The position numbers and the translations under genes are program-made. Of a DNA stretch of 64,000 nucleotides, positions 1-64,000 are shown piece after piece. Positions within the stretch are counted from its first letter, which is position 1. Each line of letters opens with the position of its first letter. Location: positions 124,001 through 188,000 of IMG/VR virus record IMGVR_UViG_3300047319_001872; one strand, 5' to 3'. The notes beneath the pieces are model-generated. The model was not told the DNA's origin. It searched no databases and saw nothing but the letters and a program-made list of their open reading frames with translations.

Positions 1-460
1 CAGTGTTCTCCCAGATGGAGAAGCCTGGTTCAGCGATGCTGTGCACACGCAGCGACATGGCGTCGATTTCCTGCACATACCACGGCCTTTTCAGGTCACG
101 ATCCGCACGCATCACTGCATCGAACTCAGCGAAGGGATCGGCCGAACCGTGCGGCAGGATCACCACGCGGAACTTCCAGCAATCCGGGTTGCTGACTGGC
201 AGCTCACGAATGGCGTACTGATACAGCGTCTTCAGGCTATCGCGCTCGCGCTCCGCCACGATTGCGTCCACCAGCGTCGGCATCGTCGGACGACCATGCG
301 AGAGGTTCCAGATCACAGCGGCCAGCATAACGCTGTGGTTCCAGGTGTGATACTTATTGCCAGCGGCGAAGAGCGCAGCCAGGGTAGCGTAGTCAAAGCG
401 CTGATTGCCTGACTTCAATGCCTGGAACTGCTCATACGCGCCATTGTCTTTCTTTTCCAC
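1..460 (-). CDS. hypothetical protein, 3' end truncated by window edge
   Basis: Manual translation: GTG at 460 after GAGGTG RBS, reads VEKKDNGAYEQFQALKSGNQRFDY...; no stop in the part translated (460 to ~181), appears to run off the edge. Confidence 0.6.
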   Translation of the reverse strand, partial: MEKKDNGAYEQFQALKSGNQRFDYATLAALFAAGNKYHTWNHSVMLAAVIWNLSHGRPTMPTLVDAIVAERERDSLKTLYQYAIRELPVSNPDCWKFRVVILPHGSADPFAEFDAVMRADRDLKRPWYVQEIDAMSLRVHSIAEPGFSIWENT

Positions 461-596
461 TTTTTCACCTCGTTGTAGTAGACCTGTTTAGTTACTGCTC
501 GAGGTTGTAATATATTGCCCAAACTGGTTTCATTACGGCATAAACCAGAGCACCTGCTCCGGACTACTTTCTTATCGTTTTAAGGGAAATAAAAAG

Positions 597-792
597 CGGG
601 GCAACAGACCTCGCGTATCGGTGGAGAACGAGCTTGCTGTCTGCACCCCGTGGACAAACAAAAAAGAAGGAGGGACCCTGGTCCGGTGTTGGACAGACCA
701 GCGCTGTAGCCCCTCCCCTGAGAGAACTGGTGAAGAAAAAAGTGAAGGCCAAGCGGCAGACAGGAGGAGGTGAGCCTAACCGCCCGGCCTTC
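597..792 (-). ncRNA. three tandem imperfect stem-loops, each followed by a U-tract on the minus strand (candidate sRNA cluster)
   Basis: Hairpins at ~597-650, 668-719 and 744-792, each preceded on + by an A5-A6 tract. Confidence 0.35.
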
Positions 793-875
793 GAGAGGAG
801 ACCTCTACAATTGCACAAACGAGGAACAGTCTACTACAGCACTACAGCCGCATGCAAAAGACAGCAGCCCGAAAG

Positions 876-1244
876 TTAATCGTTAACCTGCCAGTGTTTG
901 GCCGCAGCAATCACCTTCGCGGCGCGTTCTTCGACAGGCAGCTCGAGAAGACGGCGATGCGCAGCAATGTCCGCTTCGGTGTAGGGTACAATCGTTGCTT
1001 TACCATTACCCCACACGGCGCGACCGGGTGCATCCTGGCGCGCTTTGAACCAACGACCCGCGAGCACTTCGACCGGCGAGAGTTCATTGAGCTCATCGCA
1101 CGAAGTGACCAAGAACGCATTCGATCCTTCCACGCGTTTTTCATGCTGGTTCAGCGTCTCGAGCAACACCTCGGGGGACTGCTCAGCCGCTAAGGTTCCG
1201 TCTTGAAAAACCGAATGCATGAAAAGACCCATTGCCACACTCAT
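876..1244 (-). CDS. hypothetical protein
   Basis: ORF track, 122 aa, GGAGG RBS. Confidence 0.65.
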   Translation of the reverse strand: MSVAMGLFMHSVFQDGTLAAEQSPEVLLETLNQHEKRVEGSNAFLVTSCDELNELSPVEVLAGRWFKARQDAPGRAVWGNGKATIVPYTEADIAAHRRLLELPVEERAAKVIAAAKHWQVND

Positions 1245-1255
1245 TGCGTGCCTCC

Positions 1256-1588
1256 TTAGGCGAAGAATTGCACAGCCAGTAAACGAATCCGGTTAATACG
1301 CATGTTCGTGCCTGCTGCCCCCATTTTCCAGTCGGCGAGGATCTGAGGCGAGGGATGCGACTTACTGTGTTTGAGCAGACCACAGGCCAGGTACTCAATC
1401 GGAGCCAGTCCACCCAAGGTGTTCTGCGTGGAGGGCTTAGTGAGCGCTTGCCGTGCGGTGTCCGGAATACCTGGCAACGCACACAGCTCATCGAGCAGAG
1501 TATCCGGATCGCCAATATTCGCATTGGTGAGTTGCGTGAGCACTTGTGCGCTCTTACCTACAAACATCTGTTGCCAAGCCGTACCCAT
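1256..1588 (-). CDS. hypothetical protein
   Basis: ORF track, 110 aa, packed in operon. Confidence 0.6.
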   Translation of the reverse strand: MGTAWQQMFVGKSAQVLTQLTNANIGDPDTLLDELCALPGIPDTARQALTKPSTQNTLGGLAPIEYLACGLLKHSKSHPSPQILADWKMGAAGTNMRINRIRLLAVQFFA

Positions 1589-1657
1589 GATCGTGTCCTT
1601 GAAAGAGAGGATGAACTACACAAGATTTCATCCTCTCTCGGCGCGCGTTACTGCTGC

Positions 1658-2662
1658 TTAGACGACGTGCGTGCCTTCGACTTCCCGTGCAATACGGGCG
1701 CGCGTACGACGCTGCAGGGCTTCGATCGCGGCGTTGATGTGATCCAGTGCTTCCTGGTTTTCGTCACAGGCGAACTTGCCGTCCTGGAAACCTTGCAGGC
1801 GATGACCGCAGGCCGCGAGCACAGCTTCGAGCGTGACGCCGTTCTGACCGACCACCGGCACCACACCGTTCTGGAACAACAGGTGCAGCATCAGGCTTTG
1901 GCCAGCGTAGCCTTCTTCCAACACCGACGGATGCGTTTCCGCATTGAAGCCCGAGAAGACGTAGTAGTGATTCGCACCGCTGACTTCGTTGGCGTTATCG
2001 CCGACGGCGACGAGCAGCTGCGTGTCTGCACCTTCGACCAGATGTTGGGTAATCACGGCACCCTTCTGGCGACCGAGGGCGCGCGCCTGCGCTTCCTGTT
2101 CCAGCCGCACAGCAGTATCTTCCGGTGACTCACACGGGTCGCCCAGATGATCGCCTGCTGCATCCGTTTCGTAAGCGGCAGTGATGACGATGTCTTCGAG
2201 CGGCACGTCTTGATGAAAGCCCCTGCTGCCGGTCTTCACCTGACGGATCGCGTCGATCACTTCTTCACCGACGATCACCTTGCCGAATACAGCGTAGCCC
2301 CAGCCTTGCGGCGACAGCGACGAGTGATTCAGGAAGTCGTTGTCGTTCACGTTGATGAAGAATTGCGCGGTTGCCGAATGCGGGTCGTTCGTGCGAGCCA
2401 TCGCGATCGTGTACAGTTCGTTCTTCAAACCGTTTTGCGCTTCGTTCGCGATCGGTGCATCCGTTTCGCGTTGGGTCTTCATGTTGGCTTCAAAGCCGCC
2501 GCCTTGCACCATGAAGCCGTTGATCACGCGATGGAAGATCAGACCGTTGTAATGGCCCTTGTTCACGTAAGCGAGGAAATTCGCGACAGTCTTGGGGGCA
2601 CGCTCATCGTCGAGCTCGACGAGGAAGTTACCCTTGGTGGTTTCGAATAGAGCGTGTTTCAT
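1658..2662 (-). CDS. cyclophilin-type peptidyl-prolyl isomerase fused to a C-terminal Tad1-like domain
   Basis: aa1-165 has [35 protein letters not shown] (PpiA/B family); aa~203-334 has [44 protein letters not shown] (Tad1 pattern). Confidence 0.85.
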
Positions 2663-2706
2663 GGCGTGGTGATATGATTGTAAGAGTAGCGTGTGGCCGA
2701 GAGGTC

Positions 2707-3468
2707 TTAAACCGGATGGTATTCGGGTGAAGCCCGATACCGCGCAGCGAGCGTGTCTGCTGCAACAGCTTGCAGGTTTTCCTGCGAGACATACTGCGGC
2801 GCTCTGAGCGCGTTCAAGCGATCGATGTCCAGATCGTAGCCAACGAGCATCACGTCGGTGAGTACAATCTGAACGAGGTCGTCCCGAATCTTCTTGCGAA
2901 TGTCGTCATCGGCCAGCGCAGGCGTATCGGGAAACTGGAATCCCCCCTCGCCGATTTGCGACGCGTAGAAACACGTGTCACCCAGGTGCAGATTCACCCG
3001 ACCGGCGACTTGCGCTTCAACCGTGATAACAATGCCCGCGGCTGTGAACGGATCGATCACGTTCAAAATCTTGCCGTTGACGTCACGCGTGTAGCGATCC
3101 AGGCGAACCGAAAGTCGGTGATCTTTCAGCTCGATCGTACGGTACGAGCCAGTAGGTCCGGGACTCAACGGCACATTGATCGGTGCACAGACGTACTGCT
3201 CGCCGATCTGTAGATAGACGTTTTCCAGCAATGCCTTGTGACCGATGTGATCCGTCATGTCGAGAAGCGCTGTCTCGAGTAGCGCTTTGGTTTCTCCCAA
3301 TGCCAGCACTGAGAACGCCGCCCCAAAGCGATACGGTGCCGTGAGGACCGCCTCGTCGTCGATCGTCGCACTGCGTTGCAGATCTGCCACAATGTAACTG
3401 GCGGCTTCCGGTCGCACGATAGGAACAATCCGTGCCCCGCGGAACCGTTTGAATTGTTGTGCTTCCAC
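2707..3468 (-). CDS. hypothetical protein
   Basis: ORF track 2707-3609; likely GTG start at 3468 after AAAGGA. Confidence 0.65.
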
Positions 3469-3609
3469 TTTCCGTCCTTTTCTTTTAAGTTTGTTGACGC
3501 ACTCCACAGATTGCTCTTTGATACTTCTCTGTCTTACCGTCCTTCTTTCGATTAAAGCGGTAGTCCTCAACAGGGTCGTCGACACGTGAGGGCGTGTCGT
3601 TTGGACCAA

Positions 3610-3955
3610 AGAACTTTCTGCAGGCTGCGTCCCTTACTTAGTCATCGACTTATCGTTGGCTTGCGAGTCCAACCTTACGTCACCTTTTCGTTTCAGGGTA
3701 CAACTTGCCTTGACTCCGGTAGCACCGTAAGTCTTAGCCGGACGATTTGAGTCAGCGTATCAACTTGGCGGTATCTCGCTGGTGTGTACATACCCGACGG
3801 GCAGCACACCTCCTAAAAGGATCGTGAACCTTTTGCTCTTAGGGGAGCGAGAACTCCCCTTTCGCGGGCGTTACACCCACGAATTACCAATCGTCCCTTG
3901 AGAAGGGTGTCTTAACAGATGGACGATTGATAACCGTTGCCGACTTGCACGGCTC
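3610..3955. ncRNA. ORF-poor, hairpin-dense region (candidate structured RNA or long leader)
   Basis: Inverted repeats AATCGTCC/GGACGATT, AGGGGAG/CTCCCCT, AAAAGG/CCTTTT, GGTGTG/CACACC, TGACTC/GAGTCA, GTTGG/CCAAC. Confidence 0.4.
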
Positions 3956-3968
3956 ATCAGAGAGCTTA

Positions 3969-4274
3969 CTACGCAACCCGGAAAATGGGGTTGTCTGCCT
4001 CACGCATGCGCTTCAAGAAGTCGCGATGTCCATGGCGCTTGAGTTGACCTTCCAAGAGGTCGGCCGCTTCAAAGCACTCGATCATCTTGTTTTCAATGAC
4101 CACCGCCACAGAGCCCTTACACTTCTCATCGGACTCCAACGACGTGCGCAGCTGATACGCTTCAGAGCGCGTCGTTTCAATCGCAATCCACAGTGCTTCT
4201 GAATAAGCACGTGAATATTCGATCGGTTTAAAGTTGTTGTCGTTCACGATTATCCCGTTTGATCTGAACAGCAT
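3969..4274 (-). CDS. hypothetical protein
   Basis: ORF track; ATG at 4274 with GGAAAGA RBS. Confidence 0.55.
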   Translation of the reverse strand: MLFRSNGIIVNDNNFKPIEYSRAYSEALWIAIETTRSEAYQLRTSLESDEKCKGSVAVVIENKMIECFEAADLLEGQLKRHGHRDFLKRMREADNPIFRVA

Positions 4275-4349
4275 GTCTCTTTCCAGATTATGCCGCACCT
4301 CAGTAAGTTTTCCTATTCTGTTGTTTCCTTTAATAAATCCCTGTTATTA

Positions 4350-4380
4350 CGGCATAAAGGCAGGACCGAAGCCCCGCCTT
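4350..4380 (-). terminator. genome-wide terminator family (hairpin, often with cUUCGg/cUACGg loop, + TTTATGCCG)
   Basis: Same element at ~536, 10073, 12263, 12926, 30651, 36408, 39151, 42481, 44325, 45615, 49016, 51858, 51998 and 54125, each just after a minus-strand stop or operon end. Confidence 0.8.
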
Positions 4381-4392
4381 TATTAGACGCGC

Positions 4393-4752
4393 TTAGGCGC
4401 CTGCTTGTGCTTCGCCACCTTCGGACGACGGCGTGCCGTTGGCAGCGTGCGTCGTGCCGTCGGCCGGAACCGCGTAGCCGACTGCCGTCACGAACGGACC
4501 CGTGGCCGGGGGTGCTTCGCCTGCATCGACGAAGGGAACGTTGTTCGTCGAAAACGCGCCCGACGGGGTTTGCTTCGCTTGTGCCGGATTCTCGATCGCG
4601 ACATTCACGCGCGAGCCACCGGTCAGGACCTTGACGATCGTGCAAGGCAACGGATCGATGTTGGTGACGGTAGCACCCGTGCCGTCCAGACCCAGTGCGG
4701 GCGACGTGAATTGCGGGAAGTACTGAGCGGCGGTGTTATTTGCTGCAGGCAT
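4393..4752 (-). CDS. small beta-rich (SH3-like) protein, paralog of 4810-5271
   Basis: PLPCTIVKV...VNVAIENP...NNVPF; followed by a terminator. Confidence 0.65.
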   Translation of the reverse strand: MPAANNTAAQYFPQFTSPALGLDGTGATVTNIDPLPCTIVKVLTGGSRVNVAIENPAQAKQTPSGAFSTNNVPFVDAGEAPPATGPFVTAVGYAVPADGTTHAANGTPSSEGGEAQAGA

Positions 4753-4809
4753 CGATGACTCCAGTTAAGAAAGGGAAAAGGCTACTGCATGTGTGCCGAA
4801 CCGAAAAGC

Positions 4810-5271
4810 TTAGTTCGGATCTTGCGCGACCGGGGTTTCCGGAGCCTCGACGGGCGTACCCGTCTCGTCGGCCATGATCTTGACCGGCGTGTAAGGCTGC
4901 GCGCTGTCTTCCGGGTTGGCCGGGGGATTGATCGGCGAGAGCGGCATGTTCCAGCCCGCTTTCTGATACGGCACCGTCTTGGGCGGCGGGAAGGCCGGAG
5001 CGTCGTTCGGGTCCACACAATAACCACCCACACCAGGGATGATGTTCGTGTAGGGGCGTGCCGCGTATTCGCTATCGAAGTACGGCACGTTCTTCAGCAT
5101 GTACTGGCGACCCGTGGGACCCGTGACCGTGAGGTTCACTTTGAGCGTCGGACCCACATAACGAATGGTGGCGTTCAGCGGCGTGATCGCTTCGATCGCA
5201 TTCAGGTCAGCCAGCTGGCCGCCGCGTTCCGGATAGAACTGGACCGCTTGGCCGATTGTCGGTGCACCCAT
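4810..5271 (-). CDS. small beta-rich (SH3-like) protein with Pro-rich tail
   Basis: PTIGQAVQFY...PLNATIRYV...VNLTVTGP...KNVPY. Confidence 0.65.
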   Translation of the reverse strand: MGAPTIGQAVQFYPERGGQLADLNAIEAITPLNATIRYVGPTLKVNLTVTGPTGRQYMLKNVPYFDSEYAARPYTNIIPGVGGYCVDPNDAPAFPPPKTVPYQKAGWNMPLSPINPPANPEDSAQPYTPVKIMADETGTPVEAPETPVAQDPN

Positions 5272-5372
5272 CAGATCCCCCAGAGCAGAAACGGGTTGAA
5301 CAACGCCATCGATTGGAGCATGGCGCGCTGTGTGACGCCATTCATCAGCATGGCGTACGTCATGAAAGACAT
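5271..5372 (-). CDS. 33-aa Met-rich microprotein
   Basis: MSFMTYAMLMNGVTQRAMLQSMALFNPFLLWGI; AAAAGGA RBS; TGATG stop/start overlap with next gene. Confidence 0.5.
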   Translation of the reverse strand: MSFMTYAMLMNGVTQRAMLQSMALFNPFLLWGI

Positions 5373-5384
5373 GTCAGATTCCTT

Positions 5385-5729
5385 TTATTGACCACCGCGG
5401 AACTCAGGCGGCGGCATCGGGATTTCGGAGTTTTGCTTCAGCTTCACGCCCCAGGCCGCAGCGAGTGCTTGGCCCGAGATCGCTACGCAGCCACCCGAGA
5501 AGGCGAGACTGTTAAACGAGTGATTCTTCAGCGTGTCGTAGATTGTGAGTGCGATGAAGACAAAGCCGCACAGCAGCACAAATCCGTAACCAATCAGACG
5601 GGCCGGGTCATAGTCACCGTTCCAGTTCTGGAACATGTCGCCGAAAGTCTTGGCGATCAAGGCGCGCGTTTCTTTCATCGTGAGCTTGTCACGCAGCCAT
5701 TTCAAGAAGGCCAGGAATTTGGCGCTCAT
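5385..5729 (-). CDS. two-TM membrane protein (holin-like)
   Basis: Two hydrophobic segments, basic N-terminus. Confidence 0.55.
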   Translation of the reverse strand: MSAKFLAFLKWLRDKLTMKETRALIAKTFGDMFQNWNGDYDPARLIGYGFVLLCGFVFIALTIYDTLKNHSFNSLAFSGGCVAISGQALAAAWGVKLKQNSEIPMPPPEFRGGQ

Positions 5730-5740
5730 GTTAGTTTCCT

Positions 5741-6130
5741 TTATTGATCGTCCGGCGGAAAGTCCTCTAGCGGAATCGTGACTCCTGCCAGCTTATGGGT
5801 CGAATCACCACAGTACACCAGATAGCCGCCTGTGATGAAGTAGTGGCACACCACATCCACTATTTGCTCATAATGATCGGGCTTTCGCGTGGGCAAATCG
5901 AGTCGCTCGTCAAAGCGTCGCGTATAGCGCAGCAGCAGCGACGGATGGCAGGTAAGTTGTTCGTTGAATTGACCATTCCACGTCCAGACAGGATGTGGGT
6001 GGGCTTGAAGCTGCTGTGCAACATAAACCACATGGTTCATATCGCACGCAGGACAGTAGTGAACAATTCCGATTCGATGATTCGGATCTTTCGAATCGAC
6101 CAGCCAGCGCAACTTCTTCGAGTCAGTCAT
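5741..6130 (-). CDS. DUF6527-like Cys/His metal-binding protein
   Basis: HYCPACDMNH, WTWNG, HPSLL, CHYFITGG, GDSTHKLAG. Confidence 0.6.
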   Translation of the reverse strand: MTDSKKLRWLVDSKDPNHRIGIVHYCPACDMNHVVYVAQQLQAHPHPVWTWNGQFNEQLTCHPSLLLRYTRRFDERLDLPTRKPDHYEQIVDVVCHYFITGGYLVYCGDSTHKLAGVTIPLEDFPPDDQ

Positions 6131-6232
6131 GATCCTCCGTCCATACTGCGACGCCATAAAGCCAAAAAAAAAAAGATGGGGTAAGAGGAGGCGAGTCAGA
6201 CACCCGAAGGCATCTGACTCACAGAATGAAGC

Positions 6233-6589
6233 TCACGCTGGCATGCAGCAAAGCTCCTGGCCTAAGAGGATGTGATTAAAGCGCTGGGCGACTGTGTCTT
6301 GGGCGGCATACAGCCACTGGATGCACTGCAAGCACATGTAGGCGAGTACCGCTAGAGCTGTGATCGGCAAGCCCACGAACCAGGCACCAAAGGCCAAGAA
6401 GGTGTAGACGAGCACGGCAATCACCATCTCCGTGCCGGGGATGAGATTCGCCGAGAGGAACGACTTTTGCAGCCAGAGCGTCAGCTTGCTTTGGGGGTCT
6501 TGAATCGTGAGAGAGACGAACGCCCTCACGACCCAGAACGCGACCAGCGCAACGAAGACGACCAGACCGATTGCGTATGCGATGGCCAT
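6233..6589 (-). CDS. membrane protein
   Basis: Three hydrophobic segments. Confidence 0.7.
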   Translation of the reverse strand: MAIAYAIGLVVFVALVAFWVVRAFVSLTIQDPQSKLTLWLQKSFLSANLIPGTEMVIAVLVYTFLAFGAWFVGLPITALAVLAYMCLQCIQWLYAAQDTVAQRFNHILLGQELCCMPA

Positions 6590-6597
6590 GATAAAAT

Positions 6598-6951
6598 TTA
6601 GTGAACAGTGGGGGATTGGGGGCGAGCGGCTTGCGACACAGGCGCATTCGCGTCGGCCAGGATCGCCTTCAGGTCTTTGTCAATATCCTTAATCACGGCT
6701 TGCATCATGAGGTCCAGAAAACCCATGCCGAGATCTAACGTCGCATTGATTGTCTTCTCAGCGAAGATGCGGTCTTGAGCCGTTGAGTCGTACTCGCAGG
6801 TGCCATGCACGAGCGACAGTTCACGACGATTCGCTTCGGCCTTCTTTTCGTTGGCGTAGGCCACGTTCAGGTAGATCACGTAGGCGAACATGCCCACAAG
6901 CAGCGCGCTCGGAATGATGGCGGAAAGGTTTGGGTGAATGAAGTTCAGCAT
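6598..6951 (-). CDS. single-TM membrane protein
   Basis: N-terminal hydrophobic helix. Confidence 0.65.
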   Translation of the reverse strand: MLNFIHPNLSAIIPSALLVGMFAYVIYLNVAYANEKKAEANRRELSLVHGTCEYDSTAQDRIFAEKTINATLDLGMGFLDLMMQAVIKDIDKDLKAILADANAPVSQAARPQSPTVH

Positions 6952-7048
6952 GGTAAGACTCCTGGAAAAGATTGATCAACTCATGGAAGACGCAGAGGAG
7001 CCCGAACTCCCCTGCGGGTACTACAGTGCTACAGTGCTACAGCAACCC

Positions 7049-7258
7049 TTAGGCTGCAGCGGCTTGGGCGCCATTGGCGGCGTCCTTGCCTGCGCCGTTG
7101 ACCGGCGACATCATCGAGTCGATGGTCTTCGCTGCCTTCTTCGCCGCGCTACGGCGACGCAGGGCCTGGATGCCCTTGTAGCCGCCGAAGCCGACACCGG
7201 CGCCGCCGATAACACCACCAGCGATGATTGCGATCTTGATTGCGAGTGCTTGATTCAT
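7049..7258 (-). CDS. small single-TM protein
   Basis: Gly-rich hydrophobic N-terminus, basic stretch; GGAG RBS. Confidence 0.65.
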   Translation of the reverse strand: MNQALAIKIAIIAGGVIGGAGVGFGGYKGIQALRRRSAAKKAAKTIDSMMSPVNGAGKDAANGAQAAAA

Positions 7259-7330
7259 GGTAAAGCTCCTATAACGGTTTAAAGTAACTACCTGTTGTAC
7301 TACGGGGGTGCACGCTCTTAAGCGACGTGC

Positions 7331-7417
7331 TTACTGTCGCCGAGTCATCAGCGAAAACCAGACCAGCAAAGTCAGAACCACGAAGACGGTCCACTTGCCA
7401 CTACGTTTCTTGGCCAT
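7331..7417 (-). CDS. 28-aa hydrophobic microprotein
   Basis: MAKKRSGKWTVFVVLTLLVWFSLMTRRQ; starts 2 nt after the upstream stop. Confidence 0.55.
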   Translation of the reverse strand: MAKKRSGKWTVFVVLTLLVWFSLMTRRQ

Positions 7418-7419
7418 GA

Positions 7420-7473
7420 TTACATCACAATCAAGATGTAGATAAGCGCCGCCAGAAAGAGGATCTTGCGCAT
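7420..7473 (-). CDS. 17-aa hydrophobic microprotein
   Basis: MRKILFLAALIYILIVM; AAGGAG RBS 5 nt upstream. Confidence 0.55.
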   Translation of the reverse strand: MRKILFLAALIYILIVM

Positions 7474-7482
7474 CACAACTCC

Positions 7483-7818
7483 TTAGAAGGAGAAGCTCGC
7501 GAACTTCTTGGAGGTGCTTTCCTTGAGTTCACCGAGCTTACGGTTAAGCACCATCACGGCACCGATCACGACCGTGAAACCCATCACCGCGGCGAAGATG
7601 CGATAGTCGGCGTGCACGAGCGAGATGATCGCCGCGCCCACGATACCGGCATTCAAGATCTCGCTTTCGCCTGCGGTCTTTTGTGCGTGGTGAAACATGG
7701 CGCGCACCCGCTCCACACTGGGGTTCTTCGCAGAACGGGTATGAAAGTTGTACCACACGCCCATGGCGAACGAGATCATGCCGATGATTTGCAAAACGAT
7801 GAAGAGGGTTTCGAACAT
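7483..7818 (-). CDS. membrane protein
   Basis: Three TM segments; AAGGAG RBS before ATG 7818. Confidence 0.7.
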   Translation of the reverse strand: MFETLFIVLQIIGMISFAMGVWYNFHTRSAKNPSVERVRAMFHHAQKTAGESEILNAGIVGAAIISLVHADYRIFAAVMGFTVVIGAVMVLNRKLGELKESTSKKFASFSF

Positions 7819-7874
7819 GACGTTCTCCTTTAAGCGAAGTGGAATGAAGGGCGGCTCATAACTGCCCTGATCGT

Positions 7875-8252
7875 TTACTGCGCGAAATCTTCCCCTTTGG
7901 GCCAATGCCAGGCTGGGGGGTCATTCGGTTGATGGTCGACATCGCGCTCCGCAATATCGATCCAGTTCTGAATCGTCACGTAGGAGACGAGACAGCACAC
8001 CAGTGCCAGTCCCAGGAAGATCGCAAGCAGATGCAGCTCGACGTACACGGCGCCCGCGAAGAGCACCGTGAGCAACAGCGTCGTAAGCACCGAAGGACGC
8101 CGCGTCACGTTGTAGTCCTCCAGGTTCTTCTGTGCGCTGGCGCGACGATTGGCGATTTCATCATTCGTCAACTCGTCTTCGGACTTGATCAAGCCCAGCC
8201 ACGTAGCGACACGCACCACCACCTTTTTCAAGGCACGGAAAATATGCTTCAT
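7875..8252 (-). CDS. membrane protein
   Basis: Two TM segments. Confidence 0.7.
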   Translation of the reverse strand: MKHIFRALKKVVVRVATWLGLIKSEDELTNDEIANRRASAQKNLEDYNVTRRPSVLTTLLLTVLFAGAVYVELHLLAIFLGLALVCCLVSYVTIQNWIDIAERDVDHQPNDPPAWHWPKGEDFAQ

Positions 8253-8279
8253 GATAACCCTCCTTAGGGTCGAGTGAAA

Positions 8280-8657
8280 TTAGGCAAATGCTGCTTCAGC
8301 CACGAGATCCATCGGCACGTCGTTCTTGCGAGCGATATGCATCGTGATGGATTGCTCGATGGCACGAGCCAGTGCTCCTGCAGCAAAGACGCCGATGGCC
8401 GACGCCGTGAAAGCCCAGCCCGCTGCGAGAACCAGGCCCATCGTCACGTACAGAATCGCTGCCCGCATAAACGCCGGGGAGAACTTACGACCACGCAACT
8501 GCTCGCGATCCATCTTGACATTCGCCGCCGCGATTTCCACCACTTGCTTGTGAATCGGTGCCTTCTTGAACTTATCAAGACCTTCGATCGTGCTCCAGGC
8601 GAGGATCACGGCGAGGATAACGAAGACAACAACGTAATAGACGACGAGTGCAACCAT
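8280..8657 (-). CDS. membrane protein
   Basis: N-terminal TM plus TM hairpin; AGGAG RBS. Confidence 0.7.
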   Translation of the reverse strand: MVALVVYYVVVFVILAVILAWSTIEGLDKFKKAPIHKQVVEIAAANVKMDREQLRGRKFSPAFMRAAILYVTMGLVLAAGWAFTASAIGVFAAGALARAIEQSITMHIARKNDVPMDLVAEAAFA

Positions 8658-8691
8658 GATAATCTCCTAGACCGGCGAAAAGGTGAATGAG

Positions 8692-9057
8692 TTAGTACGC
8701 GTACACGCCTGCTTGTTCCAGGGTGTCGTGGTGACGTGCGACACGATGCATCAGCAGCTTCGAGATAAGGTGCGAAGCAGCGTCGCCTGCGTACCAGATG
8801 CACAGGACGGCTGCACCATAGAAGCCAACCAGACCCAGGAACACGCCGAACACAAAGAAGAACGACACGAAACCCAGATCGAAGTCGATCGAACCCGCTA
8901 CCGAGAGACGTTCTTTGGTGCGCTCGATGTCACGGGCTTGATCAGCCGCGTCTTTCTTCAAGAACTTCTTGTAGGCGCCGATCGCGCCGCGCGCTTTGAT
9001 AGCGCCGATGATCAGGATAGCGAGGGCGAGGATAGCCACGAAGAGAGCGACGGACAT
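8692..9057 (-). CDS. membrane protein
   Basis: N-terminal TM plus TM hairpin. Confidence 0.7.
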   Translation of the reverse strand: MSVALFVAILALAILIIGAIKARGAIGAYKKFLKKDAADQARDIERTKERLSVAGSIDFDLGFVSFFFVFGVFLGLVGFYGAAVLCIWYAGDAASHLISKLLMHRVARHHDTLEQAGVYAY

Positions 9058-9086
9058 GAGAGGTTCCTTGTAATCAGTAATGGGGG

Positions 9087-9464
9087 TTATGCGGGCGTAA
9101 CGTTCAAGCCACGACCTGTTTGCCAGAAGCGGACCAGGTAGATGTCCTTAAGTTGTTCCAGGAAATCCGCGAAGCAGCAGGCAAAGCACAGCGTGAAGAA
9201 GAGCGAAGTGAGCGACAGACCAGCCATCGCACACACCAAGGCGAGCGCCGCAGCGATCATGAAGTAGCTCGCATCAGGCAGCGGATCGTTGTCGATCTGT
9301 ACCGACAGGCCCTTCGCAGCCAGGCGCACTTTCTTGATCTCGATGTACGACGCGCAGAATTCCTGCGTTTGTACGGTCAGCAGTTTCTTGGCTTCTTCCA
9401 TGTTGATCGCGAAGAGCACGAGCAGCAACGCTGCGATCACAAACAAAGCGAACAGGATGATCAT
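9087..9464 (-). CDS. membrane protein
   Basis: N-terminal TM plus TM hairpin; AAGGAG RBS. Confidence 0.7.
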   Translation of the reverse strand: MIILFALFVIAALLLVLFAINMEEAKKLLTVQTQEFCASYIEIKKVRLAAKGLSVQIDNDPLPDASYFMIAAALALVCAMAGLSLTSLFFTLCFACCFADFLEQLKDIYLVRFWQTGRGLNVTPA

Positions 9465-9519
9465 GGTGATGCTCCTTAACAGGTGTTGGGGTAGAAGCTA
9501 TTTGCTTCAGTTCAAGTCG

Positions 9520-9545
9520 GTTATATAGGTTTGAAATCTTTTTCA
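9520..9545 (-). promoter_or_regulatory. putative phage early promoter (CCTATATAAC, AT-rich upstream)
   Basis: Motif recurs at 507, 10028, 16459, 22568, 30597, 40702, 44241 and 59847, each upstream of a minus-strand operon; resembles the phiKZ early TATTAC element. Confidence 0.55.
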
Positions 9546-9610
9546 ATCCACTTTTCAAGTGGGTTCAAAGAGAGTCCAAGCCAGGGAGCCGAAGCCCCCT
9601 GGTAACTAAC

Positions 9611-9964
9611 TTACATCCACTGGCACAGCGGATGCAGCTGCTTCGGACGGTAGTTGCGCGCCGGGTTCACGCGCATCAGCAACGTACGCGTCACACAGGC
9701 CACTGCGCCCAGGAAGGTGAATACCGCCGCAGCCTTCCAGCCGAAGTGGAACAGCATAGCGGCCACCGCCAGGTAAGCAATCGGCGTCCCGATGTCTTGC
9801 CACAACTCCAGCATGCGGCGTGTCGGTGCGACGAACATCACACGACGGCACCAGTCGGTAGCCGGATGATTGATCGGTCCGAGTGCTCCCACCAGCATCA
9901 CGACGGTGTGGAATGCAAAACTGTATGCCATCACTCCCGTCACGATCATTTCGAATGTGCTCAT
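9611..9964 (-). CDS. membrane protein
   Basis: Three hydrophobic segments; AGGAG RBS. Confidence 0.7.
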   Translation of the reverse strand: MSTFEMIVTGVMAYSFAFHTVVMLVGALGPINHPATDWCRRVMFVAPTRRMLELWQDIGTPIAYLAVAAMLFHFGWKAAAVFTFLGAVACVTRTLLMRVNPARNYRPKQLHPLCQWM

Positions 9965-10109
9965 TTGTAACTCCTAGTTTGATTTAGTAGAGGGTTTGAG
10001 TTCGATACTGGTTTGAACTCAGCCGGGGAATATATGTTTGAATTTTATTTGAATTTGCTCAAAAAAGAATCGACGTCATAAAGGCGAGCCCGAAGGCCCG
10101 CCTCTAGGT

Positions 10110-10466
10110 CTATAGGTGATGGTTTGAAGTGAGGCGACGAATCTCCTCACTCTGATGCTCAATCACTTCAGGAGGTACATCAGCCTCAGGCGGATAGACA
10201 ATGTAGTTGCCATCACTCGGCTCCTCCACGTCAACACGCTTGCCGCTCTTGCGATCACGACACTCGCCCTTCTGGCAGTGCACCAGTTGGCCACCCAGTT
10301 CCTCCACATCCGACAGTACCGTCTCCACACTGTCGTACTGGTGTGTTGCCGCGTACTTTAACTGGGCGTACCGGTGATACTTCGTCGCCAACAACGTTAT
10401 CGCCACCAATACGACTACGAGAGCGATAATGACTTTCTTGGACCTTTTGGTCTCTCTAACTGGCAT
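10110..10466 (-). CDS. signal-anchored protein
   Basis: Basic N-terminus, TM helix, CxxxxC. Confidence 0.65.
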   Translation of the reverse strand: MPVRETKRSKKVIIALVVVLVAITLLATKYHRYAQLKYAATHQYDSVETVLSDVEELGGQLVHCQKGECRDRKSGKRVDVEEPSDGNYIVYPPEADVPPEVIEHQSEEIRRLTSNHHL

Positions 10467-10487
10467 GATCTTCCTGAGGTAAGCCGG

Positions 10488-10832
10488 TTAATCTTTCAGA
10501 CTGTCGAGGTACGCACCATCAATACAACCTTCCGGGTCCAGTGTGATAAGAAAGGTTGAAAAGTGGTGTACCGTAAAACGCCGCTGAGTGGGAGGCGCGC
10601 TGACTTGTCGCACTCGAACGATGCGACGATTCTCTTTACCGGTGTAAACGAGCTCGAACGCGATGTCAAAGTGAAGTTCTCCGCGCGGAGAGAATTCCCG
10701 CGCTTTGGACTGACCGACCCACACATGGCTTAACACTTTGTGGAACGTTGCACTATTGACACAGTTACGACGCATGTACTCCAGCCCGCGACGCTCGTCA
10801 ATCTCCTCATTCACGTACATCATCAGGCTCAT
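10488..10832 (-). CDS. hypothetical protein
   Basis: ORF track; AGGAG RBS. Confidence 0.6.
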   Translation of the reverse strand: MSLMMYVNEEIDERRGLEYMRRNCVNSATFHKVLSHVWVGQSKAREFSPRGELHFDIAFELVYTGKENRRIVRVRQVSAPPTQRRFTVHHFSTFLITLDPEGCIDGAYLDSLKD

Positions 10833-10841
10833 CGCTCTCTC

Positions 10842-11207
10842 CTAAGCGTAGTGCGTCTCCCAGACTGGATTGCGCAGCCGAATGGTCTCGATGACTTCCT
10901 GCTTGTCATTGAGAATCTGCACTTTGATGACGTCTTCCATGTCCACCAGCATGCCTTCAGCCTGGTCGTCCCATTCCTTACCAAAGAGTCGGATCAGAAA
11001 GAGCGTGCTGGCATCGAAGTCAAAGACCTTCTTCGGAATCACGAGCTTCCCGATTTCCTCGACGACATTATGGGCATGCCAGAGTGTCGCAAATGGCACA
11101 GCATCCTCAACCTTCTCTACCAGCGTCCACAGGTAAGGCTGATTCAGATCCGCCAGTCCCAGAAAGACACGCGCTTGTTGCCACCGTTTAAAACGCAACA
11201 CATACAT
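10842..11207 (-). CDS. hypothetical protein
   Basis: AAGGAG RBS before ATG 11207. Confidence 0.6.
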   Translation of the reverse strand: MYVLRFKRWQQARVFLGLADLNQPYLWTLVEKVEDAVPFATLWHAHNVVEEIGKLVIPKKVFDFDASTLFLIRLFGKEWDDQAEGMLVDMEDVIKVQILNDKQEVIETIRLRNPVWETHYA

Positions 11208-11218
11208 CACGACTCTCC

Positions 11219-11722
11219 TTACGCCGCTACCGGCACTTTGAGCGTACGCAAGAACCGCTCCATGTCTTCCATCGGCTCCGCCATGTTGCCCCACTGCACC
11301 GGTGCGATGTCGCCATAGGTGGTCTTGAGAAACAACTCGACCGCCTTCTTGCTCATGTCGCTCTTGGCGCGCAAGAACCAGTACGCCGTGAGTAGCGACA
11401 TCTCCTTGATTTCGCCGTGTTTCAGGAACAGCACCCGACTCGGTTCGGGTGTGTGCACCGAGACGGTTTCGGCGAAGATGATTGGCGCGAAGAGCAAGCC
11501 CGTGACCTGGTAGCGGTTGTTCAAGAATTCCATCTTCTCCTGAATGGAGACGGCAAAACGACGCTCCATGTCAAAGAGGATAAAGCTCGGTCCCAACGGC
11601 GTACGCGAGAGGATCGGTGGCATGGCCGATTCCACGAAGAGGTCACCCCCGATGTGGCGCAACTGCAAGTCGGTGAGCAACCGATGCATGGTCGTGATGA
11701 TTTGTGCGTTTTGAATGTTCAT
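11219..11722 (-). CDS. hypothetical protein
   Basis: ORF track, operon packing. Confidence 0.6.
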   Translation of the reverse strand: MNIQNAQIITTMHRLLTDLQLRHIGGDLFVESAMPPILSRTPLGPSFILFDMERRFAVSIQEKMEFLNNRYQVTGLLFAPIIFAETVSVHTPEPSRVLFLKHGEIKEMSLLTAYWFLRAKSDMSKKAVELFLKTTYGDIAPVQWGNMAEPMEDMERFLRTLKVPVAA

Positions 11723-11724
11723 TG

Positions 11725-12186
11725 CTAGATGTCAAACAACTGATGGTGGAAGGTCTTGTAGTGCTGACCATGAAACTGAAGGTCCAGTATCTTACTCTCT
11801 TCGTAAAGCTGATTAATCTTCTCGAGGAACTGCTCGTCGGTATCCATCCAGCTCAACACCTTGAATACATCCACAAGCCACTGGGCGAGCTGCTGTGACC
11901 GGCGAATCCCCACCGGCAGGAGCTGCGCATGCCAGCACTGCGTATCACCCGGCACGACGCGATTGGCGGTGATTGTCAACGTGAATGGCGCGTTCGGTCC
12001 TTCCTGGCCCAGCAGCACCATCCCGCCAGTCTCCGGCGAGATGAGGGTCAGGACCTTCTCGCGATCGTAGCGCGAATGCATGTAGTCCAGCGAATACTTC
12101 ATATCCTGATCCTGCTCGCCCGCAGCGATCATGTTACGAACCAAGATATTACCGAATTGAATCAGACTGGACTGGCGGATCTGCAT
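11725..12186 (-). CDS. hypothetical protein
   Basis: ORF track; AGGAG RBS. Confidence 0.6.
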   Translation of the reverse strand: MQIRQSSLIQFGNILVRNMIAAGEQDQDMKYSLDYMHSRYDREKVLTLISPETGGMVLLGQEGPNAPFTLTITANRVVPGDTQCWHAQLLPVGIRRSQQLAQWLVDVFKVLSWMDTDEQFLEKINQLYEESKILDLQFHGQHYKTFHHQLFDI

Positions 12187-12293
12187 GCTGTACTCTCCTG
12201 GTTAAAGTGGGTCATGCCCCTTATTTCAATTGATGGGTCTGTGGCGTCAAAAACACTTAGTCAGCATAAAGACGGGACCGAAGTCCCGTCAGG

Positions 12294-12896
12294 CTAGGCC
12301 GTTTCGCTCTGTTGTGCGGTCCGATAAATTTCCATCCCCCGAATAAGCCCCGCTGCAGTGAGGTCCAGGTTCAGGCGCGCGCAGGCGCGATGCTCACGGG
12401 TCACCCGCTGACCTGCCGGAAAGTCAAAGAGCACCACAAAGACGCGATCGAAGATGTCGCGCCCTACCCGCCAGGCGGCGTTGCGCGCTCGCAGATTCGC
12501 CATGCCTTCAAACTGTACCTCCCCCATCTCGTCCATCTTACGGGCGAGCTTCAGTTGCGTCGCCTCGTTCTTACAGAAAGGCCCTAAGAGATTCAAAATC
12601 TCCTGGTACGAAAGGGTTTCGCCTTGCACTGAGCGCAGGTCGTACACGCCGCCTGTTTTGCTGGCTTTGATCCGAGTCGGGCAAAAGCCTTCCTTCAGAT
12701 AACTGCACAGCTCGCGGTAGAGCTTTACGCCGTAGTATTCACGAGTGATCTGGTCGCGATACTGGCGATGGGTGTATTGATCCTTGCCGATTTCCTTGGC
12801 ACGCAGCTTAGCAGCGCGCACAATCCAGGATTTAATCTTCTCGGCTTCTTCTTGCGTTACTGCAATCATGCTACCTGCTCCGAAATTTTTTGCCAT
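12294..12896 (-). CDS. hypothetical protein
   Basis: ORF track, flanked by terminators. Confidence 0.65.
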   Translation of the reverse strand: MAKNFGAGSMIAVTQEEAEKIKSWIVRAAKLRAKEIGKDQYTHRQYRDQITREYYGVKLYRELCSYLKEGFCPTRIKASKTGGVYDLRSVQGETLSYQEILNLLGPFCKNEATQLKLARKMDEMGEVQFEGMANLRARNAAWRVGRDIFDRVFVVLFDFPAGQRVTREHRACARLNLDLTAAGLIRGMEIYRTAQQSETA

Positions 12897-12959
12897 CTCA
12901 TAAGTGCTGAGGGTAAAAAATTGACGGGCATAAGAGAGGACCCGAAGGCCCTCTCTCAG

Positions 12960-13385
12960 TTACTCGTAGGGTACCGACGGCGCGGGATTCACAATCCCCA
13001 CACTGCCAAAGGTCCAGCGGGAAAACAGATGCACGCCAAAATCCGTAATCATGCCGGTCGTCGGATCGAGCTTGTACGACATCCGTGCATAGCGCGGTTG
13101 CTTAAGCGCAGTAGCGTCCAGCGCGACCGCCGAGGCGATCACTGCGAGATCCAGCGACGGATCGCTCGTGTAGTACATGACGAACTGCTCGGGTGTCAAG
13201 ACCTGGTTGTGCTCAGCAAACTTACGCTGGGCAAACGAGATGAACCGGTAATAACTGTCCCGCGCCTGCCAGCCCGCCAGCGTGGTCTGATCCGAGTACA
13301 TAATCAGATCGTTCCAGAAGGTTGCTGCATCCGTTGCCACTAAGGAGCCGTCACGCGGCACCTTACTCCAAAAACCTGCTGCCAT
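12960..13385 (-). CDS. hypothetical protein
   Basis: ORF track; AAGGAG RBS. Confidence 0.65.
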   Translation of the reverse strand: MAAGFWSKVPRDGSLVATDAATFWNDLIMYSDQTTLAGWQARDSYYRFISFAQRKFAEHNQVLTPEQFVMYYTSDPSLDLAVIASAVALDATALKQPRYARMSYKLDPTTGMITDFGVHLFSRWTFGSVGIVNPAPSVPYE

Positions 13386-13427
13386 GTTCGGGCTCCTTTT
13401 TTCCTCACACAGGATGAGGCGAGGCTC

Positions 13428-13946
13428 TTAGGGCTGGATGTCGCCGTCTTCAGGGACTTCAGGCAGCGGGGTGGTGGCGTAGGACTTCACCCGCTCCGGA
13501 TCAAGCGTATTCGGCTCTGGCAACACCAGTTCCGGGACTTTCAGGCCGTAGGCCGGATACAACAGCTCGATGCCTTGACGATCGGTCTTGATGTGGCCGG
13601 TCTGCTCGAGGAAGCGTTTGACTAGCTCGAACGAGACGTTCGCAATGCGCTTCATGTCCACGGTCCATTCCTGCGACCACTTGGCTTCCCCCTTGAGCAT
13701 CATGACCACCATCAGCACGATGCCTGTGGGGACACCCTGCTTAGCGACAGCAAACGCATGCAACTCACGACCTTCCTCCGGCAGCTTGCACGAGAGTGTT
13801 TCGATCGGCTTGCCATCCCACTGCAGTGCACCGTGCGTGAAATAGAGGCCGCAGTCGGGCAGCTCGCGCCGCTCAATGTCCAGCAAAAGCCGCATGAAGA
13901 ATTGCTTCTCCAGCGGCGTTTCCATGCCACAGTTTCTGATACGCAC
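13428..13946 (-). CDS. hypothetical protein
   Basis: ORF track. Confidence 0.6.
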   Translation of the reverse strand: MRIRNCGMETPLEKQFFMRLLLDIERRELPDCGLYFTHGALQWDGKPIETLSCKLPEEGRELHAFAVAKQGVPTGIVLMVVMMLKGEAKWSQEWTVDMKRIANVSFELVKRFLEQTGHIKTDRQGIELLYPAYGLKVPELVLPEPNTLDPERVKSYATTPLPEVPEDGDIQP

Positions 13947-13961
13947 TACTTCTCTCCTAGG

Positions 13962-14558
13962 TTATTGCGACGCCGGACGCAGGTTCACTGCATGCGACTT
14001 GCCAGTAGCGAATTGCTTCGAGACGTCTCCGTCCACCAGCGGCTTGTACTTGTCCAGGTCCAGATGCGGGTAGCCCACGATGTGCAGCGCCGCCCCACCA
14101 GGAAATGAGCCGAGCGCCGTCTTGTAGGAGCGGGTGGCATCAATCAACGCGGTCTGGTTGTTCTGGAATTCATCCCGTCCGGCCTGAATGATTTCCTGGA
14201 GCTTACGATAGACAGTCGAATCGATCTGCGGGTTCTGCTCGTGAATCGCCTGGAACACCGCTTTCGCGCCGTCCGTCCCATAGCGGTTTTGCAACGCCGC
14301 CGTGATCACTTCCTTGATGTCGGACTTCTGCATGTCGGTCACCTGAGCGGCTTCCTGCACCTTCTGCGTGTAGTTCGACAGGATGTTTTGGTTGTTCTGG
14401 TAGACCGCGTCGATGTGTTGCTCGAAGCGATTGCCCGAGTTGTACGCCCCGACCAGGGCGCCACCGACCACCATGACCGCCAAAATGATGAGCCCGAGCA
14501 CAGTCAGCAGAGCAAAGACGAGTGTCTTGTTGGTGCCGTTGGTTTGTGTGGTTGCCAT
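13962..14558 (-). CDS. LemA-like membrane-anchored helical protein
   Basis: N-terminal TM, then YNSGNRFE..IDAVYQN and helical bundle ...GRDEFQNNQTALID..RSYKTALGSFP. Confidence 0.55.
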   Translation of the reverse strand: MATTQTNGTNKTLVFALLTVLGLIILAVMVVGGALVGAYNSGNRFEQHIDAVYQNNQNILSNYTQKVQEAAQVTDMQKSDIKEVITAALQNRYGTDGAKAVFQAIHEQNPQIDSTVYRKLQEIIQAGRDEFQNNQTALIDATRSYKTALGSFPGGAALHIVGYPHLDLDKYKPLVDGDVSKQFATGKSHAVNLRPASQ

Positions 14559-14575
14559 GTTCTTTTACTTCCTTT

Positions 14576-15658
14576 TTAGTAGCGATAGCGCCGACGGCGC
14601 GGTTTATGAAGAAAGAGGATGATGCCCGCGGCAGTAGCGGCCAGTGAGAGCAACGCAATGATGACACAAGCCGACATCGAGGGGGTCGACTCCCAGGCGA
14701 GGTAGTTGAAGTCCTTCATGTGCTTGCGGTGGAAGTCGCGGTTGACCCAGCCGCCGATTAACGTCGTCGTATCGACAGGGTCAAGCGTGCCCTGGTCTTG
14801 GAGCGCGTCAGCCAACTGAATCTTGAAGGCTTCGTTATCCGTCCAACTAAAGACACGGGCCCAATCGATTTTCGGATAGTGACTCGTCCCGATGACCGCG
14901 ACCACGTCGTTTTTCTTGCCGCCCAGCCAAGCCGCTCGAAGAGCATTGGCAAAATTAGGATCTTGAACAGTCGTAAGCACAATGATGACATTGACTTGTT
15001 TCCTCGGCCCGAGGGGACGCAGCATCAGTGATAACTGCTGGTTCCAGGCATTGTGTTTGAGCTCATCCATGGGTACATTGCCGACCAACAAGACCCGATT
15101 GATCTTGTAGTAGTCGTAGATGTTATCCGGATAGGACGGAATCACTGACTGGTAGCGAGCAATCAGGGTCTTCTGTTCTCGCGTATTAAAGAGCGAATCC
15201 TTCGCCCCCATTACGTAGTTCACGAAGTAGTGATCCTGCGAGACAGGATCGCCCGAGTGCGCCTCAGTAAAACGCGGCGGCTCATCGATACCTTGCTGAT
15301 CCACGCGCCGGATCTTGATGTCCTTACCGGCGGTGTTCTCGAGCTTCCAGTCCACATCGTAAGTGTGCTCGTAACAAGTCTGGCAGCTTTGTCGCCCGTC
15401 CTTATCTGTCGTACAGTTACAGGAATAGCTGTGCTGGCACGACACTTCTTCGCGCACCTTCTTGGTGATCTCCCCGTTCCAGATCTCGGTGTCGACCCGA
15501 TTGTGAAAGAGCACGCTACCGTAACCGATCACCACCACCAGCGGACCCAGTACGGCCAGTGCAATCAAGGCATTGCGTTCAAACTTCTTGCGATGCCAGA
15601 AAAGTGCACCGGCGGTGAACCCACCACTGAGGGCGAGCAGATAGAGAAGAGATTCCAT
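14576..15658 (-). CDS. three-TM protein with large periplasmic domain (partner of LemA-like gene)
   Basis: Two N-terminal TMs, DTEIWNG, CQHSYSCNC, GGKKNDVV, C-terminal TM followed by RRRRYRY. Confidence 0.7.
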   Translation of the reverse strand: MESLLYLLALSGGFTAGALFWHRKKFERNALIALAVLGPLVVVIGYGSVLFHNRVDTEIWNGEITKKVREEVSCQHSYSCNCTTDKDGRQSCQTCYEHTYDVDWKLENTAGKDIKIRRVDQQGIDEPPRFTEAHSGDPVSQDHYFVNYVMGAKDSLFNTREQKTLIARYQSVIPSYPDNIYDYYKINRVLLVGNVPMDELKHNAWNQQLSLMLRPLGPRKQVNVIIVLTTVQDPNFANALRAAWLGGKKNDVVAVIGTSHYPKIDWARVFSWTDNEAFKIQLADALQDQGTLDPVDTTTLIGGWVNRDFHRKHMKDFNYLAWESTPSMSACVIIALLSLAATAAGIILFLHKPRRRRYRY

Positions 15659-15669
15659 TTTCTTTCTTA

Positions 15670-15960
15670 TTAAATCCCAAGTTTCATAATGACGACCATC
15701 AGGATCGCCGCTAATACGACATACGCAATAACCAACCCTACCATGACGCGGCGCCACCAACGCGCTTTTTGCTTAAGCTCAGGCGTGTCTTCAAAGAGCG
15801 GGACTTGTTGCCAACTCAGATAGAGTGCCGCCAGGAACGGCAAGAACATCACCAGTACAATGCCCTGCCAAATGACCGGCCCCGCATGACTCGTTTCCGT
15901 CGAGCCCATGTTGGCTACGGCGACAGCAGCCACCATCCCCGTGGCGATTGCGATACTCAT
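15670..15960 (-). CDS. membrane protein
   Basis: Two to three TM segments. Confidence 0.65.
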   Translation of the reverse strand: MSIAIATGMVAAVAVANMGSTETSHAGPVIWQGIVLVMFLPFLAALYLSWQQVPLFEDTPELKQKARWWRRVMVGLVIAYVVLAAILMVVIMKLGI

Positions 15961-16023
15961 GATTGTCCTTTCTTGAACTATTAATCAACACACACCGTAA
16001 GATAACGGCACTGTGTAAATTTC

Positions 16024-16431
16024 CTAGACAAGTTTGGGCTGTTCGTCATCAGTAAGGTTGGCAGCTTTGGAGAGCACAAGGTTATCCACGACGCCTTGGG
16101 CGTTGATGATAAAAAGCGCATCCACTTCAACCGTAGGATGGTGAGGCTCTTGCCCGACGATACTGAGCTTGAGCTGATACGCCAGCATCTCAGCGTCTTC
16201 GCCATGAAAGTCAAACACTGCCTTGACCTTCTGGAGCTCGAGCGTGCATTCGACGGCGTCGGTGTTATAGCTCTTGCCGTAGAGCGAGAGCTCTTGGGTG
16301 ACCCACTCCCGCGCGAGCCGGAACATGTGGGGTTTGCGTGCGGGGTCCATCTGAGGGTCGAGAAACGCAAAGATCGCGTCGAGCTGACTCCCGTTTGCAG
16401 CATCGCTTAACATAATCTGGTTGTTGGACAT
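16024..16431 (-). CDS. hypothetical protein
   Basis: AGGAG RBS before ATG 16431; promoter motif at 16459. Confidence 0.65.
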   Translation of the reverse strand: MSNNQIMLSDAANGSQLDAIFAFLDPQMDPARKPHMFRLAREWVTQELSLYGKSYNTDAVECTLELQKVKAVFDFHGEDAEMLAYQLKLSIVGQEPHHPTVEVDALFIINAQGVVDNLVLSKAANLTDDEQPKLV

Positions 16432-16553
16432 ACGGTTCTCCTGATTGATGACATAGCAGTAATATAGGTGCGTAATCTTTTTCGGTAAGTAAAAAAATAT
16501 TGGATCGTATGAAGTGTATTTTTTCGCTTCGATCACTACCGACAGGGGTTAGC

Positions 16554-17345
16554 ATGAGTAACAGTAAGTACAACCGTAAACTGAAGACGCCCGATGCGCG
16601 CGACTTCGTTTACCAAGGCCACAAGACCTTCGGTGCGGCACTGATTCCGCCCAAAGCGGATTTGACGCCTTACCTCGGCCCGGTCTTCGATCAAGATCAA
16701 CTCGGTAGCTGCACGGCCAACGCCTGCGCAGGCGCGCTTGAATACGAACAAAACATCCAGAACAACAACGACAACGCGGTGCAACTCTCGCGGCTGTTCC
16801 TGTACTGGAACGAGCGCAATCTCGAAGGCACGGTGGATCAGGATTCGGGCGGTCAGATTCGGGACGTGGTGAAGGCCGCCGCGCAATACGGTGCGCCGCT
16901 CGAAACCACCTGGCCGTACAACGAACAAGCGTTTCGTCAGAAGCCCTCGCTCGAAGCGTACAACGAAGGCCTGCAACATCGGGCGCTGCAGTACGAAGCA
17001 GTACCGCAAGACCTGACGGCATTCAAGCACGTGCTGGCAGTGCTCAATCGACCGATTCTGATCGGCATCATCGTGTACGATTCGTTCGAAGCACCGCAGA
17101 CGATCGCCTCGGGTGTGGTACCGATGCCGGGTCCGACTGAAACCTGCCAAGGCGGTCACGCCGTGCTTGCGGTAGGTTACGACGACAGCAAGCAAGCGAT
17201 TCTGGTCCGCAACTCGTGGAACACGATCTACCCGCCTGCCTGGCCGGGTTCGAACGAGCGCGGTTCATTCTGGCTGCCGTACGAGTACCTCATGAATCCG
17301 CAGCTCGCTGAAGACTTCTGGGTGATCACTCAGGTCGCTGGTTAA
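16554..17345 (+). CDS. papain-family (C1A) cysteine peptidase
   Basis: QDQLGSCTANA (catalytic Cys), GGHAVLAVGYDD (His), VRNSW (Asn). Confidence 0.9.
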   Translation: MSNSKYNRKLKTPDARDFVYQGHKTFGAALIPPKADLTPYLGPVFDQDQLGSCTANACAGALEYEQNIQNNNDNAVQLSRLFLYWNERNLEGTVDQDSGGQIRDVVKAAAQYGAPLETTWPYNEQAFRQKPSLEAYNEGLQHRALQYEAVPQDLTAFKHVLAVLNRPILIGIIVYDSFEAPQTIASGVVPMPGPTETCQGGHAVLAVGYDDSKQAILVRNSWNTIYPPAWPGSNERGSFWLPYEYLMNPQLAEDFWVITQVAG

Positions 17346-17362
17346 AGAAAAAAGAAAGAGTA

Positions 17363-17401
17363 GCATAGACGCCCTCCCCGTAACGGGGAGGGCTTATGCC
17401 G
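17363..17401. terminator. bidirectional rho-independent terminator
   Basis: GCATAGAC-GCCCTCCCCG-TAA-CGGGGAGGGC-TTATGCC between convergent genes. Confidence 0.8.
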
Positions 17402-17402
17402 C

Positions 17403-17606
17403 TTAGACCTTCAGGTCAACGTTGATCATCGGCACCGAGTAGTCACGACCTTCGCAGTTGATTTGGAGCAAACCGCTATTGCACTGCTTAACAAGCGTAG
17501 CGTCCTTGCCAATGATGCGTCGGATGTCGCCGTCGATGCCGATGTCACGGAGCGGATTGACAGTCACTGCCTTACCGATACTGTCTGCAATTTGTTGCTT
17601 TTTCAT
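17403..17606 (-). CDS. small hypothetical protein (SH3-like)
   Basis: GAGGAG RBS before ATG 17606. Confidence 0.6.
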   Translation of the reverse strand: MKKQQIADSIGKAVTVNPLRDIGIDGDIRRIIGKDATLVKQCNSGLLQINCEGRDYSVPMINVDLKV

Positions 17607-17629
17607 TTGCTTTGCTCCTCGGAAAAGAC

Positions 17630-17860
17630 TTAGTTGCCTTCGGCTACTTCCTTGACTTGGTGCCACGTCCAGACGCGATACTCGGTCGCGTAGTCAGTGG
17701 TGGGGCTGAAGGGGTCCCGCAGGCCGTTGCGATCGAAGGACTCGCGCGTTGCCACTGGGTGCTCGCCACCTTGATCGAGGTTGTACTTCTGGCTGAGCTC
17801 GTTGCGACTGAGCTTCACATCCTCTTTACAAAGGTCGATTTCTTGCTGGGTGAGACACAT
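17630..17860 (-). CDS. small hypothetical protein
   Basis: AAGGAAG RBS before ATG 17860, 13 nt after the tasA-like stop. Confidence 0.6.
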   Translation of the reverse strand: MCLTQQEIDLCKEDVKLSRNELSQKYNLDQGGEHPVATRESFDRNGLRDPFSPTTDYATEYRVWTWHQVKEVAEGN

Positions 17861-17873
17861 GACTTCTTCCTTC

Positions 17874-19172
17874 TTAGGCTGAGTGATTGGGATGCTGGCC
17901 GCCCGCTGCCGCGCGGTAACGCGGGTGTTGCCAACCAGCTTCCTTCGCGACACCGTGCACCTTGCCCAACACGCCTTCCGAGTACTCCGGAGCGACGACC
18001 AGACCTTCCAGCGCACGCCACTTGTTGTACAGATCGACCAAGAAGCGCTTGACCATATACCGGATCGCCATGTTGTGCTTATGCAGGTCCGTCTTCTCAG
18101 CGTGGCGAGGATCGTTCTTCAGGCGGTTCTTGTAATTGTTGTAGATCACCGCATACGGGCTCGGTTCGACGACTACCGTGTGACCCTTGGCGCGCAGATA
18201 GATGATGACAGCTTGGTCTTCGTCCATCTCCGCGTAGTCCTTCGGATCAAAGCCTTCTTCCTTGGCCAGTTCCAGTCGACGGACTGCGCCGACCTTCTTG
18301 CCATCCACGGTGGAGATGCCTGCGCGCAAGAACGAGGTACCCGCCACACCGATCAGCTTAGTCTTCAGGAACGGGTTGAAGGTGATCGAATCCCGCAACG
18401 CCTGCTCGCCCTCGCGATTGGTGTATTCCTTCTGCACCAAACAGAAGTCGCGCCGCGAACGACCAACTGCCTCGAAGGTCACCGGGTACTTGCCTTCGGC
18501 GAGCATCGGCAGATCGAAGTTCTTGCTGTCGGCGTACCAGGCGTCGATTTCTTGCCCGCGCACGGTCTGCTCACGACCCTTGTCGTCGACGTACTTGCCA
18601 ATATGCACCACGTCCAGCCCAGCGAGCTTCCACAGGCTTGACGGATACTCGGCCTTGGTGATGTCGATTTCGGAGACGATGATGCCCGCCAAAGCCGGAC
18701 CAATGCCGCGCACCCCGGACAAGAACTCTGTGTAGATCGGGATCTTCTTCAGAATCCGCTCCATGTCCTTGAAGTGGTGCTCTTCGTTCTTGAGCGTGTT
18801 CAGGTAGTTATCCACCAGCAGCAGTTCGCTGTAGTGCGTGATGAGCTCGTCGCCCTTGAATTTCTTCTCGGTGGGAAGCTTAGCGGTCATCGTTTCGATG
18901 GCTTCTGTGGTGTCGTCGTGGTGCTCGTCGATGATGCCGTCAGTGATACGACGATAGGACTTGCGCAACTGCTCGAGCAGGTTCTTTTCCTGCTTCTCGA
19001 GTTCGGCCTCGCTCATGCCGTCCTGACGCAGACCGAGCTTGGCTTTGAAGCTGGCGGTCACGCGGTTCCCCATCTGAATGCGCAGACCCTGCATGTCGTA
19101 GGCTGAGCGCACCATGGTGCGAATCACAGCGAGATTCGGGTTGTAGGTCGGGGCGATGATCGGGGTATTCAT
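17874..19172 (-). CDS. tasA: TasA-like RNA-binding protein (Nop/IS110 C-terminal domain, no RuvC or HNH)
   Basis: Coiled-coil N-terminus (VRSAYDMQGLRIQMGNR), GVRGIGPALAG.IVSEID, SSLWKLAGLD, FNPFLKTKL, YAVIYNNYKNRL, HKHNMAIRYMVKRFLVDLY..WRALEGL; adjacent to a dual-repeat 36-nt array. Confidence 0.8.
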   Translation of the reverse strand: MNTPIIAPTYNPNLAVIRTMVRSAYDMQGLRIQMGNRVTASFKAKLGLRQDGMSEAELEKQEKNLLEQLRKSYRRITDGIIDEHHDDTTEAIETMTAKLPTEKKFKGDELITHYSELLLVDNYLNTLKNEEHHFKDMERILKKIPIYTEFLSGVRGIGPALAGIIVSEIDITKAEYPSSLWKLAGLDVVHIGKYVDDKGREQTVRGQEIDAWYADSKNFDLPMLAEGKYPVTFEAVGRSRRDFCLVQKEYTNREGEQALRDSITFNPFLKTKLIGVAGTSFLRAGISTVDGKKVGAVRRLELAKEEGFDPKDYAEMDEDQAVIIYLRAKGHTVVVEPSPYAVIYNNYKNRLKNDPRHAEKTDLHKHNMAIRYMVKRFLVDLYNKWRALEGLVVAPEYSEGVLGKVHGVAKEAGWQHPRYRAAAGGQHPNHSA

Positions 19173-19200
19173 GATTCGGTTTCCTTGTTTCAATTGTAAG

Positions 19201-20458
19201 TGGTTGTATACGCGTTGGTGTTACACTAGCTGCTCTTGGGTGAGAGTCTACTGGTTTGATACACTACGTCGTCATGGATGAATACAGCTTACTGATGCAC
19301 TAGTTGTTCAGGGGTGACTGCGTTCTGTCGATCCACTATGCGAGATTGGGTGAATTTGCTACGATGATACACTGTGGGAATATGAGTGAATAAAGGTTGC
19401 TGATACATTTGACGCAATTGGGCGAATAAGACCGTTTGATACGCTGTTGTATGTTGGATGAAACTGTCCAACTGGTTCATTCTATCTGGATGGGTGCTTT
19501 TCTTACTTTGATACACTTTCTGGCTCTGGGTGACTGAAGTTTGGTGATGCACTAACCGGAATTGGGTGACTGTTTGACCGTGATGCGTTACTCTACACTG
19601 GGTGATGTTCCCCTCTGAGACACACTGCGAATTGATGGGGGTTTCAAGACTTTTGATACACTGAGCTATCTGGATGACTCATGCACGATGATACACTGAC
19701 CTCGCATGGGCGACAACAGTGCCTAGATACACTGATTACATCTGGTTGAATTACTTCACTTGGTACATTCTATCACAATGGGTGACTGGAGCAGATTGAT
19801 ACACTCGAGATCGTGGGTGACATTCGTCCTACCTTGATACGCTGTCTCTTTTTGGGAGACCTTCCCGAAGTGGCCCACTAAAATTTTTTGGGTGTCTGCG
19901 TATTTTTGATGCGGTCGATTACCTGGGTAACTTCCATGTTTTGACCCGTATTACTTAATTGGGTGACAACACCCTTTGACGCACTTCTCCTCCACGGGCG
20001 AAATTAAACCGATGGTACGATTTCGACTCTCTGGGGGACTATGTCAGTCTGACACACTAGACTACAATGGGGGACTTTTACTCATTGGTGCAATTATCCG
20101 GTTTGGGCGGCTAACAAAAACATGATGCATTTTCCGTCTCTCCTGGGTGTTTCAACGTGCCTGATGCGCAAGTGTAGTATGGGTGAATTCATCTTCTCTG
20201 GCACACATTTCCCCTATGGGTGTGATACCGATGTGATACATTCAACGGAGCTGGGTGAGTTTCTCCGAGCGATACGATAGTCTATGATGGGTGACTCGCC
20301 GCATTTGACCCACTGGCGTAGGGTGGATGGGGCTTGAGTTTTCTGATGCACTTCGACAACTGGGTGACTTGACTTCCTTGGTCAACTACGCGGGACTGGG
20401 TGACATCGATACTCTGATACACTAAATCGCTTGGGTGGCTGACTGTCCTTGATGCTTA
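19201..20458 (+). ncRNA. TIGR-like tandem interspaced guide RNA array, ~34 units of ~36 nt
   Basis: 35 copies of TGATACACT-like repeat (19219, 19257, 19293 ... 20415, 20450) alternate with ~34 TGGGTGACT-like repeats at mostly 18-nt spacing; spacers ~9 nt and non-repeating where read. Confidence 0.88.
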
Positions 20459-20462
20459 CTGC

Positions 20463-20492
20463 AGCCCGAGGCTTGCCTCGGGCTTTATGCCG
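20463..20492 (+). terminator. terminator closing the array on the plus strand
   Basis: AGCCCGAGGC-TT-GCCTCGGGCT followed by TTATGCCG on +; the other flank is not U-rich. Confidence 0.7.
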
Positions 20493-20500
20493 CACTGCTG

Positions 20501-20800
20501 TTAATGCACCGTATCGTTACCGCGATGCAGCACCGTCAGGTTCTCCTTCACCAGCTCGACCTTGGTCGTCGTCTTCGAGATGATGTCGTCGACATAGGCG
20601 AGCACTTCAGTAGCCTTGTCGATCAGGACCAGATCGTTCTCCGCCATGCCTTGGCCCGCTTCGTAGAACGGCTTCACGCGTGCGGTGATCTTGGTGATAC
20701 ACTGGCTCAGCTCGTCGAACGTCGCGAACGAATTCGGCGGGTTGTTTACAAACGCCACGAGTTCTTCACGCTCTTCGGGGGTGAGTTCAAAACGTTCCAT
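20501..20800 (-). CDS. helical hypothetical protein
   Basis: ORF track; AGGAG RBS. Confidence 0.65.
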   Translation of the reverse strand: MERFELTPEEREELVAFVNNPPNSFATFDELSQCITKITARVKPFYEAGQGMAENDLVLIDKATEVLAYVDDIISKTTTKVELVKENLTVLHRGNDTVH

Positions 20801-20821
20801 CGTCTTCTCCTGGTGATCTTG

Positions 20822-21220
20822 CTACTGCGGGACTTCCACGACTTCACCCGGAATCACACGAATCGAATCCGGCTCGTAGACATCCTTGTAACCTTGCGGG
20901 TACTTCAGGCCGATCTCACTGTCGTCGTTACGCGGGTCCCAGCGCACGACGTACGGGCAGCGATTGCCGTCGTAGAAGCCGCCCACCAGCGCGCCCATCA
21001 TAGCGCTCTGCAAAGCCGCATCCTGAATGGTCGCGATGGCTTCAGCGGCCGCACGGGGGTTTTCCTTCGCGTAGTTGTTAGGCGTGATGCGGTTGTAACC
21101 GACGATCGTGCCTTTGCCATGCGAATGCGGACCACCATCGAAGTGGGTGACGCGCTGGCCGATAGGGAGCAGTTCCATTACTTGGCCTCCTGGTCTTTTA
21201 TCGAAGAACGGCTTTGCCAA
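20822..21220 (-). CDS. hypothetical protein
   Basis: ORF track; start may be ATG 21178. Confidence 0.6.
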   Translation of the reverse strand: MAKPFFDKRPGGQVMELLPIGQRVTHFDGGPHSHGKGTIVGYNRITPNNYAKENPRAAAEAIATIQDAALQSAMMGALVGGFYDGNRCPYVVRWDPRNDDSEIGLKYPQGYKDVYEPDSIRVIPGEVVEVPQ

Positions 21221-21633
21221 CCACCGAGCTCATGGCGCTCGAAGACGCCGTATTTGTAAGCCGAGGCTTGCAGTGAGAAGAAGATCTCGATGGCATTCAT
21301 CACGCCTGGGCACGAGAGCGTGATCTTGAAGCCGTCGTAATAGTCGTAGTCGCCATTGTCTTTGGCCACCGCCTTGTAGAACTTGACCGGCAGCCAGTTG
21401 TAGCGCACTTCACCGGTATCTTTGCCGTCGAAGCCATTGGTCAGCTGCAGCAGCGCGTATGCGGCATCCGTCACGCGCTTCATGATGCGAATGACGAACT
21501 TGTCATTGGCATATTCGTCGAGCAGGGTGGCCTGATGGACCATCTCGGTAAGCTCGCGTAGATTCGGCAGATCGATGTCTTGCATCATGAAGAAATTATT
21601 CGTTGGGTCGTAAGGCGTGCGAATGGGGTTCAT
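21178..21633 (-). CDS. hypothetical protein
   Basis: ORF track. Confidence 0.6.
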   Translation of the reverse strand: MNPIRTPYDPTNNFFMMQDIDLPNLRELTEMVHQATLLDEYANDKFVIRIMKRVTDAAYALLQLTNGFDGKDTGEVRYNWLPVKFYKAVAKDNGDYDYYDGFKITLSCPGVMNAIEIFFSLQASAYKYGVFERHELGGWQSRSSIKDQEAK

Positions 21634-21635
21634 CG

Positions 21636-21983
21636 TCAGTGCTTCACAATTAGGTTGGTAGGAAGCTCGGGGTCTTGCTCAGCAATCCGGATAATGCGAT
21701 CCTGCTCATTCACGAAGAGCGCCCACTTGGTGACCAGCTGGTCAGCGCGCGTCATGGTGAGCAGGTACGCGGGATTGGAATTACCATCAAGCGTCTTGAT
21801 CAAACCGTAGACCAGGCTGTAACGCAAGGTCTGGCCATTGAAACGTCGCAAAATCGTTTCAAAGTACGGCTTGGCCAACAAATGCAACTGGTGCTTCGCT
21901 TCCAGATCGTGGCACTGTGCATAGATGGCCTGAACCACATCGCCGACATTACCTCGAGCGGCCACTTCGAGTAGCGACGCCAT
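21636..21983 (-). CDS. hypothetical protein
   Basis: ORF track; AGGAGG RBS. Confidence 0.65.
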   Translation of the reverse strand: MASLLEVAARGNVGDVVQAIYAQCHDLEAKHQLHLLAKPYFETILRRFNGQTLRYSLVYGLIKTLDGNSNPAYLLTMTRADQLVTKWALFVNEQDRIIRIAEQDPELPTNLIVKH

Positions 21984-22009
21984 GACTCACCTCCTGGGAC
22001 ATAGGAACC

Positions 22010-22510
22010 TCAATTGCTCGCAAGGAGCAGCGGAATATGTTTGGGTGGAAGAGATGCTACATGCACAGTCTGCTGCTTAGCTGCAAGAATCGTCTTTACC
22101 ACTTGACGGACCTTGATGGCGTACACCGCACGCTCTTTGGGCGTGTTGGAATGATAGCCCCCGACGGCAGCCCAGGTGTTGCCGTACCGGTTCATCGAGC
22201 GACGCAGCAACCAGGCTGCGACGTATATGTTCTTGCAGCTCTGCATCAAGTCCCGGCGGCCGATCTTGTACCTCTTCAGCTCCGGGAGATGAATCGAATT
22301 GACCTGCATCAGGCCAAAATCAACCGAGCCATTCTTGTTACGGTTTAATGCCTTCGGGTCGTTCTGACTTTCCACCACCGCAATCCCACGCAGGATTAGC
22401 GGGTTGACTTTCTGATACGACGCCGCGTCGGTAAAGCAGTCAGCTTCGCAAACCCCGGAAAACAACACGGCTAAAGCAGTGAGGGCGGCTAAGATTGTTA
22501 TTCTAACCAT
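22010..22510 (-). CDS. secreted lytic transglycosylase (SLT / IagB-like)
   Basis: Signal peptide; LRGIAVVES (catalytic Glu), DFGLMQVN, CKNIYVAAWLL, AVGGYHS. Confidence 0.88.
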   Translation of the reverse strand: MVRITILAALTALAVLFSGVCEADCFTDAASYQKVNPLILRGIAVVESQNDPKALNRNKNGSVDFGLMQVNSIHLPELKRYKIGRRDLMQSCKNIYVAAWLLRRSMNRYGNTWAAVGGYHSNTPKERAVYAIKVRQVVKTILAAKQQTVHVASLPPKHIPLLLASN

Positions 22511-22644
22511 CGTTTATTCTTCCTTGTAATTAGCGTTGATGAAGGTGCTTCCTGTAATGCTAAGTTAGTGATATAGGGCTGAAACTCGTTTGACGTCATA
22601 GAGCGAGGAAGCTCTCCTCCCCGCTTTTCACGATGCTTGTTGTT

Positions 22645-22956
22645 TTAGTGATGCACTGCTGCGAACAGATCCGTCACCGTCCAATGGTGCTCACGATAAC
22701 GCGCCGCCAACTGGTTCGACCACGCGAGGCACTCCGCATGCGTGCCGACATCGCACACAGCCAGAGCCCGCCCGTCCTTGTGACGCAAGTACGCCGAAAA
22801 GAATTCCGGCTTCTCGTTGTCCATCACGCACGGATGACGACCGTCTTCGACCGAACCGGTAGCGATGCGCACGCCACTGATTTCTACGCCAGTGAAGTTC
22901 TCCGGCTGATCTTTGATGACCGCCGCTGCGAAGAATTCGTTCTTGAAACCTTCCAT
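22645..22956 (-). CDS. hypothetical protein
   Basis: AGGAG RBS before ATG 22956. Confidence 0.6.
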   Translation of the reverse strand: MEGFKNEFFAAAVIKDQPENFTGVEISGVRIATGSVEDGRHPCVMDNEKPEFFSAYLRHKDGRALAVCDVGTHAECLAWSNQLAARYREHHWTVTDLFAAVHH

Positions 22957-22985
22957 GGTACTGCTCCTGTAGTGAGACGTTATAG

Positions 22986-23330
22986 TTAGCGCACTTGCGG
23001 CGGGACGAGGTGAGGGACAGTCTCGCCGTGATGCGTGAGGTAGTCGGCGGGCACAGGCCAGTGATGCAACTGGTAGACGACGTCCCGACAACCAAAGCAG
23101 AACACCTTGCGCGTGTGAATGTCGTAATGACCACAGCGACTTCCACACTTCGGACAGTCTGGATTGGCACCCCAAGTCCTACGAGGCGTTGGAGGAGGCT
23201 GCTTCTTCCAGACTAACCTCCACTCGCCTTGCTTCTTGACGTAGAGGCGTTTGACCGGGAGGAGCTGAAGCTTCACCCCTCTCGGCTCAAAGAGCCACTT
23301 AAATAACCGACTCAGCATAGTGCCCACCAA
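22986..23330 (-). CDS. zinc-ribbon protein
   Basis: CPKCG...CFGC. Confidence 0.55.
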   Translation of the reverse strand: MVGTMLSRLFKWLFEPRGVKLQLLPVKRLYVKKQGEWRLVWKKQPPPTPRRTWGANPDCPKCGSRCGHYDIHTRKVFCFGCRDVVYQLHHWPVPADYLTHHGETVPHLVPPQVR

Positions 23331-23748
23331 CCTGAAACGAAAAGTTCAGTTTGACCATCACCGCCAGACTGGCCAGGACATCGAGCGACACCGGGTCGTC
23401 GAGGTTCTTGAACTTCGTCATCGGGTACTTAAGCGGACCAAGACGCTTGGCTATCTGTGCCGGTTTGAGACCCAGCTTCACGATTTCGTTCCAGATCAGG
23501 AGTTTGGCTTCGATGTTCAGACTCAGCGTCATGGCCAATTCGCCGTGTTGCGGTTGCGAAGGCAAGGGGATCGGTCGGCCACGCTCCATCAGGAGTTCGG
23601 CGACGATCTTGAATGCCTCGTAACCCATTTTCACTGCGAATTCTTTCGTCGTGCCGCGCGGTGCACCCGTCACCAGTTGCCGTATATCGCGGGACTCTAC
23701 AAGCCAGCCCGGATCATCGACCGTGACCTTAAGCGGATAAATCAGCAT
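23299..23748 (-). CDS. hicB: HicB-family antitoxin-like protein (orphan)
   Basis: YPLKV...WLVESRDI...GRPIPLPS...LSLNIEAKLLIWNE...AQIAKRLG, collinear with the HicB-HTH architecture. Confidence 0.7.
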   Translation of the reverse strand: MLIYPLKVTVDDPGWLVESRDIRQLVTGAPRGTTKEFAVKMGYEAFKIVAELLMERGRPIPLPSQPQHGELAMTLSLNIEAKLLIWNEIVKLGLKPAQIAKRLGPLKYPMTKFKNLDDPVSLDVLASLAVMVKLNFSFQVGGHYAESVI

Positions 23749-23761
23749 TTCTTTCCTTTAA

Positions 23762-24148
23762 TTAATCAAACTTAATATCACGGAGCGACTCCTTCGCTGG
23801 GGCACGCAGCCAGCCGAAGCTTAGCACCCAGCGCGTGCCTTGCTCGATCGGCGTGACCATGTGCAAACACTGATCCGGCCGAAAGAGCGCAATGCGCCAC
23901 CACCGGAAGATGCACTTCTCCACCACGAAGAAGCCACCGACTTTGGGTCGCTTCACTTCGATGTTGAGTCGATAGTGACGCTGGTCAAAGTTGGCTTTGT
24001 CTTTGTGGGGCGGAATCGACGACCCAGTGGGATACTGGATCAGATGCATGTCGAACTTGAGCTGCGAGCTGTTGATGAACGTCATGATTCGATACCCTGA
24101 ACCCTGACGCCCCTCACTCCACTTAGGCAGCAGACGCCTCAGCATCAC
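23762..24148 (-). CDS. 2OG-Fe(II) dioxygenase-like protein
   Basis: YPTGSSIPPHKD (HxD), LFRPD..LHMVTP (distal His), RWVLSFGW. Confidence 0.75.
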   Translation of the reverse strand: MMLRRLLPKWSEGRQGSGYRIMTFINSSQLKFDMHLIQYPTGSSIPPHKDKANFDQRHYRLNIEVKRPKVGGFFVVEKCIFRWWRIALFRPDQCLHMVTPIEQGTRWVLSFGWLRAPAKESLRDIKFD

Positions 24149-24435
24149 TCCACCCGCTCCAGATCTTTCTCGGTCACACGCGGTTCAGCCTTCGGCGGCT
24201 CGGGCGGAATGTCCTGCAGCCAATCTTCAGCCACTGTGACGTACATGCCGGTAGCGCCATACTGCGAGACAAACTCCCGACCATCGGCCGACTCCACGTA
24301 CCAGAGCGGGCCGTGCTCGATGTGATCGAGTGGCTGGCGATGAATCGTCTTACACTTGCGACCCACCGAGAGACCTTTGGGGCCATTGGCCGAGCCAATG
24401 ATCAGATAGACTTTCCCCGGAACGACGTTTGCCAT
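24145..24435 (-). CDS. hypothetical protein
   Basis: ORF track, coupled to neighbours. Confidence 0.6.
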   Translation of the reverse strand: MANVVPGKVYLIIGSANGPKGLSVGRKCKTIHRQPLDHIEHGPLWYVESADGREFVSQYGATGMYVTVAEDWLQDIPPEPPKAEPRVTEKDLERVE

Positions 24436-24839
24436 TATGCTGCTTCCTTTGCTTCTGCGCCCGTATTCAGGCGTCCTTTAATAGGGAGGGCCAACAAGCG
24501 CATCACATCCAGCAGACGCGGCACGTCGGCAACATTGTCGATTTCCAGCAGGCGGTGTTCTTCGCTGCGCGACAGACGCAGCGACAAACGAATGCCGCAG
24601 TAGAACGGTTTGGTCGGATCGTCTTCCTGACAGATCGGACGTAGCGTGTAGCGAGCGCCATGGTGCGTAACGAACTCATGGATATTGGAACCCTGTCGCC
24701 ACTCCTTGAAACCCACGTGCTTGGCTGCACCTTGCATCGCTTCGATGAAGGGCAGGATATACTTCGCGTGGTGATCCGCGTTGGCTACCGTGCCTTTGAT
24801 ACCTTTACCGCCTTTACGCAACAACGTTACTTCAGTCAT
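24435..24839 (-). CDS. hypothetical protein
   Basis: ORF track; AAGGAG RBS. Confidence 0.6.
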   Translation of the reverse strand: MTEVTLLRKGGKGIKGTVANADHHAKYILPFIEAMQGAAKHVGFKEWRQGSNIHEFVTHHGARYTLRPICQEDDPTKPFYCGIRLSLRLSRSEEHRLLEIDNVADVPRLLDVMRLLALPIKGRLNTGAEAKEAA

Positions 24840-24905
24840 CTACTCAGCTCCTTTAAGCTTGAGATTGAGCCGACCTCAAAGTCTGGCTCGGGTTGGATAA
24901 AACAT

Positions 24906-25268
24906 TTAGCCTGCTCTCGCCAAGGAGAACAGGTTGTAGCAAGCGAACACCACCCACGGAATCAGAATCACCGCCCCGATGACTTTACGAATGCTCGCTT
25001 TACGCGTCGCACTCAGTACGATCATCAGTACCCCGGAGACCAACATCATGAAAATGAAGACGGTGAAGTCAGTCGACAGCGGCTTTTCTTCTGGCAGGGG
25101 CAACTGATGCGGCGGCTGCACCACCTGAATCGTCGTGCCTGCCGGAGCTTGCACAATGATGACTTGGGGTTGGGTCTGCTGGCTCGCCGCAGGCGAATTG
25201 TTGCTGTCCATCGCCGAGCTCAAAGCGAGGTTCACCCCGACATTGTTAGTGAGGGGGAGGTAGCTCAT
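24906..25268 (-). CDS. membrane protein with Gln/Pro-rich N-terminus
   Basis: Two C-terminal TM helices. Confidence 0.6.
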   Translation of the reverse strand: MSYLPLTNNVGVNLALSSAMDSNNSPAASQQTQPQVIIVQAPAGTTIQVVQPPHQLPLPEEKPLSTDFTVFIFMMLVSGVLMIVLSATRKASIRKVIGAVILIPWVVFACYNLFSLARAG

Positions 25269-25594
25269 TCGGGCTCCGGCACGTACATGATCGTGAACTG
25301 ACGGATCTCCGAAGCGCTCGGGCCCATCTTGACCCACTTGAGGATCACTTGATCTTTGCTGACCGTGATCGTCTTTGTGTCCGACTGCAGCATCTCGTCG
25401 ATCTCGTCTTTGCAGAAGAGGCCACTCTCACGCATGTCGCGCAGCGTCTTGTCAATACCCGTCATTGCCGCGCAGATCAACGTGCCCGCTTCTTCGTTTT
25501 GCAGATGACTCGTCAGGTTACGGCTCGTGTCGAGTTTGACATCCGGCGTCGGCACGCGATGTTGCCTGAATTCCATCTTGGTGAAGTCTGCCAT
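25265..25594 (-). CDS. hypothetical protein
   Basis: ORF track; AAGGAG RBS. Confidence 0.6.
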   Translation of the reverse strand: MADFTKMEFRQHRVPTPDVKLDTSRNLTSHLQNEEAGTLICAAMTGIDKTLRDMRESGLFCKDEIDEMLQSDTKTITVSKDQVILKWVKMGPSASEIRQFTIMYVPEPE

Positions 25595-25624
25595 TTTTCT
25601 TCTCCTTATTAACTTCGAGGAAGG

Positions 25625-26494
25625 TTACACCCGCGCGGTTGTGATGCCCATCTGGCCTTGATACTTGCCCGCGCGCTTGGCGTAGTCGATCTCGCACGGC
25701 TCGCCTTGCAAGAACATGAACTGCGCGATGCCCATGTCCGCGTACACCTTCATCGGAAGCGGTGTCTGGTTAGCGATCTCGATGACCACCTGACCCTTGA
25801 AGCCGGGTTCGATCGGCGTCACGTTGATGGCGCAGCCCGCTCGCGCGTACGTCGACTTGCCCACACAGATCGCCACCACGTCGTTGGGCATGTTGAAGTA
25901 CTCGATCGTGTGGCCGAGCACGTAGCTGTTGGGCGGGATGACGACGTAGTCGCCTTCCATATCGACGTAGGCTTCATCCGGCATATTCAGCGGGTCGATC
26001 ACGGCGCCGTAGACGTTCGTGAAGACCTTGAACTTACGCCCAAGCCGCACGTCGTAGCCCATGCTGCTGGTGCCGTAGGAAATGATCTTCTGACCGGGAT
26101 TCGTCGCAATGGCGCCGTCCTTAGTACCGAAGCGCCAGGCTTGCTTGTCATCGTCCCAGTATTTGTCAGCAGTGCGAACCTGGCCCGGCACAAAGGGCGT
26201 GATCATGCGACCCCATTGGCCGTTTAGCTGACCAACCACCAAATCCTGATCCGGGTCCGGAACAAAACAGGCGCCGCCTGCGAAGCCTACGGCCTGCTCG
26301 GTCGTGAGCTCCTTCAGACCCCGCATGGCTTCTTCCATACCGCCTTTGCAGCGCGTGTCGTCGCGATAGCCGTCCCCGATGCAGTACAGTTCATCGCCGA
26401 CCAGCGCATAGAGCGTACGCCGCAGGTTGTTATCGACTCGCTGGTGGGTGGGCATCAGCGAGAGCTTTCTGATTGCGCGGTCATTCAAAATCAT
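25625..26494 (-). CDS. dcd: dCTP deaminase with N-terminal insertions
   Basis: IISYGTSSMGYDVRL, IPPNS, GKSTYARAG, NVTPIEPG, GIAQ, GKYQGQ. Confidence 0.92.
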   Translation of the reverse strand: MILNDRAIRKLSLMPTHQRVDNNLRRTLYALVGDELYCIGDGYRDDTRCKGGMEEAMRGLKELTTEQAVGFAGGACFVPDPDQDLVVGQLNGQWGRMITPFVPGQVRTADKYWDDDKQAWRFGTKDGAIATNPGQKIISYGTSSMGYDVRLGRKFKVFTNVYGAVIDPLNMPDEAYVDMEGDYVVIPPNSYVLGHTIEYFNMPNDVVAICVGKSTYARAGCAINVTPIEPGFKGQVVIEIANQTPLPMKVYADMGIAQFMFLQGEPCEIDYAKRAGKYQGQMGITTARV

Positions 26495-26547
26495 GTCAAT
26501 CTTCCTTGTTTTATACCCACTTGATGGGGCGTGGGTGTAATTTAAAG

Positions 26548-26922
26548 CTAGAGCTTCACCTCGGCATCATCCGTCGAGGTCGACGCACCGTACTGGCGCA
26601 AGAACTCACGAGCTTCGTTAAAGATGGAAGCGTTCCAGTTACCGTGCTCGATCTGCCAGAGCTTGCCGCTACCCGGTGCACCTTCCACACCCTCGAGCGT
26701 GCGATAAAGTCGCCAGTGGCCGTAGGCTTCACAGCTCTTGGGCACTTCCCGGTCCGCAGCCTTTAGCGCCGCGCTCGGAATGACCTTGAAGTCCCGCTCG
26801 TGCTGTGCGCCATTGAGCCAGGGACTACACATCTCGATCACACACCACGCTACTGAATGGGTCGATGTCTCGATCATCCCGAGTTCATCTTCGGGAATGT
26901 TTACTGCAATACGTGCGCCCAT
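26548..26922 (-). CDS. hypothetical protein
   Basis: GGAGG RBS before ATG 26922. Confidence 0.6.
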   Translation of the reverse strand: MGARIAVNIPEDELGMIETSTHSVAWCVIEMCSPWLNGAQHERDFKVIPSAALKAADREVPKSCEAYGHWRLYRTLEGVEGAPGSGKLWQIEHGNWNASIFNEAREFLRQYGASTSTDDAEVKL

Positions 26923-26923
26923 C

Positions 26924-27226
26924 TTAACCTCCTTGTTGACGAGCCAGATAGGCCTGCACCCGAGCAATCTCGTCGGGTGTAGGGTCCTGGGGTAATTCAT
27001 CATGGATCACGGGTTTCAGACGGATCTCTTTTACGAAACCGATCTTGGTGCCGCAATAAGAGCACCAACACTGGCCGTTGGTATTCTCTTCGAAGAGTTC
27101 ATCCATGACGATACCTTCGCCCAGATCCTCGAGACTGACATCGTGCTCACTCAAGCGAGTCTGGTAGCGAACGTAGTTCTTACACTTCGGACACCCAAAC
27201 GTCACATCCCAAACGACACCCATCAT
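26924..27226 (-). CDS. zinc-ribbon protein
   Basis: CPKC...CSYC. Confidence 0.6.
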   Translation of the reverse strand: MMGVVWDVTFGCPKCKNYVRYQTRLSEHDVSLEDLGEGIVMDELFEENTNGQCWCSYCGTKIGFVKEIRLKPVIHDELPQDPTPDEIARVQAYLARQQGG

Positions 27227-28416
27227 TCCTCCTTCTTGATTTCAGGATCGTCGAACTTCAGTTTTTCGGGGCTACCCTGAACCGTGATCTTCGTGCCGTT
27301 CAAGATCTGATCAGCAAAGGCCAGCACTTCCGGCGAAGGTTGCTCGTCAGCGGGCGGGAACTCGGCCGGAGAAACCGTCCACTCGTGCGTGATCTTGTCG
27401 CCGTTACCGATCACCACTTTGGTGAGCGTCAGGCCAGCAGGATCGAAACCCAGCTTTGCGACCGGCTTGCCCTGGATGGACGCCTCGACTTCCACGAAGC
27501 GCTTGCCCGGTGGGTCGATGATGTGTGCTTCGTCCAGAATCACGAAGTCCTTCTCGATCTGAGCACGTTGCTCCGGCATGAGATCGCCCGGAATGATCAC
27601 TTGTCCCGGATAGAGCTTACGCACGCCACCGTCACGGATGTGAGCTTTCCGTGCTTCCGGCGTGGGGAGCTGTTCCCAGAAACCCGTGAAGAAGTTCTCC
27701 ATGTCCTTGAAGTGCTCTTTCGGCGTAACGCCCAGATGCACGTCGCTGAGGCACTTGATCGGCCCACTCGGATACACCATCGAGAGTTCCTTGGCGCTTT
27801 CTCGCATGGAGTGCTCAAGCGCACTATCGGGCGTGCTCTGATTCATCACCGTGCCACCCATGAGGAACTCAGTCGGGCGCAGCCGCAACCACGGACGATG
27901 GCTGTTGCCCTGCGTCGGGATGTCACCCACCACCATGGGGCGGCCATTCCACGACCGACACACGCGCTTGCGCAGTCCTGTCGTCTTCCACTGTGCTGGA
28001 TGTTCAAACAGATGCGCGTAAGTGACCGAACGCACATGCTCGTAATAACGCATCGCAGCTTTCTTAGACACGAAGAGGAAGGTGCAGTCGACTTCCGGAC
28101 GCACATCGGTCGGAATCCCCACGATACTGCAATCCATCGTGAGTTCATACGAGTCGCCGGAGGGATAGAATTCCCGCACTACAAAGGACCAGTCCGGCTT
28201 CGGCTTCGAGACTGCGCTCGGACCATGGTCGGTCATCGTGCGAAACGGTCGCTGGGTTACCACCAATCGCTCAGGTTCATGCACCCAGCTGAGGTTCAGC
28301 TTGTCCTGGTTGCCTTCCTCACCAATAAGCGCTTTACCGTAACCAGCCCGCACAAGCCACAGCGTCTTACCCGCTTTGAGATCCTTCAGTGTTGCACGAC
28401 CTGCTTTTGTTGCCAT
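27223..28416 (-). CDS. hypothetical protein, MATKAGR family
   Basis: AAGGAG RBS before ATG 28416; N-terminal domain shared with 28442-29002 and 35823-36359. Confidence 0.7.
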   Translation of the reverse strand: MATKAGRATLKDLKAGKTLWLVRAGYGKALIGEEGNQDKLNLSWVHEPERLVVTQRPFRTMTDHGPSAVSKPKPDWSFVVREFYPSGDSYELTMDCSIVGIPTDVRPEVDCTFLFVSKKAAMRYYEHVRSVTYAHLFEHPAQWKTTGLRKRVCRSWNGRPMVVGDIPTQGNSHRPWLRLRPTEFLMGGTVMNQSTPDSALEHSMRESAKELSMVYPSGPIKCLSDVHLGVTPKEHFKDMENFFTGFWEQLPTPEARKAHIRDGGVRKLYPGQVIIPGDLMPEQRAQIEKDFVILDEAHIIDPPGKRFVEVEASIQGKPVAKLGFDPAGLTLTKVVIGNGDKITHEWTVSPAEFPPADEQPSPEVLAFADQILNGTKITVQGSPEKLKFDDPEIKKEE

Positions 28417-28441
28417 GGTAACTCTCCTTGTTTTTGAACAG

Positions 28442-29002
28442 TTAGGCCGACTGCGCTTCCGCAAGCGCGGCTTGGGCCGCCTGAGTGGCTTCGAACAGAT
28501 TGAACGGTGACGACGGATGCCGCTCGTACTTCGCTTCGTTCACCAGCCATTGTTCCGTCTTGACGAACTGGTTGTCCGCCAGATTGGCGGTGTCGATTCC
28601 CGAACGGCGAAGAAAGTGCGAACCGTACTTGAAGACCCGTCGATCTTCGCAGAGCGTCTCGACCCGATTGCTTTCGTAGCGCTTAATCCAGCGCAGCACG
28701 GCTGAGCGACTGACAAAGCACTTATCGAAGGACGGCTCCTCCTTGTGATTCAGCGGGAAATTCTCGATGTAAATCAAGCGGCCGCTCAGTTGGCCGCGTC
28801 GATAGTCGTAGAAAACCCAGAAGACTTCGGGCGCGGCGCTACCATCTGGCAACTCACGCTGGCGGATAAGCTTTCTGGCCGACGTCCCCACCAGTGTCGG
28901 TAACGGATAACGCTTACCCGTAGCGTGATCGATTGCCGCATACCACAGTGTCTTCCCCGCGCGAACATCACTGACTTCGGCACGGCCTGCTTTAGTTGCC
29001 AT
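28442..29002 (-). CDS. hypothetical protein, MATKAGR family
   Basis: MATKAGRAEVSDVRAGKTLW...CFVSRSAVLRW. Confidence 0.7.
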   Translation of the reverse strand: MATKAGRAEVSDVRAGKTLWYAAIDHATGKRYPLPTLVGTSARKLIRQRELPDGSAAPEVFWVFYDYRRGQLSGRLIYIENFPLNHKEEPSFDKCFVSRSAVLRWIKRYESNRVETLCEDRRVFKYGSHFLRRSGIDTANLADNQFVKTEQWLVNEAKYERHPSSPFNLFEATQAAQAALAEAQSA

Positions 29003-29189
29003 CTTCTTCTTTCCTTTCGTTTATCTTCTTTAGACGGGCTTCGAGTTCTTCTTTGGGCACGTACACCAGCAAGTGCTGCCAGGCACGGGAATCCACCGAT
29101 TTGGTTTCGGCAGGAAACGCTGCGAACACATCAGTGAGCTCCATCACCTTGTCGTTGATGTGTTCTCTCATGGGTTTGCGCTGACTCAT
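28992..29189 (-). CDS. small hypothetical protein
   Basis: ORF track, overlapping start/stop. Confidence 0.55.
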   Translation of the reverse strand: MSQRKPMREHINDKVMELTDVFAAFPAETKSVDSRAWQHLLVYVPKEELEARLKKINERKEEDGN

Positions 29190-29386
29190 GGCATCTCTCC
29201 GCAGCTGTCGATCACCATCATTACCGGTGCAGCTTTCACTGCAGCAATGTCGGCCGCTGTGAAGACGCGCGCGGGCGGTGCGTTGTGGAGCTGGCGCGTT
29301 TGAATCAGCTCCATGTTGGCGTTCAGGCGATCCATGTAACCTTCTGTATCGAGGGCGACTTCGCCTTTCTCATTGAACAGAACCAT
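29186..29386 (-). CDS. small hypothetical protein
   Basis: AGGAG RBS. Confidence 0.55.
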   Translation of the reverse strand: MVLFNEKGEVALDTEGYMDRLNANMELIQTRQLHNAPPARVFTAADIAAVKAAPVMMVIDSCGEMP

Positions 29387-29395
29387 GTCGTTCTC

Positions 29396-29749
29396 CTAAT
29401 GCATAGTGGGTTGGAATTGCAACAGCTCGACGATCTTCCCACATTCGGAAACCCGCATAAAGAGCTCGGCCTTCTTGTACTGCTCGGGCTTCAGAAGCGG
29501 GTCTTCGAAGATCATCGAAAACACATGCCCGTACTGTTTGTTAGTGTAGCCCGGCACTTGCAGCCAGGCGCGCTCCGTGAGCGAAATCGTCACCGCTTCG
29601 GCCAAATCGCAGGCATCGAAAAGAGCAAACTGTTTACGACACCACGCGTGGAATTGCCACAGCAGCGCCGCCTCTTCGACGTTGTTCTCGACGTACACGT
29701 GGGCCATCGCGTTCATGGCGATGCGCTGCAAGTGGTCTGTCTGCATCAC
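29396..29749 (-). CDS. hypothetical protein
   Basis: AAGGAGG RBS. Confidence 0.6.
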   Translation of the reverse strand: MMQTDHLQRIAMNAMAHVYVENNVEEAALLWQFHAWCRKQFALFDACDLAEAVTISLTERAWLQVPGYTNKQYGHVFSMIFEDPLLKPEQYKKAELFMRVSECGKIVELLQFQPTMH

Positions 29750-29755
29750 ACCTCC

Positions 29756-30013
29756 TTAGAGCGGCCACTTGAGTACATCGTAGCGGCCGGTGAAGACACC
29801 CCAGGCCAGTTTAAAACGCCGTTTCAAACCGTAGAGACCCCAGTCCTGCCAGCCCATCGGGCGCGCCGGAACCCAGTCGCCATTGTTGGCTTCGACCGAC
29901 ACGTCCCAACGCCTGAGTTGCTCCGGCGTATAGAGGTTCGGCGCGCCCTTGCCGTTGCCTTGCTCTTCCCGACGCCGTGCGGCCTTACCGCGCACCATTC
30001 CTACAGTCGACAT
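29756..30013 (-). CDS. small phage protein
   Basis: WVPARP...RFKLAWGVFTGR motif, recalled as common in phage proteins. Confidence 0.6.
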   Translation of the reverse strand: MSTVGMVRGKAARRREEQGNGKGAPNLYTPEQLRRWDVSVEANNGDWVPARPMGWQDWGLYGLKRRFKLAWGVFTGRYDVLKWPL

Positions 30014-30025
30014 TTATGCTACTCC

Positions 30026-30553
30026 TTAGCGAATATAAACAGTCATGAGTTGGGTGTATTCGACATCCAGCGTGTGGTAGTCTGGCGTGCCGGACTTGTT
30101 GCCTTTGACCCACGTGGTGATGAGCGAGCGCAGCCATTTGCCTGCGATCCGTATCTTCCAGTCGCGCGGATAATGCGTGTGGTCCAGCCGACCCAATTCA
30201 CGATTGAGCAGGGCCACGAAATTCTCGTGTTCGACGAGCGCGTCCAGATGGGCTTTGCCACCTGCCAAATCAGAGCCCTCGACCAGAAACAACGCGTCGC
30301 TATTCAGTTTGGAATAGGGCGTGTACTTGACCGCTTTGGGTACGCGAATGGTTTCCCATTCGAACGACACGCGCGTCTTACACCAGTAGCACACGACCTG
30401 TTCAGTCAATGCCATCAGCGCTGTCGTCATCGCAGCATTGGCGTTGTGCAAGGTCGCATGGCTGACAACCGTATCACCATTGTCCAGTTCGAGTCGGTCG
30501 GACTTACCGCACTTCTCATTCGGACATGTATAGTAAAGCAAACTCTTGGTCAT
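30026..30553 (-). CDS. zinc-binding hypothetical protein
   Basis: CPNEKC...CYWC; directly behind promoter motif at 30597. Confidence 0.6.
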   Translation of the reverse strand: MTKSLLYYTCPNEKCGKSDRLELDNGDTVVSHATLHNANAAMTTALMALTEQVVCYWCKTRVSFEWETIRVPKAVKYTPYSKLNSDALFLVEGSDLAGGKAHLDALVEHENFVALLNRELGRLDHTHYPRDWKIRIAGKWLRSLITTWVKGNKSGTPDYHTLDVEYTQLMTVYIR

Positions 30554-30689
30554 GATTCCTTTACGTCAGATTTAAGAGCTACACTACTCACCAGGGGTAA
30601 TATAGGTTTTAAATCGGATTCAGTATCAAAAAAAGAAAGGCTGTCACAAAGCGGAGCCCGAAGGCTCCGCTCATATGCCGTGGTTCAGC

Positions 30690-31073
30690 TTACAGCTTGA
30701 TGGCGACAGCGCCAGTCGGGCGCGGGCCGCGGTGCATCGGCGACTGCTTCGGGCGACCATCCGCGGCGGGCTTAACAGCCTTCTCGGTTTTGGTTTCCTT
30801 CGGCACTTCGACCTTCTTGGTGCGTGCCTTGCCGAGGGCCGCGAGTTGATCCGCCGACTGCGCGTTCAGAATGTCGTGGGCATCGATACCCATGGTCTGT
30901 TCGAGCTTGAGCGCCAAGGCCGGGCTGATTTCCATCTCGCCATCCAGCACGAGCTGGAAGTCTTCATCCGACAAACCGCAGTCGGACGCGATACGGTGCT
31001 TGTGGTTGCCCAGGGCCGGGGCCGTCATCTTTTCGAAACCTTTGCACAGCAGGTTGACAATGTTCTTAACCAT
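30690..31073 (-). CDS. HigA/XRE-like HTH protein
   Basis: IASDCGLSDEDFQLVLDGEMEISPALALKLEQTMGIDAHDILNAQ. Confidence 0.7.
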   Translation of the reverse strand: MVKNIVNLLCKGFEKMTAPALGNHKHRIASDCGLSDEDFQLVLDGEMEISPALALKLEQTMGIDAHDILNAQSADQLAALGKARTKKVEVPKETKTEKAVKPAADGRPKQSPMHRGPRPTGAVAIKL

Positions 31074-31140
31074 GGTTGTATTTCCTTTCCTCGTTTGTTT
31101 AACGGAGACTGCTTTTAGTGTGGGTACTGCAGAAAAACCT

Positions 31141-32022
31141 TTACTTATTTTTCTTCACTTCAGTGACTGCCTTTTCACCGGAGAGCTTGGTGTAGGGCAG
31201 CTTCTGGGTTTTGGGCTTCGCCTTGGCGACCTTCGTCGGCACGACCGGAATGGGCACGCCCTGCTTGCGCAAGATGTCGAGCTGCTTTTTCAGGCGCTTA
31301 TTCTGATCGAACAGCTTCTGATTCATATTGGCAATGTTGATGATGTCCTGCGTGTTCTTCGCATTGCGCACGAATTGCAGCGGGATCTCTTCCATGTCGG
31401 CATGGAACTTCTCCATCACGGCCCGAATCAGATCAGTGGGAATCGGTTCACACAACCCCACACGCCGAAAGCGCTTCAGGCCATCGTCTTCGCGCAACGC
31501 CCAACAGTCGATCCAGCCACCCGAAGTCGTATCGGTGATGAAGGTTTCCATCATCGCGCGAATCGGGTCCCGATGGTGCGTGATATTGCGAATCACGTCT
31601 TGCGAGCCACTGCCAAACGCCACGGTTTGATCCAGCTCGTAGCGCGTGTAGATAAAGCCGTGGTGGTCCAACCGAAAACTGTGGTTGGCTTGCTCGCCGA
31701 TGAAGAAGATCTCGAACGTATTGCCTGGCACCACCATGTTGGAGGTCGAGATCATGTCGTAGAAAGCGAGCGTGAGCTTGCTATCCTCGCGCTCCTTGAC
31801 ATTGCCCTGCAAATGCTCAGCAAAGGCCTCCATCGCGTCCTGGCTGCCCGTGCCCGAGTAGCCGTAGACGATGTCATCGAATTCGAACTCCGGTCTGTCC
31901 GAGAGGATTTTAAACGGCGGGTTCAGCAACACGATCTTTTCCAGACTGTTGATGCGATCACTACCTTTGTAGATAGTGGAATCAGCGAAGAGTCGGCCGT
32001 CGTGGTAAAGGATGGTGGTCAT
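31141..32022 (-). CDS. Ntn-hydrolase (HslV / proteasome-beta-like) protein with basic C-terminal tail
   Basis: MTTI...LFADS, KI, GYSG, AFGSG, TSGG. Confidence 0.65.
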   Translation of the reverse strand: MTTILYHDGRLFADSTIYKGSDRINSLEKIVLLNPPFKILSDRPEFEFDDIVYGYSGTGSQDAMEAFAEHLQGNVKEREDSKLTLAFYDMISTSNMVVPGNTFEIFFIGEQANHSFRLDHHGFIYTRYELDQTVAFGSGSQDVIRNITHHRDPIRAMMETFITDTTSGGWIDCWALREDDGLKRFRRVGLCEPIPTDLIRAVMEKFHADMEEIPLQFVRNAKNTQDIINIANMNQKLFDQNKRLKKQLDILRKQGVPIPVVPTKVAKAKPKTQKLPYTKLSGEKAVTEVKKNK

Positions 32023-32057
32023 GTTCTCAACCTGTAGTGTCAATCTCGTTATTATGC

Positions 32058-32387
32058 CTATTCGCTATCAATGAGCAGTATCGAACCAAACTCTGGCTCG
32101 AAGAAGTCCGTGAAGTAGCGCTTACCTGTTCTTTCAAACATCTCTTCTGCCAAGGGTAGAAAACCCTGCAGCAGTTCAAACGTGCCTTTGCTGTCGTGGA
32201 CCGTAATGGTCACCACAGTTCCGAGTTCTTTATTGTTGTACCTACCCTCTGACACCGACATCACGAACGGTCGCTCGTTGATTTTGCTAAAGAAACTCGC
32301 AAACTTATCGATCGATTCGGGATTGGCAATCAGGCCATAGAGCAGTTCGATTGTCTCCCTTACTGAACTCCGAACTAAATCAGACAT
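32058..32387 (-). CDS. hypothetical protein
   Basis: ORF track. Confidence 0.5.
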   Translation of the reverse strand: MSDLVRSSVRETIELLYGLIANPESIDKFASFFSKINERPFVMSVSEGRYNNKELGTVVTITVHDSKGTFELLQGFLPLAEEMFERTGKRYFTDFFEPEFGSILLIDSE

Positions 32388-32594
32388 TGTGAATCCCCGG
32401 CTATGCGCATATGGCTCACCAATCACCTGAGTGCTGGGGGTTGGATTCAGGCAGAGAGGTTTCCACGCCCCTCATCCCTACCAACGGGCCTTTTCCCACC
32501 GACTTGATAATCCGGCCAAACCTGAAAACCGGCACGATGGACCACTCCCCGTGAGTGCCGCGCCCAGCACTCAGGTGACTAGCACTAATACAGC

Positions 32595-33014
32595 TCAGAT
32601 ACCGTGTGGCGCCTTCAGCCGTTCTTCGACGGCTTGCACTTCTTCTTCTGACACCTGAGGCCAGCTAAAACACGCGGGTTGTTTACAGAGGTCAACAATC
32701 GCCTCTTGCAGAACACGCGTGTCAGGCTTGGGCACCAGGCTCACCATTGCCCCCATCGAAGCGAAGTCGTTCAGCCGCATCTTCTTGTGGACGAACTCTC
32801 CGGTGCGTGTCTTAAGATACCCCTGCTCGAGCAAAATTTGCTCGACGATGGCTTCTCGTTCCGGGGCGATAGTAGCTTCCAAGGAGAACGACGTGTCCTG
32901 CATGAATTTCACATGATCCCGGCCAACGGTAGTGATAATGCGTTTCACCGTCCTCACGGCAATGTGTTCCATCTGTTGCCGGTAGGTGAGGCGCTTGACC
33001 CCAATCCCACGCAT
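32595..33014 (-). CDS. hypothetical protein
   Basis: ORF track; likely ATG 33014. Confidence 0.55.
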   Translation of the reverse strand: MRGIGVKRLTYRQQMEHIAVRTVKRIITTVGRDHVKFMQDTSFSLEATIAPEREAIVEQILLEQGYLKTRTGEFVHKKMRLNDFASMGAMVSLVPKPDTRVLQEAIVDLCKQPACFSWPQVSEEEVQAVEERLKAPHGI

Positions 33015-33018
33015 GATT

Positions 33019-33516
33019 TTACGACGTCTGCGAATCGCGGAACTCCGGCTCACGCTCTCCCCCTTGATTAGCTTTGATACAATCGGCGATCGCTTCGTCA
33101 GCCACCTGAGCCAGCTCGTCCAGCGCGACACCACCGCCCGTGACCTCAAACAACACCGTCATCAGGTTAGCCCGTGCATAGTGCCAGCGAGCATCTTCAG
33201 TCATGAAGCCCAACAGTGCATCGTGCTCGTTGAGGTAAGACTGGATCGATTTACGAGCCTGCTCTTTGAGCTGCGTCATGATGCGTTGCTTCACCAGATC
33301 CCAGAGACAGCGGGAATTGGCGTGACCCTTACTGACCCGCATCGACTTCTGGAAGACTTTGTCGACATTCCACTTGTCGGCTTCTTCCATCAGCGCAAGC
33401 GCTTGGTCAATGTACGGGTTGAGTTGTCGCGGATCGCCGTTCTCACCGTACTTGAGCTGACGCTCGTAGTCCGTGAGCTCATCATCGGGCTTGGTCAATA
33501 GATCCTTCGGGTACAT
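33019..33516 (-). CDS. hypothetical protein
   Basis: GAGGAG RBS before ATG 33516. Confidence 0.6.
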   Translation of the reverse strand: MYPKDLLTKPDDELTDYERQLKYGENGDPRQLNPYIDQALALMEEADKWNVDKVFQKSMRVSKGHANSRCLWDLVKQRIMTQLKEQARKSIQSYLNEHDALLGFMTEDARWHYARANLMTVLFEVTGGGVALDELAQVADEAIADCIKANQGGEREPEFRDSQTS

Positions 33517-33763
33517 CTTTCCTCCTCGGCGGAAAAAGCAACATTTCGTAGGGCGTACTGCCATCCTTCGGGTACACCATGACGCGATCGCCCCGGTCGT
33601 GAGCTTCCAGAACGCTCGTGACGGCCTTCACACAGCGACGGATAACCTCACCCATGCTGTCGGCGCTCAGGCGCTCCTGGATGGCCTGAATTTCGGCTTT
33701 GACTTGCGGATGCATGTCCAGATTCAGGCGTACCTTCTCCACCGTGTGCGCTGGCCTGGGCAT
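33482..33763 (-). CDS. ribbon-helix-helix DNA-binding protein
   Basis: VRLNLDM (beta strand), helix, SMGEVIRRCV (second helix). Confidence 0.6.
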   Translation of the reverse strand: MPRPAHTVEKVRLNLDMHPQVKAEIQAIQERLSADSMGEVIRRCVKAVTSVLEAHDRGDRVMVYPKDGSTPYEMLLFPPRRKDVPEGSIDQAR

Positions 33764-34305
33764 TACGCCTCCTTCCTGTTCATGATGCGTTGCAGCTCCG
33801 AGGCGGCGATCGCTGCCGCTTCTTTAGGAGACGGTGCATTCATGCACATCAGCGCCTGCGTGATGGTCACTGCCATGTCAAACGTGGTGCTGCCGACAAA
33901 GTACGCCCGCGCCATGATTTCCGTGGCCCGATTACGCAACAGCACGCTGACCTTATCGTCGACGAGCTTGTGCTCGATGCACACGAAGCTCAGGGCGTCG
34001 TGCAGCACTTGACCGAGCGTCAGCTCTTCGCGCTCAAAAGCAGCATGGGCGGAGTTCTCGATCAGGCAGAAGAAATCCCCTTCTTCGTTCACGATCCCTC
34101 GGCTATTGACACCGATCGGACCCCCGTACGGAAACGCCATTACAAAGAAGTCCCCAATCGGCTTGTCGACCCGCGGCAAAACAAAGTTAATCTCGCGCTG
34201 CATGGTCAGCAGTTTACCAATCATGGGCAACGCCCGTGCCACGACCGGGCGCATACGCTTTTCGTTAAACGAGAGGATCGCCGGAACTGCCTTTTCTTCT
34301 GCCAT
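33763..34305 (-). CDS. hypothetical protein
   Basis: AAGGAG RBS. Confidence 0.65.
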   Translation of the reverse strand: MAEEKAVPAILSFNEKRMRPVVARALPMIGKLLTMQREINFVLPRVDKPIGDFFVMAFPYGGPIGVNSRGIVNEEGDFFCLIENSAHAAFEREELTLGQVLHDALSFVCIEHKLVDDKVSVLLRNRATEIMARAYFVGSTTFDMAVTITQALMCMNAPSPKEAAAIAASELQRIMNRKEA

Positions 34306-34332
34306 TTGTCCTACTCCTTTTAATTAGCCTAT

Positions 34333-34641
34333 TTACTCTTCTTCGTCGAGCACGCACCCCGTCACGTCAAAGAGCATGAACGGAGCCCAGTACTTGCCCT
34401 TGGACGTCGCGATGTAGCGCGCGAGCTCGGGCACGTTCGCTTCCTTATCATTGACCTGATAGAAGCAGAGCTTACGCGTTTCGAGCTCATCGCCCATATT
34501 CTCGGGTTCGAGGATCACCAACTGTACTGTACTCTCGCCCGTATGGTCGATAAAATCCAACACCTTCGTGCCTTTATCGAGCACGACTTCGAACGGCCTC
34601 AGCTTGCCGTTCATGAGGATGTCAAACGTTTTGAGCTTCAT
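34333..34641 (-). CDS. hypothetical protein
   Basis: ORF track. Confidence 0.55.
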   Translation of the reverse strand: MKLKTFDILMNGKLRPFEVVLDKGTKVLDFIDHTGESTVQLVILEPENMGDELETRKLCFYQVNDKEANVPELARYIATSKGKYWAPFMLFDVTGCVLDEEE

Positions 34642-35161
34642 CGGCGATCCCTAGATCTTTGGCCATTTGGGTGAGCAAGGCACGCATGTTCAGATCCTGC
34701 TCGGGCGTGGCGCGCAGTTGTTCGTACGTGACGAACTTCATGAAGTCCGCGTGATCGGGCGACGGCATCACGTACTCCTGACTGACAGGCTTACCGTCAT
34801 TCCACGGGTAGCGGACCGACGACCAGCTTTTGCCTTGCAGGTTCTCTTGCACTGCCACCTTCCACTCAGCACAGAGCTCACCGATCTTGACCGACAGTTC
34901 TGTGGGCACATAGGTGAAGATCGCCGCGCCGTATTCGACTTCCTTGAACGGGTTCGTTTCGTGCAGCGCATTCAGAGCGTCGCGAAAGGGCTTTTGCTCC
35001 ATCGCTTTTTCGCGACGCTGCTCCAGATAGTTCACATAGAAGTCGTGGTCAGTGTAGGGCGTGTTGTGCTTGCCGTAGCCGCCGTTTACCATCATGGACT
35101 GCAGCGCGAGCGGGAGTTTCTTCTGGGCGAGGCGGCGTTGTGCGGCGTTCGACTTACTCAT
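34622..35161 (-). CDS. hypothetical protein
   Basis: ORF track. Confidence 0.6.
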   Translation of the reverse strand: MSKSNAAQRRLAQKKLPLALQSMMVNGGYGKHNTPYTDHDFYVNYLEQRREKAMEQKPFRDALNALHETNPFKEVEYGAAIFTYVPTELSVKIGELCAEWKVAVQENLQGKSWSSVRYPWNDGKPVSQEYVMPSPDHADFMKFVTYEQLRATPEQDLNMRALLTQMAKDLGIADEAQNV

Positions 35162-35583
35162 GACTTGACTTCCTTGTTATCGTTAGTGATTTCGATGCCC
35201 ATGCTCTTGAGCGCGGTTTCGAAGCGTTCCTGGTCATACGGCGACCCTTCCTGCTCGAAGCGGAACACGGGTTTAAAGTTCGGGTCTTCAGCCATCTTGC
35301 GCAAGACCGTGTGGAACATGACGTCCGACTTGCGTTCACTCGGGCGCGGGGACGTCATAAAGAGCGTCAGCTCGCCCGGCTTGAAACCACCCTTCGGGAT
35401 CATTTCTTCGATGGTCTTGAATCGCGTCGGAATGATCGGCGGCAATTCGTGGTCTTTCAGCAGGGTGCGGATCTGCTCGCACAGGCGCTGGGTCGCCTTC
35501 GGATTGGGGTCCGGCTTGCGCGGGATCAGACTGAGGTAATCCACAATCTTAACGGGTTCAGCAGCTTCTTTACTCGGTTCCAT
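35158..35583 (-). CDS. hypothetical protein with DnaB-like GGFKPGEL segment
   Basis: IEEMIPKGGFKPGELTLFMTSPRPSERKS. Confidence 0.55.
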   Translation of the reverse strand: MEPSKEAAEPVKIVDYLSLIPRKPDPNPKATQRLCEQIRTLLKDHELPPIIPTRFKTIEEMIPKGGFKPGELTLFMTSPRPSERKSDVMFHTVLRKMAEDPNFKPVFRFEQEGSPYDQERFETALKSMGIEITNDNKEVKS

Positions 35584-35818
35584 ATTCTTTCCTCGGGAAA
35601 AATGTCAGTTGTTCAGCACGACCACCCAGCGGGCGGTTCCCTTTGGCCTCCGGATTCTTACGGACTTCCAGATAGCTGAAGTTGTGGTTGGTGCGGTAGC
35701 GACACTCTTCGCACTGAATCACGGTGTTATAGCCGCACACGTACACCACGCCTACGGGTGAGTCCCGATACTCACCCCGGCAGCACGGATGCTTCTCGCT
35801 GGACGTAGTGATCGCCAT
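35570..35818 (-). CDS. Cys-rich small protein
   Basis: CC...C...CEEC. Confidence 0.5.
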   Translation of the reverse strand: MAITTSSEKHPCCRGEYRDSPVGVVYVCGYNTVIQCEECRYRTNHNFSYLEVRKNPEAKGNRPLGGRAEQLTFFPRKEYGTE

Positions 35819-35822
35819 TCTT

Positions 35823-36359
35823 TTAACCTGCCTGACGACCGCTGTAGTCCGGTGTGCTGCCGCGCGTGGGTTCCCATTTCAGATCGTTGAATTCGATCGG
35901 GTCGGGCAGATCACCGCCGAGCTTCGCGTGCTTTTCCACCGCTTCGCGGGTAGGACTTCCCACCACGATGCCGTGCGTCTTCTCGTCGATGCGACCGGCT
36001 TCGAGATCCTCGAGATACTGCTGGCAGCGCCGACGGCTCGTGAAGCCATTGCGCAGACACAGCGACCCATCGGGCAGTTCCACCACCGCGAAGTTACGCG
36101 TCGGATGAAAGGTGAGGAGGGACGGAGTCTTACTGTGCGACATGGCGCTCGGCTTGCTGACGGAATACATTGGCAGGCTGTAGCCTTCGAGGATACCGTC
36201 CTCGTTAGCGACCAGCCCCATCAGACGGTAGCTAATGCCGAAGCTGACCAGGTGAGCCTTGGGAACCATCTTCTTTTGCTTCGGATCAAAGAACGGCTGG
36301 AAGATGGTTTTGCCCTGACGGACGTCTTCCAGTTTGATACGACCTGATTTGGTAGGCAT
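35823..36359 (-). CDS. hypothetical protein, MATKAGR family
   Basis: MPTKSGRIKLEDVRQGKTIF...GFTSRRRCQQY. Confidence 0.65.
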   Translation of the reverse strand: MPTKSGRIKLEDVRQGKTIFQPFFDPKQKKMVPKAHLVSFGISYRLMGLVANEDGILEGYSLPMYSVSKPSAMSHSKTPSLLTFHPTRNFAVVELPDGSLCLRNGFTSRRRCQQYLEDLEAGRIDEKTHGIVVGSPTREAVEKHAKLGGDLPDPIEFNDLKWEPTRGSTPDYSGRQAG

Positions 36360-36441
36360 GATTTATCCTTGTATGGGTACTCAACCGATGGGGCGACAGC
36401 GTAAAAACGGCATAGAAGGCAGCCCGTAGGCCGCCATCTAC

Positions 36442-36804
36442 TTACATTGTGGCTGACAACTTTAAGACGGGACTACTAAAGCGTTGTTCCAGCGCATGGG
36501 TGTCAATAATGCGATGGCGGAAGGTGCGTATCTGCCCATCCACCACCCGGGCCGCCCCCAGTTCAAAAAGGCGGGCCTTTTGTTGCAGTGTTTTCAAGAG
36601 GTTCGGATCAAACAGCGTCCGACCAGTCTTGTATTGCACGTGCATACAGAGTGCATCGAAAAGTGACGAGAGATCTCCCTCATTTGGGAGGATTTCAGCG
36701 CGGTCCAATTCACCATACCAATCTCCGAGCTTTCCTGACTCTACTCTACCGAGATACAACATCTTCCCCGTATAGAGCCGTGCAGTAATTACATTCGACG
36801 GCAT
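36442..36804 (-). CDS. hypothetical protein
   Basis: ORF track, followed by terminator. Confidence 0.6.
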   Translation of the reverse strand: MPSNVITARLYTGKMLYLGRVESGKLGDWYGELDRAEILPNEGDLSSLFDALCMHVQYKTGRTLFDPNLLKTLQQKARLFELGAARVVDGQIRTFRHRIIDTHALEQRFSSPVLKLSATM

Positions 36805-36875
36805 GTTTCTTATCCTCCATATTACAAGTGGGCAATACTCCTGGTTAGATTACTGGTTTTCTCCAACTACTCTCT

Positions 36876-37415
36876 TTATGCCTGCTTATGCGTGTGGTCT
36901 GCAAGCGCCGCAGCTACTTTGCGCCAGCTTTCCACTGATGGCATCGAAAAGATCGGCAAGTTCTCGATGTGTCTGAACGACGGCTGAACCCCGAGCTCTT
37001 TGTCATTGCCCGTCGGTGCGCCGTAAGGCAGCAGCCCTGAGGGTTCCAGCGGACCATGGAATTCAGGCGGTGGCCCAAACAACGGGTTAAAGTGAGTCAG
37101 CGTTTTGGTACGCGGAATCTTCGCCTCGTCCAACAACTGCGCGAGCGGCTTGGGCAGATGCAGGACAAAGCGAAAGAGATCGTCCAAGTGCGCGATCTGA
37201 TACACATCGAACTCTTTCATGAGCTCGCGTGCATCATGTTCCCGATACCCGAGGAACATGTGCCAGCGCTCGGCGAGGGAGAGCGCGATGTCTTCCGAGT
37301 AGTACTCACCGGGTCGAGTCTTCAATCCCGGCTGAAAGCAACGCCACTCTTCACCCTTCGGGGCAAAGCCGATCTGGCGTAGCCTGGGACGCCATGCCAT
37401 CTCGCCGAAGTTCAT
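36876..37415 (-). CDS. hypothetical protein
   Basis: ORF track. Confidence 0.6.
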   Translation of the reverse strand: MNFGEMAWRPRLRQIGFAPKGEEWRCFQPGLKTRPGEYYSEDIALSLAERWHMFLGYREHDARELMKEFDVYQIAHLDDLFRFVLHLPKPLAQLLDEAKIPRTKTLTHFNPLFGPPPEFHGPLEPSGLLPYGAPTGNDKELGVQPSFRHIENLPIFSMPSVESWRKVAAALADHTHKQA

Positions 37416-37702
37416 ACTGCGTCCTTATAACGAAGCTCCAACACGTCCACCTCCCACTTGGTGCCACCGATTCGGCGCTTCGCGTCGGCGTCGTGGCGCA
37501 TGCGGTTCAGGAAATGGTCCACGAATGATTTACGCGTAGCGGTTTCCACCAGCGTCTGCTGAGCCCCCGGTGCGTAGATTGCGGAGCGCTCAATTTCGAC
37601 GACGGTGTTGAAGTTCTCAGGCCGCGTGAGCTCCTGGCGTTTGATCTTACCAATGACTCGCACGCGTGCCTGGACTTCAATCTTCTTTTTTGTTCTATCC
37701 AT
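37412..37702 (-). CDS. hypothetical protein
   Basis: ORF track; likely ATG 37702. Confidence 0.55.
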   Translation of the reverse strand: MDRTKKKIEVQARVRVIGKIKRQELTRPENFNTVVEIERSAIYAPGAQQTLVETATRKSFVDHFLNRMRHDADAKRRIGGTKWEVDVLELRYKDAV

Positions 37703-37721
37703 TGTAATGACCTTTTCGCAG

Positions 37722-38006
37722 TTAGAGACGCACCGCTGCACTCGTGACTGCTTCGCCGTGACCGAACTGTTCCACAGTCAAGTGACCTGTGACTTGTTTC
37801 CAGGTCGGCCGGATCAAGCCATTGCGAACCAACGACTGACCGTGTAGCGTCGAGCGCAACATCCCAAAATCATGACTCGCTGCTGTTCCGTCCGGATACA
37901 ACGTGGCGTCCTGGATGTTCTCATGGAAGCCCTGCGGCGTGCGTTGTCCGTTGGAATAGTAGAGCTTGCGACCATCGTCGCAGTTGAGTATGATCAGATT
38001 AAGCAT
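37722..38006 (-). CDS. hypothetical protein
   Basis: GGGAGG RBS before ATG 38006. Confidence 0.6.
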   Translation of the reverse strand: MLNLIILNCDDGRKLYYSNGQRTPQGFHENIQDATLYPDGTAASHDFGMLRSTLHGQSLVRNGLIRPTWKQVTGHLTVEQFGHGEAVTSAAVRL

Positions 38007-38074
38007 ACAACCTCCCCTAGGGAAACACATATCTGATGAACCCCCACACCGATCCTCTTTCTTGGAGCATTCTA

Positions 38075-38470
38075 ATGAGTACTGTTAATCCAGCGACCAC
38101 CGTACTCAGTGTGGTTCAAACGACTCCCAGTGGTGATCGCCCTAACAACCCTGGCATTATCCAGGAAGCCCAACGTCTGGGTGTTCTGGATGCAGCCGAC
38201 CCTACCAAACTCGGTGCTGCTGTCCTTGCGAACCCGCAAGGGGTGACACTGAATTTTGCACACGCGATCTTTGCAGCGATTGCGTTCACAAAAGAACGCG
38301 AAGCGCAGGATGCGACGCAACCCAAACCGGTGACCAGTGAGCAGGATCTGTGGCAATACATCGAGCGCATGATTGCGAAGTGTAATGCCGCGGGTCTGAG
38401 CTTTACGATCACCCTGGATGAAAACGGGAAGATGGTTCCCGCCATCCAAAAAGCAGCGCCCACCGCGTAA
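38075..38470 (+). CDS. hypothetical protein (isolated plus-strand gene)
   Basis: GGAG RBS; followed by plus-oriented terminator at ~38487-38515. Confidence 0.7.
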   Translation: MSTVNPATTVLSVVQTTPSGDRPNNPGIIQEAQRLGVLDAADPTKLGAAVLANPQGVTLNFAHAIFAAIAFTKEREAQDATQPKPVTSEQDLWQYIERMIAKCNAAGLSFTITLDENGKMVPAIQKAAPTA

Positions 38471-38508
38471 CGCGAGGCAGACGCTTTCCCCCGGCCGCTG
38501 CCGGGGGT

Positions 38509-39114
38509 TTATGCCGTCTGATGGCTGTCGGGGTGAATCAGCCGTTTAGCTACCGACTGCTTGAAGCCTTGCTTGCCATGGATGCGTGGCTCGTGCGCCA
38601 AGTGCTCGCGATACAACGTGAAATCAAACGTACCGTCGCTGATGTGGTTGTACACGTCAACTGCGGCCTTCTTCACGTTGTTCATGCGGGGATGGGCGTT
38701 CAGCGAATAATCCACTTCCAGCATATCGAGCAGTTCTCGGGCGATGGGGTGCGCACGACCATGCGGACCACGCACGGTGCGCCACACCAAGTAACGAATC
38801 CGGACCTTGGTGCGATCATCATCGAAGCAGATGACTTTCGCCAGATGGTACGTGCTCGATGCCTGGGTGCGTTTGGCCACCATGTCCCCGTGCAGCTTTA
38901 ATTCAAAAGCGAAGTAGCCGTCCCCCGCTTCCTGCCCGTAAGTGAGTGCTTGCCGGTTCCGCGGATTGTTCAGGTTATGGCCACGTACCCACGAGAGCAA
39001 CGTGAGCGTAAAGTCATGCAGATTGCACTCGACCAGCGGCGAGAATGACTGGGGCTGCTGCGTCTTTTCGTCGATACAGTTCCAGTCACACAGCGTTTCC
39101 GTTGGGATCATCAC
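38509..39114 (-). CDS. hypothetical protein
   Basis: AAGGAG RBS. Confidence 0.65.
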   Translation of the reverse strand: MMIPTETLCDWNCIDEKTQQPQSFSPLVECNLHDFTLTLLSWVRGHNLNNPRNRQALTYGQEAGDGYFAFELKLHGDMVAKRTQASSTYHLAKVICFDDDRTKVRIRYLVWRTVRGPHGRAHPIARELLDMLEVDYSLNAHPRMNNVKKAAVDVYNHISDGTFDFTLYREHLAHEPRIHGKQGFKQSVAKRLIHPDSHQTA

Positions 39115-39218
39115 CTAACTCCTTGTTATTGTTGACATCTAGTCCATATACGGCATAAAAGGAGGCTACCCCGTTAGTTTTACCTAGCGGGAATAGCGCT
39201 CCTTATGCTCGTTATGAA

Positions 39219-40310
39219 TTAGAGCTTGACTTCTTCCATGTAGAACGGCTGCTTCAAGTACACCGACCCCACTGCCTTTTGGTCCTCGATGTCAATCAGC
39301 TCCGCCCACACTTCTTCACTGCCCCGAATCAACTGCGACTTCAACGCCTGGAAGGGCAACGGTTCTTGCCCTGCTGCCAGGTCCTTCACGTCGCTCATTT
39401 CCATCAGACTGCGCAACAACTCCACACCCTCGTTCATGCTGACGATGAGTGCTTCATCGGGTACGTAGTCTTCACTGGTCTGGCCATCGGCGGTGAGCCA
39501 GAGATCGGCCATCGGTTCGCGTACGATGCGTACGGTGAAATGATGGGCGTCACTGATCTTCACCACCGTGCGCAGCATGTGCGTCTCGACGGTCTCCTCT
39601 CGATTCACGTCGACGATTTCAAGTACCACCTTCTCGTACCACCACAGTCCTTTGGAGGGGCTGCCGTCGGCGTCCTGGGGTACTTCCTCGGTATAGTCGG
39701 CCGGGCGCCTACAGAGATGCAGCTTGAGCTGCGACCAACCGTCGCTTTGCTCGAGTGCTGTGTCTGCGCTTTCCACCGACTCATGGTCCACACCGATTTC
39801 ACCAATCGTCGCATCCTGCAATTGCTGGATGATCTGTCGCACTAAGTTAATGTGCCCGTAGAGGGTTGCTTCCTCCTTGTTCACGGTGAGGTTGATGTTG
39901 GCATCTTCGTCGACGTTGACATACACGTCGTCTTGGCCTTCGCGCACGACTTTCAGCTGGAAAGCATCGGAGTCTTGCGAATTCGCAGGCGCCTTTGCGC
40001 TATCATCCAGGTACGCGATGCTGTGCATGATCGCATCGTCATCGGTGCGCACGACATACAGTGCCGCCACGTCCCCATCGAGTTGCTCTTTCAGGCTGAT
40101 GAAAAGCCCGTCGCCGATCTCATCATTGGCAATCGCCTCCAACTTCGTAATCGCCATGGCCAGATCACTGAACTGGGCCGCCTGGTCGCGTTGCGCCCAG
40201 AATTCCCGATCGAACAAGAACGCGTAAAAGGCTTCTGCGGTGTTGCCGGACTTCACGCATTTGATCATGTACTGCGACTGCATCGGGCTGGTCGCTTGCA
40301 ACTCATTCAT
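39219..40310 (-). CDS. acidic protein with ~3 internal repeats
   Basis: YMIKCVK..., FQLKVVRE..., FTVRIVRE... segments. Confidence 0.7.
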   Translation of the reverse strand: MNELQATSPMQSQYMIKCVKSGNTAEAFYAFLFDREFWAQRDQAAQFSDLAMAITKLEAIANDEIGDGLFISLKEQLDGDVAALYVVRTDDDAIMHSIAYLDDSAKAPANSQDSDAFQLKVVREGQDDVYVNVDEDANINLTVNKEEATLYGHINLVRQIIQQLQDATIGEIGVDHESVESADTALEQSDGWSQLKLHLCRRPADYTEEVPQDADGSPSKGLWWYEKVVLEIVDVNREETVETHMLRTVVKISDAHHFTVRIVREPMADLWLTADGQTSEDYVPDEALIVSMNEGVELLRSLMEMSDVKDLAAGQEPLPFQALKSQLIRGSEEVWAELIDIEDQKAVGSVYLKQPFYMEEVKL

Positions 40311-40324
40311 CTCACTGCTCCTCG

Positions 40325-40657
40325 TTAAGAACGGTTAAAAGAACCCAGGTCAAACGTGCTCTCCGCGCGAGCACCATCACTCAGGGCTCGTTCGAGCGCT
40401 GAGGAGTTCGACATGAGATCGTCCATCTGTTTGATCTTCTCTTGCAGGAATGCATCCGGGTACTCAGCGCGGTTAATACGTTCGAGCACCACGGTGTAGT
40501 TCGCATCCATGAAATACTTCGCCAAGCGACGGCGGTAAAACTGGCGACGATCCGACATGATCGCCCCCGACCCGCGCACCTTTTCGGCCTCCAGCGCTAG
40601 ATTATTGAGTTTCCGCACGAACTCTTGACCCAGCTCTTTCTGTGTGGTATCGGTCAT
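40325..40657 (-). CDS. hypothetical protein
   Basis: GGAGG RBS; promoter motif at 40702. Confidence 0.65.
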   Translation of the reverse strand: MTDTTQKELGQEFVRKLNNLALEAEKVRGSGAIMSDRRQFYRRRLAKYFMDANYTVVLERINRAEYPDAFLQEKIKQMDDLMSNSSALERALSDGARAESTFDLGSFNRS

Positions 40658-40782
40658 AATACTTCCTCCAAAGTTAACGACCTCGGTTGCATTGCTACTT
40701 GATGATATATGTTTATTTTGTCCTTCAATAGAAAAGAAAAAGGAACCGGACGAGTCGGGAGCCTACTGGCTCCCTATGCACT

Positions 40783-41478
40783 TTAGTGCAAGTCCAATTC
40801 CGCCAGTGCACGCGAACCGAACGCAGTCACGCCACCTGCCAGAGCATCGCGCTGCACTTCGCTCACCAACTGAATGGTTTGCTTGGCATAGCACAATTCC
40901 TGGACATCGGTTTTAATCGGCGGCTGGTTAAAACCCATGCGCTGCCAGTCCCGCAGAATTTCCTCAGCCTTCTGCGTCGCGACGAGCTTGCCCACCCAGC
41001 AGCAATGCGCGGCAAACATCGGGTCACCCACGCCTGACCACTCTCCCCCGACAAAGTGGTAGACCGGCATGTCACTGCCACCGTACCAGAGGGACTCGTT
41101 TTCGCGTCCTTCCAGCGTGAGCTTGATCCCAAAGCGTCGCGTCGGCCTGCCTGCGATGCGATCGGTTGCCGTAGTGATGATCTGGAACGTGCTTTCCTTC
41201 GTCACCCGAATCACGTCCGACACCGCATGCGGCGGCAAACCATCGATCTTGGAGCGGATCACTTCTTTGATGATGAGTTCGCGGATCTTGTCGTAATCCC
41301 CCGGATCACGATAGTCAAAATCCACCAACCCGAGACTGTCCATCGACGGTGTCAGCATTCCCTCTGGCACGTGCACTGTGTCGGACACGACGAGCGTCCG
41401 CACGAGATTATTGTCCTTATACGCCGGGTGGCGCAGTTCAAAGGTAATCTTCTTCACCCAGGTCGGTGCGTTGTTCAT
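40783..41478 (-). CDS. hypothetical protein
   Basis: ORF track; likely ATG 41478. Confidence 0.6.
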   Translation of the reverse strand: MNNAPTWVKKITFELRHPAYKDNNLVRTLVVSDTVHVPEGMLTPSMDSLGLVDFDYRDPGDYDKIRELIIKEVIRSKIDGLPPHAVSDVIRVTKESTFQIITTATDRIAGRPTRRFGIKLTLEGRENESLWYGGSDMPVYHFVGGEWSGVGDPMFAAHCCWVGKLVATQKAEEILRDWQRMGFNQPPIKTDVQELCYAKQTIQLVSEVQRDALAGGVTAFGSRALAELDLH

Positions 41479-41590
41479 TTCATTCCTCTTATTGGCTATA
41501 ATAGCCATTTATCATACCGCCTATTAGTGCGCCCAGACACAAGAGCGCAAAAATAAGATCGGCTTTTGTTATTTTCAATTTACTCATTAC

Positions 41591-41710
41591 GCATCGTCGA
41601 TTTTCGAACGGGAGGAGGGCGAACTCCTAGCAGAGCGCGTGTCGCATGCGAGCACAACGGTCTGTGCCCTCTCCCCGTTCATGGAACAGTACTCACTCGA
41701 TGATGCCACT
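41591..41710. ncRNA. nested long stem-loop (candidate small RNA)
   Basis: GCATCGTCGA/TCGATGATGC enclosing GAACGGGAGGAGGGC/GCCCTCTCCCCGTTC enclosing TCGC-AT-GCGA. Confidence 0.4.
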
Positions 41711-41719
41711 ACGTTAATT

Positions 41720-42457
41720 TTACCATCCTGTCCCCACCGACCAACCACGTCCCCGAATCACAGCGTAACCGCTGTCCCGATAGACCGGGTAAGGTTGGTA
41801 GTAACGCGGTTGTGAGCGCACCACATAACCAGGCTGTACATAGACTGGTTGCGGGGCGATATAAACCGGCCGGGGCGGCGGCTGATAGCCAGGGGGCGGG
41901 TACGGGTCGTAGCCATATTCTTCCATGGCTTCTTGCCGGTTACGCCAGCTGGGTGCGCGACCAAAGTCAGTCGCAGGCTGGTAGTAGCGCGGGTCCGGCT
42001 GAACGACATTCACCACAACCGGTGGCTGAGCAGCATGTACGTACTGTTGCGGTTGCGGCTGATAGGCGACCTCAGCTTGCTGTTGGGGCGCAGCATAGAC
42101 GGGCGCTGGCGCTTGACGCACAACAGGTTTAGGGATGGCAGCCACTTGGGCGGCTTGGGGGTAGCCTGCGTAACCTTTCGGTAGCGGCGGCAGGGGCGGA
42201 TAGTTTTGGGCATCTTTTTCTTTTTGTTCTGCGGCACCTTGTATCCGACCATTGCGAAAGGCGCGGGCGGTTCCGGTCATCGGTGCAGCGGGGTCTTCTT
42301 GTGCTCCATCGATGTTGTATTGGCTTTCGGGGATGACGCGCTCGTTCGGGGCGAGCGCAAGATCCTCAGTACCGTCATAGGCGCTGAGGGGGCCGTCTGC
42401 GAGCGCCATGCTCGAGACACTAACAAGCAATGCAGCTGCTAACAGATGCTTAATCAT
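41720..42457 (-). CDS. secreted Pro/Gln/Tyr-rich low-complexity protein
   Basis: Signal peptide MIKHLLAAALLVSVSSMALA; PQPVY-type repeats. Confidence 0.7.
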   Translation of the reverse strand: MIKHLLAAALLVSVSSMALADGPLSAYDGTEDLALAPNERVIPESQYNIDGAQEDPAAPMTGTARAFRNGRIQGAAEQKEKDAQNYPPLPPLPKGYAGYPQAAQVAAIPKPVVRQAPAPVYAAPQQQAEVAYQPQPQQYVHAAQPPVVVNVVQPDPRYYQPATDFGRAPSWRNRQEAMEEYGYDPYPPPGYQPPPRPVYIAPQPVYVQPGYVVRSQPRYYQPYPVYRDSGYAVIRGRGWSVGTGW

Positions 42458-42523
42458 TACGTTCTCCTGAAAGAAAGCGACGTCATAAAGCCAGGACCCG
42501 AAGGTCCCGGCCATGCACTACGT

Positions 42524-44164
42524 TTAACGCTTGACAGCGTGGCTACCGAAACCTTCAGCGAGCAGCGCCTTGACGATCTCATCGAGCTCGTTCTTCTCGA
42601 ACACGATGCCCTTGATGGTGACTTGCTGATTCACCAACGACAGCTGCGAGACGGCGCCCGACTCACGGCCGTAGCCGAGTGCGCGCAGTTCTTCAACGAG
42701 CTGACGGCATTCGGCGAAGCTGAACTTCTCGCCCTTGATAGGGATGGCGAGTTCGATCAGGGGTGCAGCGATCGGCGCAGCTTTCGGAGCGACTTGCACG
42801 AGGGAGGGCTTGGACATGTCTTCGGTTTCCTTGGATTCGGTGATTTCGGGTTGTGCTACCGGCGCTGCACTCTGCACGGCGTCCACCGGCAGTTCTTGTT
42901 GTGGCGACTTCGACTGGGCTGCACGCAGGCTCGCGTGGTGCGCGGCCAGCGGCTCGTTCACTTTCAGGTTCGGATTGGGAATGCCGGGCTTCAGAGCCCA
43001 GACATTCGCGCGGCCTTCCTTCGAGATATTAAACCAGCCGTCGATACCGAGTGCCGAGAGACGGTTGCCGATGCTCTTCGCTGACTGGCTCGGGCGCACC
43101 AGCTGCACCAGCGTGACCACGTCCTCCGACTTGTACGGCTTGTGGTCGGACATCGCCTTCCAGATGAGTGTGTTCAAATGGTCGTCTTCCACCATCGTCG
43201 GGGCGAGGTCAATCACGGGATTCATCGGGGCTTCCGAGGTTGCGTTTACTTGCTTGATAACTTCAGCCGAGGCTTCTTCCTGCGCCAGCACGCTTGCACC
43301 ATCGACCTTCTCAGCATGCTCGCTATTGAGCGCATTCGAGACGATCGAAAACACCGAACCGACTTCACGCGAAGCCGAATGCAGCGGAGCGAAGTTGCCC
43401 TGCGCGCTGGATTCATACATCGCGCGGATGCGAATTTCGCGTTCGTCTTCGACGCGCGGTGTCGTGAGGTTGTCGCGGATCTTGGCGAGCGCCGTCTGCT
43501 CTTCCAGGAGCACCTGATTGAGCGGGGTAGGCATCGGCACGTGTTTCTTCATCGAGTAGCGCATGCCACCCGAGCCACCGTCACGACGGTCGAAGTAATT
43601 GCGCGAGTTGATCATCGAATCGACCCGGCGATTGATCTGGATGCGATCGAACTTGTACTCGGCCAGCATCGCGCAGATTTCGTTCTTGGTGCGCGCCTTG
43701 TTGTCCGACATCACCTTCCAGATGGCCACGTCCAGCCCTTCTTCAAGGACGATGACGCCCTTGGGGTCCGGAGCTTGCCGGGTGCCCACCGGATCAGTGA
43801 GCTTGAACGCCGCCGCTTTGTTGCGGGCGCTGGTGATAGTTTCCAGAGGCTTGCGCTTCAGGGTATACGTTGCAGGGCGACCTGTAATAGTCATAATTTC
43901 GAATTTTCCTTCATTGACGAACTTGTTCATGAGAGCCGGAATCTGATCTGCGTCCGGATGCTTGGCCAAACAACGCTGCACATCACCTACCGTCCAACCC
44001 CGGTAGTTGGTCATCAGTGCGAGCATCGCGACGTCGATGTCTTCGGCCGGAGGCGGTGCTTTCTCAGCAGCGGCCAGTTGTTGCGCAAAAGGTTTCTCAG
44101 GCTTCGCCGGAGTGAACAATTGGTGAATGTTACGCAGATCTTTCAGGGCACGACCTTTAGCCAT
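42524..44164 (-). CDS. multi-repeat (winged-helix-like) putative DNA-binding protein
   Basis: IDVAMLALMT / LDVAIWKVMSD / LNTLIWKAMSD repeats; duplicated C-terminal IKGxxF...LxAxGxG. Confidence 0.7.
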   Translation of the reverse strand: MAKGRALKDLRNIHQLFTPAKPEKPFAQQLAAAEKAPPPAEDIDVAMLALMTNYRGWTVGDVQRCLAKHPDADQIPALMNKFVNEGKFEIMTITGRPATYTLKRKPLETITSARNKAAAFKLTDPVGTRQAPDPKGVIVLEEGLDVAIWKVMSDNKARTKNEICAMLAEYKFDRIQINRRVDSMINSRNYFDRRDGGSGGMRYSMKKHVPMPTPLNQVLLEEQTALAKIRDNLTTPRVEDEREIRIRAMYESSAQGNFAPLHSASREVGSVFSIVSNALNSEHAEKVDGASVLAQEEASAEVIKQVNATSEAPMNPVIDLAPTMVEDDHLNTLIWKAMSDHKPYKSEDVVTLVQLVRPSQSAKSIGNRLSALGIDGWFNISKEGRANVWALKPGIPNPNLKVNEPLAAHHASLRAAQSKSPQQELPVDAVQSAAPVAQPEITESKETEDMSKPSLVQVAPKAAPIAAPLIELAIPIKGEKFSFAECRQLVEELRALGYGRESGAVSQLSLVNQQVTIKGIVFEKNELDEIVKALLAEGFGSHAVKR

Positions 44165-44240
44165 CACAAACAACTCCTTTATCTTCTTCGTTGATCAATT
44201 CAAGCCTAGGAGAAGAGGGTACTACAACCTTCTCACTCCT

Positions 44241-44265
44241 GTTATATAGGGCTGATTTTATCTGG
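44241..44265 (-). promoter_or_regulatory. putative early promoter for the multi-repeat DNA-binding gene
   Basis: CCTATATAAC with AT-rich upstream; the leader folds AGGAG..AAGG/CC..CTTCTCCT. Confidence 0.5.
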
Positions 44266-44359
44266 AATCCTTGATCCGGGTCCTCTTTCCACCATAGACA
44301 AATCATGGCGGCCACGAGTAAAAACGGCATAGACCCAGGGCCGTAGCCCTGGGCGTCGT

Positions 44360-44860
44360 TTAGGTCGGATTCGACCAGACGATCTTGGCAATGGCAGCCG
44401 GATCTTGCAGGCTCATCACCTGCACTTCAAGCTGAGCCTTTTGGGCGATGCACTTGCTAATCCAGTTAAAGCCGTCAATGCCGACTTGCTGGATTTGGGC
44501 TTGGTTGTGACCACGCATGGCCCAGTTACCGTACCGGTCTGCACACCAGAAGAGCACCGAAGTAAAACCCGGCAACATCGAGCGCTGCACCGCAGCTGCC
44601 AGGTTCGCCTGATCGGTGCTTTTGGCCGGATAGTGATAGGCGGCACCCAGTGAACTGGACGTGAAACCATTGACAATCGCCGCCGCACAGGCATCGTCGA
44701 TTTGCTGGATCTGCAAGTTCTGGATTTCACCCAAGGGTGTGGGAGTGTCCGCCAGCGCTTCCGCATCACTGATTATTGTGGCACCGGCAGGCAGATCATG
44801 CGCGAACGCAATCGAATTGAAAAAGAGCACATTGCCGCTCGCGTCGCGGTAGTAAGGCAT
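44360..44860 (-). CDS. tail fibre assembly-type protein (DUF4376-like)
   Basis: IDDACAAAIVNGF...YHYPAKSTDQANL...WCAD...HNQAQIQQVG. Confidence 0.7.
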   Translation of the reverse strand: MPYYRDASGNVLFFNSIAFAHDLPAGATIISDAEALADTPTPLGEIQNLQIQQIDDACAAAIVNGFTSSSLGAAYHYPAKSTDQANLAAAVQRSMLPGFTSVLFWCADRYGNWAMRGHNQAQIQQVGIDGFNWISKCIAQKAQLEVQVMSLQDPAAIAKIVWSNPT

Positions 44861-44880
44861 CGTAAAACCTCAAAATAAAA

Positions 44881-45570
44881 TTAGGACCAGGCGAGGCTTG
44901 CGCTTTGGTCAGGAGTGCCGTTAGAGACAGCAATCGAAGAGCCCGCAGCGGTGGCCGACACCCGATAGACATCGACCCGTACCACCCGCGCAATCGTGTT
45001 CGTGGTGACATTGCCCGAGGCATCCGTCACGATCTTACCAATGTACATGGTAGTGTTCGACTCCGCCAGGGCCGTGGACGAAGCGATGATGCTGATGACT
45101 CCCGCTGTCAGCTTCAGGTAATAAAGCGTCGTCGCATTGGTCGCATAGGCGAGACTGTAAGCACCCAACGTAAATGCCTGACCTGCAATCAGACACGGAA
45201 TGCCTGCGGTGAAATTCACCGTCTTGTTCGACGTATTGATGCTGACCGGAATCGGGGTGCCCATCGCATCGCCAAACGCGGACAGCGGAACAATACCGGA
45301 AGGCAAGAGCGCAGCGACGGCCGTGTCAATCTGGCCCGAACTATACGCGCCAATCTGGGCGGCGGTCGTACCGTGCGGGTTACTGGTGTTATTGGCGTGC
45401 GCGTCCGTATGGGCGTTTGCCGTGTCAGTCATCTGGGTGGCGGTCTGGCCATTAAGAGCCAGTGCGTTATCAGCCGAGTAGGCAGTTTGCACCTTCCGGC
45501 TAATCCCACCTACTACCGCCGTGCTAAAAGTATTCAGCGCGCCGTTCAATCCGCTCAGGTCCATGATCAC
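44881..45570 (-). CDS. short tail-fibre-related virion protein
   Basis: NPHGTTAAQIG motif; both ends align with the 1105-aa neighbour. Confidence 0.75.
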   Translation of the reverse strand: MIMDLSGLNGALNTFSTAVVGGISRKVQTAYSADNALALNGQTATQMTDTANAHTDAHANNTSNPHGTTAAQIGAYSSGQIDTAVAALLPSGIVPLSAFGDAMGTPIPVSINTSNKTVNFTAGIPCLIAGQAFTLGAYSLAYATNATTLYYLKLTAGVISIIASSTALAESNTTMYIGKIVTDASGNVTTNTIARVVRVDVYRVSATAAGSSIAVSNGTPDQSASLAWS

Positions 45571-45659
45571 ATCCGTGTAAAGAGATCTTCTATAAGATTG
45601 CCGATTAAACCGGCAGCATAAAAACCAGGATACCGAAGTACCCTGGTTCTCATGAATGC

Positions 45660-48600
45660 TTACTTCCAGATAAGTGCTGCAGTGGCATCCGGCGTGCCTG
45701 CCGAAACCGGAATCGCGCCGCCTGCACGCGTGGCGGAGACCCGATAGTTCCCCAGCCGCGTGACCTTTTGCATGTTGATCGCACTGATCTGCGTTGCGTT
45801 GGTGACTAGCGTGCCCACGAACAGCACAGTCGGTGACTCGGGCTGATCGGTGGTGCGAATCACGTACGCTGGAGTCCCATTGGTGAACACCACGTAGATA
45901 TAGAAGGTCGTGTTCGCCGGGCTGGCCTGGATGGTGGTGAGATCAATCGTGGCGGGTTGTAGCTTGTAATACACGCCATTCATGATCAGGGGCTGAATGT
46001 CCGTAAAGTAGACAATCCAGCCTTGTGCCACATCCTGCGACACCTGCACCGACCAATTGGCTTGCGCGGACTGCGTCCACGCATCGTAGGTCGAGAGGTT
46101 GGTCGCAAAGGGTCGGAACGTGAGCTTAGTCAGGTCATCGGAATTCGTCACCAGCTGCTGGAATTCCCCGAAACCCTTCCCCGGCACCCCGCCCCAGAAA
46201 GTCGAGGCGATTTGTCCCCACACGGGATTGGTCACCAAGCGATTCCAGTCGGGACGGTTCGTACTCTTCGGTACCGCAAAACGATACGTGTAGACACCTG
46301 TGAAGAGCACTCGATTCAGGAAGTGTTTGGACGACCCACCAATGAGCCAGCAGTCCGAACACTCGACGATCGTCACGCCGCCACCCATGTAGGTGTACTT
46401 GTAATTACTCTGGTTGTCCGTGAAGCCACTCGCAAAGTTGTAATTCTGCTTTGCCGGTGACACCGACACCAGCGACAAGCCCGTAATCGCCCCTGCCCGA
46501 GAACCCGCTGTAATGGAGAGTTCTCCCAAAGCCGCCATGTCTCTCGCCACGGCATCGGTGGAGACCCAGTTTAGCACAGCAAACGGCGGAATCGAAGCAT
46601 TCTGCGGCACCACGATCGTCACACGTGAATCCACTGCCCCCACTCCCAATGCCGAGAGCATTGCAGATTTGATCGAACCATACAGCGCAGGGGCAATTGA
46701 GGTACTGCCCGTGAGCGTCAGGTTGCTATCACAGTTCGTGAACCCCGTATTGGAAATGTTCTCCATATACGACGCGCCCGTACAGGTGATTGCACCCGCA
46801 GCGGTAATTTCACTGATCATCCCCCCGTACGTAATCGGATTTTTCCCGATGTCCGTTAAGAACTGCCGGTAGGCATTCGGGGCAAAGCCCGTGAGCGTAC
46901 CAAAGTTCTGCGAGCTATAGGTGTAGCCATCCGCACCCTTTTGAGCCAAGATCAGATCGGTCTGGAAACCCCCCGCGGCGTTCTGGCCACCCCCGTAGAC
47001 CATCACCCGGTTATTGGGAAGCTGAAACGAGCCCATCAAACCCCCGCCAACCGCTGAACCATACGCCGGGGTGAATGCAGTGTTAAGCTTCCCCGTCACG
47101 GTGAGTCCGCCTGCCAACGCCAGCACGGGTGTAGTGGCACCCGCATTTAACTTACAGCGCGTCACCCAGCAGTTCAAGTCCGGTTGGTTCTGATCGACCA
47201 CCGAGACCCAGTAGCCCGAGGGATGATAGGAAAGCGTTTCGCCGGTGAGCCAGTTACCCGAGGAAATCGCGCTGCGATCCGTTAACAGAATGGGTCCCGA
47301 GAGCGCAACCTTATTGCTCCCGTTCACAGCCACGGTGAGTGGTCCCTTATAGGTCGCCTCCACACCACCGGTGCGATTGGTGGGATTCCACACAAAGGTG
47401 TAGAACATGTTCACCACTGGTTGCTCGCCGGTGGCTGGATTCTGCACCAGGAACTCCACCATGATGCGGGTGCGGACATTACCATCGGAGCCTTGTGCAC
47501 TGTACGTACAGTGGCCCAACTGGTTCGGATAGAACGGCACGATGTAGCAGCCGTTCGCGCTCGGGTCACGTACCACCAGCGGTTGATTGGCTGCCACATC
47601 CACGCAGGCATTGGCAAAGCGCATGTTGGTGCTGGCGATGTTCTGCCCGTAGAAACTATTGATCGTCCAGCCCGTGAGCGCCGTGGGGACAACGGTATTG
47701 CCATTGCCGATAGACGACAAGGGAATCTGGTAAATCTGGTATTCCACCGGTGAGCCAGTATTGTCCGTCACGTCCGCATTGGGGAAGATCAGGAAAACCG
47801 AATCATTACCGACGAATGCTTCCGGGTAGGCGTTATTAATCACCCCCGGCAGGCTACCGGCAGCAATCACGCAACCCGTATGATTGGCATCGTTAAAGGT
47901 GCCGTGCGTAAGTGAGAGGAACCAGCCCGTGAGATTGTTGCTGGCATCTTGCAGTCGGCCCAAAATACAGGCACCATTGATGTCACTGCGACACACGTAG
48001 CGCGCACTCGAGCCCGACGGGAAATACGCCGGAGCATACTTGCGGTTGGTTCGGGTGGGCGTCAGATCCGTGGCAGCCAGTACGTTCTTGGTGTACGCAT
48101 AGTACACCCCTTGCTTGGAGCCATTGGTCCCGCTGCGCAAGAAGACAAAGGTGCCATCATCTTCCACAATGCCTGGATAGTTACGCGCTTCCCCGTAGAG
48201 GGCGATGTTGGTGGTAGCACCCTCGAACGAACCGGACACGCCAGCCGGAAGATAACTGAGCTCCCCATAGCGCGTGAGCGGCATGCCGCTAAAGGCCACT
48301 CGACCCTGCAACTCGCTATCTACTTGCGTTTTCGAATAGGTCCCTGCTTGAACTGGCGTGACGTTGTGCGATTGACCGTAGGTCGCGGCGTGTGTATCCA
48401 GATCGGCTTCCAAGGCTGTGATCACAGCAGCAGGTGTTGCTCCACCCAGTTCGGCAGCACTGTCGGCAGTGACCGCTTCTTGCACCTTGGTATTCACGAG
48501 CGCTGAATTGTACGGTGCCGCAAAGTCCGTCATGGCGGTCTGCAGACTTTGCAACGAGGACGTGAGTGGGCTCGTGCTCGGTGTTGCTTTCAGTGCTCGA

Positions 48601-48977
48601 TGCGGCGCGGCCATCATCCGCAAGGCCATCCGAGGAACCGGAGCAGGCTCGACCACTTCATCGACCACGATGGGTTCGGGCTCAGGAGTCGGTTCGGGTG
48701 TTGGCTCGGGCTCAGCCACGGCTTCCGGTTCCACTTCGGCTTCAGCCACCACAACGGGCTCTTCGACCAGCGGCGCGGGTTCAGGTTCAGGAATCGGCTC
48801 TTCCACCGGCTCAACAACGGCGGGTTCTTGTGGAGGAGCTTCATCGACGCTGAGGGTCTCGGTAGACTCAGCCGTCTCAGTTGACACCGGCGGCTCTTGA
48901 ACTTCTTGTGGCATTAGCGCGCCAGTGGGGTCGAGTATTTTGACCAGCGCTGCCAGCTTGGCCTTGATCAAGCTCAT
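45660..48977 (-). CDS. long tail fibre / virion structural protein with Glu-Pro-rich N-terminus
   Basis: HNVTPVQAG motif; Thr/Gly/Asn-rich beta body; EPEP repeats in aa~25-110. Confidence 0.75.
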   Translation of the reverse strand: MSLIKAKLAALVKILDPTGALMPQEVQEPPVSTETAESTETLSVDEAPPQEPAVVEPVEEPIPEPEPAPLVEEPVVVAEAEVEPEAVAEPEPTPEPTPEPEPIVVDEVVEPAPVPRMALRMMAAPHRALKATPSTSPLTSSLQSLQTAMTDFAAPYNSALVNTKVQEAVTADSAAELGGATPAAVITALEADLDTHAATYGQSHNVTPVQAGTYSKTQVDSELQGRVAFSGMPLTRYGELSYLPAGVSGSFEGATTNIALYGEARNYPGIVEDDGTFVFLRSGTNGSKQGVYYAYTKNVLAATDLTPTRTNRKYAPAYFPSGSSARYVCRSDINGACILGRLQDASNNLTGWFLSLTHGTFNDANHTGCVIAAGSLPGVINNAYPEAFVGNDSVFLIFPNADVTDNTGSPVEYQIYQIPLSSIGNGNTVVPTALTGWTINSFYGQNIASTNMRFANACVDVAANQPLVVRDPSANGCYIVPFYPNQLGHCTYSAQGSDGNVRTRIMVEFLVQNPATGEQPVVNMFYTFVWNPTNRTGGVEATYKGPLTVAVNGSNKVALSGPILLTDRSAISSGNWLTGETLSYHPSGYWVSVVDQNQPDLNCWVTRCKLNAGATTPVLALAGGLTVTGKLNTAFTPAYGSAVGGGLMGSFQLPNNRVMVYGGGQNAAGGFQTDLILAQKGADGYTYSSQNFGTLTGFAPNAYRQFLTDIGKNPITYGGMISEITAAGAITCTGASYMENISNTGFTNCDSNLTLTGSTSIAPALYGSIKSAMLSALGVGAVDSRVTIVVPQNASIPPFAVLNWVSTDAVARDMAALGELSITAGSRAGAITGLSLVSVSPAKQNYNFASGFTDNQSNYKYTYMGGGVTIVECSDCWLIGGSSKHFLNRVLFTGVYTYRFAVPKSTNRPDWNRLVTNPVWGQIASTFWGGVPGKGFGEFQQLVTNSDDLTKLTFRPFATNLSTYDAWTQSAQANWSVQVSQDVAQGWIVYFTDIQPLIMNGVYYKLQPATIDLTTIQASPANTTFYIYVVFTNGTPAYVIRTTDQPESPTVLFVGTLVTNATQISAINMQKVTRLGNYRVSATRAGGAIPVSAGTPDATAALIWK

Positions 48978-49055
48978 GATGTCCTCTTGCTTAGTATTAA
49001 CATAGCATGGACAAGCGGCATAAAGCCCGGAGGTTTCCCTCCGGGCCTATGACCA

Positions 49056-49634
49056 TTACTGAATGGGGAAATCCGCCTTCTTGATCTTCACCATGCGGCC
49101 ATCCGAGTGGTGCCACACAATGCCTTCAATCGAGCGAGCTTGCAAATACGCCTTCAGATCCGAGAACATGCGCGGACAGTCTTCGATCACATCCTTCCCA
49201 TGCGGGATTAGAACATGCTCCGTCAACTTCTCCGGATTCGCCCCATGACGGGTGCCAATCTTCGGCCCACACACCTCGTAGGTTCCATCGGGTACTTCCC
49301 CCCACGCGTCCAGCGCTTTCAAGACTGCTTCCATGACGTACTTACCGGCAGGTGTCTGCGCACTCACCCAACCCGGCCAGTGACCGGTAACGGGATCAGC
49401 TTCAGGCTGGGCGGGGATAAAGCCTTCCGGCCGTTGGCGACCCTGCTTCAGATCGAAACGCATGAAAGCGCTTCCTGCCTGAATCAAGACCGCGACGCCG
49501 TCCCACTTGCGCGTGGCAACCCCTTCGCCATTTAACACCCATTCTGCACCGGCAGTCACTTCATCACGAACACGCCGTTCCCCGTGCGTGTCCTTGTCCC
49601 AGTTGCGTTGAAACAGCGAGATGATCTTCTTCAT
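49056..49634 (-). CDS. RNA-ligase-like nucleotidyltransferase (DUF5565-like)
   Basis: ATRKWDG (KxDG), GTYEVCGPKI, IEGIVWH, MVKIK. Confidence 0.7.
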   Translation of the reverse strand: MKKIISLFQRNWDKDTHGERRVRDEVTAGAEWVLNGEGVATRKWDGVAVLIQAGSAFMRFDLKQGRQRPEGFIPAQPEADPVTGHWPGWVSAQTPAGKYVMEAVLKALDAWGEVPDGTYEVCGPKIGTRHGANPEKLTEHVLIPHGKDVIEDCPRMFSDLKAYLQARSIEGIVWHHSDGRMVKIKKADFPIQ

Positions 49635-49702
49635 TTTACTACCCTTTAACGGAGGTTCGATTAGTTTTCGAATCCCGCCGCCCCACCATTAAAGGTCCTG
49701 CT

Positions 49703-50053
49703 TTACCGCAGCTGACGATTGTAGTTCACGCGCGTGACGCGCACCGTCATCATCACCCCTTCGAGCGCCCCGACGTTCGTTGTTGGTGCCAAGGTGACAT
49801 CCCCGAGCTCCGTGTTGAATACCACCAGGCCTTCATGCTTGCCGTCGCGTTTGATCTCAAAACCGATCTGACGCGCAGGCATCGGCACTCGCCTGATGGC
49901 ATCCCACGTGAAGCCGTGCCCCGCAACACTCATTACTTCGACCGACTCCACGCAATCCGTGTCATCGGCGTACTCCATGCGATCCGTCTCAGACAACAAG
50001 TTGTGCGAGGCGGGCATCCCCAGGTCAATCTTAACTTCGTCGTAATTGCTCAT
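49703..50053 (-). CDS. hypothetical protein
   Basis: ORF track. Confidence 0.55.
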   Translation of the reverse strand: MSNYDEVKIDLGMPASHNLLSETDRMEYADDTDCVESVEVMSVAGHGFTWDAIRRVPMPARQIGFEIKRDGKHEGLVVFNTELGDVTLAPTTNVGALEGVMMTVRVTRVNYNRQLR

Positions 50054-50241
50054 CTTACACTCAAACAGAAACTGAAATGAATTAGTACTTCTTCATCACG
50101 CTTCCTTTTTCATGTTGGCTCCTCGAGCAGGACGATCTGGTTGGTCTCCCCTGTTAGCCTCGCAATCGAGTGGGGAATCCGGTTAGATCGGTCATGTGGT
50201 CATGTGTGCACAACATGGTGAATGCAAGGCAAAAATTACTT

Positions 50242-50985
50242 TTAGACGAAGTCCTTCGGCTGGACGGCCAATTCATGCAGCAAGGAACTCGGGTACTTGT
50301 CCGGATTCATTGCTTTGATCACTTCACCCAGGTAGTTCTGATGGTGATTGTCTTCCCAGTCTTTGACCGTGTGATGCAAGAGTCGACACGGACCACAGCG
50401 CGTACACGCTTTGATGGTCTTGTGCGCAGCCTCGCCGACTTCATACGGCGTCTCACACACCCAGGTGGCCATCACGAGCCGCTTGTCGATTCGATTGATG
50501 GTGTCGTACTTGGTGTGGTGCGTTTCCACCAGCGGGAAGACCAACTGCGGCACGGCCTCACGTGGTCCACGCGTCATCACCCAGCCCGCTTCCCAGTAAG
50601 CTTTAAACTGTTGCTGATAGACCGGTGCTTGGTCCCCGAGCACGTAGCCCGCGCTCACCGAATGATGGCGTTGCGAATCAAAGGCAATCAACGCCGCCGT
50701 CAACCAGCTGATCGGTTGCACCGCCTTGATGTCACTATTCTCGCCAAAGAGTCGATTCAGCTCGATCTCGTGATCCTGGAGTACGCGATGTTTATAGTGC
50801 TTTTCGAAGAGCGCGAAGAGCTTCTTGCGCGCCTCCTTTTCCTTGACCAACTTCAGCGGATGCGGGTTAGCTTGCACAAAGAGCGTATCCACATCCCCAT
50901 AGTGCAGGAACCACTGAAGCAGGTAGGTTGAGTCCATGCCGCCTGAAAAAAGCAGGAGGGGGACTTTCTTGTTGTCTTCTTCCAT
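50242..50985 (-). CDS. QueC-like PP-loop ATPase
   Basis: LLFSGGMDSTY (SGGxDS); WVCE...ACTRCGPC Zn site. Confidence 0.75.
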   Translation of the reverse strand: MEEDNKKVPLLLFSGGMDSTYLLQWFLHYGDVDTLFVQANPHPLKLVKEKEARKKLFALFEKHYKHRVLQDHEIELNRLFGENSDIKAVQPISWLTAALIAFDSQRHHSVSAGYVLGDQAPVYQQQFKAYWEAGWVMTRGPREAVPQLVFPLVETHHTKYDTINRIDKRLVMATWVCETPYEVGEAAHKTIKACTRCGPCRLLHHTVKDWEDNHHQNYLGEVIKAMNPDKYPSSLLHELAVQPKDFV

Positions 50986-50989
50986 GATG

Positions 50990-51403
50990 TTAGACGTTAA
51001 AGAGTTCTTCGATGCTCACCTTCTTGTAGACCGGTGAGTAGCTATCCAGCCAACCATCGGGCACGTAGTAGCACATGCCGTCCCGATAAAGACCGAGCTT
51101 GATGAACTGCTCGATCATGTACTGACCCACTAACTGGATTGCTCCCGCGTAGATCTTGCCATCGTTCTCGCAACCTTGCAGCGCATGTTCTCTGACAGTC
51201 CACTCCATGTACGACTTCAGTCCCTGCTCCGCGTCGATGGGGTTGTTGATGTACGGCGGCAAGAGCTCCAGCACTTCGGGTAGTGAACCCTCGAAGTCTT
51301 TCATCCAGTTGACCTTCTTGCGAAACGCGGGTTCGATGTCCCACAGATCGAACACAATGCGCTCCGGGCCCGGTGGTGTTTCCACAGTTTTAGGATAGAG
51401 CAT
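50990..51403 (-). CDS. hypothetical protein, paralog of 51406-51807
   Basis: LVGQYMIEQFIKLGLY vs LGDALVDQLRELRAY. Confidence 0.65.
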   Translation of the reverse strand: MLYPKTVETPPGPERIVFDLWDIEPAFRKKVNWMKDFEGSLPEVLELLPPYINNPIDAEQGLKSYMEWTVREHALQGCENDGKIYAGAIQLVGQYMIEQFIKLGLYRDGMCYYVPDGWLDSYSPVYKKVSIEELFNV

Positions 51404-51405
51404 GA

Positions 51406-51807
51406 TTAGATCTTCGCGAGAATCAGGTCAGCGTGTGCAATGCGACCCGAGAGATGATAATTGAATTGGTGTTTCTCATCGTAAGCCCGCAGCTCACGCA
51501 GCTGGTCCACCAACGCATCACCCAACACCACGACGCCTTGCGCCAGAACAATAGATTCGGGTGCCGAGTCCGTCAAGAAACCATTGTCCTTGATTTCGTT
51601 GGCGTAGTCCCACAGCCGAGAGTGGGCCTGATGCTCGTGCGAGACACAATCAATCACCCGATCGAGCACCTGATCTAAATAGTCCTCGATGTATTCCTGA
51701 GCAATCACTTCACCATCGTACTGGGTCTGTCTAAAGAACGCCGTGTCCTTCAGAAACCGCCCTAATGGCTTCAGGGTATCGATGATTAAGTATTCTGTTT
51801 GTTCCAT
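51406..51807 (-). CDS. hypothetical protein
   Basis: GAGGAGG RBS before ATG 51807; terminator at 51858 lies upstream. Confidence 0.65.
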   Translation of the reverse strand: MEQTEYLIIDTLKPLGRFLKDTAFFRQTQYDGEVIAQEYIEDYLDQVLDRVIDCVSHEHQAHSRLWDYANEIKDNGFLTDSAPESIVLAQGVVVLGDALVDQLRELRAYDEKHQFNYHLSGRIAHADLILAKI

Positions 51808-52107
51808 GAATTCCTCCTCATTTCCGCATACCGTAAGCCACATACGTAAAATTTGCAGCATAGAGCCGGGACCGAAGTCCCGGCATCCATGTCCCCTTTC
51901 CGGAGGAGGTCTCACGGTCTCATCGAGCGTATGCGCTTTCAATGAAGCGCTCTCATCGCGTAGACTTAACAGGCCACACAGGCTCTGCATAACATAGCGT
52001 CATAAAGGCAGGCCCGGAGAGCCCACCCTTATAACCGGCTCGCGCCGAACGACAACCACCTCTCAGGAGAAGGAACGATGCCCCATCACGAACAGTTCCA
52101 TAGAATA

Positions 52108-52830
52108 CTAGAATTGCGGGAACCAGTTGCCATGAATGGCTTCTTGCACCCGCTCCACCAAACGGTCAATCGAGTGGTCCTGGTCTGAGAAGCCGGAGGG
52201 TTTCCAGTCAGTCGCCTTGATCCACTCAGCGGCGGTCGACATCAACCACATATACTTGCCTGCCGGGTTGTGGACATAGCCTTGACGCGGGGGCCAGGCA
52301 AACCAGCGGTCAGCACCTTGTACCGTACAGACCGCGTTCGCCAGATCGGGTCCATAGGCTGCCCACCATTCCGGGGTGGCAAACATCGGCGGCTCAAATG
52401 CATAGATGTCACCGACGCGTTCTTTGGGCAGAAACATCGGCGTGAGCAAAGCGCGCTCAGCCCCCAAGGAGTGACCCTCGACACTGATTTCTGCGGTAGC
52501 CGGGATCTTACTCAAAGCCCAGGCCCAGAACTTGTCCATGCCTTCGATGATGCCTGAGGCGACTTGACCGCCCTTTAAGCAGTCATGCGGTGCCAGCCAA
52601 ATATCAGCAAAGAGATCCGCCCCATAGCCTTCGGAGTAACGCGTGCCGGAAATGGACACATAGTAACGACCCTTGCTATCAGTCGATACAGCGCCTTGGT
52701 GAGTGGCATCCTGGTATTGTCCCAGGTAAGTCATCCCGAGCCCGCTGAAGGCCTTCTGAGCAGCCAGCGCATCGGGAATATAGACAGCTTGCGCACGCTG
52801 CGCCGCTGCCAGAAGGGCGATTGGGTTCAT
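52108..52830 (-). CDS. class-3 lipase-like alpha/beta hydrolase
   Basis: VSISGT, VEGHSLGA (GxSxG), FEPP, C-terminal DHSI. Confidence 0.8.
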   Translation of the reverse strand: MNPIALLAAAQRAQAVYIPDALAAQKAFSGLGMTYLGQYQDATHQGAVSTDSKGRYYVSISGTRYSEGYGADLFADIWLAPHDCLKGGQVASGIIEGMDKFWAWALSKIPATAEISVEGHSLGAERALLTPMFLPKERVGDIYAFEPPMFATPEWWAAYGPDLANAVCTVQGADRWFAWPPRQGYVHNPAGKYMWLMSTAAEWIKATDWKPSGFSDQDHSIDRLVERVQEAIHGNWFPQF

Positions 52831-52833
52831 TGC

Positions 52834-53547
52834 TTAAAGTGTCCTTACCACGTTACTGATGACTCCGTTGACCACATTGAACGTGACACCCACGGCGCCA
52901 TCCAAACAACCCGCATCCGTGCCACCGCTACCAATGCCGGTTTGATACGTCCCGGCGTAGAGCTCAGCCGCCTTGGTGCCCCCCTTGCTACCCAGCAGCA
53001 AGTACGCGCCTCGATACTGAATACTGTTTAACATCGAGCTCGAGGCTCCGAGCGCCACCAGTGCGTTATCAACCGCTGCGATCGGGGGATTAGTCACCCC
53101 TGGCTCAACGGGGGCGACACCACTCGCGGGTTCGTCGTAGGTGACGAGCACGAAGTTCGTACCCGTCGCGAGCGCGCCCACGTCGGCTGAAAACTGTGCC
53201 GAACCATACGGGGTCGCGGTAGGTGAGCCGTCCGAGGCTTCGCCGAAAATATCGTACGAGCGACTAAAGGCGATGTTGCCGTACTTGTCAAAGGTGACAA
53301 GACTGTAAGAGCGAGTCGGACCCAACTTCTGGGCCCCATTCATCCACAGTCCCCCATTGGCCGCCGCAATACGGTTCTGGAGCAAGCCCAACGAATACGC
53401 CGTAAAGTCGTTATCGCCGTGGTACTGCGTCCAGGTCCCGTTCACATTACGAAAGGCGCGCCGCACCTTGGTCCAGGTGCCGTTGATGTTGCGCCAGAGG
53501 TGTTTGGTGACAGTCCACGTTCCGCTAATGTTCTTGTAGATCGGCAT
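52834..53547 (-). CDS. tail-associated protein with ILEI-like domain
   Basis: Repeated NI.GTW N-terminus; RSYDIFG, LVTYDEP, LVALGA, YRGAYLLLG. Confidence 0.65.
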   Translation of the reverse strand: MPIYKNISGTWTVTKHLWRNINGTWTKVRRAFRNVNGTWTQYHGDNDFTAYSLGLLQNRIAAANGGLWMNGAQKLGPTRSYSLVTFDKYGNIAFSRSYDIFGEASDGSPTATPYGSAQFSADVGALATGTNFVLVTYDEPASGVAPVEPGVTNPPIAAVDNALVALGASSSMLNSIQYRGAYLLLGSKGGTKAAELYAGTYQTGIGSGGTDAGCLDGAVGVTFNVVNGVISNVVRTL

Positions 53548-53549
53548 GT

Positions 53550-54074
53550 TTACACCTGATACCAAGTATCGCCATTCGCACCACCCGAGGGAGCCGCAGC
53601 GGACACTGTCGTCTTACCGTTGCCGCCACTTACATAGGTGCCGCCTTCGACCAGGTAGCTGGCACCGTCGTGATAGAGTTCAGCCGTCGTACCAGGGGCG
53701 AGCACCAGTGAAGCCGCGCCGTTGCTTTGCGAGGACAAAATGTTGGACGCCGTGAGCGTCCAGTTAAACCCCGAGGTATTTTCAAAGACCAAGCGCTTAC
53801 CCGCGTTGGCAGGTGCTGCAGCAGGCAAAGCAGTGCTCAGCGCACCCGTGGTGTTCGCCGCGTCGGTCTGGTAGACATACCCCCAAGGATCGGCTGGCAG
53901 GGTGCTGGCGCCCGTTTTGATCGATACCAGACCCCGTTGACTGCCGACCTGCGCGCCGAGCGCAATATCCGCATTCTGGCGCGTCGTGGCTTCAGCACTG
54001 TCTTTATTGTGGATCGCGGTGCCGGTGCTGGCAACTGCGGTTTGAAGTTGAGCGAGTTCGTCAGAGAGTGCCAT
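53550..54074 (-). CDS. short tail-fibre-like protein
   Basis: Ala/Thr/Gly-rich; VSAAAPSGGANGDTWYQV C-terminus. Confidence 0.65.
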   Translation of the reverse strand: MALSDELAQLQTAVASTGTAIHNKDSAEATTRQNADIALGAQVGSQRGLVSIKTGASTLPADPWGYVYQTDAANTTGALSTALPAAAPANAGKRLVFENTSGFNWTLTASNILSSQSNGAASLVLAPGTTAELYHDGASYLVEGGTYVSGGNGKTTVSAAAPSGGANGDTWYQV

Positions 54075-54162
54075 GTACTGCTCCAGTGAGAAAGAATAGA
54101 TTCATACGATGGCTTTCGATTTAGCGGCATAGGAGGCGAGCCGAAGCCCGCCTCAGGTCCAG

Positions 54163-54447
54163 TCACTCCACTGGCAAGATGTAGATCGGCGAACTATCCT
54201 GCGGTTCGTAAAGCGGTTTTTCTTCCCGACCCAACGAACGACGAATCGCTTGCTTCTGGCCTTGCTTTGCTTGCATGAAGTCGGCAATGCGGGCACCGGC
54301 CTCAGCCTGCGTATTGAAACGCATCGCACGAGTTTCCAGCGTCACGATGTTGGGGACATCGCCCCGGTCCGCGTGTTCGCTAAAGTACTCGATGTTGCTG
54401 TGCGCCCCGGCGCGTGTGGGCGAACCCAAAACAAATTGGTACGGCAT
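54163..54447 (-). CDS. hypothetical protein
   Basis: ORF track, followed by terminator. Confidence 0.55.
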   Translation of the reverse strand: MPYQFVLGSPTRAGAHSNIEYFSEHADRGDVPNIVTLETRAMRFNTQAEAGARIADFMQAKQGQKQAIRRSLGREEKPLYEPQDSSPIYILPVE

Positions 54448-54462
54448 GGTCCTTCCCCGATG

Positions 54463-54939
54463 TTACGGCTTCACACTCAACTGCTCAGCAAGCACATCGA
54501 GTCGTTCAGCCAGATTCATGATGCCCTTCTCCGGGACACCAAAGAGCCACAGCAGTTGTTCGAGTTGCGCGTCGTTGCCTTCTGCCTTGCGGATAAACCA
54601 GTGCGTGGCGACGGCGGTGGATTGCAGCAGCCCCAGCTTCAGGTTGTTCGGCTTACTCGGGTCTTCGATGTACTCGTACAACCCGATCGCACCGAGGCGC
54701 GTCATCAGCAGCACCACTCGCATGCCAGTCGTGGTCTTGAACTTGGCAAACGTGCCGTAAGCAAAGCGCACGTTGTCCACCCCGTGGCGCATGTCGATCG
54801 CTCCCTTCGGCGTCAGCGTAAAGCCGATGTCCGTCAGGTTCACTTCCGGGGTGGTTTCCCGTGCCCAGAGGAAGTTCTCGAAATACTCCCGGAACGAGTT
54901 CGTGTAACCCTTATCCAGTCCTTGAGCCAGCTGCTTCAT
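54463..54939 (-). CDS. hypothetical protein
   Basis: ORF track, ATGA overlap. Confidence 0.6.
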   Translation of the reverse strand: MKQLAQGLDKGYTNSFREYFENFLWARETTPEVNLTDIGFTLTPKGAIDMRHGVDNVRFAYGTFAKFKTTTGMRVVLLMTRLGAIGLYEYIEDPSKPNNLKLGLLQSTAVATHWFIRKAEGNDAQLEQLLWLFGVPEKGIMNLAERLDVLAEQLSVKP

Positions 54940-55124
54940 TTCTGCACCTCCGCCTGCCGCAGTCGTTCCTGTGCGTTTCGGACTGCTTCACGTTGTTCAT
55001 CTTCCGTGAGAAACACCCAGCCATCGACATCTGCCTGAGTGCGACCACAGCCCTTACACACTGCATCGAAAAGCGTGGAACACACGCCGATGCAACCCGA
55101 TTCAACTGCCATTCTTTTCCTCAA
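54936..55124 (-). CDS. DUF1289-like small Cys protein
   Basis: SGCIGVCS...CKGCGRT...W. Confidence 0.7.
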   Translation of the reverse strand: MRKRMAVESGCIGVCSTLFDAVCKGCGRTQADVDGWVFLTEDEQREAVRNAQERLRQAEVQK

Positions 55125-55461
55125 ATGCTTTCATCACGGACTTGAGTCGCTCCATGATGGCTTTAACGTCACTTTTCTCGAACACCACGAATTTCGCATT
55201 GGCGTGGCCGAGGGTATCGCGTGCCGGACAGCGTAAGTCCAGACTGAAACGACTGCAACTGGCTACCGCAGTGCGCTGAAGCATGCGGCTATGGTCCGCG
55301 TCATCGGCTTTCACCTCCAACACGTTCTGGAACATGTAGTCACCCTGAGCCGCCAGTCCCGTCTTGATACGCAGATCCCCCCAGCTCGCCTCGTTGTAAT
55401 ACTTACAGAAGAGGGTCTCGTTCGGCAGAGCGAGGAATTCTTCCAAGCCTACAATTCTCAT
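55102..55461 (-). CDS. hypothetical protein
   Basis: ORF track. Confidence 0.6.
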   Translation of the reverse strand: MRIVGLEEFLALPNETLFCKYYNEASWGDLRIKTGLAAQGDYMFQNVLEVKADDADHSRMLQRTAVASCSRFSLDLRCPARDTLGHANAKFVVFEKSDVKAIMERLKSVMKAFEEKNGS

Positions 55462-55463
55462 CG

Positions 55464-55703
55464 CTACCTCTTTGGTCCGATATTAATCGGCTTGCCCGTG
55501 ACCTTGGTGACGCCTTCGAGGACGAGGTAGGCGATGACCACGACATTGACCAGCGGCAAGCATGTGAGCACGGTCAGCCATTCTGCGCGCCCTAGTTTGC
55601 GACGATGTCCCACGTAGTGCAACACCATCATCATGGCCAGCAAACAACTGCCCATCGCGTAGCAGCCAAAGGCACTCGCCGTGATCTTCACCCACCAACT
55701 CAT
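55464..55703 (-). CDS. small membrane protein
   Basis: Two TM segments. Confidence 0.55.
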   Translation of the reverse strand: MSWWVKITASAFGCYAMGSCLLAMMMVLHYVGHRRKLGRAEWLTVLTCLPLVNVVVIAYLVLEGVTKVTGKPINIGPKR

Positions 55704-55704
55704 G

Positions 55705-56040
55705 TCAGTCCCCTAAGAATACGTGTGCCTGGTTCGGCACGGATGCCAGTGCCGCTTGCATGCGGCCCAGCATGCGTTGAATGTCTGCCTCTTCCCAGAT
55801 CAGATACAGCTGGCTGCGCGTGTCGCCTGGTGCAGGCGTGAAGCGCGGCACGGACTTAACAAAAACAGGATCGAGGAAGAACGCGGTTTTCACGCCATCG
55901 ACTAACTTGATGGCTTCCCACTCTTCTGTGCCACGCAGTCCCGTGAACACAAACAGCTCGACGTAACTATTCGGAATCCACATCGAATACACAGTGGAGA
56001 TCGGCATCTGTAACATCAAACGACGATTAACGAGTCGCAT
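55705..56040 (-). CDS. hypothetical protein
   Basis: ORF track; AAGGA RBS. Confidence 0.55.
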   Translation of the reverse strand: MRLVNRRLMLQMPISTVYSMWIPNSYVELFVFTGLRGTEEWEAIKLVDGVKTAFFLDPVFVKSVPRFTPAPGDTRSQLYLIWEEADIQRMLGRMQAALASVPNQAHVFLGD

Positions 56041-56050
56041 AGGTTCCTTT

Positions 56051-56458
56051 TCACTCTTTGATGCGAGGGTCTACTACCGAGACGTCGATGTAGCTGCCAC
56101 ACTCACGCACGATGCGCTTGCGACAGATTACGGTGACGCCCTGTCGGCCGATTGTCGAATCGGGTTGCGCGTCGGAATAGCGATCGCCAAAAGTCTTAAT
56201 GATTTCTTCGAGAAGCTGTTCGTGAGGCACAGCGTCTTCCTTCCACGGTACGGCCACCATGTCCATGTCCCGACGCAGTGGTCCATAAAGCGCCAAACAC
56301 CAGCCGAGTCGTCGAGCCATGTCACGCATGACAGGCAAGAGCGCCCAGTAGGCGTTTTCCGCTGATACCGCAGTCGCAGGAAAACCGCGACCACACTCTA
56401 CGCAAGCCGACGCGTCAAACACCCGTGCCGTCTTGCAGCTACTACACTTCTCTGCCAT
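56051..56458 (-). CDS. zinc-ribbon plus nucleotidyltransferase-like small protein
   Basis: CSSC...CVEC; LYGPLRRDMDMVAVPW (DxD). Confidence 0.5.
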   Translation of the reverse strand: MAEKCSSCKTARVFDASACVECGRGFPATAVSAENAYWALLPVMRDMARRLGWCLALYGPLRRDMDMVAVPWKEDAVPHEQLLEEIIKTFGDRYSDAQPDSTIGRQGVTVICRKRIVRECGSYIDVSVVDPRIKE

Positions 56459-56474
56459 CACCTCCCTCCTGGCC

Positions 56475-56975
56475 TTACCCCACACGAACTGCTCGGGTCT
56501 GCAACTGCTCCCGAGCCTTCATGGTCAGGACACCACACAAGTTGGCACCTTTCCACTCATAGGGATTCTCGATACGGGGGTCGTCTTCATTGAGACCCAC
56601 GCCGTACACGGTATCGCGTTCGCTGGCTTCGACCAGGATGTCATTGCCCGTCTCAAGAAGCCACTGGCACTCCTGCGGGTTCTGACTATACTTCTCAAGC
56701 ATGCCAATGAGAATGAACTGCTCTCGCTTGGCCACCCACTCTGCATCGACGTAACCACGCACTTTGCGTCCTAAGACTTTCTGCGCTTGCGGGTTATCGG
56801 TCTTCAGAATGAGCTCCGCTACATCGTGGTCCTTAAAGAGCATCGCCTTGCAGTACATCATGAACTGCTCGAGCGACGAGAACGAAATGCCCTTCACTTT
56901 GAAGTGACAGATGTAGTGGTTCGACATGAAATCACGACGAGTGTAAAACGCCACGACGTTTCCCCATCGCCGCAT
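56475..56975 (-). CDS. NADAR (YbiA-like) family protein
   Basis: SSLEQFMMYCKA, KVLGRKVRG, KYSQN, LVEASERD..YGVG, WKGANLCG. Confidence 0.88.
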   Translation of the reverse strand: MRRWGNVVAFYTRRDFMSNHYICHFKVKGISFSSLEQFMMYCKAMLFKDHDVAELILKTDNPQAQKVLGRKVRGYVDAEWVAKREQFILIGMLEKYSQNPQECQWLLETGNDILVEASERDTVYGVGLNEDDPRIENPYEWKGANLCGVLTMKAREQLQTRAVRVG

Positions 56976-57016
56976 GTCTTCTCTCCCATCCAGGTTAATG
57001 GACCTGCTGCGCTACT

Positions 57017-57136
57017 TCACTTGGCTTCACGCCCTTGCACGTCGAAGTGCTCGTAGCAGTAGTCGCTGTTTAGCATGGTCGGGTTAATACAGCCCTTAAA
57101 CATGCACGGCAGGTAATGACAGTAACGCTTGTACAT
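57017..57136 (-). CDS. 39-aa Cys/His microprotein
   Basis: AAGGAG RBS; C..L.C...C...YCYEH. Confidence 0.5.
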   Translation of the reverse strand: MYKRYCHYLPCMFKGCINPTMLNSDYCYEHFDVQGREAK

Positions 57137-57146
57137 CGTTGCTCCT

Positions 57147-57494
57147 TTAAGCAGCTGCTGCAGTATTGCGTAGATGTTCCCAATGCCTTGCTTCGCGCAT
57201 GACGTGCTCGACGCGATCCGGCAGCGAACGGACCAGCAACTTCGCTTGCAGGTAATCCAGCCCGAATGCTTCGCGCTTGGCTTCACTGCGCTTGCCCGAG
57301 AGGATTTCGCAGACGCTCAGATTGAGCAAACCTGTCTTGGCCGAATGACGCAAGAAGGTCACAGTGTCTTCGCTACAGTCTTCGCGTGCCGACAGTTTCG
57401 CCAGCAACTCTTCTGCGCTGTGCTCACCTTCGAATGCGCCGTCTTGAAATGCAAATGCCAGGAACTTAATAAGTGAATCCACAACGGTCTCCAA
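57147..57494 (-). CDS. hypothetical protein
   Basis: ORF track, after a terminator. Confidence 0.55.
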   Translation of the reverse strand: METVVDSLIKFLAFAFQDGAFEGEHSAEELLAKLSAREDCSEDTVTFLRHSAKTGLLNLSVCEILSGKRSEAKREAFGLDYLQAKLLVRSLPDRVEHVMREARHWEHLRNTAAAA

Positions 57495-57586
57495 TTTAAT
57501 CTCGTTTTGAACAAAAAAAAAGAGGGATCGAAATCCCTCTTCCCCAGCCGCTACGTCTTTCGACGCAGCGACCAGTGGTAGACTAC

Positions 57587-59782
57587 TTAGAACTGATAAC
57601 CTGCCGAGACCACCGCACCGACGTCGCCGCGGGTGCTGGTGGACACGCCACCCTTCATGACCCAGCGATTGTCGCCCGTCACGTAGGAACCACCGACAGC
57701 GATACCTTGCTGACCGTGGTAGGTCGACACAGCGGCCGACAACATCCCGCTACCTGCACGGGTCGGTTGCGGCAAGCCTGCGATAGCCAGCACCGAAGCG
57801 AGGCCACCATAGGTGTCTTGCTTGTAGCTGTCCATCTGGTTTTGAAGAGCGTTCACACGCTGGTCCGTATAACCCATCGACTGTTGCTGCGCGAAGTTCA
57901 CTTGACCGACGTTCGCTGCATCGGTCGGTGCCGTACCTGCGGCGACGTGGGTGATCTGACGCTCGCTGCCCGCAGAACCCACCGAGATCGCGTTGTCACG
58001 ATCTGCCACCGAGTTCGCACCCAAGGCGACTGCGTTCTTTGCAGCCATCTTGGTGTTCGCACCCATCAACCCCTTGTCGATCGTGTTGATCGCTTGGGTG
58101 TTGCTCGTGACTTGCGATTGCAGACCAGCTTCTGCCGTCTGAGCCCGCGTCGTTTCGTTGTCGATCTTCGTATTCAGGCCGCTTTCAGCAGTCTGGGCAC
58201 GAGTCGATTCCGAATTGATGTTGGACTGCAGCTGACCTTCTGCGGCCGTAGCACGCGACGTTTCTGCACCGACTTGCTTGTTGGTGTAGGCGTTCGCCGA
58301 CGAGAGGGTCTTGGCCGACGAAGCATCGGTGTAAGCGGCCGAGGTAGCCACGGCGCCGACATAAGCTGCACCGGCTGCGGCATCAGCGTGAGCGTTGGCG
58401 GATGTCAGCGTAGCGGCGCTCGATGCGTCCGTGTAGCTTTCAGCCGTCGAAACACCCTTCGCTACAGCCTTGTCGGTGTACTTGTTGGCCGACTTAAGCG
58501 TAGCAGCATCGCCCGCTTGTTGTGCCGTTTGCAGATCGTGCGCGACGTTATTGGTGTAGTCGAACGACGTGTCAATCGCCGTTTGCGTGGCAGTCGCAAC
58601 TTCAGCGTGGGTCGCGCTGTTCGTTTGCAGGTCCGAGATAGCCGAGCTGTTTTGCTTGGACTGATTCAGCGCCGTGTTCGCGGTCGACTGGGCGTGTTGT
58701 GCATCGCCTTCAGCCTTGCCTGCCAGACCGAGTGCTGCACCGCCGACTACCAGGGCGGCATCTGCCGTACCTTGTGCATGCGAAGCAGCTTTACCGGCTG
58801 CTGCCGCAGCAGAACCAGCGGCCGTGGCTTTGGCATCTGCCGTAGCAGCGACTTGACCAGCCGCAGTCGCAGTCGACTGTGCCGAGGCTGCAGCAACTGC
58901 TGCACCTTCAGCGACACCTTCTGCATGACCTGCGACAATCGCCGCACCCGTTGCCGTGATCGCTGCGCCGATAGCAACGCCTTCGGCTTGTTGTGCAGTG
59001 ACCGAAGCGCCTTGCGCGATCGACTTCGCTTGTGCCGAGGTATCGACAGCAGCTTGCGAATTGGCGAGAGCTGTATTGGCCGTAGCCCCAACACCGTTGA
59101 CTTGCGACTGCAGGTTCGCTTCTGCACCGGTTGCGCGAGTAGCTTCGGCTGCGGTAGCAGCGGCGGCCGTCGATGCATTGGTGGTGATTTGACCTTGCAG
59201 ACCGGCTTCGGCGCCCTTCGCACGCGTCGCTTCAGCAGCGGTCGCGTTGGCTGCCGTGGTGGCGTTGGTGTTGACTTGCGTTTGCAGGCTGGCTTCCGCC
59301 GCTTTCGCGCGATTGGTTTCACCGGCGACTTGCGTGGTCGTGTAAGCGTTCTGCGCAGCAGCCGAGTCAGCGACTTCTTGATGCGTAGCGCTGTTCACTT
59401 GCAAGGCGGCGATCGCACCGCCTTGCTGGCTCACCTGACCTTGCAGCTGCGTGATGTTCGACGTGTTCGCAGCGACGTTGGTGTTCGTGCTGTTCAGCTG
59501 TGCCGAAGTCGCCAGACCCGAGACTGTACCCGAAACCGACGAACCGTTGGACAACGTCGAGGTGACCGTCGTGCCGCTGATGCTCACGCCGGTGACCGAG
59601 GCACCGTCCTTGCCTGCAGCGCCGGTAGCACCTGTGGCGCCCGTTGCACCGGTGTCACCCTTCGGACCTTGCGGGCCTTGTTCACCGCAGCCGAACAGGC
59701 CGCAGGATGCATGCGCACCGATCGAAACCGAAGCGAGCAAAGCGATGAGGAGGGCGTTCTTTTTGATGGCGTTCTTTTTCAT
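57587..59782 (-). CDS. YadA/Hia-type trimeric autotransporter adhesin with collagen-like segment
   Basis: Signal peptide; GEQGPQGPKGDTGATGATG; Ala-rich coiled stalk; AVALGANS...ISVG..RQITHVAAG..TDAANVGQ head/neck; C-terminal beta-anchor ending GYQF. Confidence 0.92.
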   Translation of the reverse strand: MKKNAIKKNALLIALLASVSIGAHASCGLFGCGEQGPQGPKGDTGATGATGATGAAGKDGASVTGVSISGTTVTSTLSNGSSVSGTVSGLATSAQLNSTNTNVAANTSNITQLQGQVSQQGGAIAALQVNSATHQEVADSAAAQNAYTTTQVAGETNRAKAAEASLQTQVNTNATTAANATAAEATRAKGAEAGLQGQITTNASTAAAATAAEATRATGAEANLQSQVNGVGATANTALANSQAAVDTSAQAKSIAQGASVTAQQAEGVAIGAAITATGAAIVAGHAEGVAEGAAVAAASAQSTATAAGQVAATADAKATAAGSAAAAAGKAASHAQGTADAALVVGGAALGLAGKAEGDAQHAQSTANTALNQSKQNSSAISDLQTNSATHAEVATATQTAIDTSFDYTNNVAHDLQTAQQAGDAATLKSANKYTDKAVAKGVSTAESYTDASSAATLTSANAHADAAAGAAYVGAVATSAAYTDASSAKTLSSANAYTNKQVGAETSRATAAEGQLQSNINSESTRAQTAESGLNTKIDNETTRAQTAEAGLQSQVTSNTQAINTIDKGLMGANTKMAAKNAVALGANSVADRDNAISVGSAGSERQITHVAAGTAPTDAANVGQVNFAQQQSMGYTDQRVNALQNQMDSYKQDTYGGLASVLAIAGLPQPTRAGSGMLSAAVSTYHGQQGIAVGGSYVTGDNRWVMKGGVSTSTRGDVGAVVSAGYQF

Positions 59783-59846
59783 GATGCGCTATTTTCCTAA
59801 AGGTAAGTGGTAACGACACGGTTGGCTTTGTTTCCAACTCACCTTT

Positions 59847-59872
59847 GTTATATAGGTCTGAGATTATCTTGG
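59847..59872 (-). promoter_or_regulatory. putative early promoter for the autotransporter gene
   Basis: CCTATATAAC, ~65 nt upstream of ATG 59782. Confidence 0.5.
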
Positions 59873-59879
59873 ATCGCCC

Positions 59880-60152
59880 TTATCGGGACGCCCGAGCCTT
59901 GAGCACATGCAGCACGCGTGTATTGCCCCGTACGCGTAAATTCACCATGCTACGATATTGCGCGTAGCACGCCATCCAGTCCTTGATCGCCTTGCGGTCC
60001 CAGAACCGTTCCTTGCCTTCCACCACCGTGGGTGACGGAAAGCGAACCGGTGCCTTTTCAGGACGCCTCAAATAGAGCTCGATCTTCTCTCGGCTCTTCT
60101 TGGTCAAGCGACACACATCCCCGATGGTCATTAACTTGACCTGTGCGTCCAC
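59880..60152 (-). CDS. AlpA/excisionase-like HTH protein
   Basis: MTIGDVCRLT...FPSP...RFWDRKAIKDW. Confidence 0.7.
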   Translation of the reverse strand: MDAQVKLMTIGDVCRLTKKSREKIELYLRRPEKAPVRFPSPTVVEGKERFWDRKAIKDWMACYAQYRSMVNLRVRGNTRVLHVLKARASR

Positions 60153-60160
60153 AACTTTCC

Positions 60161-60604
60161 CTACTGGTTAAACACGTACTCAAGCTTCCCCGCTCGGTAC
60201 ATGCCCTTTTCGACTTTGGTCAGATCGAAATCGAACAGATTGATAAACGGACGGGAGAACTGGTGAAACATCTCTTCAGCCACGGTACAGCTGGGCTTGT
60301 CGTCGTCCAATTGAACGAGCATTTTTTCAACGAGATGAATCCCGGTTCCCCGCTTCTGGTATTCCGGTAACACCCGCACGCAGCGCAGCTTAGTCTCGTG
60401 CGCGTTCTTCTTACCCAACGCCACGCCAATGACTTGGTGCTTATCCTTGGCGAGTATCAGGATGTCATGCCCGACCATGACGCCGGGCATGACTTTGTTG
60501 GTGAACCAGTAGCTAAAGTCCGGATAGAGAATATCCATGCCGTGCAGTAGCTTACCAGCTTCCAAGGTGTCGACGAGACGTGTGCCTTGCTCGTAGCGAA
60601 TCAT
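60161..60604 (-). CDS. GNAT acetyltransferase
   Basis: KLRCVRVLPEYQKRGTGIHL (motif A). Confidence 0.8.
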   Translation of the reverse strand: MIRYEQGTRLVDTLEAGKLLHGMDILYPDFSYWFTNKVMPGVMVGHDILILAKDKHQVIGVALGKKNAHETKLRCVRVLPEYQKRGTGIHLVEKMLVQLDDDKPSCTVAEEMFHQFSRPFINLFDFDLTKVEKGMYRAGKLEYVFNQ

Positions 60605-61089
60605 GCCAACGCCGCCAGCTTGTTGAGCACCAACTCGGTGACGGCTTCAGCCAGGCGTGCCGGATACTGCATGTGGATCACGTCCGGGCCACCGATCACA
60701 CCCTGGTTCTCGTCGTGCAATTCGCTGTAGACCATCTGGCTCAGCTTCGAGACTTCTTCGTCCGAAACCAAATCCTTGGCCACCACGGCACGGATGTTCT
60801 TGAGCACGTCCGGGTTGATTTCGGTCGCTTGCTTGTAGTGACCTTCGATCAGTTCAGCCGGAACATACGACGAGGAAGCCTCGTTCGCACGGCGCACCCA
60901 GTAGCCACCCGGCTTCAGGGTATGGTGCAGCGAGAATTCGAACGGCAGCGTGAGTTCGTCAAAGCGTTCGTCTTCCGGAACCAACTTCGTCACATCCGCA
61001 CCGGCGATGTTGACAAACTTGATCTCTTTGATCTTCAGTGCTTCGACGACATCGAGCGAGCGATACTTCGGAATGAGGTGAAATTCCAT
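60601..61089 (-). CDS. hypothetical phage protein
   Basis: PKY...VEALKIKEI...GGYWV...SYVPAE. Confidence 0.6.
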   Translation of the reverse strand: MEFHLIPKYRSLDVVEALKIKEIKFVNIAGADVTKLVPEDERFDELTLPFEFSLHHTLKPGGYWVRRANEASSSYVPAELIEGHYKQATEINPDVLKNIRAVVAKDLVSDEEVSKLSQMVYSELHDENQGVIGGPDVIHMQYPARLAEAVTELVLNKLAALA

Positions 61090-61481
61090 TACAGATACTC
61101 TCCTGCTTCTTCGTCCTGCTCGGCATCCAAAGGACGATCAGCAAGTTCGCGCCAGTTACGCCCAGCGCACGGATTGACTTCTTCGACGATCTTCACGTCG
61201 CCCAGAAGCGTTTCGCCAAAGCTGCCGAAGCCCTTTAGCACCTTCCCCGTCACTAAAAAGCAGGGTTTGCCGTGCGAGGCATGCAGCTCAACGGCTGCGC
61301 GCTGCCATTCGTCACGTTTCATCCGGGGCATCAGAATGCGGTACTGCTTGCGATCACCGCACTCTTCTTCGACGGCTTCCCAGACACCCACCCCTGCTTC
61401 ATGCTTTTTCTTTTCCCGGTTGTAGCTCTTGCCTCCAATGGGCAAAACCCCGAACCGCAAATACACCAACGGCATGGCCAT
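61089..61481 (-). CDS. hypothetical protein
   Basis: ORF track; AAGGA RBS. Confidence 0.6.
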   Translation of the reverse strand: MAMPLVYLRFGVLPIGGKSYNREKKKHEAGVGVWEAVEEECGDRKQYRILMPRMKRDEWQRAAVELHASHGKPCFLVTGKVLKGFGSFGETLLGDVKIVEEVNPCAGRNWRELADRPLDAEQDEEAGEYL

Positions 61482-61544
61482 AATCCTTGTTTTTAGTTGT
61501 TGATCTCACTGTGCAATGGATGAGTCGCCCGAGTGAACTTTGCC

Positions 61545-62264
61545 TTAGTCGTCCGCGTAGAGCCGCTTGCTCACACCCGACACAGGGTGAAGCTTCTGCT
61601 TTTGCTTCTCGCGAATCTCGTCCTGCTTACCCCAGACCCGTGCGAGCTCGGTGTCGGCGGTATGATCCAGCTCGAGCCCTTCGGCGTTACAGACCATCGC
61701 CAAGGTGGTGGCGACGCCGCCCACTTCTTGATAGACCTTACCGGGCGCCTTGTCGTAAACGCTATCGACCATGCGGTGAGCGTCTTGACGACTCATGCCG
61801 CCTGCCTGCACCAGCTCTGTCGCCTCCTCGTAGAAGCGGAAGTAGCGCTGCAGCTTGTCCTTGATGCCTGCTGGGCCAAAGCACGACTTGAACCATTCCC
61901 ACACGCGCTGCTGAAACGACGGTACCGGGATACGCTGCATCTGCAACACTTGCAGTTGGTACTCCGCGAGCTCGCGTTGCAGGCTCAGATACATGCCGTA
62001 GGGCACGAACTCCCGACCCGTTTGCGGGATCAACTCATCGAGCTCTTGCAGTCGCTCAAAGCTGATCTTCTCCGCCACCGCAATCGCGTCATCCGGGTCC
62101 ATCGACATCTCGTAGCGACGTGAGGCTGCATCGAGCACCGACGTCACGGCAATACCGGGACGAAAGGTGGTATAGCCGACCCGCATCGAGTGGGTAATCT
62201 TGCCGTCTTTCGCATGTCGTCCAAACACTGGATCGACGTCGTAGACTTTGAGTTGGGAGTTCAT
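61545..62264 (-). CDS. two-domain protein with MazG-like all-alpha C-terminal domain
   Basis: RFYEEATEL.QA...QEVGGVATTL...ELARVW. Confidence 0.55.
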   Translation of the reverse strand: MNSQLKVYDVDPVFGRHAKDGKITHSMRVGYTTFRPGIAVTSVLDAASRRYEMSMDPDDAIAVAEKISFERLQELDELIPQTGREFVPYGMYLSLQRELAEYQLQVLQMQRIPVPSFQQRVWEWFKSCFGPAGIKDKLQRYFRFYEEATELVQAGGMSRQDAHRMVDSVYDKAPGKVYQEVGGVATTLAMVCNAEGLELDHTADTELARVWGKQDEIREKQKQKLHPVSGVSKRLYADD

Positions 62265-62611
62265 AACTGACCAAACACCACAAAGAGGTAAAGGACCTTG
62301 CAGGCGATGTGTAGTGCCTGGTCGGTGTTATAGGTGATGTACTTCTTGCACTTGCCGTAGTCGATGAACGCGTGCGCCACCAGCTCAATCACCGCACAAT
62401 GCAGCGAGCCGGTAAAGAGCAAGACGAATCCGGACTGAATGTACGCATGGGCGAACAGCGCATGTTTCCACACGCCGTTCTGACCCAACGCACTATCGGG
62501 ATTCTTCGCTTCACTGAGGTACGGTCCCTGGAGCGGATAATCAGCCACAAAGTGGCCGAAGATCAACAGGTACAGGAGAGTAGTCGCGGAGTGATGGAAG
62601 AAGGCGAGCAT
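62261..62611 (-). CDS. DUF3307-like membrane protein
   Basis: GHFVADYPLQ, HAYI, HAFIDYGK, DQALH. Confidence 0.75.
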   Translation of the reverse strand: MLAFFHHSATTLLYLLIFGHFVADYPLQGPYLSEAKNPDSALGQNGVWKHALFAHAYIQSGFVLLFTGSLHCAVIELVAHAFIDYGKCKKYITYNTDQALHIACKVLYLFVVFGQL

Positions 62612-63801
62612 TACTTTTCCTTCTTCGCTTGACGCTGCAGCTTCAGGTACACCGGCGTGTAGTCCGGGGTTTCAGAAGCGAGTTGCGTCTGCACTTCAGC
62701 GACGGTGTCGGCCATCTCAGGCACCTCGGGCAAGGGCGCTGGTTCTTCCGGCACGCTAATATACTGCTGGATCAGCCCGTCGAGCACCAGGTGCGCTTGC
62801 TTGAAGACTTCCTGGCGGGTGAATTCGCGCAGGTCACTCCACTGCACACGCATGTTGTACGGTCCAGCCCCATTCACCGACAGCAAGATATTGCGGCTTG
62901 CCCACTGGCCCTTCGTGTTCATGAAGGTGAGGATATACTCTTCGACCTGGATGCGAACAAACGAAGACAGGCCGTCATCGTTGCGCACGTAATGCTGGGT
63001 GACGTCCGGGAGCTTCTCTTCGGCATCGAAGACCTGGTCCATCTTCGTGTGCAGCTCAGCGAGGTTCGCCTCGACATCCACAGGCTTCTCAGCCGTGTAG
63101 CCGCTCTTGTTGGCGAGCTTCTCCCACTCGAGAGCAAACGCTTCCAGCACACCAGGGAAGATCGTCTCGCCCGGATCAGCCAACCAGACTTCTTCATGCG
63201 GGTGCCAGTACAGCAACACAGCGCGATGGTCCCGGCGCACGATGTAGCGCGCCTTCAGGCCGTTCTCGAGATCGGCAGCCAGTACCAGCCATTGCGGGCT
63301 CTCGCCCCCCGCTGCGTACGATTCCGGATTCGTACGGTGGATGCCCGAGGGCAGACCCACTTCGATACCAGGGTTGTAAGGTAGCGGCAACTCGATGTCG
63401 TGGTAAGTACCGAAGGCATTCATCGCTGCTTCTTCGAGCCACACCCGGAACGCCTTCGAGCGATCCGCGTCGTCCGTCACCGGCTGGAAGTCAAACTTCT
63501 TCAGCTTGTCTTCGAGCTTGAAAATGCCCATCGAGAAATGACGACTGATGGCCGCATAGTCGCGCAGCTTGTTGGCAATCGGACCGTGGCCCGAGAAGTA
63601 CTTCGCCACGCTCCACTTGTGCTGCGCCATGGCGACGATATGGCTATTCAGCGACTTGGCCAAACTCTCCAACTGCGGTTCGGGCTTCTTCATGCCGCTT
63701 CGCAGAAGCTCGATAAGCTCCAGCGTCACCATCGCCGAGGCACTATGGCCATCTTCTTCGATGGTGCTTTTGAGTTGTCCCACCATTTCGCTGTAAGTCA
63801 T
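62611..63801 (-). CDS. hypothetical protein
   Basis: ORF track, 396 aa. Confidence 0.7.
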   Translation of the reverse strand: MTYSEMVGQLKSTIEEDGHSASAMVTLELIELLRSGMKKPEPQLESLAKSLNSHIVAMAQHKWSVAKYFSGHGPIANKLRDYAAISRHFSMGIFKLEDKLKKFDFQPVTDDADRSKAFRVWLEEAAMNAFGTYHDIELPLPYNPGIEVGLPSGIHRTNPESYAAGGESPQWLVLAADLENGLKARYIVRRDHRAVLLYWHPHEEVWLADPGETIFPGVLEAFALEWEKLANKSGYTAEKPVDVEANLAELHTKMDQVFDAEEKLPDVTQHYVRNDDGLSSFVRIQVEEYILTFMNTKGQWASRNILLSVNGAGPYNMRVQWSDLREFTRQEVFKQAHLVLDGLIQQYISVPEEPAPLPEVPEMADTVAEVQTQLASETPDYTPVYLKLQRQAKKEK

Positions 63802-63858
63802 GGTAATGCCAAAAAAAGTCGTGGTCTTGTCCCAGGGACCGTAGCCCCTGGGTACGTG

Positions 63859-64000
63859 TTATTGCTCGCGCTTCAGCTTCATTTCCGTCTTGAAGGCGAT
63901 GTGCTGCAACTGATCAATCGGGAACGCTTTGGTCACAACCTTCTTGACCACGTCCGGATCAGTGAAGAGGTACGCACCCTTATCGAGCAGGATACGCTTG
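63859..64000 (-). CDS. 3' end of a gene entering from outside the window
   Basis: ...KRILLDKGAYLFTDPDVVKKVVTKAFPIDQLQHIAFKTEMKLKREQ-stop; terminator-like hairpin at ~63829-63852. Confidence 0.6.
   Translation of the reverse strand, partial: KRILLDKGAYLFTDPDVVKKVVTKAFPIDQLQHIAFKTEMKLKREQ

What the first reader, a model, noticed from the sequence alone, without database searches (positions are those of the whole stretch)
1658..2662. Cyclophilin fused to a Tad1-like immune-signal sponge
Seen: one uninterrupted 334-aa ORF joins a complete cyclophilin (aa1-165, active-site motifs intact) through a ~35-aa linker to a domain matching the Tad1 pattern (GANHYY...FQNG...GVT...[18 protein letters not shown]...A...L.RRT..RI.R.V.GT). 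Established: Tad1 proteins sequester Thoeris gcADPR and CBASS cyclic-nucleotide signals. I know of no described cyclophilin-Tad1 fusion. Inference: oligomerisation through Tad1 would make a multivalent prolyl isomerase, or the isomerase helps fold or localise the sponge.
Basis: partly seen in the sequence, partly recalled or inferred. Interest (0 to 1): 0.78.

Follow-up and report, generated by a model that had tools for sequence, protein, structure and literature searches.

The report
Cyclophilin–Tad1 fusion in jumbo phage
A giant Burkholderia-type phage really does encode one protein joining a host-derived prolyl isomerase to a Tad1-type sponge for bacterial immune signals, sitting in a conserved cassette with a truncated capsid-protein copy and a large structured RNA; it is a new architecture of a known anti-defence family, not a new kind of system.

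Summary
A 334-aa ORF on the MINUS strand (1658-2662) joins a complete PpiB-type cyclophilin (aa 1-165) through a ~37-aa linker to a Tad1 domain (aa ~203-334).

Tad1 membership is supported by sequence (PhiKZ gp184/Tad1 E 6e-17; CbTad1/CmTad1 E 1e-6 to 1e-5) and by fold (pLDDT 93; all 20 significant PDB matches are Tad1). All four gcADPR/cyclic-dinucleotide pocket residues are kept (F292, N302, R319, R323). The cyclic-trinucleotide pocket and most hexamer-interface residues are not kept.

The fusion is not an artefact. It recurs in cultured phage FLC9 and in several metagenomic jumbo phages, and contigs from other samples bridge the junction.

Cyclophilin, a truncated major-capsid-protein paralog and Tad1 form one cassette that occurs in three permuted or fused arrangements. 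PhiKZ Tad1 is reported in the literature as a head-packaged, protease-processed, injected protein, and this genome has the PhiKZ-type head protease.

Most likely function: a gcADPR/CDN sponge with an active PPIase, probably linked to capsid delivery. That last step is inferred.

Verdict: new variant of a known kind; moderate interest. Side finding: a ~500-nt structured RNA with a hammerhead-like 5' core lies just upstream.

The parts
1658..2662 (-). Cyp-Tad1 fusion gene, 334 aa plus stop
   Evidence: ORF list and sequence. Identical protein on 4 contigs. Junction bridged by contigs of other samples.
2168..2662 (-). Cyclophilin (PpiB-type PPIase) domain, aa 1-165
   Evidence: PF00160 E 4.6e-45. 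Best solved match 3s6m, E 6e-77. Nearest cellular relatives are Burkholderiaceae PpiB at 70-73%. All 11 catalytic/substrate-binding positions are invariant in 8 phage copies.
2057..2167 (-). Acidic, proline-containing linker (aa 166-202) ending in the conserved motif ARALGRQKG
   Evidence: No domain hit. Contains one S-P-E match to the head-protease motif at aa 179-181 (motif recalled from memory; weak evidence). The motif is conserved among Cyp-Tad1 homologs.
1661..2056 (-). Tad1 domain (aa 203-334): antiparallel beta-sheet plus two C-terminal helices
   Evidence: PDB sequence hits to PhiKZ gp184 and to CbTad1/CmTad1. AF2 model pLDDT 93.4. The top 20 Foldseek PDB hits are all Tad1. F292, N302, R319 and R323 align with CbTad1 F82, N92, R109 and R113 and are invariant or nearly invariant in the family.
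1604..1639 (-). 12-bp hairpin (GAGAGAGGAUGAA...UUCAUCCUCUCU) 18 nt after the stop codon; possible end of the transcription unit
   Evidence: Read directly from the sequence. The simple terminator scan did not flag it because there is no T-run.
2707..3468 (-). Truncated major-capsid-protein paralog (253 aa from a GTG start preceded by AAGGA), immediately upstream
   Evidence: PF25620 PhiKZ_MCP E 7e-10. Start placed by alignment with homologs. AF2 model pLDDT 79.9; the only significant fold matches are PhiKZ MCP 8y6v and phi-kp24 MCP 8bfl (E 4e-14, TM 0.64-0.70 over about 230 residues). The same module is fused to Tad1 in P0004, P0006, P0007 and P0008.
3469..3968 (-). Conserved ~500-nt structured RNA (leader or ncRNA) directly 5' of the cassette
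   Evidence: 80.8% DNA identity to FLC9, while the flanking proteins are 32-58% identical. Seven or more copies, always at this position. RNAalifold gives 147 pairs, 45-46 of them compensatory. Energy is -151 against -56 for column shuffles, and the sense strand folds better than the antisense. No Rfam match. An exact 182-nt contig is present in a soil metatranscriptome.
3835..3965 (-). 5' domain of that RNA with a hammerhead-like core (stem I GCUCU/AGAGC, CUGAUGAG, branched stem II, CGAAA, stem III, U-A)
   Evidence: The MFE fold reproduces the junction, z = -7.0. Compact versions with covarying stems occur in other metagenome contigs. Rfam hammerhead models do not report it. Self-cleavage is untested.

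Best explanation
The gene encodes a two-domain counter-defence protein of a PhiKZ-like jumbo phage that probably infects Burkholderia or a close relative.

Shown by computation:
- The C-terminal 132 residues are a Tad1-family domain whose gcADPR/cyclic-dinucleotide pocket is intact.
- The N-terminal 165 residues are a cyclophilin captured once from a Burkholderiaceae ppiB. Its composition has since drifted to match the phage, and its whole active site remains under selection.
- The gene is the last member of a conserved cassette: structured RNA leader, truncated major-capsid-protein paralog, cyclophilin, Tad1. Sister phages carry the three protein modules as separate genes, as a single Cyp-MCP-Tad1 protein, or as MCP-Tad1 with a neighbouring Cyp.

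Inferred:
- The Tad1 domain pairs into at least dimers and soaks up Thoeris gcADPR signals, and possibly CBASS cyclic dinucleotides. It probably does not bind cyclic trinucleotides, because that pocket is replaced.
- The cassette is a device for loading the sponge into the capsid, so that it enters the next cell with the DNA, as reported for PhiKZ gp184/Tad1.
- The cyclophilin serves this process in one of two ways: by holding a proline-bearing segment of the capsid-like partner, or by speeding refolding of the cargo after passage through the tail.
For: Tad1 identity:
- Sequence matches to solved Tad1 and to PhiKZ gp184.
- Model pLDDT 93.4, with an exclusive fold match to Tad1 structures.
- Pocket residues F82, N92, R109 and R113, defined by mutagenesis in 10.1101/2023.11.15.567273, map to F292, N302, R319 and R323, which are invariant or at least 90% conserved in 55 family members.
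- The family is large, and about 40% of its best 150 representatives carry N-terminal extensions.

Cyclophilin:
-.
- Seven fused copies form one clade (100/99 support) nested in Burkholderiaceae PpiB.
- GC is 55.4% against 56.2% for the genome.
- All 11 active-site positions are invariant, against 82 of 163 positions overall.

Cassette and capsid link:
- Three arrangements at syntenic loci.
- The neighbouring gene is a truncated MCP by HMM and by fold.
- 8 of 55 extended Tad1 relatives carry the same MCP fragment.
- PhiKZ gp184 is a minor capsid protein cut by the head protease gp175 (PMC11297242). It is described as Tad1 that is injected (10.1101/2025.11.23.690004; PMC13282480).
- This genome has a gp175 homolog (35% identity, E 8e-38) and a PhiKZ-type MCP.

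Plausibility:
- ThsB-type TIR proteins occur in 6 of 94 Burkholderia species genomes.
- A phage counter-defence protein using PpiB has a precedent: P22 Abc2 (PMC9836394).
Against: - No binding, PPIase or virion data exist for this protein or for any Cyp-Tad1 homolog.
- The protein has no PhiKZ gp184-like N-terminal region. Its N-terminus is the cyclophilin itself.
- In this phage the capsid-like module is a separate protein only about 27% identical to the fused module of P0004. Their association is conjecture.
- Matches to the head-protease motif in the linker are short and expected by chance in an acidic, Ala-rich linker. The position is not conserved.
- The cyclic-trinucleotide pocket and most CmTad1 hexamer-interface residues are replaced, so the oligomeric state is unknown.
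- The stand-alone Cyp of the L008 phage does not group with the fused clade in the best tree, although one clade is not rejected (AU p = 0.39).
- No Shine-Dalgarno sequence is visible before the ATG.
Confidence: 0.6

Rival explanations
1. Cytoplasmic two-in-one effector. The protein is simply made after infection and is never packaged. Tad1 sponges signals, while the cyclophilin has an independent role: solubility, oligomer scaffolding, or a second counter-defence activity on a proline-dependent host protein. The truncated MCP neighbour has an unrelated job, for example as a decoy for capsid-sensing defences.
For: - The protein has no recognisable capsid-targeting N-terminus.
- Classical Tad1 proteins are small cytoplasmic proteins.
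- P22 Abc2 shows that PpiB can take part in counter-defence in the cytoplasm.
- The truncated MCP is a separate gene here.
Against: - The three modules are kept adjacent and are repeatedly fused in different orders, including a single Cyp-MCP-Tad1 polypeptide. That is hard to explain if they act independently.
- The nearest characterised relative is head-packaged.
Confidence: 0.28
2. Structural reading. The Tad1-like domain in this jumbo-phage lineage is mainly a minor capsid or inner-head component that has lost ligand binding. The fusion is a capsid-assembly factor in which a PPIase helps capsid protein folding.
For: - PhiKZ gp184 is annotated as a structural protein and is seen in the vertex-binding complex.
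- The neighbouring gene is MCP-like.
- Hexamer and cyclic-trinucleotide residues have diverged.
Against: - The four ligand-pocket residues are among the most conserved columns of the family, this clade included.
- The Tad1 domain of gp184 is evidently not the part modelled in the capsid map: 8y6v chain I is absent from the fold hits despite about 40% sequence identity.
- PhiKZ gp184 is non-essential.
Confidence: 0.08
3. Artefact: a chimeric assembly or a mis-called ORF that joins a bacterial ppiB to a phage gene.
For: - Metagenomic contigs break inside the conserved cyclophilin core at about 2357-2372.
- Bacterial ppiB reads pile up there, with a depth spike at 2283-2456.
Against: - The same fusion is in a cultured, completely sequenced phage and in many independent contigs.
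- Contigs in other samples bridge the Cyp C-terminus, linker and Tad1 domain with 0 differences.
- The cyclophilin GC content matches the phage, not Burkholderia.
- The phage cyclophilins form their own clade.
Confidence: 0.01

Closest known systems
PhiKZ gp184 (PhiKZ Tad1; PDB 8y6v chain I)
   Same: It is the best sequence match to the C-terminal domain (E 6e-17, about 40% identity over 110 residues). It shows the same pattern of a kept gcADPR pocket with replaced cyclic-trinucleotide-pocket residues. The Tad1 domain is C-terminal, behind an N-terminal extension. Both are jumbo phages with a PhiKZ-type MCP and head protease.
   Different: The gp184 N-terminus is a ~120-aa acidic, beta-rich capsid-bound region with mapped protease sites. 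Here the N-terminus is a complete cyclophilin, and the candidate capsid module (a truncated MCP) is a separate upstream gene.
Stand-alone Tad1 sponges (SBSphiJ7 Tad1, CbTad1 7uav/7uaw/8smd, CmTad1 8kbb-8kbd)
   Same: Same fold (TM 0.65-0.83). The gcADPR/CDN pocket residues F82, N92, R109 and R113 are conserved, as is the C-terminal lid motif (G/E)VEGT.
   Different: Sequence identity is only about 25%. The cyclic-trinucleotide pocket (R90/T97 in CbTad1; R88/T95 in CmTad1) is D300/D307 here. CmTad1 hexamer-interface residues K96, Q98, E99, M102 and W103 are H, N, A, E and A here. This protein is fused, not a 125-140-aa protein.
Bacterial cyclophilin PpiB (Burkholderiaceae PpiB; E. coli PpiB 2nul/1lop)
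   Same: 70-73% identical to Burkholderia and Paraburkholderia PpiB. Every catalytic and substrate-binding position is identical.
   Different: It is phage-encoded, sits on a long branch, has ameliorated GC content, and is covalently joined to an anti-defence domain or, in relatives, to a capsid-protein fragment.
P22 Abc2-PpiB complex on RecBCD
   Same: A phage counter-defence protein that works together with a PpiB-type cyclophilin, with a proline placed in the isomerase active site.
   Different: Abc2 recruits the host enzyme non-covalently and targets RecBCD. Here the phage carries its own copy fused to a signal sponge. No client proline has been identified.

Membership tests
Tad1 (Thoeris anti-defence 1; Pfam PF24729 Acb2/Tad1 hairpin) | Significant sequence similarity to experimentally characterised Tad1 proteins | tested here: met
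   phmmer against PDB: PhiKZ gp184 6e-17, CmTad1 1.2e-6, CbTad1 1.2e-5. Precomputed Pfam PF24729 is on the identical protein. My own hmmscan did not list PF24729 at E <= 1.
Tad1 (Thoeris anti-defence 1; Pfam PF24729 Acb2/Tad1 hairpin) | Fold: N-terminal antiparallel beta-sheet followed by two long C-terminal helices | tested here: met
   AF2 model pLDDT 93.4 with strands followed by helices 79-95 and 101-126. The top 20 Foldseek PDB hits are all Tad1, at probability 1.00; the next hit has E 0.78.
Tad1 (Thoeris anti-defence 1; Pfam PF24729 Acb2/Tad1 hairpin) | gcADPR / cyclic-dinucleotide pocket residues (CbTad1 F82, N92, R109, R113) | tested here: met
   They align to F292, N302, R319 and R323. 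N and R319 are invariant, and F and R323 are at least 90% conserved, in 55 relatives.
Tad1 (Thoeris anti-defence 1; Pfam PF24729 Acb2/Tad1 hairpin) | Cyclic-trinucleotide pocket (CbTad1 R90/T97; CmTad1 R88/T95) | tested here: not met
   D300 and D307 occupy these positions. PhiKZ gp184 has E and N there.
Tad1 (Thoeris anti-defence 1; Pfam PF24729 Acb2/Tad1 hairpin) | Hexamer (trimer of dimers) assembly | tested here: inconclusive
   CmTad1 interface residues K96, Q98, E99, M102, W103 and K106 align to H308, N310, A311, E314, A315 and R318. No multimer prediction or experiment was possible.
Tad1 (Thoeris anti-defence 1; Pfam PF24729 Acb2/Tad1 hairpin) | Binds gcADPR and rescues phage from Thoeris | not testable with these tools
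   This needs ITC or native-gel binding assays and plaque assays.
Cyclophilin-type PPIase (PF00160), PpiB subfamily | Full-length domain above the curated cut-off | tested here: met
   154 bits against a cut-off of 21.7; profile positions 4-157 of 159.
Cyclophilin-type PPIase (PF00160), PpiB subfamily | Catalytic Arg and the substrate-binding set (hCypA R55, F60, M61, Q63, A101, Q111, F113, H126 equivalents; numbering from memory) | tested here: met
   R45, F50, M51, Q53, M88, A89, R90, Q100, F102, W121 and Y123 are identical to Burkholderiaceae PpiB and invariant in all 8 phage copies.
Cyclophilin-type PPIase (PF00160), PpiB subfamily | Prolyl isomerase activity | not testable with these tools
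   This needs a protease-coupled peptide assay.
PhiKZ gp184-type head-packaged, protease-released cargo | N-terminal capsid-bound region like that of gp184 | tested here: not met
   The N-terminus is the cyclophilin. There is no LEWLASLES-type N-terminal motif.
PhiKZ gp184-type head-packaged, protease-released cargo | The genome encodes the PhiKZ-type MCP and the gp175-type head protease | tested here: met
   PF25620 652 bits. gp175 homolog at 35% identity, E 8e-38.
PhiKZ gp184-type head-packaged, protease-released cargo | Protease site (S/A/G-X-E; motif recalled from memory) between the N-terminal part and the Tad1 domain | tested here: inconclusive
   S179-P-E and A224-N-E are present, and every homolog has at least one such triplet in its linker. 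The positions are not conserved, and the motif is short.
PhiKZ gp184-type head-packaged, protease-released cargo | Present in purified virions | not testable with these tools
   No proteomics of FLC9 or its relatives was found.
Hammerhead ribozyme (for the 5' domain of the upstream RNA) | Core CUGAUGA ... GAAA ... U-H in type-I order, with covarying stems I and III | tested here: met
   The core is invariant across 10 divergent copies. Stems I and III covary.
Hammerhead ribozyme (for the 5' domain of the upstream RNA) | Three-stem junction recognised by the Rfam hammerhead models | tested here: not met
   Stem II is replaced by two or three hairpins. There is no Rfam hit at E <= 1 or E <= 0.1. 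I therefore do not file it as a hammerhead; it is only a lead.

The most novel reading that the evidence does not exclude
The cassette is a dedicated pre-loading device for counter-defence. A truncated capsid-protein paralog docks into the head lattice. The phage's own cyclophilin acts either as a proline-clamp adaptor to that paralog or as an in-cis refolding catalyst for cargo squeezed through the tail. Tad1 therefore arrives with the DNA, before Thoeris can signal. This would be the first case of a prolyl isomerase working as part of a phage protein-injection or anti-defence delivery system. Expression of the cassette would be set by a large structured leader RNA carrying a new branched hammerhead-like self-cleaving motif.
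Probability: 0.2. Interest if true: 0.8.

Novelty: new variant of a known kind. Interest (0 to 1): 0.55.

Why it matters
Tad1 is one of the few characterised phage sponges for immune second messengers, and PhiKZ Tad1 is described as the only known anti-defence protein of jumbo phages.

This locus shows that in one jumbo-phage lineage the sponge is evolutionarily tied to two unexpected partners: a host-derived, active-site-intact cyclophilin and a truncated major capsid protein. Their permuted fusions work as a natural Rosetta stone for a functional link. If the link is capsid loading or post-injection refolding, it would explain how a sponge can be present before the defence fires, and it would give prolyl isomerases a role in phage counter-defence.

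The pattern of pocket residues also makes a testable prediction about ligand range: gcADPR and cyclic dinucleotides should bind, cyclic trinucleotides should not. FLC9 is a cultured phage carrying the same genes, so all of this can be tested directly.

Tried and rejected
- **Assembly artefact:** rejected.
- **Internal translation start producing free Tad1** (an AGAAGGG-GTG at aa 203): rejected. The SD-like sequence is absent in L010, and FLC9, L006 and L008 have no start codon there.
- **Head-protease motif as evidence of processing:** counted in all homologs but judged uninformative, because the motif is short and its positions are not conserved.
- **Pfam PF24729 by my own hmmscan:** not reported for this protein even at E <= 10 on the isolated domain. 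Only the precomputed table lists it, so I relied on PDB, PHROG, fold and residue evidence.
- **Neighbouring small genes:** no Pfam or PHROG function, except phrog_3362 of unknown function.
- **Sigma-70 promoter scan:** nothing found.
- **Rfam on the upstream RNA and on nine other motif-bearing contigs:** no family, apart from one tRNA in L101.
- **FLC9 literature:** no proteomics and no mention of the gene. The Goslar virion paper reports no gp184 homolog observed in its cryoEM map.
- **The Nature 2024 Tad1 paper** could not be opened. I used its preprint, which does not mention PhiKZ. The PhiKZ gp184 = Tad1 and injection statements therefore rest on two secondary sources.
- **Not tested:** whether the phage encodes chimallin or PhuZ. 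I therefore call it PhiKZ-like, not nucleus-forming.
- **Full-length structure prediction** was not run. The two available jobs went to the Tad1 domain and the truncated MCP.
Full report
**1. Observation**

Window 1658-2662 holds an uninterrupted 334-codon ORF on the minus strand, with ATG at 2662 and TAA at 1660-1658. The plus-strand reading of the same coordinates is broken by stops. Pfam places a complete cyclophilin at aa 6-163 (PF00160, E 4.6e-45, 154 bits). The C-terminal third matches three PHROG families of unknown function (E 1e-25 to 3e-16). It also matches solved structures by sequence: PhiKZ gp184 (8y6v chain I, E 6e-17) and the Tad1 structures 8kbb, 8kbh, 8kbg, 7uav and 8kbe (E 1e-6 to 2e-5).

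**2. The cyclophilin half**

The best solved match is 3s6m (E 6e-77). I recall this as a Burkholderia pseudomallei PPIase; that is from memory and the tool gives no organism. A scan of species genomes shows that the nearest cellular relatives are Burkholderiaceae PpiB: Burkholderia multivorans 73%, B. stagnalis and B. lata 72%, Paraburkholderia 70-71%.

In a maximum-likelihood tree of 8 phage and 80 bacterial sequences, the seven fused phage cyclophilins form one clade (support 100/99) on a long stem, nested among Burkholderiaceae sequences. A stand-alone phage copy (L008) sits beside Paraburkholderia/Trinickia, but a single phage clade is not rejected (AU p = 0.39).

The domain's GC content (55.4%) equals that of the phage genome (56.2%), so the capture is not recent. 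Eleven catalytic and substrate-binding positions are identical to bacterial PpiB and invariant in all eight phage copies, although only 82 of 163 positions are invariant among the seven fused copies. The isomerase site, or at least the proline-binding site, is under selection.

**3. The Tad1 half**

A full HMMER scan of 1.8 billion cluster representatives with aa 200-334 found 3,155 clusters at E <= 1e-3. Many are stand-alone proteins of 125-140 aa that align from query residue 4-5 onward, so the domain begins near aa 203. By length, roughly 40% of the best 150 carry N-terminal extensions.

An AlphaFold2 model built on 55 relatives has pLDDT 93.4 and pTM 0.84, with beta-strands followed by two long helices. 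In Foldseek against the PDB, all 20 significant matches are CbTad1 or CmTad1 (probability 1.00, TM 0.63-0.83). The next hit has E 0.78.

The Tad1 preprint defines three sets of residues by structure and mutagenesis:
- the gcADPR/cyclic-dinucleotide pocket: CbTad1 F82, N92, R109, R113;
- the cyclic-trinucleotide pocket: CbTad1 R90/T97, equivalent to CmTad1 R88/T95;
- the hexamer interface: CmTad1 R88, T95, K96, Q98, E99, M102, W103, K106.

In the HMMER alignments the first set maps to F292, N302, R319 and R323, which are invariant or at least 90% conserved across the family alignment. The trinucleotide pair maps to D300 and D307. Interface residues K96, Q98, E99, M102, W103 and K106 map to H308, N310, A311, E314, A315 and R318. 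PhiKZ gp184 shows the same pattern.

My prediction is binding of gcADPR and perhaps cyclic dinucleotides, no canonical trinucleotide site, and an oligomeric state that is open beyond the dimer. The genome has only this one Tad1 domain.

**4. What is known about the closest relative**

8y6v is the PhiKZ capsid. [quoted passage not shown] A transposon-mutagenesis preprint calls orf184 tad1 and finds it non-essential. [quoted passage not shown] A 2026 review says the same and calls Tad1 the only anti-defence protein described in jumbo phages.

Chain I of 8y6v does not appear among my fold hits, although its sequence is about 40% identical to this domain. The Tad1 domain is therefore evidently not the part modelled in the capsid, which fits that picture.

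I found no paper that mentions a cyclophilin-Tad1 fusion.

**5. Distribution and the cassette**

Word-indexed searching found the identical protein on four contigs, three further Cyp-Tad1 proteins (325-332 aa), two 530-aa proteins and two 346-376-aa proteins. Pfam shows that the long ones are Cyp + PhiKZ_MCP fragment + Tad1, and that the last two are PhiKZ_MCP fragment + Tad1. Of 55 N-terminally extended Tad1 relatives from the deep search, 8 carry that MCP fragment and none a cyclophilin.

Gene neighbourhoods show three arrangements at one syntenic locus:

| Arrangement | Where |
|---|---|
| (i) Stand-alone Cyp gene directly upstream of MCP-fragment-Tad1 | L008 |
| (ii) One Cyp-MCP-fragment-Tad1 gene | L006 |
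| (iii) MCP-fragment gene followed by Cyp-Tad1 | this window, FLC9 gp132/gp131, L010, L096, L100 |

In this window the upstream gene is 2707-3468 (minus strand). Its GTG start was placed by alignment and is preceded by AAGGA. It matches PF25620 (E 7e-10). Its model (pLDDT 79.9) matches only the major capsid proteins of PhiKZ and phi-kp24 (E 4e-14, TM 0.64-0.70 over about 230 residues). It is a truncated MCP paralog.

Three modules that stay adjacent and are fused in different orders argue that they work together.

**6. Genome context**

The window is bases 124001-188000 of a complete 313,315-bp virus record with terminal repeats. The genome has a PhiKZ-type MCP (652 bits), a second MCP fragment elsewhere, and a homolog of the PhiKZ head protease gp175 (35% identity, E 8e-38).

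Its nearest cultured relative is Burkholderia glumae phage FLC9. ThsB-type TIR proteins occur in 6 of 94 Burkholderia species genomes, so the defence that makes gcADPR exists in the likely host genus.

The gene lies in a long run of small minus-strand ORFs without recognisable function. A 12-bp hairpin follows its stop codon.

**7. Independent sequence support**

Many rhizosphere metagenomes hold the stretch. Contigs from two samples other than the likely source span 1500-2357, one with no differences and one from a variant strain. Both cross the Tad1 domain, the linker and the C-terminal third of the cyclophilin (to about aa 102). Contigs break at about 2357-2372, where reads of bacterial ppiB pile up.

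**8. Mechanism**

Shown by computation:
- a Tad1 domain with an intact gcADPR/CDN pocket;
- an active-site-intact, host-derived cyclophilin;
- a conserved cassette with a truncated MCP;
- a PhiKZ-type head protease in the genome.

From the literature: PhiKZ Tad1 is head-packaged, processed and injected.

Inferred:
- This protein sequesters Thoeris signals.
- The cassette loads it into the capsid.
- The cyclophilin either clamps a proline-bearing segment of the capsid-like partner or catalyses refolding of the cargo.

A precedent for a phage counter-defence protein using a PpiB cyclophilin is P22 Abc2. It co-purifies with host PpiB, and its Pro68 most likely sits in the isomerase site (PMC9836394).

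The main rival is a purely cytoplasmic bifunctional protein. The data cannot exclude it, because this protein has no gp184-like N-terminus, the MCP fragment is separate here, and protease-motif matches in the linker are uninformative.

**9. Side finding: a structured RNA upstream**

The only stretch of the first 6 kb with DNA-level identity to FLC9 (80.8%) is the ~500-nt non-coding gap 3469-3968, directly upstream of the cassette. It is single-copy in the genome. It is present at the same position in every phage with arrangements (ii) or (iii), and absent from the L008 phage.

RNAalifold on six copies predicts 147 pairs, 45-46 of them with compensatory double changes. Energy is -151 kcal/mol, against -56 on average for column shuffles (which give at most 18 compensatory pairs) and -126 for the antisense strand. 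Rfam has no match. A soil metatranscriptome contains an exact 182-nt contig inside it (3624-3805) and nothing exact from the flanking genes (its other laid pieces are mismatched bacterial ppiB); DNA carry-over cannot be excluded.

Its first ~130 nt (3835-3965) fold into a closed junction with, in order:
- stem I, GCUCU/AGAGC;
- CUGAUGAG;
- an invariant hairpin;
- an insertion hairpin and a further hairpin;
- CGAAA;
- stem III;
- U-A.

This is a hammerhead core in type-I order but with a branched stem II (z = -7.0). Compact ~100-nt versions with covarying stems I and III occur in other metagenome contigs, in one case directly before a ribosome-binding site.

Hammerheads are common in phage intergenic regions, and U15.1-A16.1 variants self-cleave, less efficiently than typical hammerheads (PMC3088659). 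Because the three-stem definition is not met and Rfam's models do not report it, I record it as a lead, not as a hammerhead.

**10. Verdict**

The finding is real and correctly named at domain level. It is a new architecture within the known Tad1 family, and its nearest relative, PhiKZ Tad1, is already published. The added value lies in:
- the cyclophilin/truncated-MCP/Tad1 cassette;
- the predicted narrowing of the ligand range;
- a cultured phage, FLC9, in which everything can be tested.

Interest is moderate (0.55).

Noticed in passing
window 3469-3968 (minus strand); also L001:4716-5243, L006:4434-5012, L010:3688-4215, L096:5919-6442, L097:4793-5321, L100:1459-1981: A ~500-nt conserved, strongly structured non-coding RNA lies directly 5' of the cassette. 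It has 147 predicted pairs, about 45 of them compensatory. Energy is -151 against -56 for shuffles. There is no Rfam match. An exact 182-nt piece is present in a soil metatranscriptome. Its function is unknown: leader, processing element or independent ncRNA.
   Followed up: partly
window 3835-3965 (minus strand); compact copies in L099, L102-L108, partial copy in L101: A hammerhead-like core (CUGAUGAG ... CGAAA ... U-H, type-I order) with a branched stem II and covarying stems I and III. The Rfam hammerhead models do not report it. If it self-cleaves, the predicted cut lies between 3840 and 3839. It could be an undescribed hammerhead variant or a different motif.
   Followed up: partly
window 2707-3468 (minus strand); second copy at G000:C1:85966-86616: The genome carries two truncated paralogs of its own PhiKZ-type major capsid protein. 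One is the cassette partner. In sister phages this fragment is fused to Tad1, with or without the cyclophilin.
   Followed up: partly
window 2283-2456: In soil and rhizosphere metagenomes the depth rises 10- to 100-fold over the conserved cyclophilin core, because bacterial ppiB sequences map there, and phage contigs break at about 2357-2372. This is a general trap for assembling host-derived genes in phage genomes.
   Followed up: yes
window 1604-1639 (minus strand): A 12-bp perfect hairpin sits 18 nt after the Cyp-Tad1 stop codon, without a T-run. It may be a phage-type terminator or a processing site.
   Followed up: no
L006:1630-2043, L010:1521-1910, L008:10056-10319 (related loci); window 5741-6157 is the likely counterpart: A small gene with a Pfam PF20137 (BubE) hit recurs near the cassette (upstream of it in L006 and L010, downstream in L008), and DUF8308 genes recur downstream. 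The window ORF 5741-6157 hits only phrog_3362, of unknown function. I did not examine whether this region is an anti-defence island.
   Followed up: no
L101:5913-5994 and 6346-6442: In an unrelated 243-kb metagenomic contig, the RNA's 5' motif lies about 350 nt downstream of a tRNA gene. A short cyclophilin-like fragment is about 2 kb upstream.
   Followed up: no

Follow-up and report, generated by a model that had tools for sequence, protein, structure and literature searches.

The window, a stretch of 64,000 nt, is part of a 313,315-bp IMG/VR contig. On its minus strand it carries tasA, a gene for a 432-aa protein, and directly upstream of this gene on the same strand lies a long array of alternating short repeats. 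The large proteins encoded in the window match PHROG families and resemble structural proteins of phages of about 350 kb, and this together with the size of the contig bears out the assignment to a jumbo phage made in the first-pass annotation. Comparison of the locus region with cultured phages by megablast gave no match, Pfam searches of ten neighbouring ORFs gave neither a nuclease nor a ParB match, and cas-like genes are absent among the neighbours examined. The features of the locus are as follows.

17874 to 19172, minus strand: tasA, 432 aa, a coiled coil and a Nop domain without a nuclease domain
19180 to 19186, minus strand: ribosome-binding site AAGGAAA, as read from the sequence, 7 nt 5′ of the tasA ATG
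19201 to 20458, minus strand: dual-repeat TIGR array, 35 copies of the edge repeat AGTGTATCA alternating with 35 copies of the loop repeat AGTCACCCA
19224 to 19549, minus strand: tasA-proximal part of the array (units 26–34), regular units and the main turnover hot spot
20463 to 20484, no strand assigned: GC-rich hairpin, located after the stop codon of the upstream ORF and ahead of the first edge repeat
20501 to 20800, minus strand: 99-aa ORF without a Pfam match, the last gene ahead of the array in the presumed operon
22568 to 22577, minus strand: candidate phage promoter motif CCTATATNAC, the nearest upstream copy of a recurring motif

The ATG of tasA, at 19172, is the identical start codon in two sister phages, L003 and L004, and the AAGGAAA sequence is also retained in both.

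The periodicity of the array is evident from the autocorrelation of 19201–20458, which peaks at a lag of 36 nt (0.403) and remains high at lags of 72 (0.357) and 108 nt (0.354); none of 1000 shuffles gave a value above 0.312 at any lag between 10 and 60. Parsing with custom periodicity and chain-search scripts recovered 70 alternating repeats, on the plus strand 35 copies of TGATACACT and 35 of TGGGTGACT, with a repeat-to-repeat distance of mostly 18 nt and slips of 17, 19, 20 and 21 nt. The 36-nt period, the alternation and the spacing with its slips had all been reported from a reading by eye and are reproduced here, as is the count of 35 for one repeat; the other also has 35 copies rather than about 34. 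Information content is high across exactly nine positions per repeat and about zero in the spacers, of which 55 of 70 are 9 nt long. There are 34 complete units, running from 20454 down to 19224, and one 3′-incomplete unit. Canonical spacers of 9 + 9 nt occur in 20 of the 34, and spacers of 8, 10, 11 or 12 nt in the remaining 14. The earlier figure of about 34 programmable specificities thus agrees with the number of complete units but is an upper bound, as only about 20 are canonical. The repeats carry up to five mismatches, and many are degenerate, mostly in the tasA-distal half, where 6 of 18 units are canonical. Because of these irregular spacers and degenerate repeats, a portion of the array may be inactive. 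Read on the minus strand, the last repeat is of the loop type and is followed by the tasA ribosome-binding site, and the sole ORF within the array (19289–19552, 87 aa) extends across the repeats. The array escaped Tandem Repeats Finder, its units being too divergent, and no Rfam family matches. A CRISPR-Cas system was ruled out by the two alternating 9-nt repeats, the 9-nt spacers, the lack of cas-like neighbours and the lack of an Rfam match.

The 432-aa protein belongs structurally with the Tas proteins. A phmmer search of PDB sequences found TasR (9mty, E 6e-9) and TasH (21kl, E 6.6e-6), and an AF2 model (pLDDT 90.9) searched against the PDB with Foldseek gave TasH or TasR for all of the best 10 matches, with probability 1.0 and E values from 1.7e-6 to 9e-5. 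Fold matches to Nop5 and IS621 are marginal (E about 0.5; 0.62 for IS621), and a compact viral TasA-like protein is a further structural match (E 8.8e-25, TMt 0.89). The model opens with long coiled-coil helices (residues 12–46, 55–84 and 114–141), and a Pfam search found no HNH and no RuvC/DEDD match. The first-pass annotation had described a protein that starts at the coiled coil and lacks both nuclease motifs, and had proposed comparison with known structures as a check; model and Pfam search agree with the description, and the comparison returns the TasH/TasR fold. Pfam PF02371 matches weakly (E 0.098, under the family cut-off), and the PHROG label for the family is ‘transposase’. An IS110-family transposase was considered and rejected, there being no DEDD domain, a PF02371 match under the cut-off and an array in place of a bridge RNA.

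Three insertions are specific to the clade (residues 85–97, 193–234 and 287–335), the latter two lying in the Nop domain, and residues 413–432 form a disordered tail. Near the C-terminus, Y397 aligns with Y289 of SpTasH, and H406 follows a conserved LG two residues beyond the column of SpTasH H296. Y397, L402 and H406 are nearly invariant among 70 homologs, and Y397 and H406 form a putative dyad for processing of the pre-tigRNA. The protein is under strong constraint: compared with the sister phages, codon positions 1 and 2 are 97–99% identical and position 3 about 74%.

The strand on which the array is read decides how its repeats are to be understood, and the analysis supports the minus strand, the same as tasA, as the RNA strand. 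The functional repeats on this strand are AGUGUAUCA (edge) and AGUCACCCA (loop); the consensus sequences given in the first-pass annotation are their reverse complements. Each repeat then consists of a box D of 2 nt, a gap of 4 nt and a box C of 3 nt, AG-UGUA-UCA in the edge and AG-UCAC-CCA in the loop repeat, which is the layout of the TIGRFinder description. Box D is AG here and UG in TasR arrays. In all parsed arrays of the family the repeats terminate in CCA or TCA in the sense of the tas gene.

Pairing between successive edge repeats provides much of the evidence. Gap position 4 of one edge repeat and gap position 1 of the next form a Watson–Crick pair in 138 of 144 unique cases (113 A-U and 25 G-C), with a mutual information of 0.52 bits as against at most 0.12 for other position pairs. 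The closing helix is 96.3% paired in 94 canonical units, the observed covariation was reached in none of 500 shuffles, and the edge-repeat closing pair also holds across 28 arrays. At the neighbouring pair, between nucleotide 1 of box C and nucleotide 2 of box D, the 506 unique edge pairs include 148 U·G, 145 U-A and 136 C-G, against 5 C·A and 4 A·C. The U·G wobbles are valid only in the tas sense and favour the minus strand for that reason. In the loop repeat the expected internal pair between box D and box C is formed in 47.9% of units only, because the G of the loop box D is poorly conserved.

Transcription from the plus strand, diverging from tasA and ending at the hairpin at 20463–20484, would be the alternative. 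It was first suggested by the T-run of the hairpin: TTTAT follows on the plus strand, and the minus strand lacks a U-run. Both repeats begin with UG when read on the plus strand, like the box D of TasR arrays, and the wobbles in the gap-closing pair lean slightly the same way (4 T·G against 1 C·A). Against this, AG....CCA is the RNA-sense reading of the published FpTIGR and SpTIGR arrays, and it corresponds to the minus strand here; the parsed relatives keep the same repeat orientation relative to tas, and most of their arrays lie downstream of the gene on its own strand. Only the minus-strand 2/4/3 layout places the covarying positions at the termini of the 4-nt gap, the 148 U·G pairs between box C and box D would turn into A·C mismatches on the plus strand, and between tasA and the array there is neither room nor a motif for a plus-strand promoter. 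Plus-strand transcription was dropped on the family orientation, the FpTIGR precedent and the wobbles, and we regard it as very unlikely.

The hairpin is kept in L003 and L004, with its T-run on the plus strand only. This orientation is as if it terminated a plus-strand transcript and counts against the minus-strand model. A terminator and promoter scan detected neither the hairpin nor a sigma-70 promoter. The motif CCTATATNAC, however it may function, occurs six times in exact form in the window, always on the minus strand, and four of the six copies are followed within about 40–60 nt by a Shine–Dalgarno-like sequence and an ATG. Judging from this pattern, the copy at 22568–22577 is possibly the start of a minus-strand unit comprising an SLT gene, four small ORFs, the hairpin, the array and tasA. 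No minus-strand terminator was found after the array, the only hairpin lying 5′ of it. Published arrays typically end with a truncated edge repeat and a rho-independent terminator, a feature that is typical and not defining.

The association of array and gene extends through the family, a 36-nt array adjoining the gene in 28 of 30 related IMG/VR loci, and the entries of the published Table S1 include another Tas from metagenome 3300047319. Long arrays are retained in all four sister phages, which come from the IMG metagenomes 3300047319, 3300047469, 3300047472 and 3300048861, and in the cultured Ralstonia phage phiRSL1, whose complete 231-kb genome carries a homologous system; its ORF034 bears the GenBank annotation ‘transposase’, and about 37 units of an unannotated array lie after it. 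Comparison of the jumbo-phage array with those of L004 and L003 gives, for the shared units, 96.5% and 95.1% identity in the spacers and 91% and 89% in the repeats; the third codon positions of tasA are 73.5% and 74.8% identical. As the shared spacers are more conserved than either the repeats or the third codon positions, they appear to be under purifying selection. In units 26–34 (19224–19549), by comparison with L003 and L004, almost all spacers differ. The arrays of L001 and L002, which come from different samples, show 2 differences in 1258 nt.

Targets were sought with spacer A followed by the reverse complement of spacer B as the adopted model, since this is the only geometry that yields the reported 3′ overhangs, and both target geometries were tested in all searches. 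For the 20 canonical targets, in both geometries and registers, the 64-kb window holds no site with up to three mismatches in the correct register. The 466 units of 28 arrays, searched against 330 kb made up of the window and the loci, gave 2 matches at one mismatch (about 0.5 expected) and 12 at up to two mismatches (about 13 expected). The phiRSL1 units have no site with up to one mismatch in the phage’s own complete 231-kb genome, and counts at up to three mismatches are those of chance. Exact scans of the viral collection with units 19, 21 and 23 gave no matches; unit 25 gave three, in one unrelated virus of ~6 kb and within a 747-aa ORF, which is within chance expectation. None of these four units has a self match, the collection including the full 313-kb contig and its sisters. 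In the genome collection unit 19 had four scattered matches, in Paenibacillus and archaeal MAGs, again at the level of chance. The spacer-pair search proposed with the initial reading has returned results at chance level throughout the DNA covered. A check of the geometry on the published E. coli wcaD site (K-12 and BL21(DE3)) was ambiguous: spacer B of the first TaTIGR unit matches the site perfectly over 9 nt, and the flanks of the site match at ‘6 of 9’ only with the spacer of the neighbouring unit. Given spacers that are apparently selected and no target in the phage DNA searched, the targets most likely lie outside the phage, as conserved sequences of the host chromosome or of competing mobile elements.

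Very probably, then, the locus is a dual-repeat TIGR-TasA system of a ~313-kb phage, with a minus-strand array and a predicted activity of RNA-guided binding without cutting. The earlier TIGR-Tas-like reading is supported by the fold, the 36-nt array, repeats like those of FpTIGR, the covariation, the Y/H dyad and the family-wide association of array and gene. TIGR-Tas systems were first described in 2025 (Faure et al., Science 2025; PMC12045711), and publications already cover both the family and the TasA mechanism; the locus is a clear further example and no new kind of system.

Close in design is FpTIGR-TasA of Flavonifractor plautii (Faure et al., Science 2025; PMC12045711). FpTasA is likewise a solo protein of coiled coil and Nop domain and has in common with the phage protein the motifs YD.QKLRI, G.GP, SS.W..AGLDV, NPFLKTKL, RY.VK.FL.D, WR.LEGL and PY....LGH; its array is also dual-repeat, with a 36-nt period and 9-nt spacers, and its validated repeats, AGTGTACC and AGTAACCC, nearly match AGTGTATCA and AGTCACCCA. 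The two differ in size, FpTasA having roughly 300 aa and lacking the three insertions and the longer tail of the 432-aa protein, and in the spacing of the dyad, where the His lies 9 residues past the Tyr here and 7 in FpTasA. The FpTIGR array is downstream of its gene in a Firmicutes genome, whereas the 34-unit array here is upstream and belongs to a jumbo phage. MbTasA and PlTasA (Xu et al. 2026, preprint 10.64898/2026.09.09.750476; preprint 10.64898/2026.08.11.744272) also lack a nuclease, and their mechanism is the one proposed here: experiments on MbTasA have shown DNA binding and reversible, RNA-guided repression of transcription, and for PlTasA binding of target DNA has been shown and structures have been solved (10.64898/2026.09.09.750476; 10.64898/2026.08.11.744272). 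The tigRNAs of PlTasA are stem-loops, and its clade lacks the Y/H loop, in contrast to the dual-repeat array and dyad found here, and neither of the two proteins is of jumbo-phage origin.

The best structural matches, SpTasH (Salicola phage CGphi29) and TaTasR (PDB 9w03, 9w04 and 9mty), have in common with this system a dual-repeat 36-nt tigRNA, box C/D anchoring and the edge-repeat closing pair. The repeats of SpTasH arrays likewise follow the AG....CCA pattern, and SpTasH processes its own pre-tigRNA with Y289 and H296. Both proteins cut DNA via N-terminal HNH or RuvC nucleases, and neither domain is present in the phage TasA. More distantly, the IS110/IS621 bridge-RNA recombinases and the Nop5 protein of archaeal box C/D sRNPs share the Nop-type RNA-binding domain and the logic of tandem guides, but here there is no DEDD recombinase domain, there are no fibrillarin or L7Ae partners, and single bridge RNAs and K-turns are lacking. 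Nuclease-free CRISPR systems (type IV and type V-M) offer a functional analogy, being guide arrays on mobile elements that interfere by binding; their proteins are unrelated, and they have single repeats of 25–36 nt and PAM-dependent spacers of about 30 nt that read one strand. In the jumbo phage the shared spacers are more conserved than the repeats.

By analogy with the published Tas proteins, RNA-guided repression by TasA can be inferred in the jumbo phage. The array and tasA would be transcribed together, with a phage promoter near 22577 as the probable start, and a TasA dimer would bind the box C/D motifs of the array RNA. The C-terminal Tyr/His dyad (Y397/H406) would cut inside the edge repeats and release 36-nt tigRNAs, the form in which published TasA proteins bind their guides, and the ends of each unit can close by two base pairs, those that covary between successive edge repeats. 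The tandem spacers of a guide would recognise the two strands of the target DNA. The expected outcome at a target would be a bound, bent and unwound site with transcription or replication blocked; such a site would be blocked rather than cut because TasA has no nuclease.

Other readings of the locus differ in what the array does now. It could be largely a decaying relic in which TasA and the repeats persist, most units being without functional guides and with little present function. The non-9-nt spacers in 14 of 34 units, the repeats with up to five mismatches, the distal half with its 6 canonical units of 18, the fruitless target searches and the poorly retained box D–box C pair of the loop all fit decay. 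A decaying array would scarcely show closing pairs that covary almost perfectly even in degenerate repeats, shared spacers far more conserved than the synonymous sites of tasA, a protein under such constraint (97–99% identity at codon positions 1 and 2 against about 74% at 3) and long arrays kept in all four sister phages and phiRSL1, and we consider decay quite improbable. The system might instead work as described and regulate the phage’s own genes, for example in temporal control. Fixed targets would suit spacers that look selected and are stable between samples (the 2 differences across 1258 nt that separate L001 from L002), and the locus may belong to an ordinary phage operon behind a phage-type promoter motif. 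Set against this are the window without a site of up to three mismatches to any of the 20 canonical targets, the lack of an exact self match for units 19, 21, 23 and 25 in the viral collection, and the phiRSL1 genome without a site of up to one mismatch to its own units; self-regulation is thus an unlikely reading.

An IS110-family transposase remnant beside unrelated satellite or coding DNA, the explanation that the ‘transposase’ labels of PHROG (for the family) and GenBank (for the phiRSL1 homolog) and the weak PF02371 match would suggest, is hardly credible. The DEDD/RuvC domain is absent, the fold matches IS621 at E 0.62 and Tas structures at about 1e-6, array and gene go together in 28 of 30 loci, the array shows covariation of the RNA type, and the only ORF in the array (19289–19552, 87 aa) passes through the repeats.

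As a dual-repeat TIGR-TasA system the locus adds no new principle, and its value is as comparative material. It bears on questions posed in the TIGR-Tas literature concerning natural targets, natural roles, especially of the nuclease-less TasA, and the gain of array units. Unit-by-unit comparison is possible among the long arrays of the four sister jumbo phages, where turnover is concentrated at one end; the U·G wobbles of the closing pairs provide a clean, sequence-only means of orienting TIGR arrays; and the dual-repeat TasA clade represented here has sizeable insertions in the Nop domain. With phiRSL1 there is a cultured relative in which function is open to genetic testing. A bolder proposal, which we put forward tentatively and hold to be rather unlikely as it stands, is that the jumbo-phage clade, with its enlarged Nop insertions and arrays of 25–45 units, uses the system as a multiplexed device for host takeover, dozens of long-lived, selected guides silencing conserved loci of the host or of competitors and units being gained or exchanged mainly at the tasA-proximal end. 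If true, this would be the first natural function for TasA and the first clue to how TIGR units are acquired.

Autocorrelation of 19201-20458 reaches 0.403 at a lag of 36 nt, with harmonics at 72 and 108; in 1000 shuffles of this region all lags from 10 to 60 stayed at or below 0.312. Chaining by dynamic programming yields 70 repeats in alternation, 35 of the TGATACACT type and 35 of the TGGGTGACT type in plus-strand notation, spaced mostly by 18 nt with occasional slips of 17–21 nt. The 36-nt period, the two alternating repeats and the spacing slips described in the first-pass annotation are thus all recovered. Information content is found at exactly nine positions per repeat, and there is almost none in the spacer positions. 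Read on the minus strand, the array has 34 complete units, from 20454 to 19224, and a final unit without a 3' edge repeat. Spacers of 9 + 9 nt occur in 20 units, the others having spacers of 8, 10, 11 or 12 nt. Degenerate repeats and irregular units are concentrated in the half distal to tasA, where 6 of 18 units are canonical; in units 19-33 the figure is 14 of 15 (Fisher p = 0.0009). The internal box D–box C pair of the loop repeat is present in only 48% of units. The spacers, read on the RNA strand, are rich in purines and poor in C (A 0.31, G 0.27, T 0.23, C 0.19), and their GC content lies ~10 points below that of the flanks (0.46 versus 0.555 in the window). A spacer GC content below that of the flanks is likewise seen at most of the loci L001-L031 (the window locus and its viral relatives), and the base composition looks like an RNA-level constraint. 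Two ORFs wholly within the array (19289-19552, minus strand, 87 aa; 20122-20280, plus strand, 52 aa) are repeat artefacts and not genes.

The adjoining tasA ORF encodes 432 aa on the minus strand, from an ATG at 19172 behind an AAGGAAA ribosome-binding site, and the start codon has the identical position in two sister phages. A Pfam search with TasA gave no significant match and no nuclease domain, and the PHROG family containing the protein is labelled ‘transposase’. A sequence search of the PDB retrieved TIGR-TasR (9mty, E 6e-9) and TasH (21kl, E 6.6e-6). The AlphaFold model, made with 70 homologs (pLDDT 90.9, pTM 0.85), has three long helices from the outset and then an alpha/beta domain. 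Its best ten fold matches in the PDB are TasH/TasR complexes (probability 1.0, E 1.7e-6 to 9e-5), followed by archaeal Nop5 and the IS621 recombinase at only E ~0.5. The best match in a viral structure library, an ‘IS110-family’ protein of 287 aa from an uncultured phage (E 8.8e-25, TMt 0.89), is a compact TasA. Conserved motifs are common to the window protein and FpTasA, the sequence of which was taken from the supplementary data of Faure et al. (PMC12045711). In SpTasH the Tyr/His pair Y289/H296, a mark of dual-repeat systems, processes pre-tigRNA. Y289 aligns with Y397 of the window protein, and H406 follows a conserved Leu-Gly, two residues later than H296 of SpTasH; Y397, L402 and H406 hardly vary across the TasA family alignment. 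Three insertions (residues 85-97, 193-234 and 287-335) and a disordered tail set this clade apart from compact homologs. The latter two insertions, one beta-rich and the other made of three short helices and one strand, lie in the Nop domain and are missing from the compact homologs of ~285-310 aa. Large Tas insertions have been described in publications mainly for stem-loop Tas proteins.

The family is large, with 1954 clusters at 50% identity (E 1e-3 or better), and many members lie on contigs of 200-285 kb. The window itself has 100% identity to a 313,315-bp contig in IMG/VR. Jumbo phages of ~350 kb of the PBECO4, XaC1 and BF types are distant relatives, with ~30% identity in an 1105-aa protein annotated as structural or tail in some jumbo-phage records. 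A 36-nt-periodic array adjoins the gene in 28 of 30 related viral loci. The sister phages have arrays as follows:

L003: array of 40 units, 93% protein identity
L004: array of 45 units, 96% protein identity
L005: array of 25 units, 79% protein identity

The only homolog in a cultured phage, Ralstonia phage phiRSL1 (locus at NC_010811.2 13180-15640), is ORF034, 28% identical and annotated ‘transposase’. Behind it comes a 1.4-kb gap without annotation, in which ~37 dual-repeat units, with repeats AGTCACCCA and AGTG.GCC, lie on the strand of ORF034 and within an all-plus-strand gene block. The arrangement looks like a TIGR-TasA system that has gone unrecognised in a tractable jumbo phage. Further periodic DNA lies near tas in two distant relatives (L010 3943-4554 and 7219-7884; L007 1837-2556), as 36-nt units of the GGTAATGCT.AGGTAT type, together with a 33-nt repeat rich in GCTGCTGC. 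Neither resembles a TIGR array, and both may be repeats within coding sequence.

The first-pass annotation had written the repeats in plus-strand notation, but repeat orientation, box layout, pairing and wobbles place the RNA on the minus strand. All related arrays that were parsed, on either side of tas, have tas-sense repeats ending in ..CCA or ..TCA, a typical pair being AGAAAACCA and AACGAGTCA. The validated arrays read, in RNA sense, AGTGTACC and AGTAACCC for FpTasA and AAGCGAGCCA and AAGACAACCA for SpTasH (Faure et al. Table S1, PMC12045711); the minus-strand repeats of the window are AGTGTATCA and AGTCACCCA. In the TIGRFinder scheme a repeat consists of a 2-nt box D, a gap of 4 nt and a 3-nt box C, and the edge repeat is recognised from complementary terminal gap bases; the minus-strand reading fits this layout (edge AG-UGUA-UCA, loop AG-UCAC-CCA). 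The terminal gap bases are unpaired within one repeat and pair instead from one edge repeat to the next, which is what the two ends of a processed 36-nt tigRNA should do. They pair in 33 of 34 cases in the window and in 138 of 144 unique cases from five arrays (113 A-U, 25 G-C), with mutual information of 0.52 bits versus at most 0.12 for other position pairs. The closing helix is 96.3% paired in 94 canonical units, and its covariation was reached in none of 500 shuffles.

Synthesis of the array RNA from the plus strand has a single observation in its favour, a conserved feature at the head of the array:

20463-20484, GC-rich hairpin with a 9-bp stem, between the stop codon of the upstream ORF and the first edge repeat

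The hairpin is conserved in L003 and L004, and its T-run lies on the plus strand, opposite to the gene strand. The second closing pair, base 1 of box C with base 2 of box D, settles the matter against this alternative. In 28 arrays with 506 unique edge pairs in all, the pair is U·G 148 times, U-A 145 times and C-G 136 times, and C·A or A·C only 9 times; read on the other strand, each U·G wobble would become an A·C mismatch. We therefore assign the array RNA to the minus strand, with the array immediately upstream of tasA. The hairpin might act as a terminator, leaky or bidirectional, or might be a structure that marks the 5' boundary of the pre-tigRNA.

A search for a sigma-70 promoter was negative. 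The motif CCTATATNAC has six exact copies in the window:

9520-9529, minus strand, CCTATATNAC
16459-16468, minus strand, CCTATATNAC
22568-22577, minus strand, CCTATATNAC
30597-30606, minus strand, CCTATATNAC
44241-44250, minus strand, CCTATATNAC
59847-59856, minus strand, CCTATATNAC

With one mismatch allowed there are 9 matches versus 4.2 expected, a count reached in 2 of 100 shuffles. A Shine-Dalgarno-like sequence and an ATG follow 4 of the 6 exact copies after ~40-60 nt, and the motif is probably a phage-specific promoter. A conserved A/T-rich stretch lies upstream of the copies. The closest copy upstream of the array, at 22568-22577, stands ahead of an SLT transglycosylase gene, whose operon may have the array and tasA as its distal part. 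Two neighbours of the locus have Pfam matches, the remainder having none:

16500-17345, plus strand, papain-family cysteine protease homolog (PF00112, E 2e-13)
22010-22510, minus strand, SLT lytic transglycosylase (PF01464, E 3e-17)

A related motif, CATATATAACT, occurs immediately upstream of the array, on its sense strand, in the more distant relatives L005 and L006. Sites of the form CATATATAACT(T)ACT are at ~3985-4005 in L005 and at ~4430-4450 and ~4950-4975 in L006, where a further copy falls between a terminator and tas. This suggests that array and tas may have separate promoters in these phages.

The window array differs at 2 of 1258 positions from that of L002, from a different sample. 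The flanks of L003 and L004 are ~80-89% identical to the window, and 22 of 34 units have collinear matches in L004 and 21 of 34 in L003. Units 26-34, proximal to tasA, are almost all different in each phage, and units 4-6 form a second replaced block. In matched units, where the matching threshold biases identity upward, spacers are 96.5% (L004) and 95.1% (L003) identical and repeats 91% and 89%; third codon positions of tasA are 73.5% and 74.8% identical. Both spacers are fully identical in 13 units (L004) and 9 units (L003), far above the neutral expectation of ~0.4% per 18 nt, so spacers are either preserved whole or replaced as complete units. This argues for selection on specific, stable targets combined with cassette-like turnover, mostly at the tasA-proximal end. 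Polar growth of the array might be proposed, as a hypothesis only.

Targets were modelled from the published 3' overhangs as spacer A and, after it, spacer B in reverse complement. Both geometries were used in all searches because a check on wcaD was ambiguous. The published off-target of TaTasR tigRNA1 lies in wcaD of E. coli K-12 (L032 15702-15719) and of BL21(DE3) (L034), and is perfectly complementary to spacer TTGCCTTAG. The 9 nt beside it agree at 6 of 9 positions only with the spacer of the next unit, TCATATATA, on the opposite side from that predicted by the 3'-overhang geometry. Regulation of the phage's own genes by the array is disfavoured, as searches of own-phage and related DNA gave no target above chance. 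In the 64-kb window none of the 20 canonical units had a site within three mismatches; in 330 kb of related DNA, matches to 466 units from all arrays did not exceed chance; and the phiRSL1 array had no target in its own complete 231-kb genome. Units 19, 21 and 23 had no exact match in the whole viral collection, which takes in the phage's full contig and its sisters; unit 25 matched one unrelated small virus there, within chance expectation. A scan of 185,579 species genomes with unit 19 gave four scattered matches, the chance level. A target of 18 nt is too poor in information to be found by blind database searching.

The TIGR-TasA interpretation of the first-pass annotation is supported by the sequence-level features tested, the box D–box C pair of the loop repeat being formed in only 48% of units. 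A terminator after the array, described as ‘typical’ of such systems, is absent at the window locus. The locus belongs to the already published TIGR-TasA systems, for which repressor activity of TasA has also been published. It differs from the reference systems in degree: the array is longer (the published catalogue has 4,126 arrays of the dual-repeat type with 65,635 tigRNAs, ~16 per array) and lies upstream within a presumed operon, the dual-repeat TasA has Nop-domain insertions, and the host is a jumbo phage. What the locus adds is the pattern of spacer conservation with end-biased turnover, the orientation of the array by wobbles, and a cultured relative, phiRSL1, as an experimental entry point.

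What the first reader, a model, noticed from the sequence alone, without database searches (positions are those of the whole stretch)
57587..59872. Phage-encoded trimeric autotransporter adhesin with collagen segment, behind an early-type promoter
Seen: 731 aa with a signal peptide, ~9 Gly-X-Y triplets, a stalk of 29-aa (E.TRA..AEA.LQ.Q) and 18-aa repeats, a YadA head/neck and a C-terminal beta-barrel anchor. The recurring promoter motif sits just upstream. Established: trimeric autotransporters are outer-membrane adhesins, common in Burkholderia. Inference: a probably lytic jumbo phage remodels the infected cell surface early, for aggregation with new hosts, receptor masking or superinfection exclusion.
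Basis: partly seen in the sequence, partly recalled or inferred. Interest (0 to 1): 0.65.

Follow-up and report, generated by a model that had tools for sequence, protein, structure and literature searches.

The report
Jumbo-phage early-gene trimeric autotransporter fibre
A lytic, nucleus-forming giant phage of Burkholderia-type hosts carries an intact outer-membrane adhesin gene with the same early promoter type as its nuclear-shell gene, so the virus probably coats the infected cell with its own fibres soon after infection; what the coat does is untested.

Summary
It has a signal peptide, a Cys pair, 10 Gly-X-Y triplets, a largely helical stalk with 3x29-aa and 3x18-aa repeats, a sub-threshold head repeat, a YadA neck and a YadA anchor. 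A model of residues 560-731 as a trimer scores 0.85 against 0.02 for the best control.

The window belongs to a complete 313-kb phage with terminal repeats. That phage encodes chimallin and split RNA polymerase subunits and has no integrase hit. Its closest isolate is Burkholderia phage FLC9.

The upstream motif is real. It has 23 sites in the genome, all on one strand, and fits the published phiKZ-type early promoter consensus. It also precedes the chimallin gene and an RNAP beta gene. A strong terminator follows the adhesin gene.

The gene is syntenic in FLC9 and five jumbo-size IMG/VR contigs found with the full protein, with dN/dS about 0.2. It is not an assembly chimera.

The neck and anchor are closest to Burkholderia cepacia complex adhesins. 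The stalk repeats are of phage tail-fibre type and are absent from 80 bacterial adhesin loci.

Early surface display is well supported. The purpose (exclusion or shielding versus aggregation) is inference only. I rate it a new variant of a known kind.

The parts
59835..59879 (-). Early-type promoter motif. The core CCTATATAAC lies at 59847..59856, with upstream GAT.CAA and TCAG elements and a downstream GTGAG.
   Evidence: One of 23 weight-matrix sites in the genome, all on the minus strand; 0 on the plus strand and 0 in a shuffle. Conserved upstream of the orthologues in FLC9, L008, L009 and L011. Matches the published phiKZ / 201phi2-1 early consensus. The same motif precedes the chimallin and RNAP beta genes.
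59783..59834 (-). Presumed 5' leader with a weak AGGA Shine-Dalgarno about 14 nt before the ATG.
   Evidence: Read from the sequence. The transcription start site has not been mapped.
57587..59782 (-). Coding sequence of the 731-aa trimeric autotransporter (P0001), stop codon included.
   Evidence: dN/dS is 0.18-0.23 against five orthologues.
59708..59782 (-). Sec signal peptide, aa 1-25, with an AxA cleavage motif. The n-region holds a 15-nt tandem duplication (KKNA twice).
   Evidence: The AxA motif is conserved in all orthologues. No signal-peptide predictor was available.
59687..59707 (-). Mature N-terminus with the Cys pair (C27, C32).
   Evidence: Both Cys residues are invariant in 7 aligned relatives. 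A disulfide loop or knot is inference.
59597..59686 (-). Collagen-like tract, 10 Gly-X-Y triplets (aa 33-62).
   Evidence: Its length varies between orthologues and it is absent in FLC9 and L008. A 9-nt in-frame deletion at 59631 occurs in a natural variant.
59507..59596 (-). Short Ser/Thr/Gly/Val-rich beta segment, aa 63-92.
   Evidence: Conserved across the FLC9-like orthologues. Strands at aa 63-86 appear in a low-confidence model.
58070..59506 (-). Largely helical stalk, aa 93-571: Ala-rich, presumably a trimeric coiled coil. It includes the 29-aa repeats (59063..59323) and the 18-aa repeats (58106..58267).
   Evidence: The ExxRAxxAExxL repeat is shared with real phage tail fibres. It is absent from 80 bacterial adhesin loci.
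57974..58039 (-). Vestigial YadA head repeat, aa 582-603.
   Evidence: PF05658 at 22 bits, below the 25-bit cut-off.
57839..57958 (-). Neck (YadA_stalk, PF05662), aa 609-648.
   Evidence: 35.3 bits against a 28.4 cut-off. Dense inter-chain contacts in the trimer model.
57590..57772 (-). YadA-like membrane anchor, aa 671-731, ending in Tyr-Gln-Phe.
   Evidence: PF03895, E 2.6e-15. Sequence match to the solved Hia translocator, 2gr7 and 3emo. Trimer model scores 0.85 against 0.02 for the best control.
57506..57545 (-). Intrinsic terminator: 13-bp stem and a run of T.
   Evidence: A comparable hairpin plus T-run lies downstream of all five IMG/VR orthologues.

Best explanation
The gene encodes a working type Vc (trimeric autotransporter) outer-membrane fibre. 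It belongs to a lytic, nucleus-forming jumbo phage whose host is probably Burkholderia.

Proposed course of events:
1. The gene is a stand-alone unit of early promoter, ORF and terminator. The injected virion RNA polymerase reads it within minutes of infection, like the chimallin gene.
2. The mRNA is translated in the cytoplasm.
3. The signal peptide takes the protein through Sec.
4. The host BAM machinery inserts three four-stranded anchors as one 12-stranded barrel.
5. The passenger threads out and zips into a trimeric stalk. This assumes the roughly 480 helical residues form a coiled coil, which would be on the order of 70 nm long. The stalk is tipped by a short collagen triple helix and a Cys pair.

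The protein is a mosaic. The neck and anchor are of Burkholderia type. The shaft is made of phage tail-fibre repeats.

Most likely role (inference): 'lytic conversion' of the cell surface. A fibre coat would hinder further phage adsorption to the infected cell and to its debris after lysis.

Shown in silico: the architecture, trimer compatibility, phage origin, conservation under purifying selection, and the promoter class. Inferred: the timing, the export, the fibre length and the purpose.
For: Family membership:
- YadA anchor and neck score above the Pfam cut-offs.
- Partial NCBIfam matches to BimA, YadA and EmaA.
- Sequence matches to solved adhesin fragments SadA, BpaC, Hia and YadA over aa 505-731.
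- The trimer model of aa 560-731 scores 0.85 against 0.02 for the best of 3 controls, with partner pLDDT 91 and at least 97% contact agreement between runs. In the tool's calibration that mark was reached by 21 of 30 proteins solved as pairs and 0 of 23 solved as single chains.

Phage origin and type:
- Complete 313,315-bp virus record with terminal repeats.
- Chimallin, phrog_4795, E 3.8e-109, and RNAP beta, phrog_3295.
- RNAP beta and beta-prime Pfam hits.
- No integrase hit.

Promoter:
- 23 one-strand sites against 0 in the controls.
- Fits the phiKZ TATATTAC and 201phi2-1 consensus.
- A review states that such motifs are early promoters read by the virion RNAP wherever they have been tested (PMC7598289).
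- A terminator lies directly downstream.

Conservation:
- Syntenic orthologues in FLC9 and five jumbo-size IMG/VR contigs found with the full protein, each with a promoter-like motif and a terminator.
- dN/dS 0.18-0.23.
- A scan with the C-terminal profile adds further viral contigs.

Mosaic origin.

Precedent: T5 Llp is an outer-membrane protein made early by a lytic phage to exclude superinfection (PMC9586334).
Against: - There are no transcript, protein or localisation data. All 16 runs holding the gene are DNA metagenomes.
- The transcription start has not been mapped.
- The trimer pass may reflect the model's memory of solved adhesin anchors.
- The full-length monomer model is poor, pLDDT 46.7.
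- The collagen tract is short, below the Pfam cut-off, and absent in FLC9 and L008, so it is dispensable.
- There is no recognisable ligand-binding head.
- No similarity to any known exclusion protein was found.
- A steric-shield role is pure inference. Such a role would also have to spare the phage's own release.
Confidence: 0.6

Rival explanations
1. Same protein and same early display, but its purpose is adhesion. The fibres make infected cells stick to uninfected neighbours, to each other or to surfaces such as roots, so that progeny are released next to new hosts.
For: Autoaggregation and co-aggregation are common adhesin phenotypes (abstracts of PMC7568254 and PMC6605025, listed). The gene occurs in rhizosphere metagenomes. 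The distal tip (collagen tract, Cys pair) varies quickly between relatives, as expected for a binding end.
Against: The globular head, which usually mediates adhesin self-association, is vestigial here. The collagen tip is missing in FLC9 and L008. No ligand can be named.
Confidence: 0.25
2. It is a virion fibre. The tail-fibre-type shaft is the real function, and the anchor-like end serves only as a trimerisation or folding module.
For: The ExxRAxxAExxL repeats are those of annotated tail fibres. One PHROG labelled 'tail protein' matches aa 545-728. YadA-type domains have been reported in structural operons of pelagimyophages (PMC7029224).
Against: The Sec signal peptide is conserved in every relative. 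The anchor is complete, ends in an aromatic residue and is closest to chromosomal Burkholderia adhesins. The promoter is of the early class shared with chimallin, not a late one. The gene sits among small non-structural ORFs.
Confidence: 0.05
3. It is a recent passenger gene picked up from the host with no role for the phage, or an assembly chimera with host DNA.
For: The neck and anchor are 62-64% identical to Burkholderia cepacia complex adhesins. Local G+C is 0.60, against about 0.55 for the rest of the window.
Against: It is conserved in synteny in an isolated phage and in five jumbo-size IMG/VR contigs at 51-80% identity, under purifying selection. It has its own phage-type promoter. Contigs of 68-73 kb from separate runs span the gene and both flanks. 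The passenger has no bacterial counterpart.
Confidence: 0.04

Closest known systems
Classical bacterial trimeric autotransporter adhesins (YadA, Hia, SadA; Burkholderia BpaA, BpaC and BimA)
   Same: Signal peptide, neck, coiled-coil stalk, four-strand C-terminal anchor ending in an aromatic residue, and a predicted obligate trimer. The nearest anchors are in the Burkholderia cepacia complex.
   Different: It is encoded by a lytic jumbo phage behind a phage promoter. The head is vestigial. The stalk is made of phage tail-fibre repeats that occur in none of 80 bacterial adhesin loci. An N-terminal collagen tip is present.
Eib immunoglobulin-binding adhesins of E. coli, carried on prophages
   Same: These are trimeric autotransporters carried by phage genomes (PMC3153244).
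   Different: Eib genes sit on temperate prophages. That they are expressed by the lysogen as conversion genes is from my own knowledge and was not checked. Here the carrier has chimallin, its own RNA polymerases and no integrase hit, and the gene has an early lytic promoter. The matches to E. coli adhesins in the protein search were low-identity and partial (31-32% over about 27% of the query); the Eib proteins themselves were not compared.
T5 Llp (and the Cor-type lipoproteins): outer-membrane proteins made early by a lytic phage for superinfection exclusion
   Same: A lytic phage makes an envelope protein early, which prevents re-adsorption to infected cells and debris (PMC9586334). This is the nearest functional analogue for the proposed role.
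   Different: No homology. Llp is a small lipoprotein that jams one receptor from the periplasmic side. This is a 731-aa surface fibre, and any exclusion it gives would be steric. That role is untested.
phiKZ-type early promoters read by the virion RNA polymerase
   Same: A conserved AT-rich core (TATAT[A/T]AC) with an upstream TTTCAR element, lying upstream of the chimallin and RNAP genes.
   Different: The flanks are specific to this phage (GATTCAAA upstream, GTGAG downstream). Only 23 copies were found, all on one strand. No start sites have been mapped.
Collagen-containing adhesins (Haemophilus parasuis VtaA; BCSR5 gene product P0093; Acinetobacter johnsonii P0057)
   Same: Gly-X-Y tracts inside an adhesin passenger. 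The VtaA case is from my own knowledge and from the paper list.
   Different: Here the tract is only 10 triplets long, sits at the extreme mature N-terminus next to a Cys pair, and changes length or is absent among close relatives.

Membership tests
Trimeric autotransporter adhesin (type Vc secretion) | C-terminal YadA-like anchor (PF03895) with four beta strands and a terminal aromatic residue | tested here: met
   E 2.6e-15, 56.7 bits against a 22.7 cut-off, aa 671-731. The protein ends in Tyr-Gln-Phe. Sequence match to the Hia translocator 2gr7 and 3emo.
Trimeric autotransporter adhesin (type Vc secretion) | N-terminal Sec signal peptide | tested here: met
   Read by eye: Lys-rich n-region, hydrophobic core, AxA site, conserved in all relatives. 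No predictor was run.
Trimeric autotransporter adhesin (type Vc secretion) | Homotrimer: three chains form one barrel, and the neck and coiled coil interlock | tested here: met
   In silico only. Score 0.85 against 0.02 for the best of 3 controls, partner pLDDT 91, at least 97% contact agreement between runs. In the tool's calibration the mark was reached by 21 of 30 proteins solved as pairs and 0 of 23 solved as single chains. The pass may be from memory of solved anchors.
Trimeric autotransporter adhesin (type Vc secretion) | Neck or stalk connector (PF05662) | tested here: met
   aa 609-648, 35.3 bits against a 28.4 cut-off.
Trimeric autotransporter adhesin (type Vc secretion) | YadA-type head repeats (PF05658); common but not obligatory | tested here: inconclusive
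   One repeat pair at aa 582-603, 22 bits against a 25 cut-off.
Trimeric autotransporter adhesin (type Vc secretion) | Outer-membrane localisation and adhesive activity | not testable with these tools
   Needs fractionation, surface shaving and binding assays.
Collagen triple-helix repeat protein | Uninterrupted Gly-X-Y tract long enough to form a stable triple helix | tested here: inconclusive
   10 triplets. Pfam Collagen scores 20.1 bits against a 27.2 cut-off. The tract lies on an obligately trimeric protein, which would favour folding (inference). It is absent in FLC9 and L008.
phiKZ-like early promoter (read by the virion RNA polymerase) | Conserved AT-rich core of about 10 nt, recurring upstream of presumed early operons | tested here: met
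   23 sites on one strand, 0 in the controls. The core is TATAT[A/T/C]AC against TATATTAC in phiKZ. Definition taken from PMC7598289.
phiKZ-like early promoter (read by the virion RNA polymerase) | Precedes known early genes (chimallin, RNAP subunits) | tested here: met
   Sites lie upstream of the chimallin and RNAP beta ORFs. Whether that RNAP gene belongs to the non-virion set was not determined.
phiKZ-like early promoter (read by the virion RNA polymerase) | Early, host-RNAP-independent transcription starting about 10 nt after the core | not testable with these tools
   No RNA runs hold the sequence.
Nucleus-forming jumbo phages (Chimalliviridae) | Chimallin shell protein and split multisubunit RNA polymerases | tested here: met
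   phrog_4795, E 3.8e-109; phrog_3295, E 8.4e-227. PF00562 and PF00623 hits. PhuZ and the rest of the core gene set were not tested.
Prophage-borne conversion adhesins (Eib type) | Carried by a temperate, integrating phage | tested here: not met
   No PF00589 integrase hit in the complete genome. The phage has chimallivirus hallmark genes.
Superinfection-exclusion proteins (Llp and Cor type) | Sequence similarity to a known exclusion protein, or a demonstrated block of adsorption or injection | not tested
   The Pfam, NCBIfam and PHROG scans returned no exclusion family. The PADLOC library was not run. Function would need a bench test.

The most novel reading that the evidence does not exclude
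Display of a phage-built fibre on the infected cell may be a recurrent strategy of large soil phages. The fibre has a tail-fibre-type shaft grafted onto a host-type autotransporter anchor. It appears in chimalliviruses of the FLC9 group. It also appears, apparently independently, in BCSR5, in a 217-kb phage record and in phage records of about 523 kb, none of which gave a chimallin match. It would give these viruses a programmable surface organelle on the living host, used early for exclusion of rival phages or for contact-dependent spread to neighbouring cells.
Probability: 0.3. Interest if true: 0.75.

Novelty: new variant of a known kind. Interest (0 to 1): 0.6.

Why it matters
Lytic phages are known to alter the envelope with small lipoproteins or inner-membrane proteins. 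A full type Vc adhesin in the early regulon of a nucleus-forming jumbo phage would be a much larger intervention, and it depends on the host Sec and BAM machinery staying active during takeover.

It gives a concrete, testable handle on how jumbo phages manage superinfection, debris loss or spatial spread in soil and rhizosphere.

It bears on biocontrol, because FLC9 is a candidate agent against rice seedling rot (PMC11898562).

It is also a clear natural example of module exchange between tail fibres and bacterial adhesins.

Tried and rejected
- Chimera with host DNA: rejected.
- Lipoprotein reading of the N-terminal Cys: rejected. The residue before the Cys is Asn, Ser or Asp in the aligned FLC9-like relatives and P0002, and all of these have an AxA signal-peptidase I site.
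- Passenger copied from the phage's own fibre genes: rejected. tblastn of aa 27-610 against the genome gave only low-complexity hits of about 25% identity. No other ORF has the ExxRAxxAExxL motif or a true collagen tract.
- Sigma-70 promoter upstream: the consensus scan found none there.
- Genome-wide 8-mer enrichment: did not reveal the motif, because it has few copies. The seeded weight-matrix search did.
- The 741-aa ORF on the plus strand (57575..59800): treated as a mirror artefact of the Ala/Gly/Thr-rich gene. All family and orthologue evidence is on the minus strand.
- Full-length monomer fold: too poor for a fold search (pLDDT 46.7), so no fold search was run.
- RNA evidence: none available.
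- Literature: no paper in the library describes a complete autotransporter adhesin in a jumbo phage. This shows absence from that library, not proof of novelty.
- Link between the window's cyclophilin gene and collagen or outer-membrane folding: dropped, because it has no signal peptide.
- The exhaustive protein-representative search was not used, since the family was already clear.
- No alternative genetic code was used.
Full report
**1. What is there**

The window holds a 731-aa ORF at 57587..59782 on the minus strand. From N to C, reading the translation:
- A Sec-type signal peptide, aa 1-25: Lys-rich start, hydrophobic core, Ala-His-Ala before the cut.
- A Cys pair, C27 and C32.
- Ten uninterrupted Gly-X-Y triplets, aa 33-62.
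- A short Ser/Thr/Val/Gly-rich segment, aa 63-92.
- A long Ala-rich stretch, aa 93-571.
- A vestigial head repeat, a neck, a short coiled coil and the anchor.

The long stretch holds three 29-aa repeats (aa 154-240) and three 18-aa repeats (aa 506-559). Both repeat types are built on the motif ExxRAxxAExxL.

Pfam places YadA_anchor at aa 671-731 (E 2.6e-15, 56.7 bits against a 22.7 cut-off). Scanning the C-terminal part alone gives YadA_stalk (the neck) at aa 609-648 (35.3 bits against 28.4). YadA_head at aa 582-603 reaches only 22 bits against 25. Pfam Collagen stays below its cut-off (20.1 against 27.2) because the tract is short. NCBIfam gives partial matches to BimA, EmaA and YadA. The PDB sequence search finds SadA, BpaC, Hia and YadA fragments over aa 505-731.

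A three-copy model of aa 560-731 scores 0.85, against 0.02 for the best of three controls. Partner pLDDT is 91 and the runs agree in at least 97% of contacts. In the tool's calibration this mark was reached by 21 of 30 proteins solved as pairs and by 0 of 23 solved as single chains. That calibration used two copies, and the pass may come from memory of solved anchors.

The full-length monomer model is poor (pLDDT 46.7). It shows strands at aa 63-86 and largely continuous helix (four short breaks) from aa 93 to 571. If that helix is a coiled coil, the stalk would be on the order of 70 nm long. This is an inference.

The corrections are the strand, the triplet count and the weakness of the 'head'.

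**2. The carrier is a complete, lytic-type jumbo phage**

The window is bases 124001-188000 of a 313,315-bp virus record with direct terminal repeats, rated complete by CheckV. The record holds exactly one YadA anchor.

The genome encodes split RNA polymerase beta and beta-prime homologues. It also encodes a chimallin (nuclear shell) protein, phrog_4795, E 3.8e-109, and an RNAP beta subunit, phrog_3295, E 8.4e-227. No tyrosine integrase was found.

The closest isolate is Burkholderia phage FLC9, 321.8 kb, host B. glumae. DNA identity is patchy at 73-77%.

The gene is not an assembly artefact:
- FLC9 gp240 (721 aa) lies in the same gene order.
- Five IMG/VR contigs of 172-315 kb carry full-length orthologues.
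- Logan contigs of 68-73 kb from separate rhizosphere metagenomes span the gene and both flanks. One variant has 90 substitutions and a 9-nt in-frame deletion inside the Gly-X-Y tract.

Pairwise dN/dS against five orthologues is 0.18-0.23. It is similar in the N-terminal, middle and C-terminal thirds, apart from 0.41 for the N-terminal third against FLC9. The whole protein is therefore under purifying selection.

**3. The promoter motif is real and of the early class**

The 10-mer CCTATATAAC lies about 65 nt before the ATG. It occurs four times in the genome, always on the minus strand and always upstream of an ORF. Relaxing one position gives 11 sites on the minus strand, with a shared 45-nt context. 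An iterated weight matrix finds 23 sites. All are on the minus strand, none on the plus strand, and none in a shuffled genome. The iteration is partly circular, but the strand and shuffle controls are not.

The motif (an upstream GATTCAAA, then TTTCAG, then [C/A]TATAT[A/T/C]AC, often followed by GTGAG) fits a published table of predicted early promoters. That table lists TATATTAC for phiKZ and a longer 201phi2-1 consensus with TTTRARR before the core and GTG after it (PMC7058600).

A review states that every RNAP-encoding jumbo phage has such a conserved AT-rich motif of about 10 nt upstream of early operons. Wherever it has been tested, it is the early promoter read by the injected virion polymerase. 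The review also states that the non-virion polymerase genes are themselves early (PMC7598289).

In this genome the same motif precedes the chimallin gene and an RNAP beta gene. [quoted passage not shown]

The motif is conserved upstream of the orthologue in FLC9, L008, L009 and L011. Variant cores are present in L010 and L012. A 13-bp hairpin with a T-run follows the stop codon, and similar hairpins follow all five IMG/VR orthologues. The gene therefore looks like a stand-alone early transcription unit. Timing itself is not shown, because no RNA run holds the sequence.

**4. Origin: a mosaic**

The last 150 residues (neck plus anchor) are 62-64% identical to adhesins of the Burkholderia cepacia complex (B. 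orbicola, latens, arboris, lata, contaminans, diffusa, stagnalis). They are about 50% identical to those of Caballeronia, Collimonas and Paraburkholderia.

In a quick maximum-likelihood tree:
- The seven FLC9-like phage proteins form one clade (support 100).
- That clade groups (support 94, below the tool's 95 star mark) with two proteins from phage-like metagenome contigs, with BCSR5 and with nine B. cepacia complex proteins.

This fits a Burkholderia host and a host origin for the anchor module. The direction of transfer is inferred from the overwhelmingly bacterial distribution of the family.

The passenger is different. Bacterial hits cover only the C-terminal 20-30% of the query. The ExxRAxxAExxL repeat occurs in the phage-borne adhesins and in genuine tail fibres. 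One example is the annotated tail fibre of Vibrio phage SRILMA, with six 18-aa repeats of the same period. Anchor-less proteins P0013, P0073, P0079 and P0090 also carry it. It occurs in none of 80 bacterial adhesin loci, and none of those has six or more Gly-X-Y triplets. It is not copied from another gene of this phage.

**5. Spread among phages**

Among 50,697 phage records, tblastn finds the anchor in FLC9 and in Burkholderia phage BCSR5. The remaining anchor hits are Salmonella genome contigs and metagenome-assembled Acinetobacter phage records.

BCSR5 (227 kb) gave no chimallin match. Its 1261-aa protein is a classical head-neck-rich adhesin with a collagen tract just before the anchor.

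The best full-length relative outside the FLC9 group is P0002, at 38% identity over 87% of the query. It sits on a 523,572-bp metagenome contig among small unidirectional ORFs that mostly lack any family hit.

A scan with the C-terminal profile adds IMG/VR records of 245, 159, 218 and 523.8 kb and several smaller ones. Chimallin is found in the 245-kb record but not in the complete 218-kb and 523.8-kb records.

P0005 (431 aa, collagen plus anchor) lies on a 42-kb phage-like contig, behind a perfect TTGACA, 17-nt spacer, TATAAT promoter.

The architecture 'signal peptide, Cys pair, optional collagen, fibre-type coiled coil, anchor' therefore recurs in unrelated large phages.

**6. How it most likely works**

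Shown in silico: a complete type Vc autotransporter, trimer-compatible, phage-borne, conserved, and behind an early-class promoter.

Inferred:
- The virion polymerase transcribes it at once.
- The protein uses host Sec and BAM.
- Infected cells carry long trimeric fibres with the N-terminal collagen and Cys tip outermost. In this family the N-terminus is the distal end (established knowledge).

The purpose cannot be read from the sequence. I rank a surface-shield or superinfection-exclusion role first. The precedent is T5 Llp, an outer-membrane protein made early by a lytic phage to stop re-adsorption to infected cells and debris (PMC9586334). The head that usually mediates adhesin self-association is vestigial here. 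Adhesion or aggregation is a close second. A virion-fibre role is unlikely given the signal peptide, the intact anchor and the early promoter.

**7. Comparison and novelty**

Autotransporter adhesins on temperate prophages are known: the eib genes of E. coli (PMC3153244). Collagen tracts inside such adhesins are also known. The phiKZ-type early promoters are known too.

I did not find the following described in the searched literature:
- A complete adhesin of this kind in a lytic nucleus-forming jumbo phage.
- Such a gene placed in the early regulon.
- A passenger built from tail-fibre repeats.

I file it as a new variant of a known kind, with interest 0.6.

**Limits**
- No expression or localisation data.
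- No start-site mapping.
- Signal peptide judged by eye.
- The tree was made by the quick method.
- The exhaustive protein search was deliberately not run.

Noticed in passing
window 56475-56975 (-): A 166-aa NADAR-domain protein (PF08719, E 1.2e-40) lies two to three genes downstream of the adhesin gene. From my own knowledge, NADAR enzymes remove ADP-ribose from nucleic-acid bases, so this may be a counter-defence gene.
   Followed up: no
window 60161-60604 (-): A 147-aa GNAT-type acetyltransferase lies two genes upstream of the adhesin gene. PF00583 scores 23.8 bits against a 20.7 cut-off.
   Followed up: no
window 1658-2662 (-): A 334-aa fusion protein: a cyclophilin-type prolyl isomerase (PF00160, E 4.6e-45, aa 6-163) joined to a phage-specific C-terminal domain (phrog_23843 and phrog_2428). 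It has no signal peptide, so it is cytoplasmic, and no link to folding of the adhesin is supported.
   Followed up: partly
window 57575-59800 (+): A 741-aa open frame lies exactly antisense to the adhesin gene. It has no family or orthologue support and is most likely a by-product of the Ala/Gly/Thr-rich codon usage.
   Followed up: partly
window 59753-59783 (-): A 15-nt tandem duplication in the first codons doubles the KKNA motif of the signal-peptide n-region. L010, L012 and P0002 lack the second copy.
   Followed up: partly
window 59597-59686, place 59631: A natural variant in another rhizosphere metagenome has a 9-nt in-frame deletion in the Gly-X-Y tract. Substitutions cluster at 58282-58352 in the Ala-rich stalk, which suggests recombination or rapid change of modules.
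   Followed up: partly
window 17874-19193 (-): A 439-aa ORF matches phrog_4285, labelled 'transposase' (E 1.5e-26), but has no Pfam hit. It may be a mobile element inside the phage genome.
   Followed up: no
G000:C1 294688-296598 (-) and 280889-283189 (-), outside the window: The chimallin (nuclear shell) and RNAP beta genes each lie behind the same early-type motif. This places the phage among the nucleus-forming jumbo phages.
   Followed up: yes
L005 1690-1725: The 431-aa collagen-plus-anchor homologue on a 42-kb phage-like contig lies behind a perfect TTGACA, 17-nt spacer, TATAAT promoter. An AcrVA2-like gene and an ADP-ribosylglycohydrolase gene are nearby.
   Followed up: partly
window 59880-60152 (-): A 90-aa ORF directly upstream of the promoter has no family hit. 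By eye it resembles small AlpA or excisionase-type DNA-binding proteins. This was not tested.
   Followed up: no
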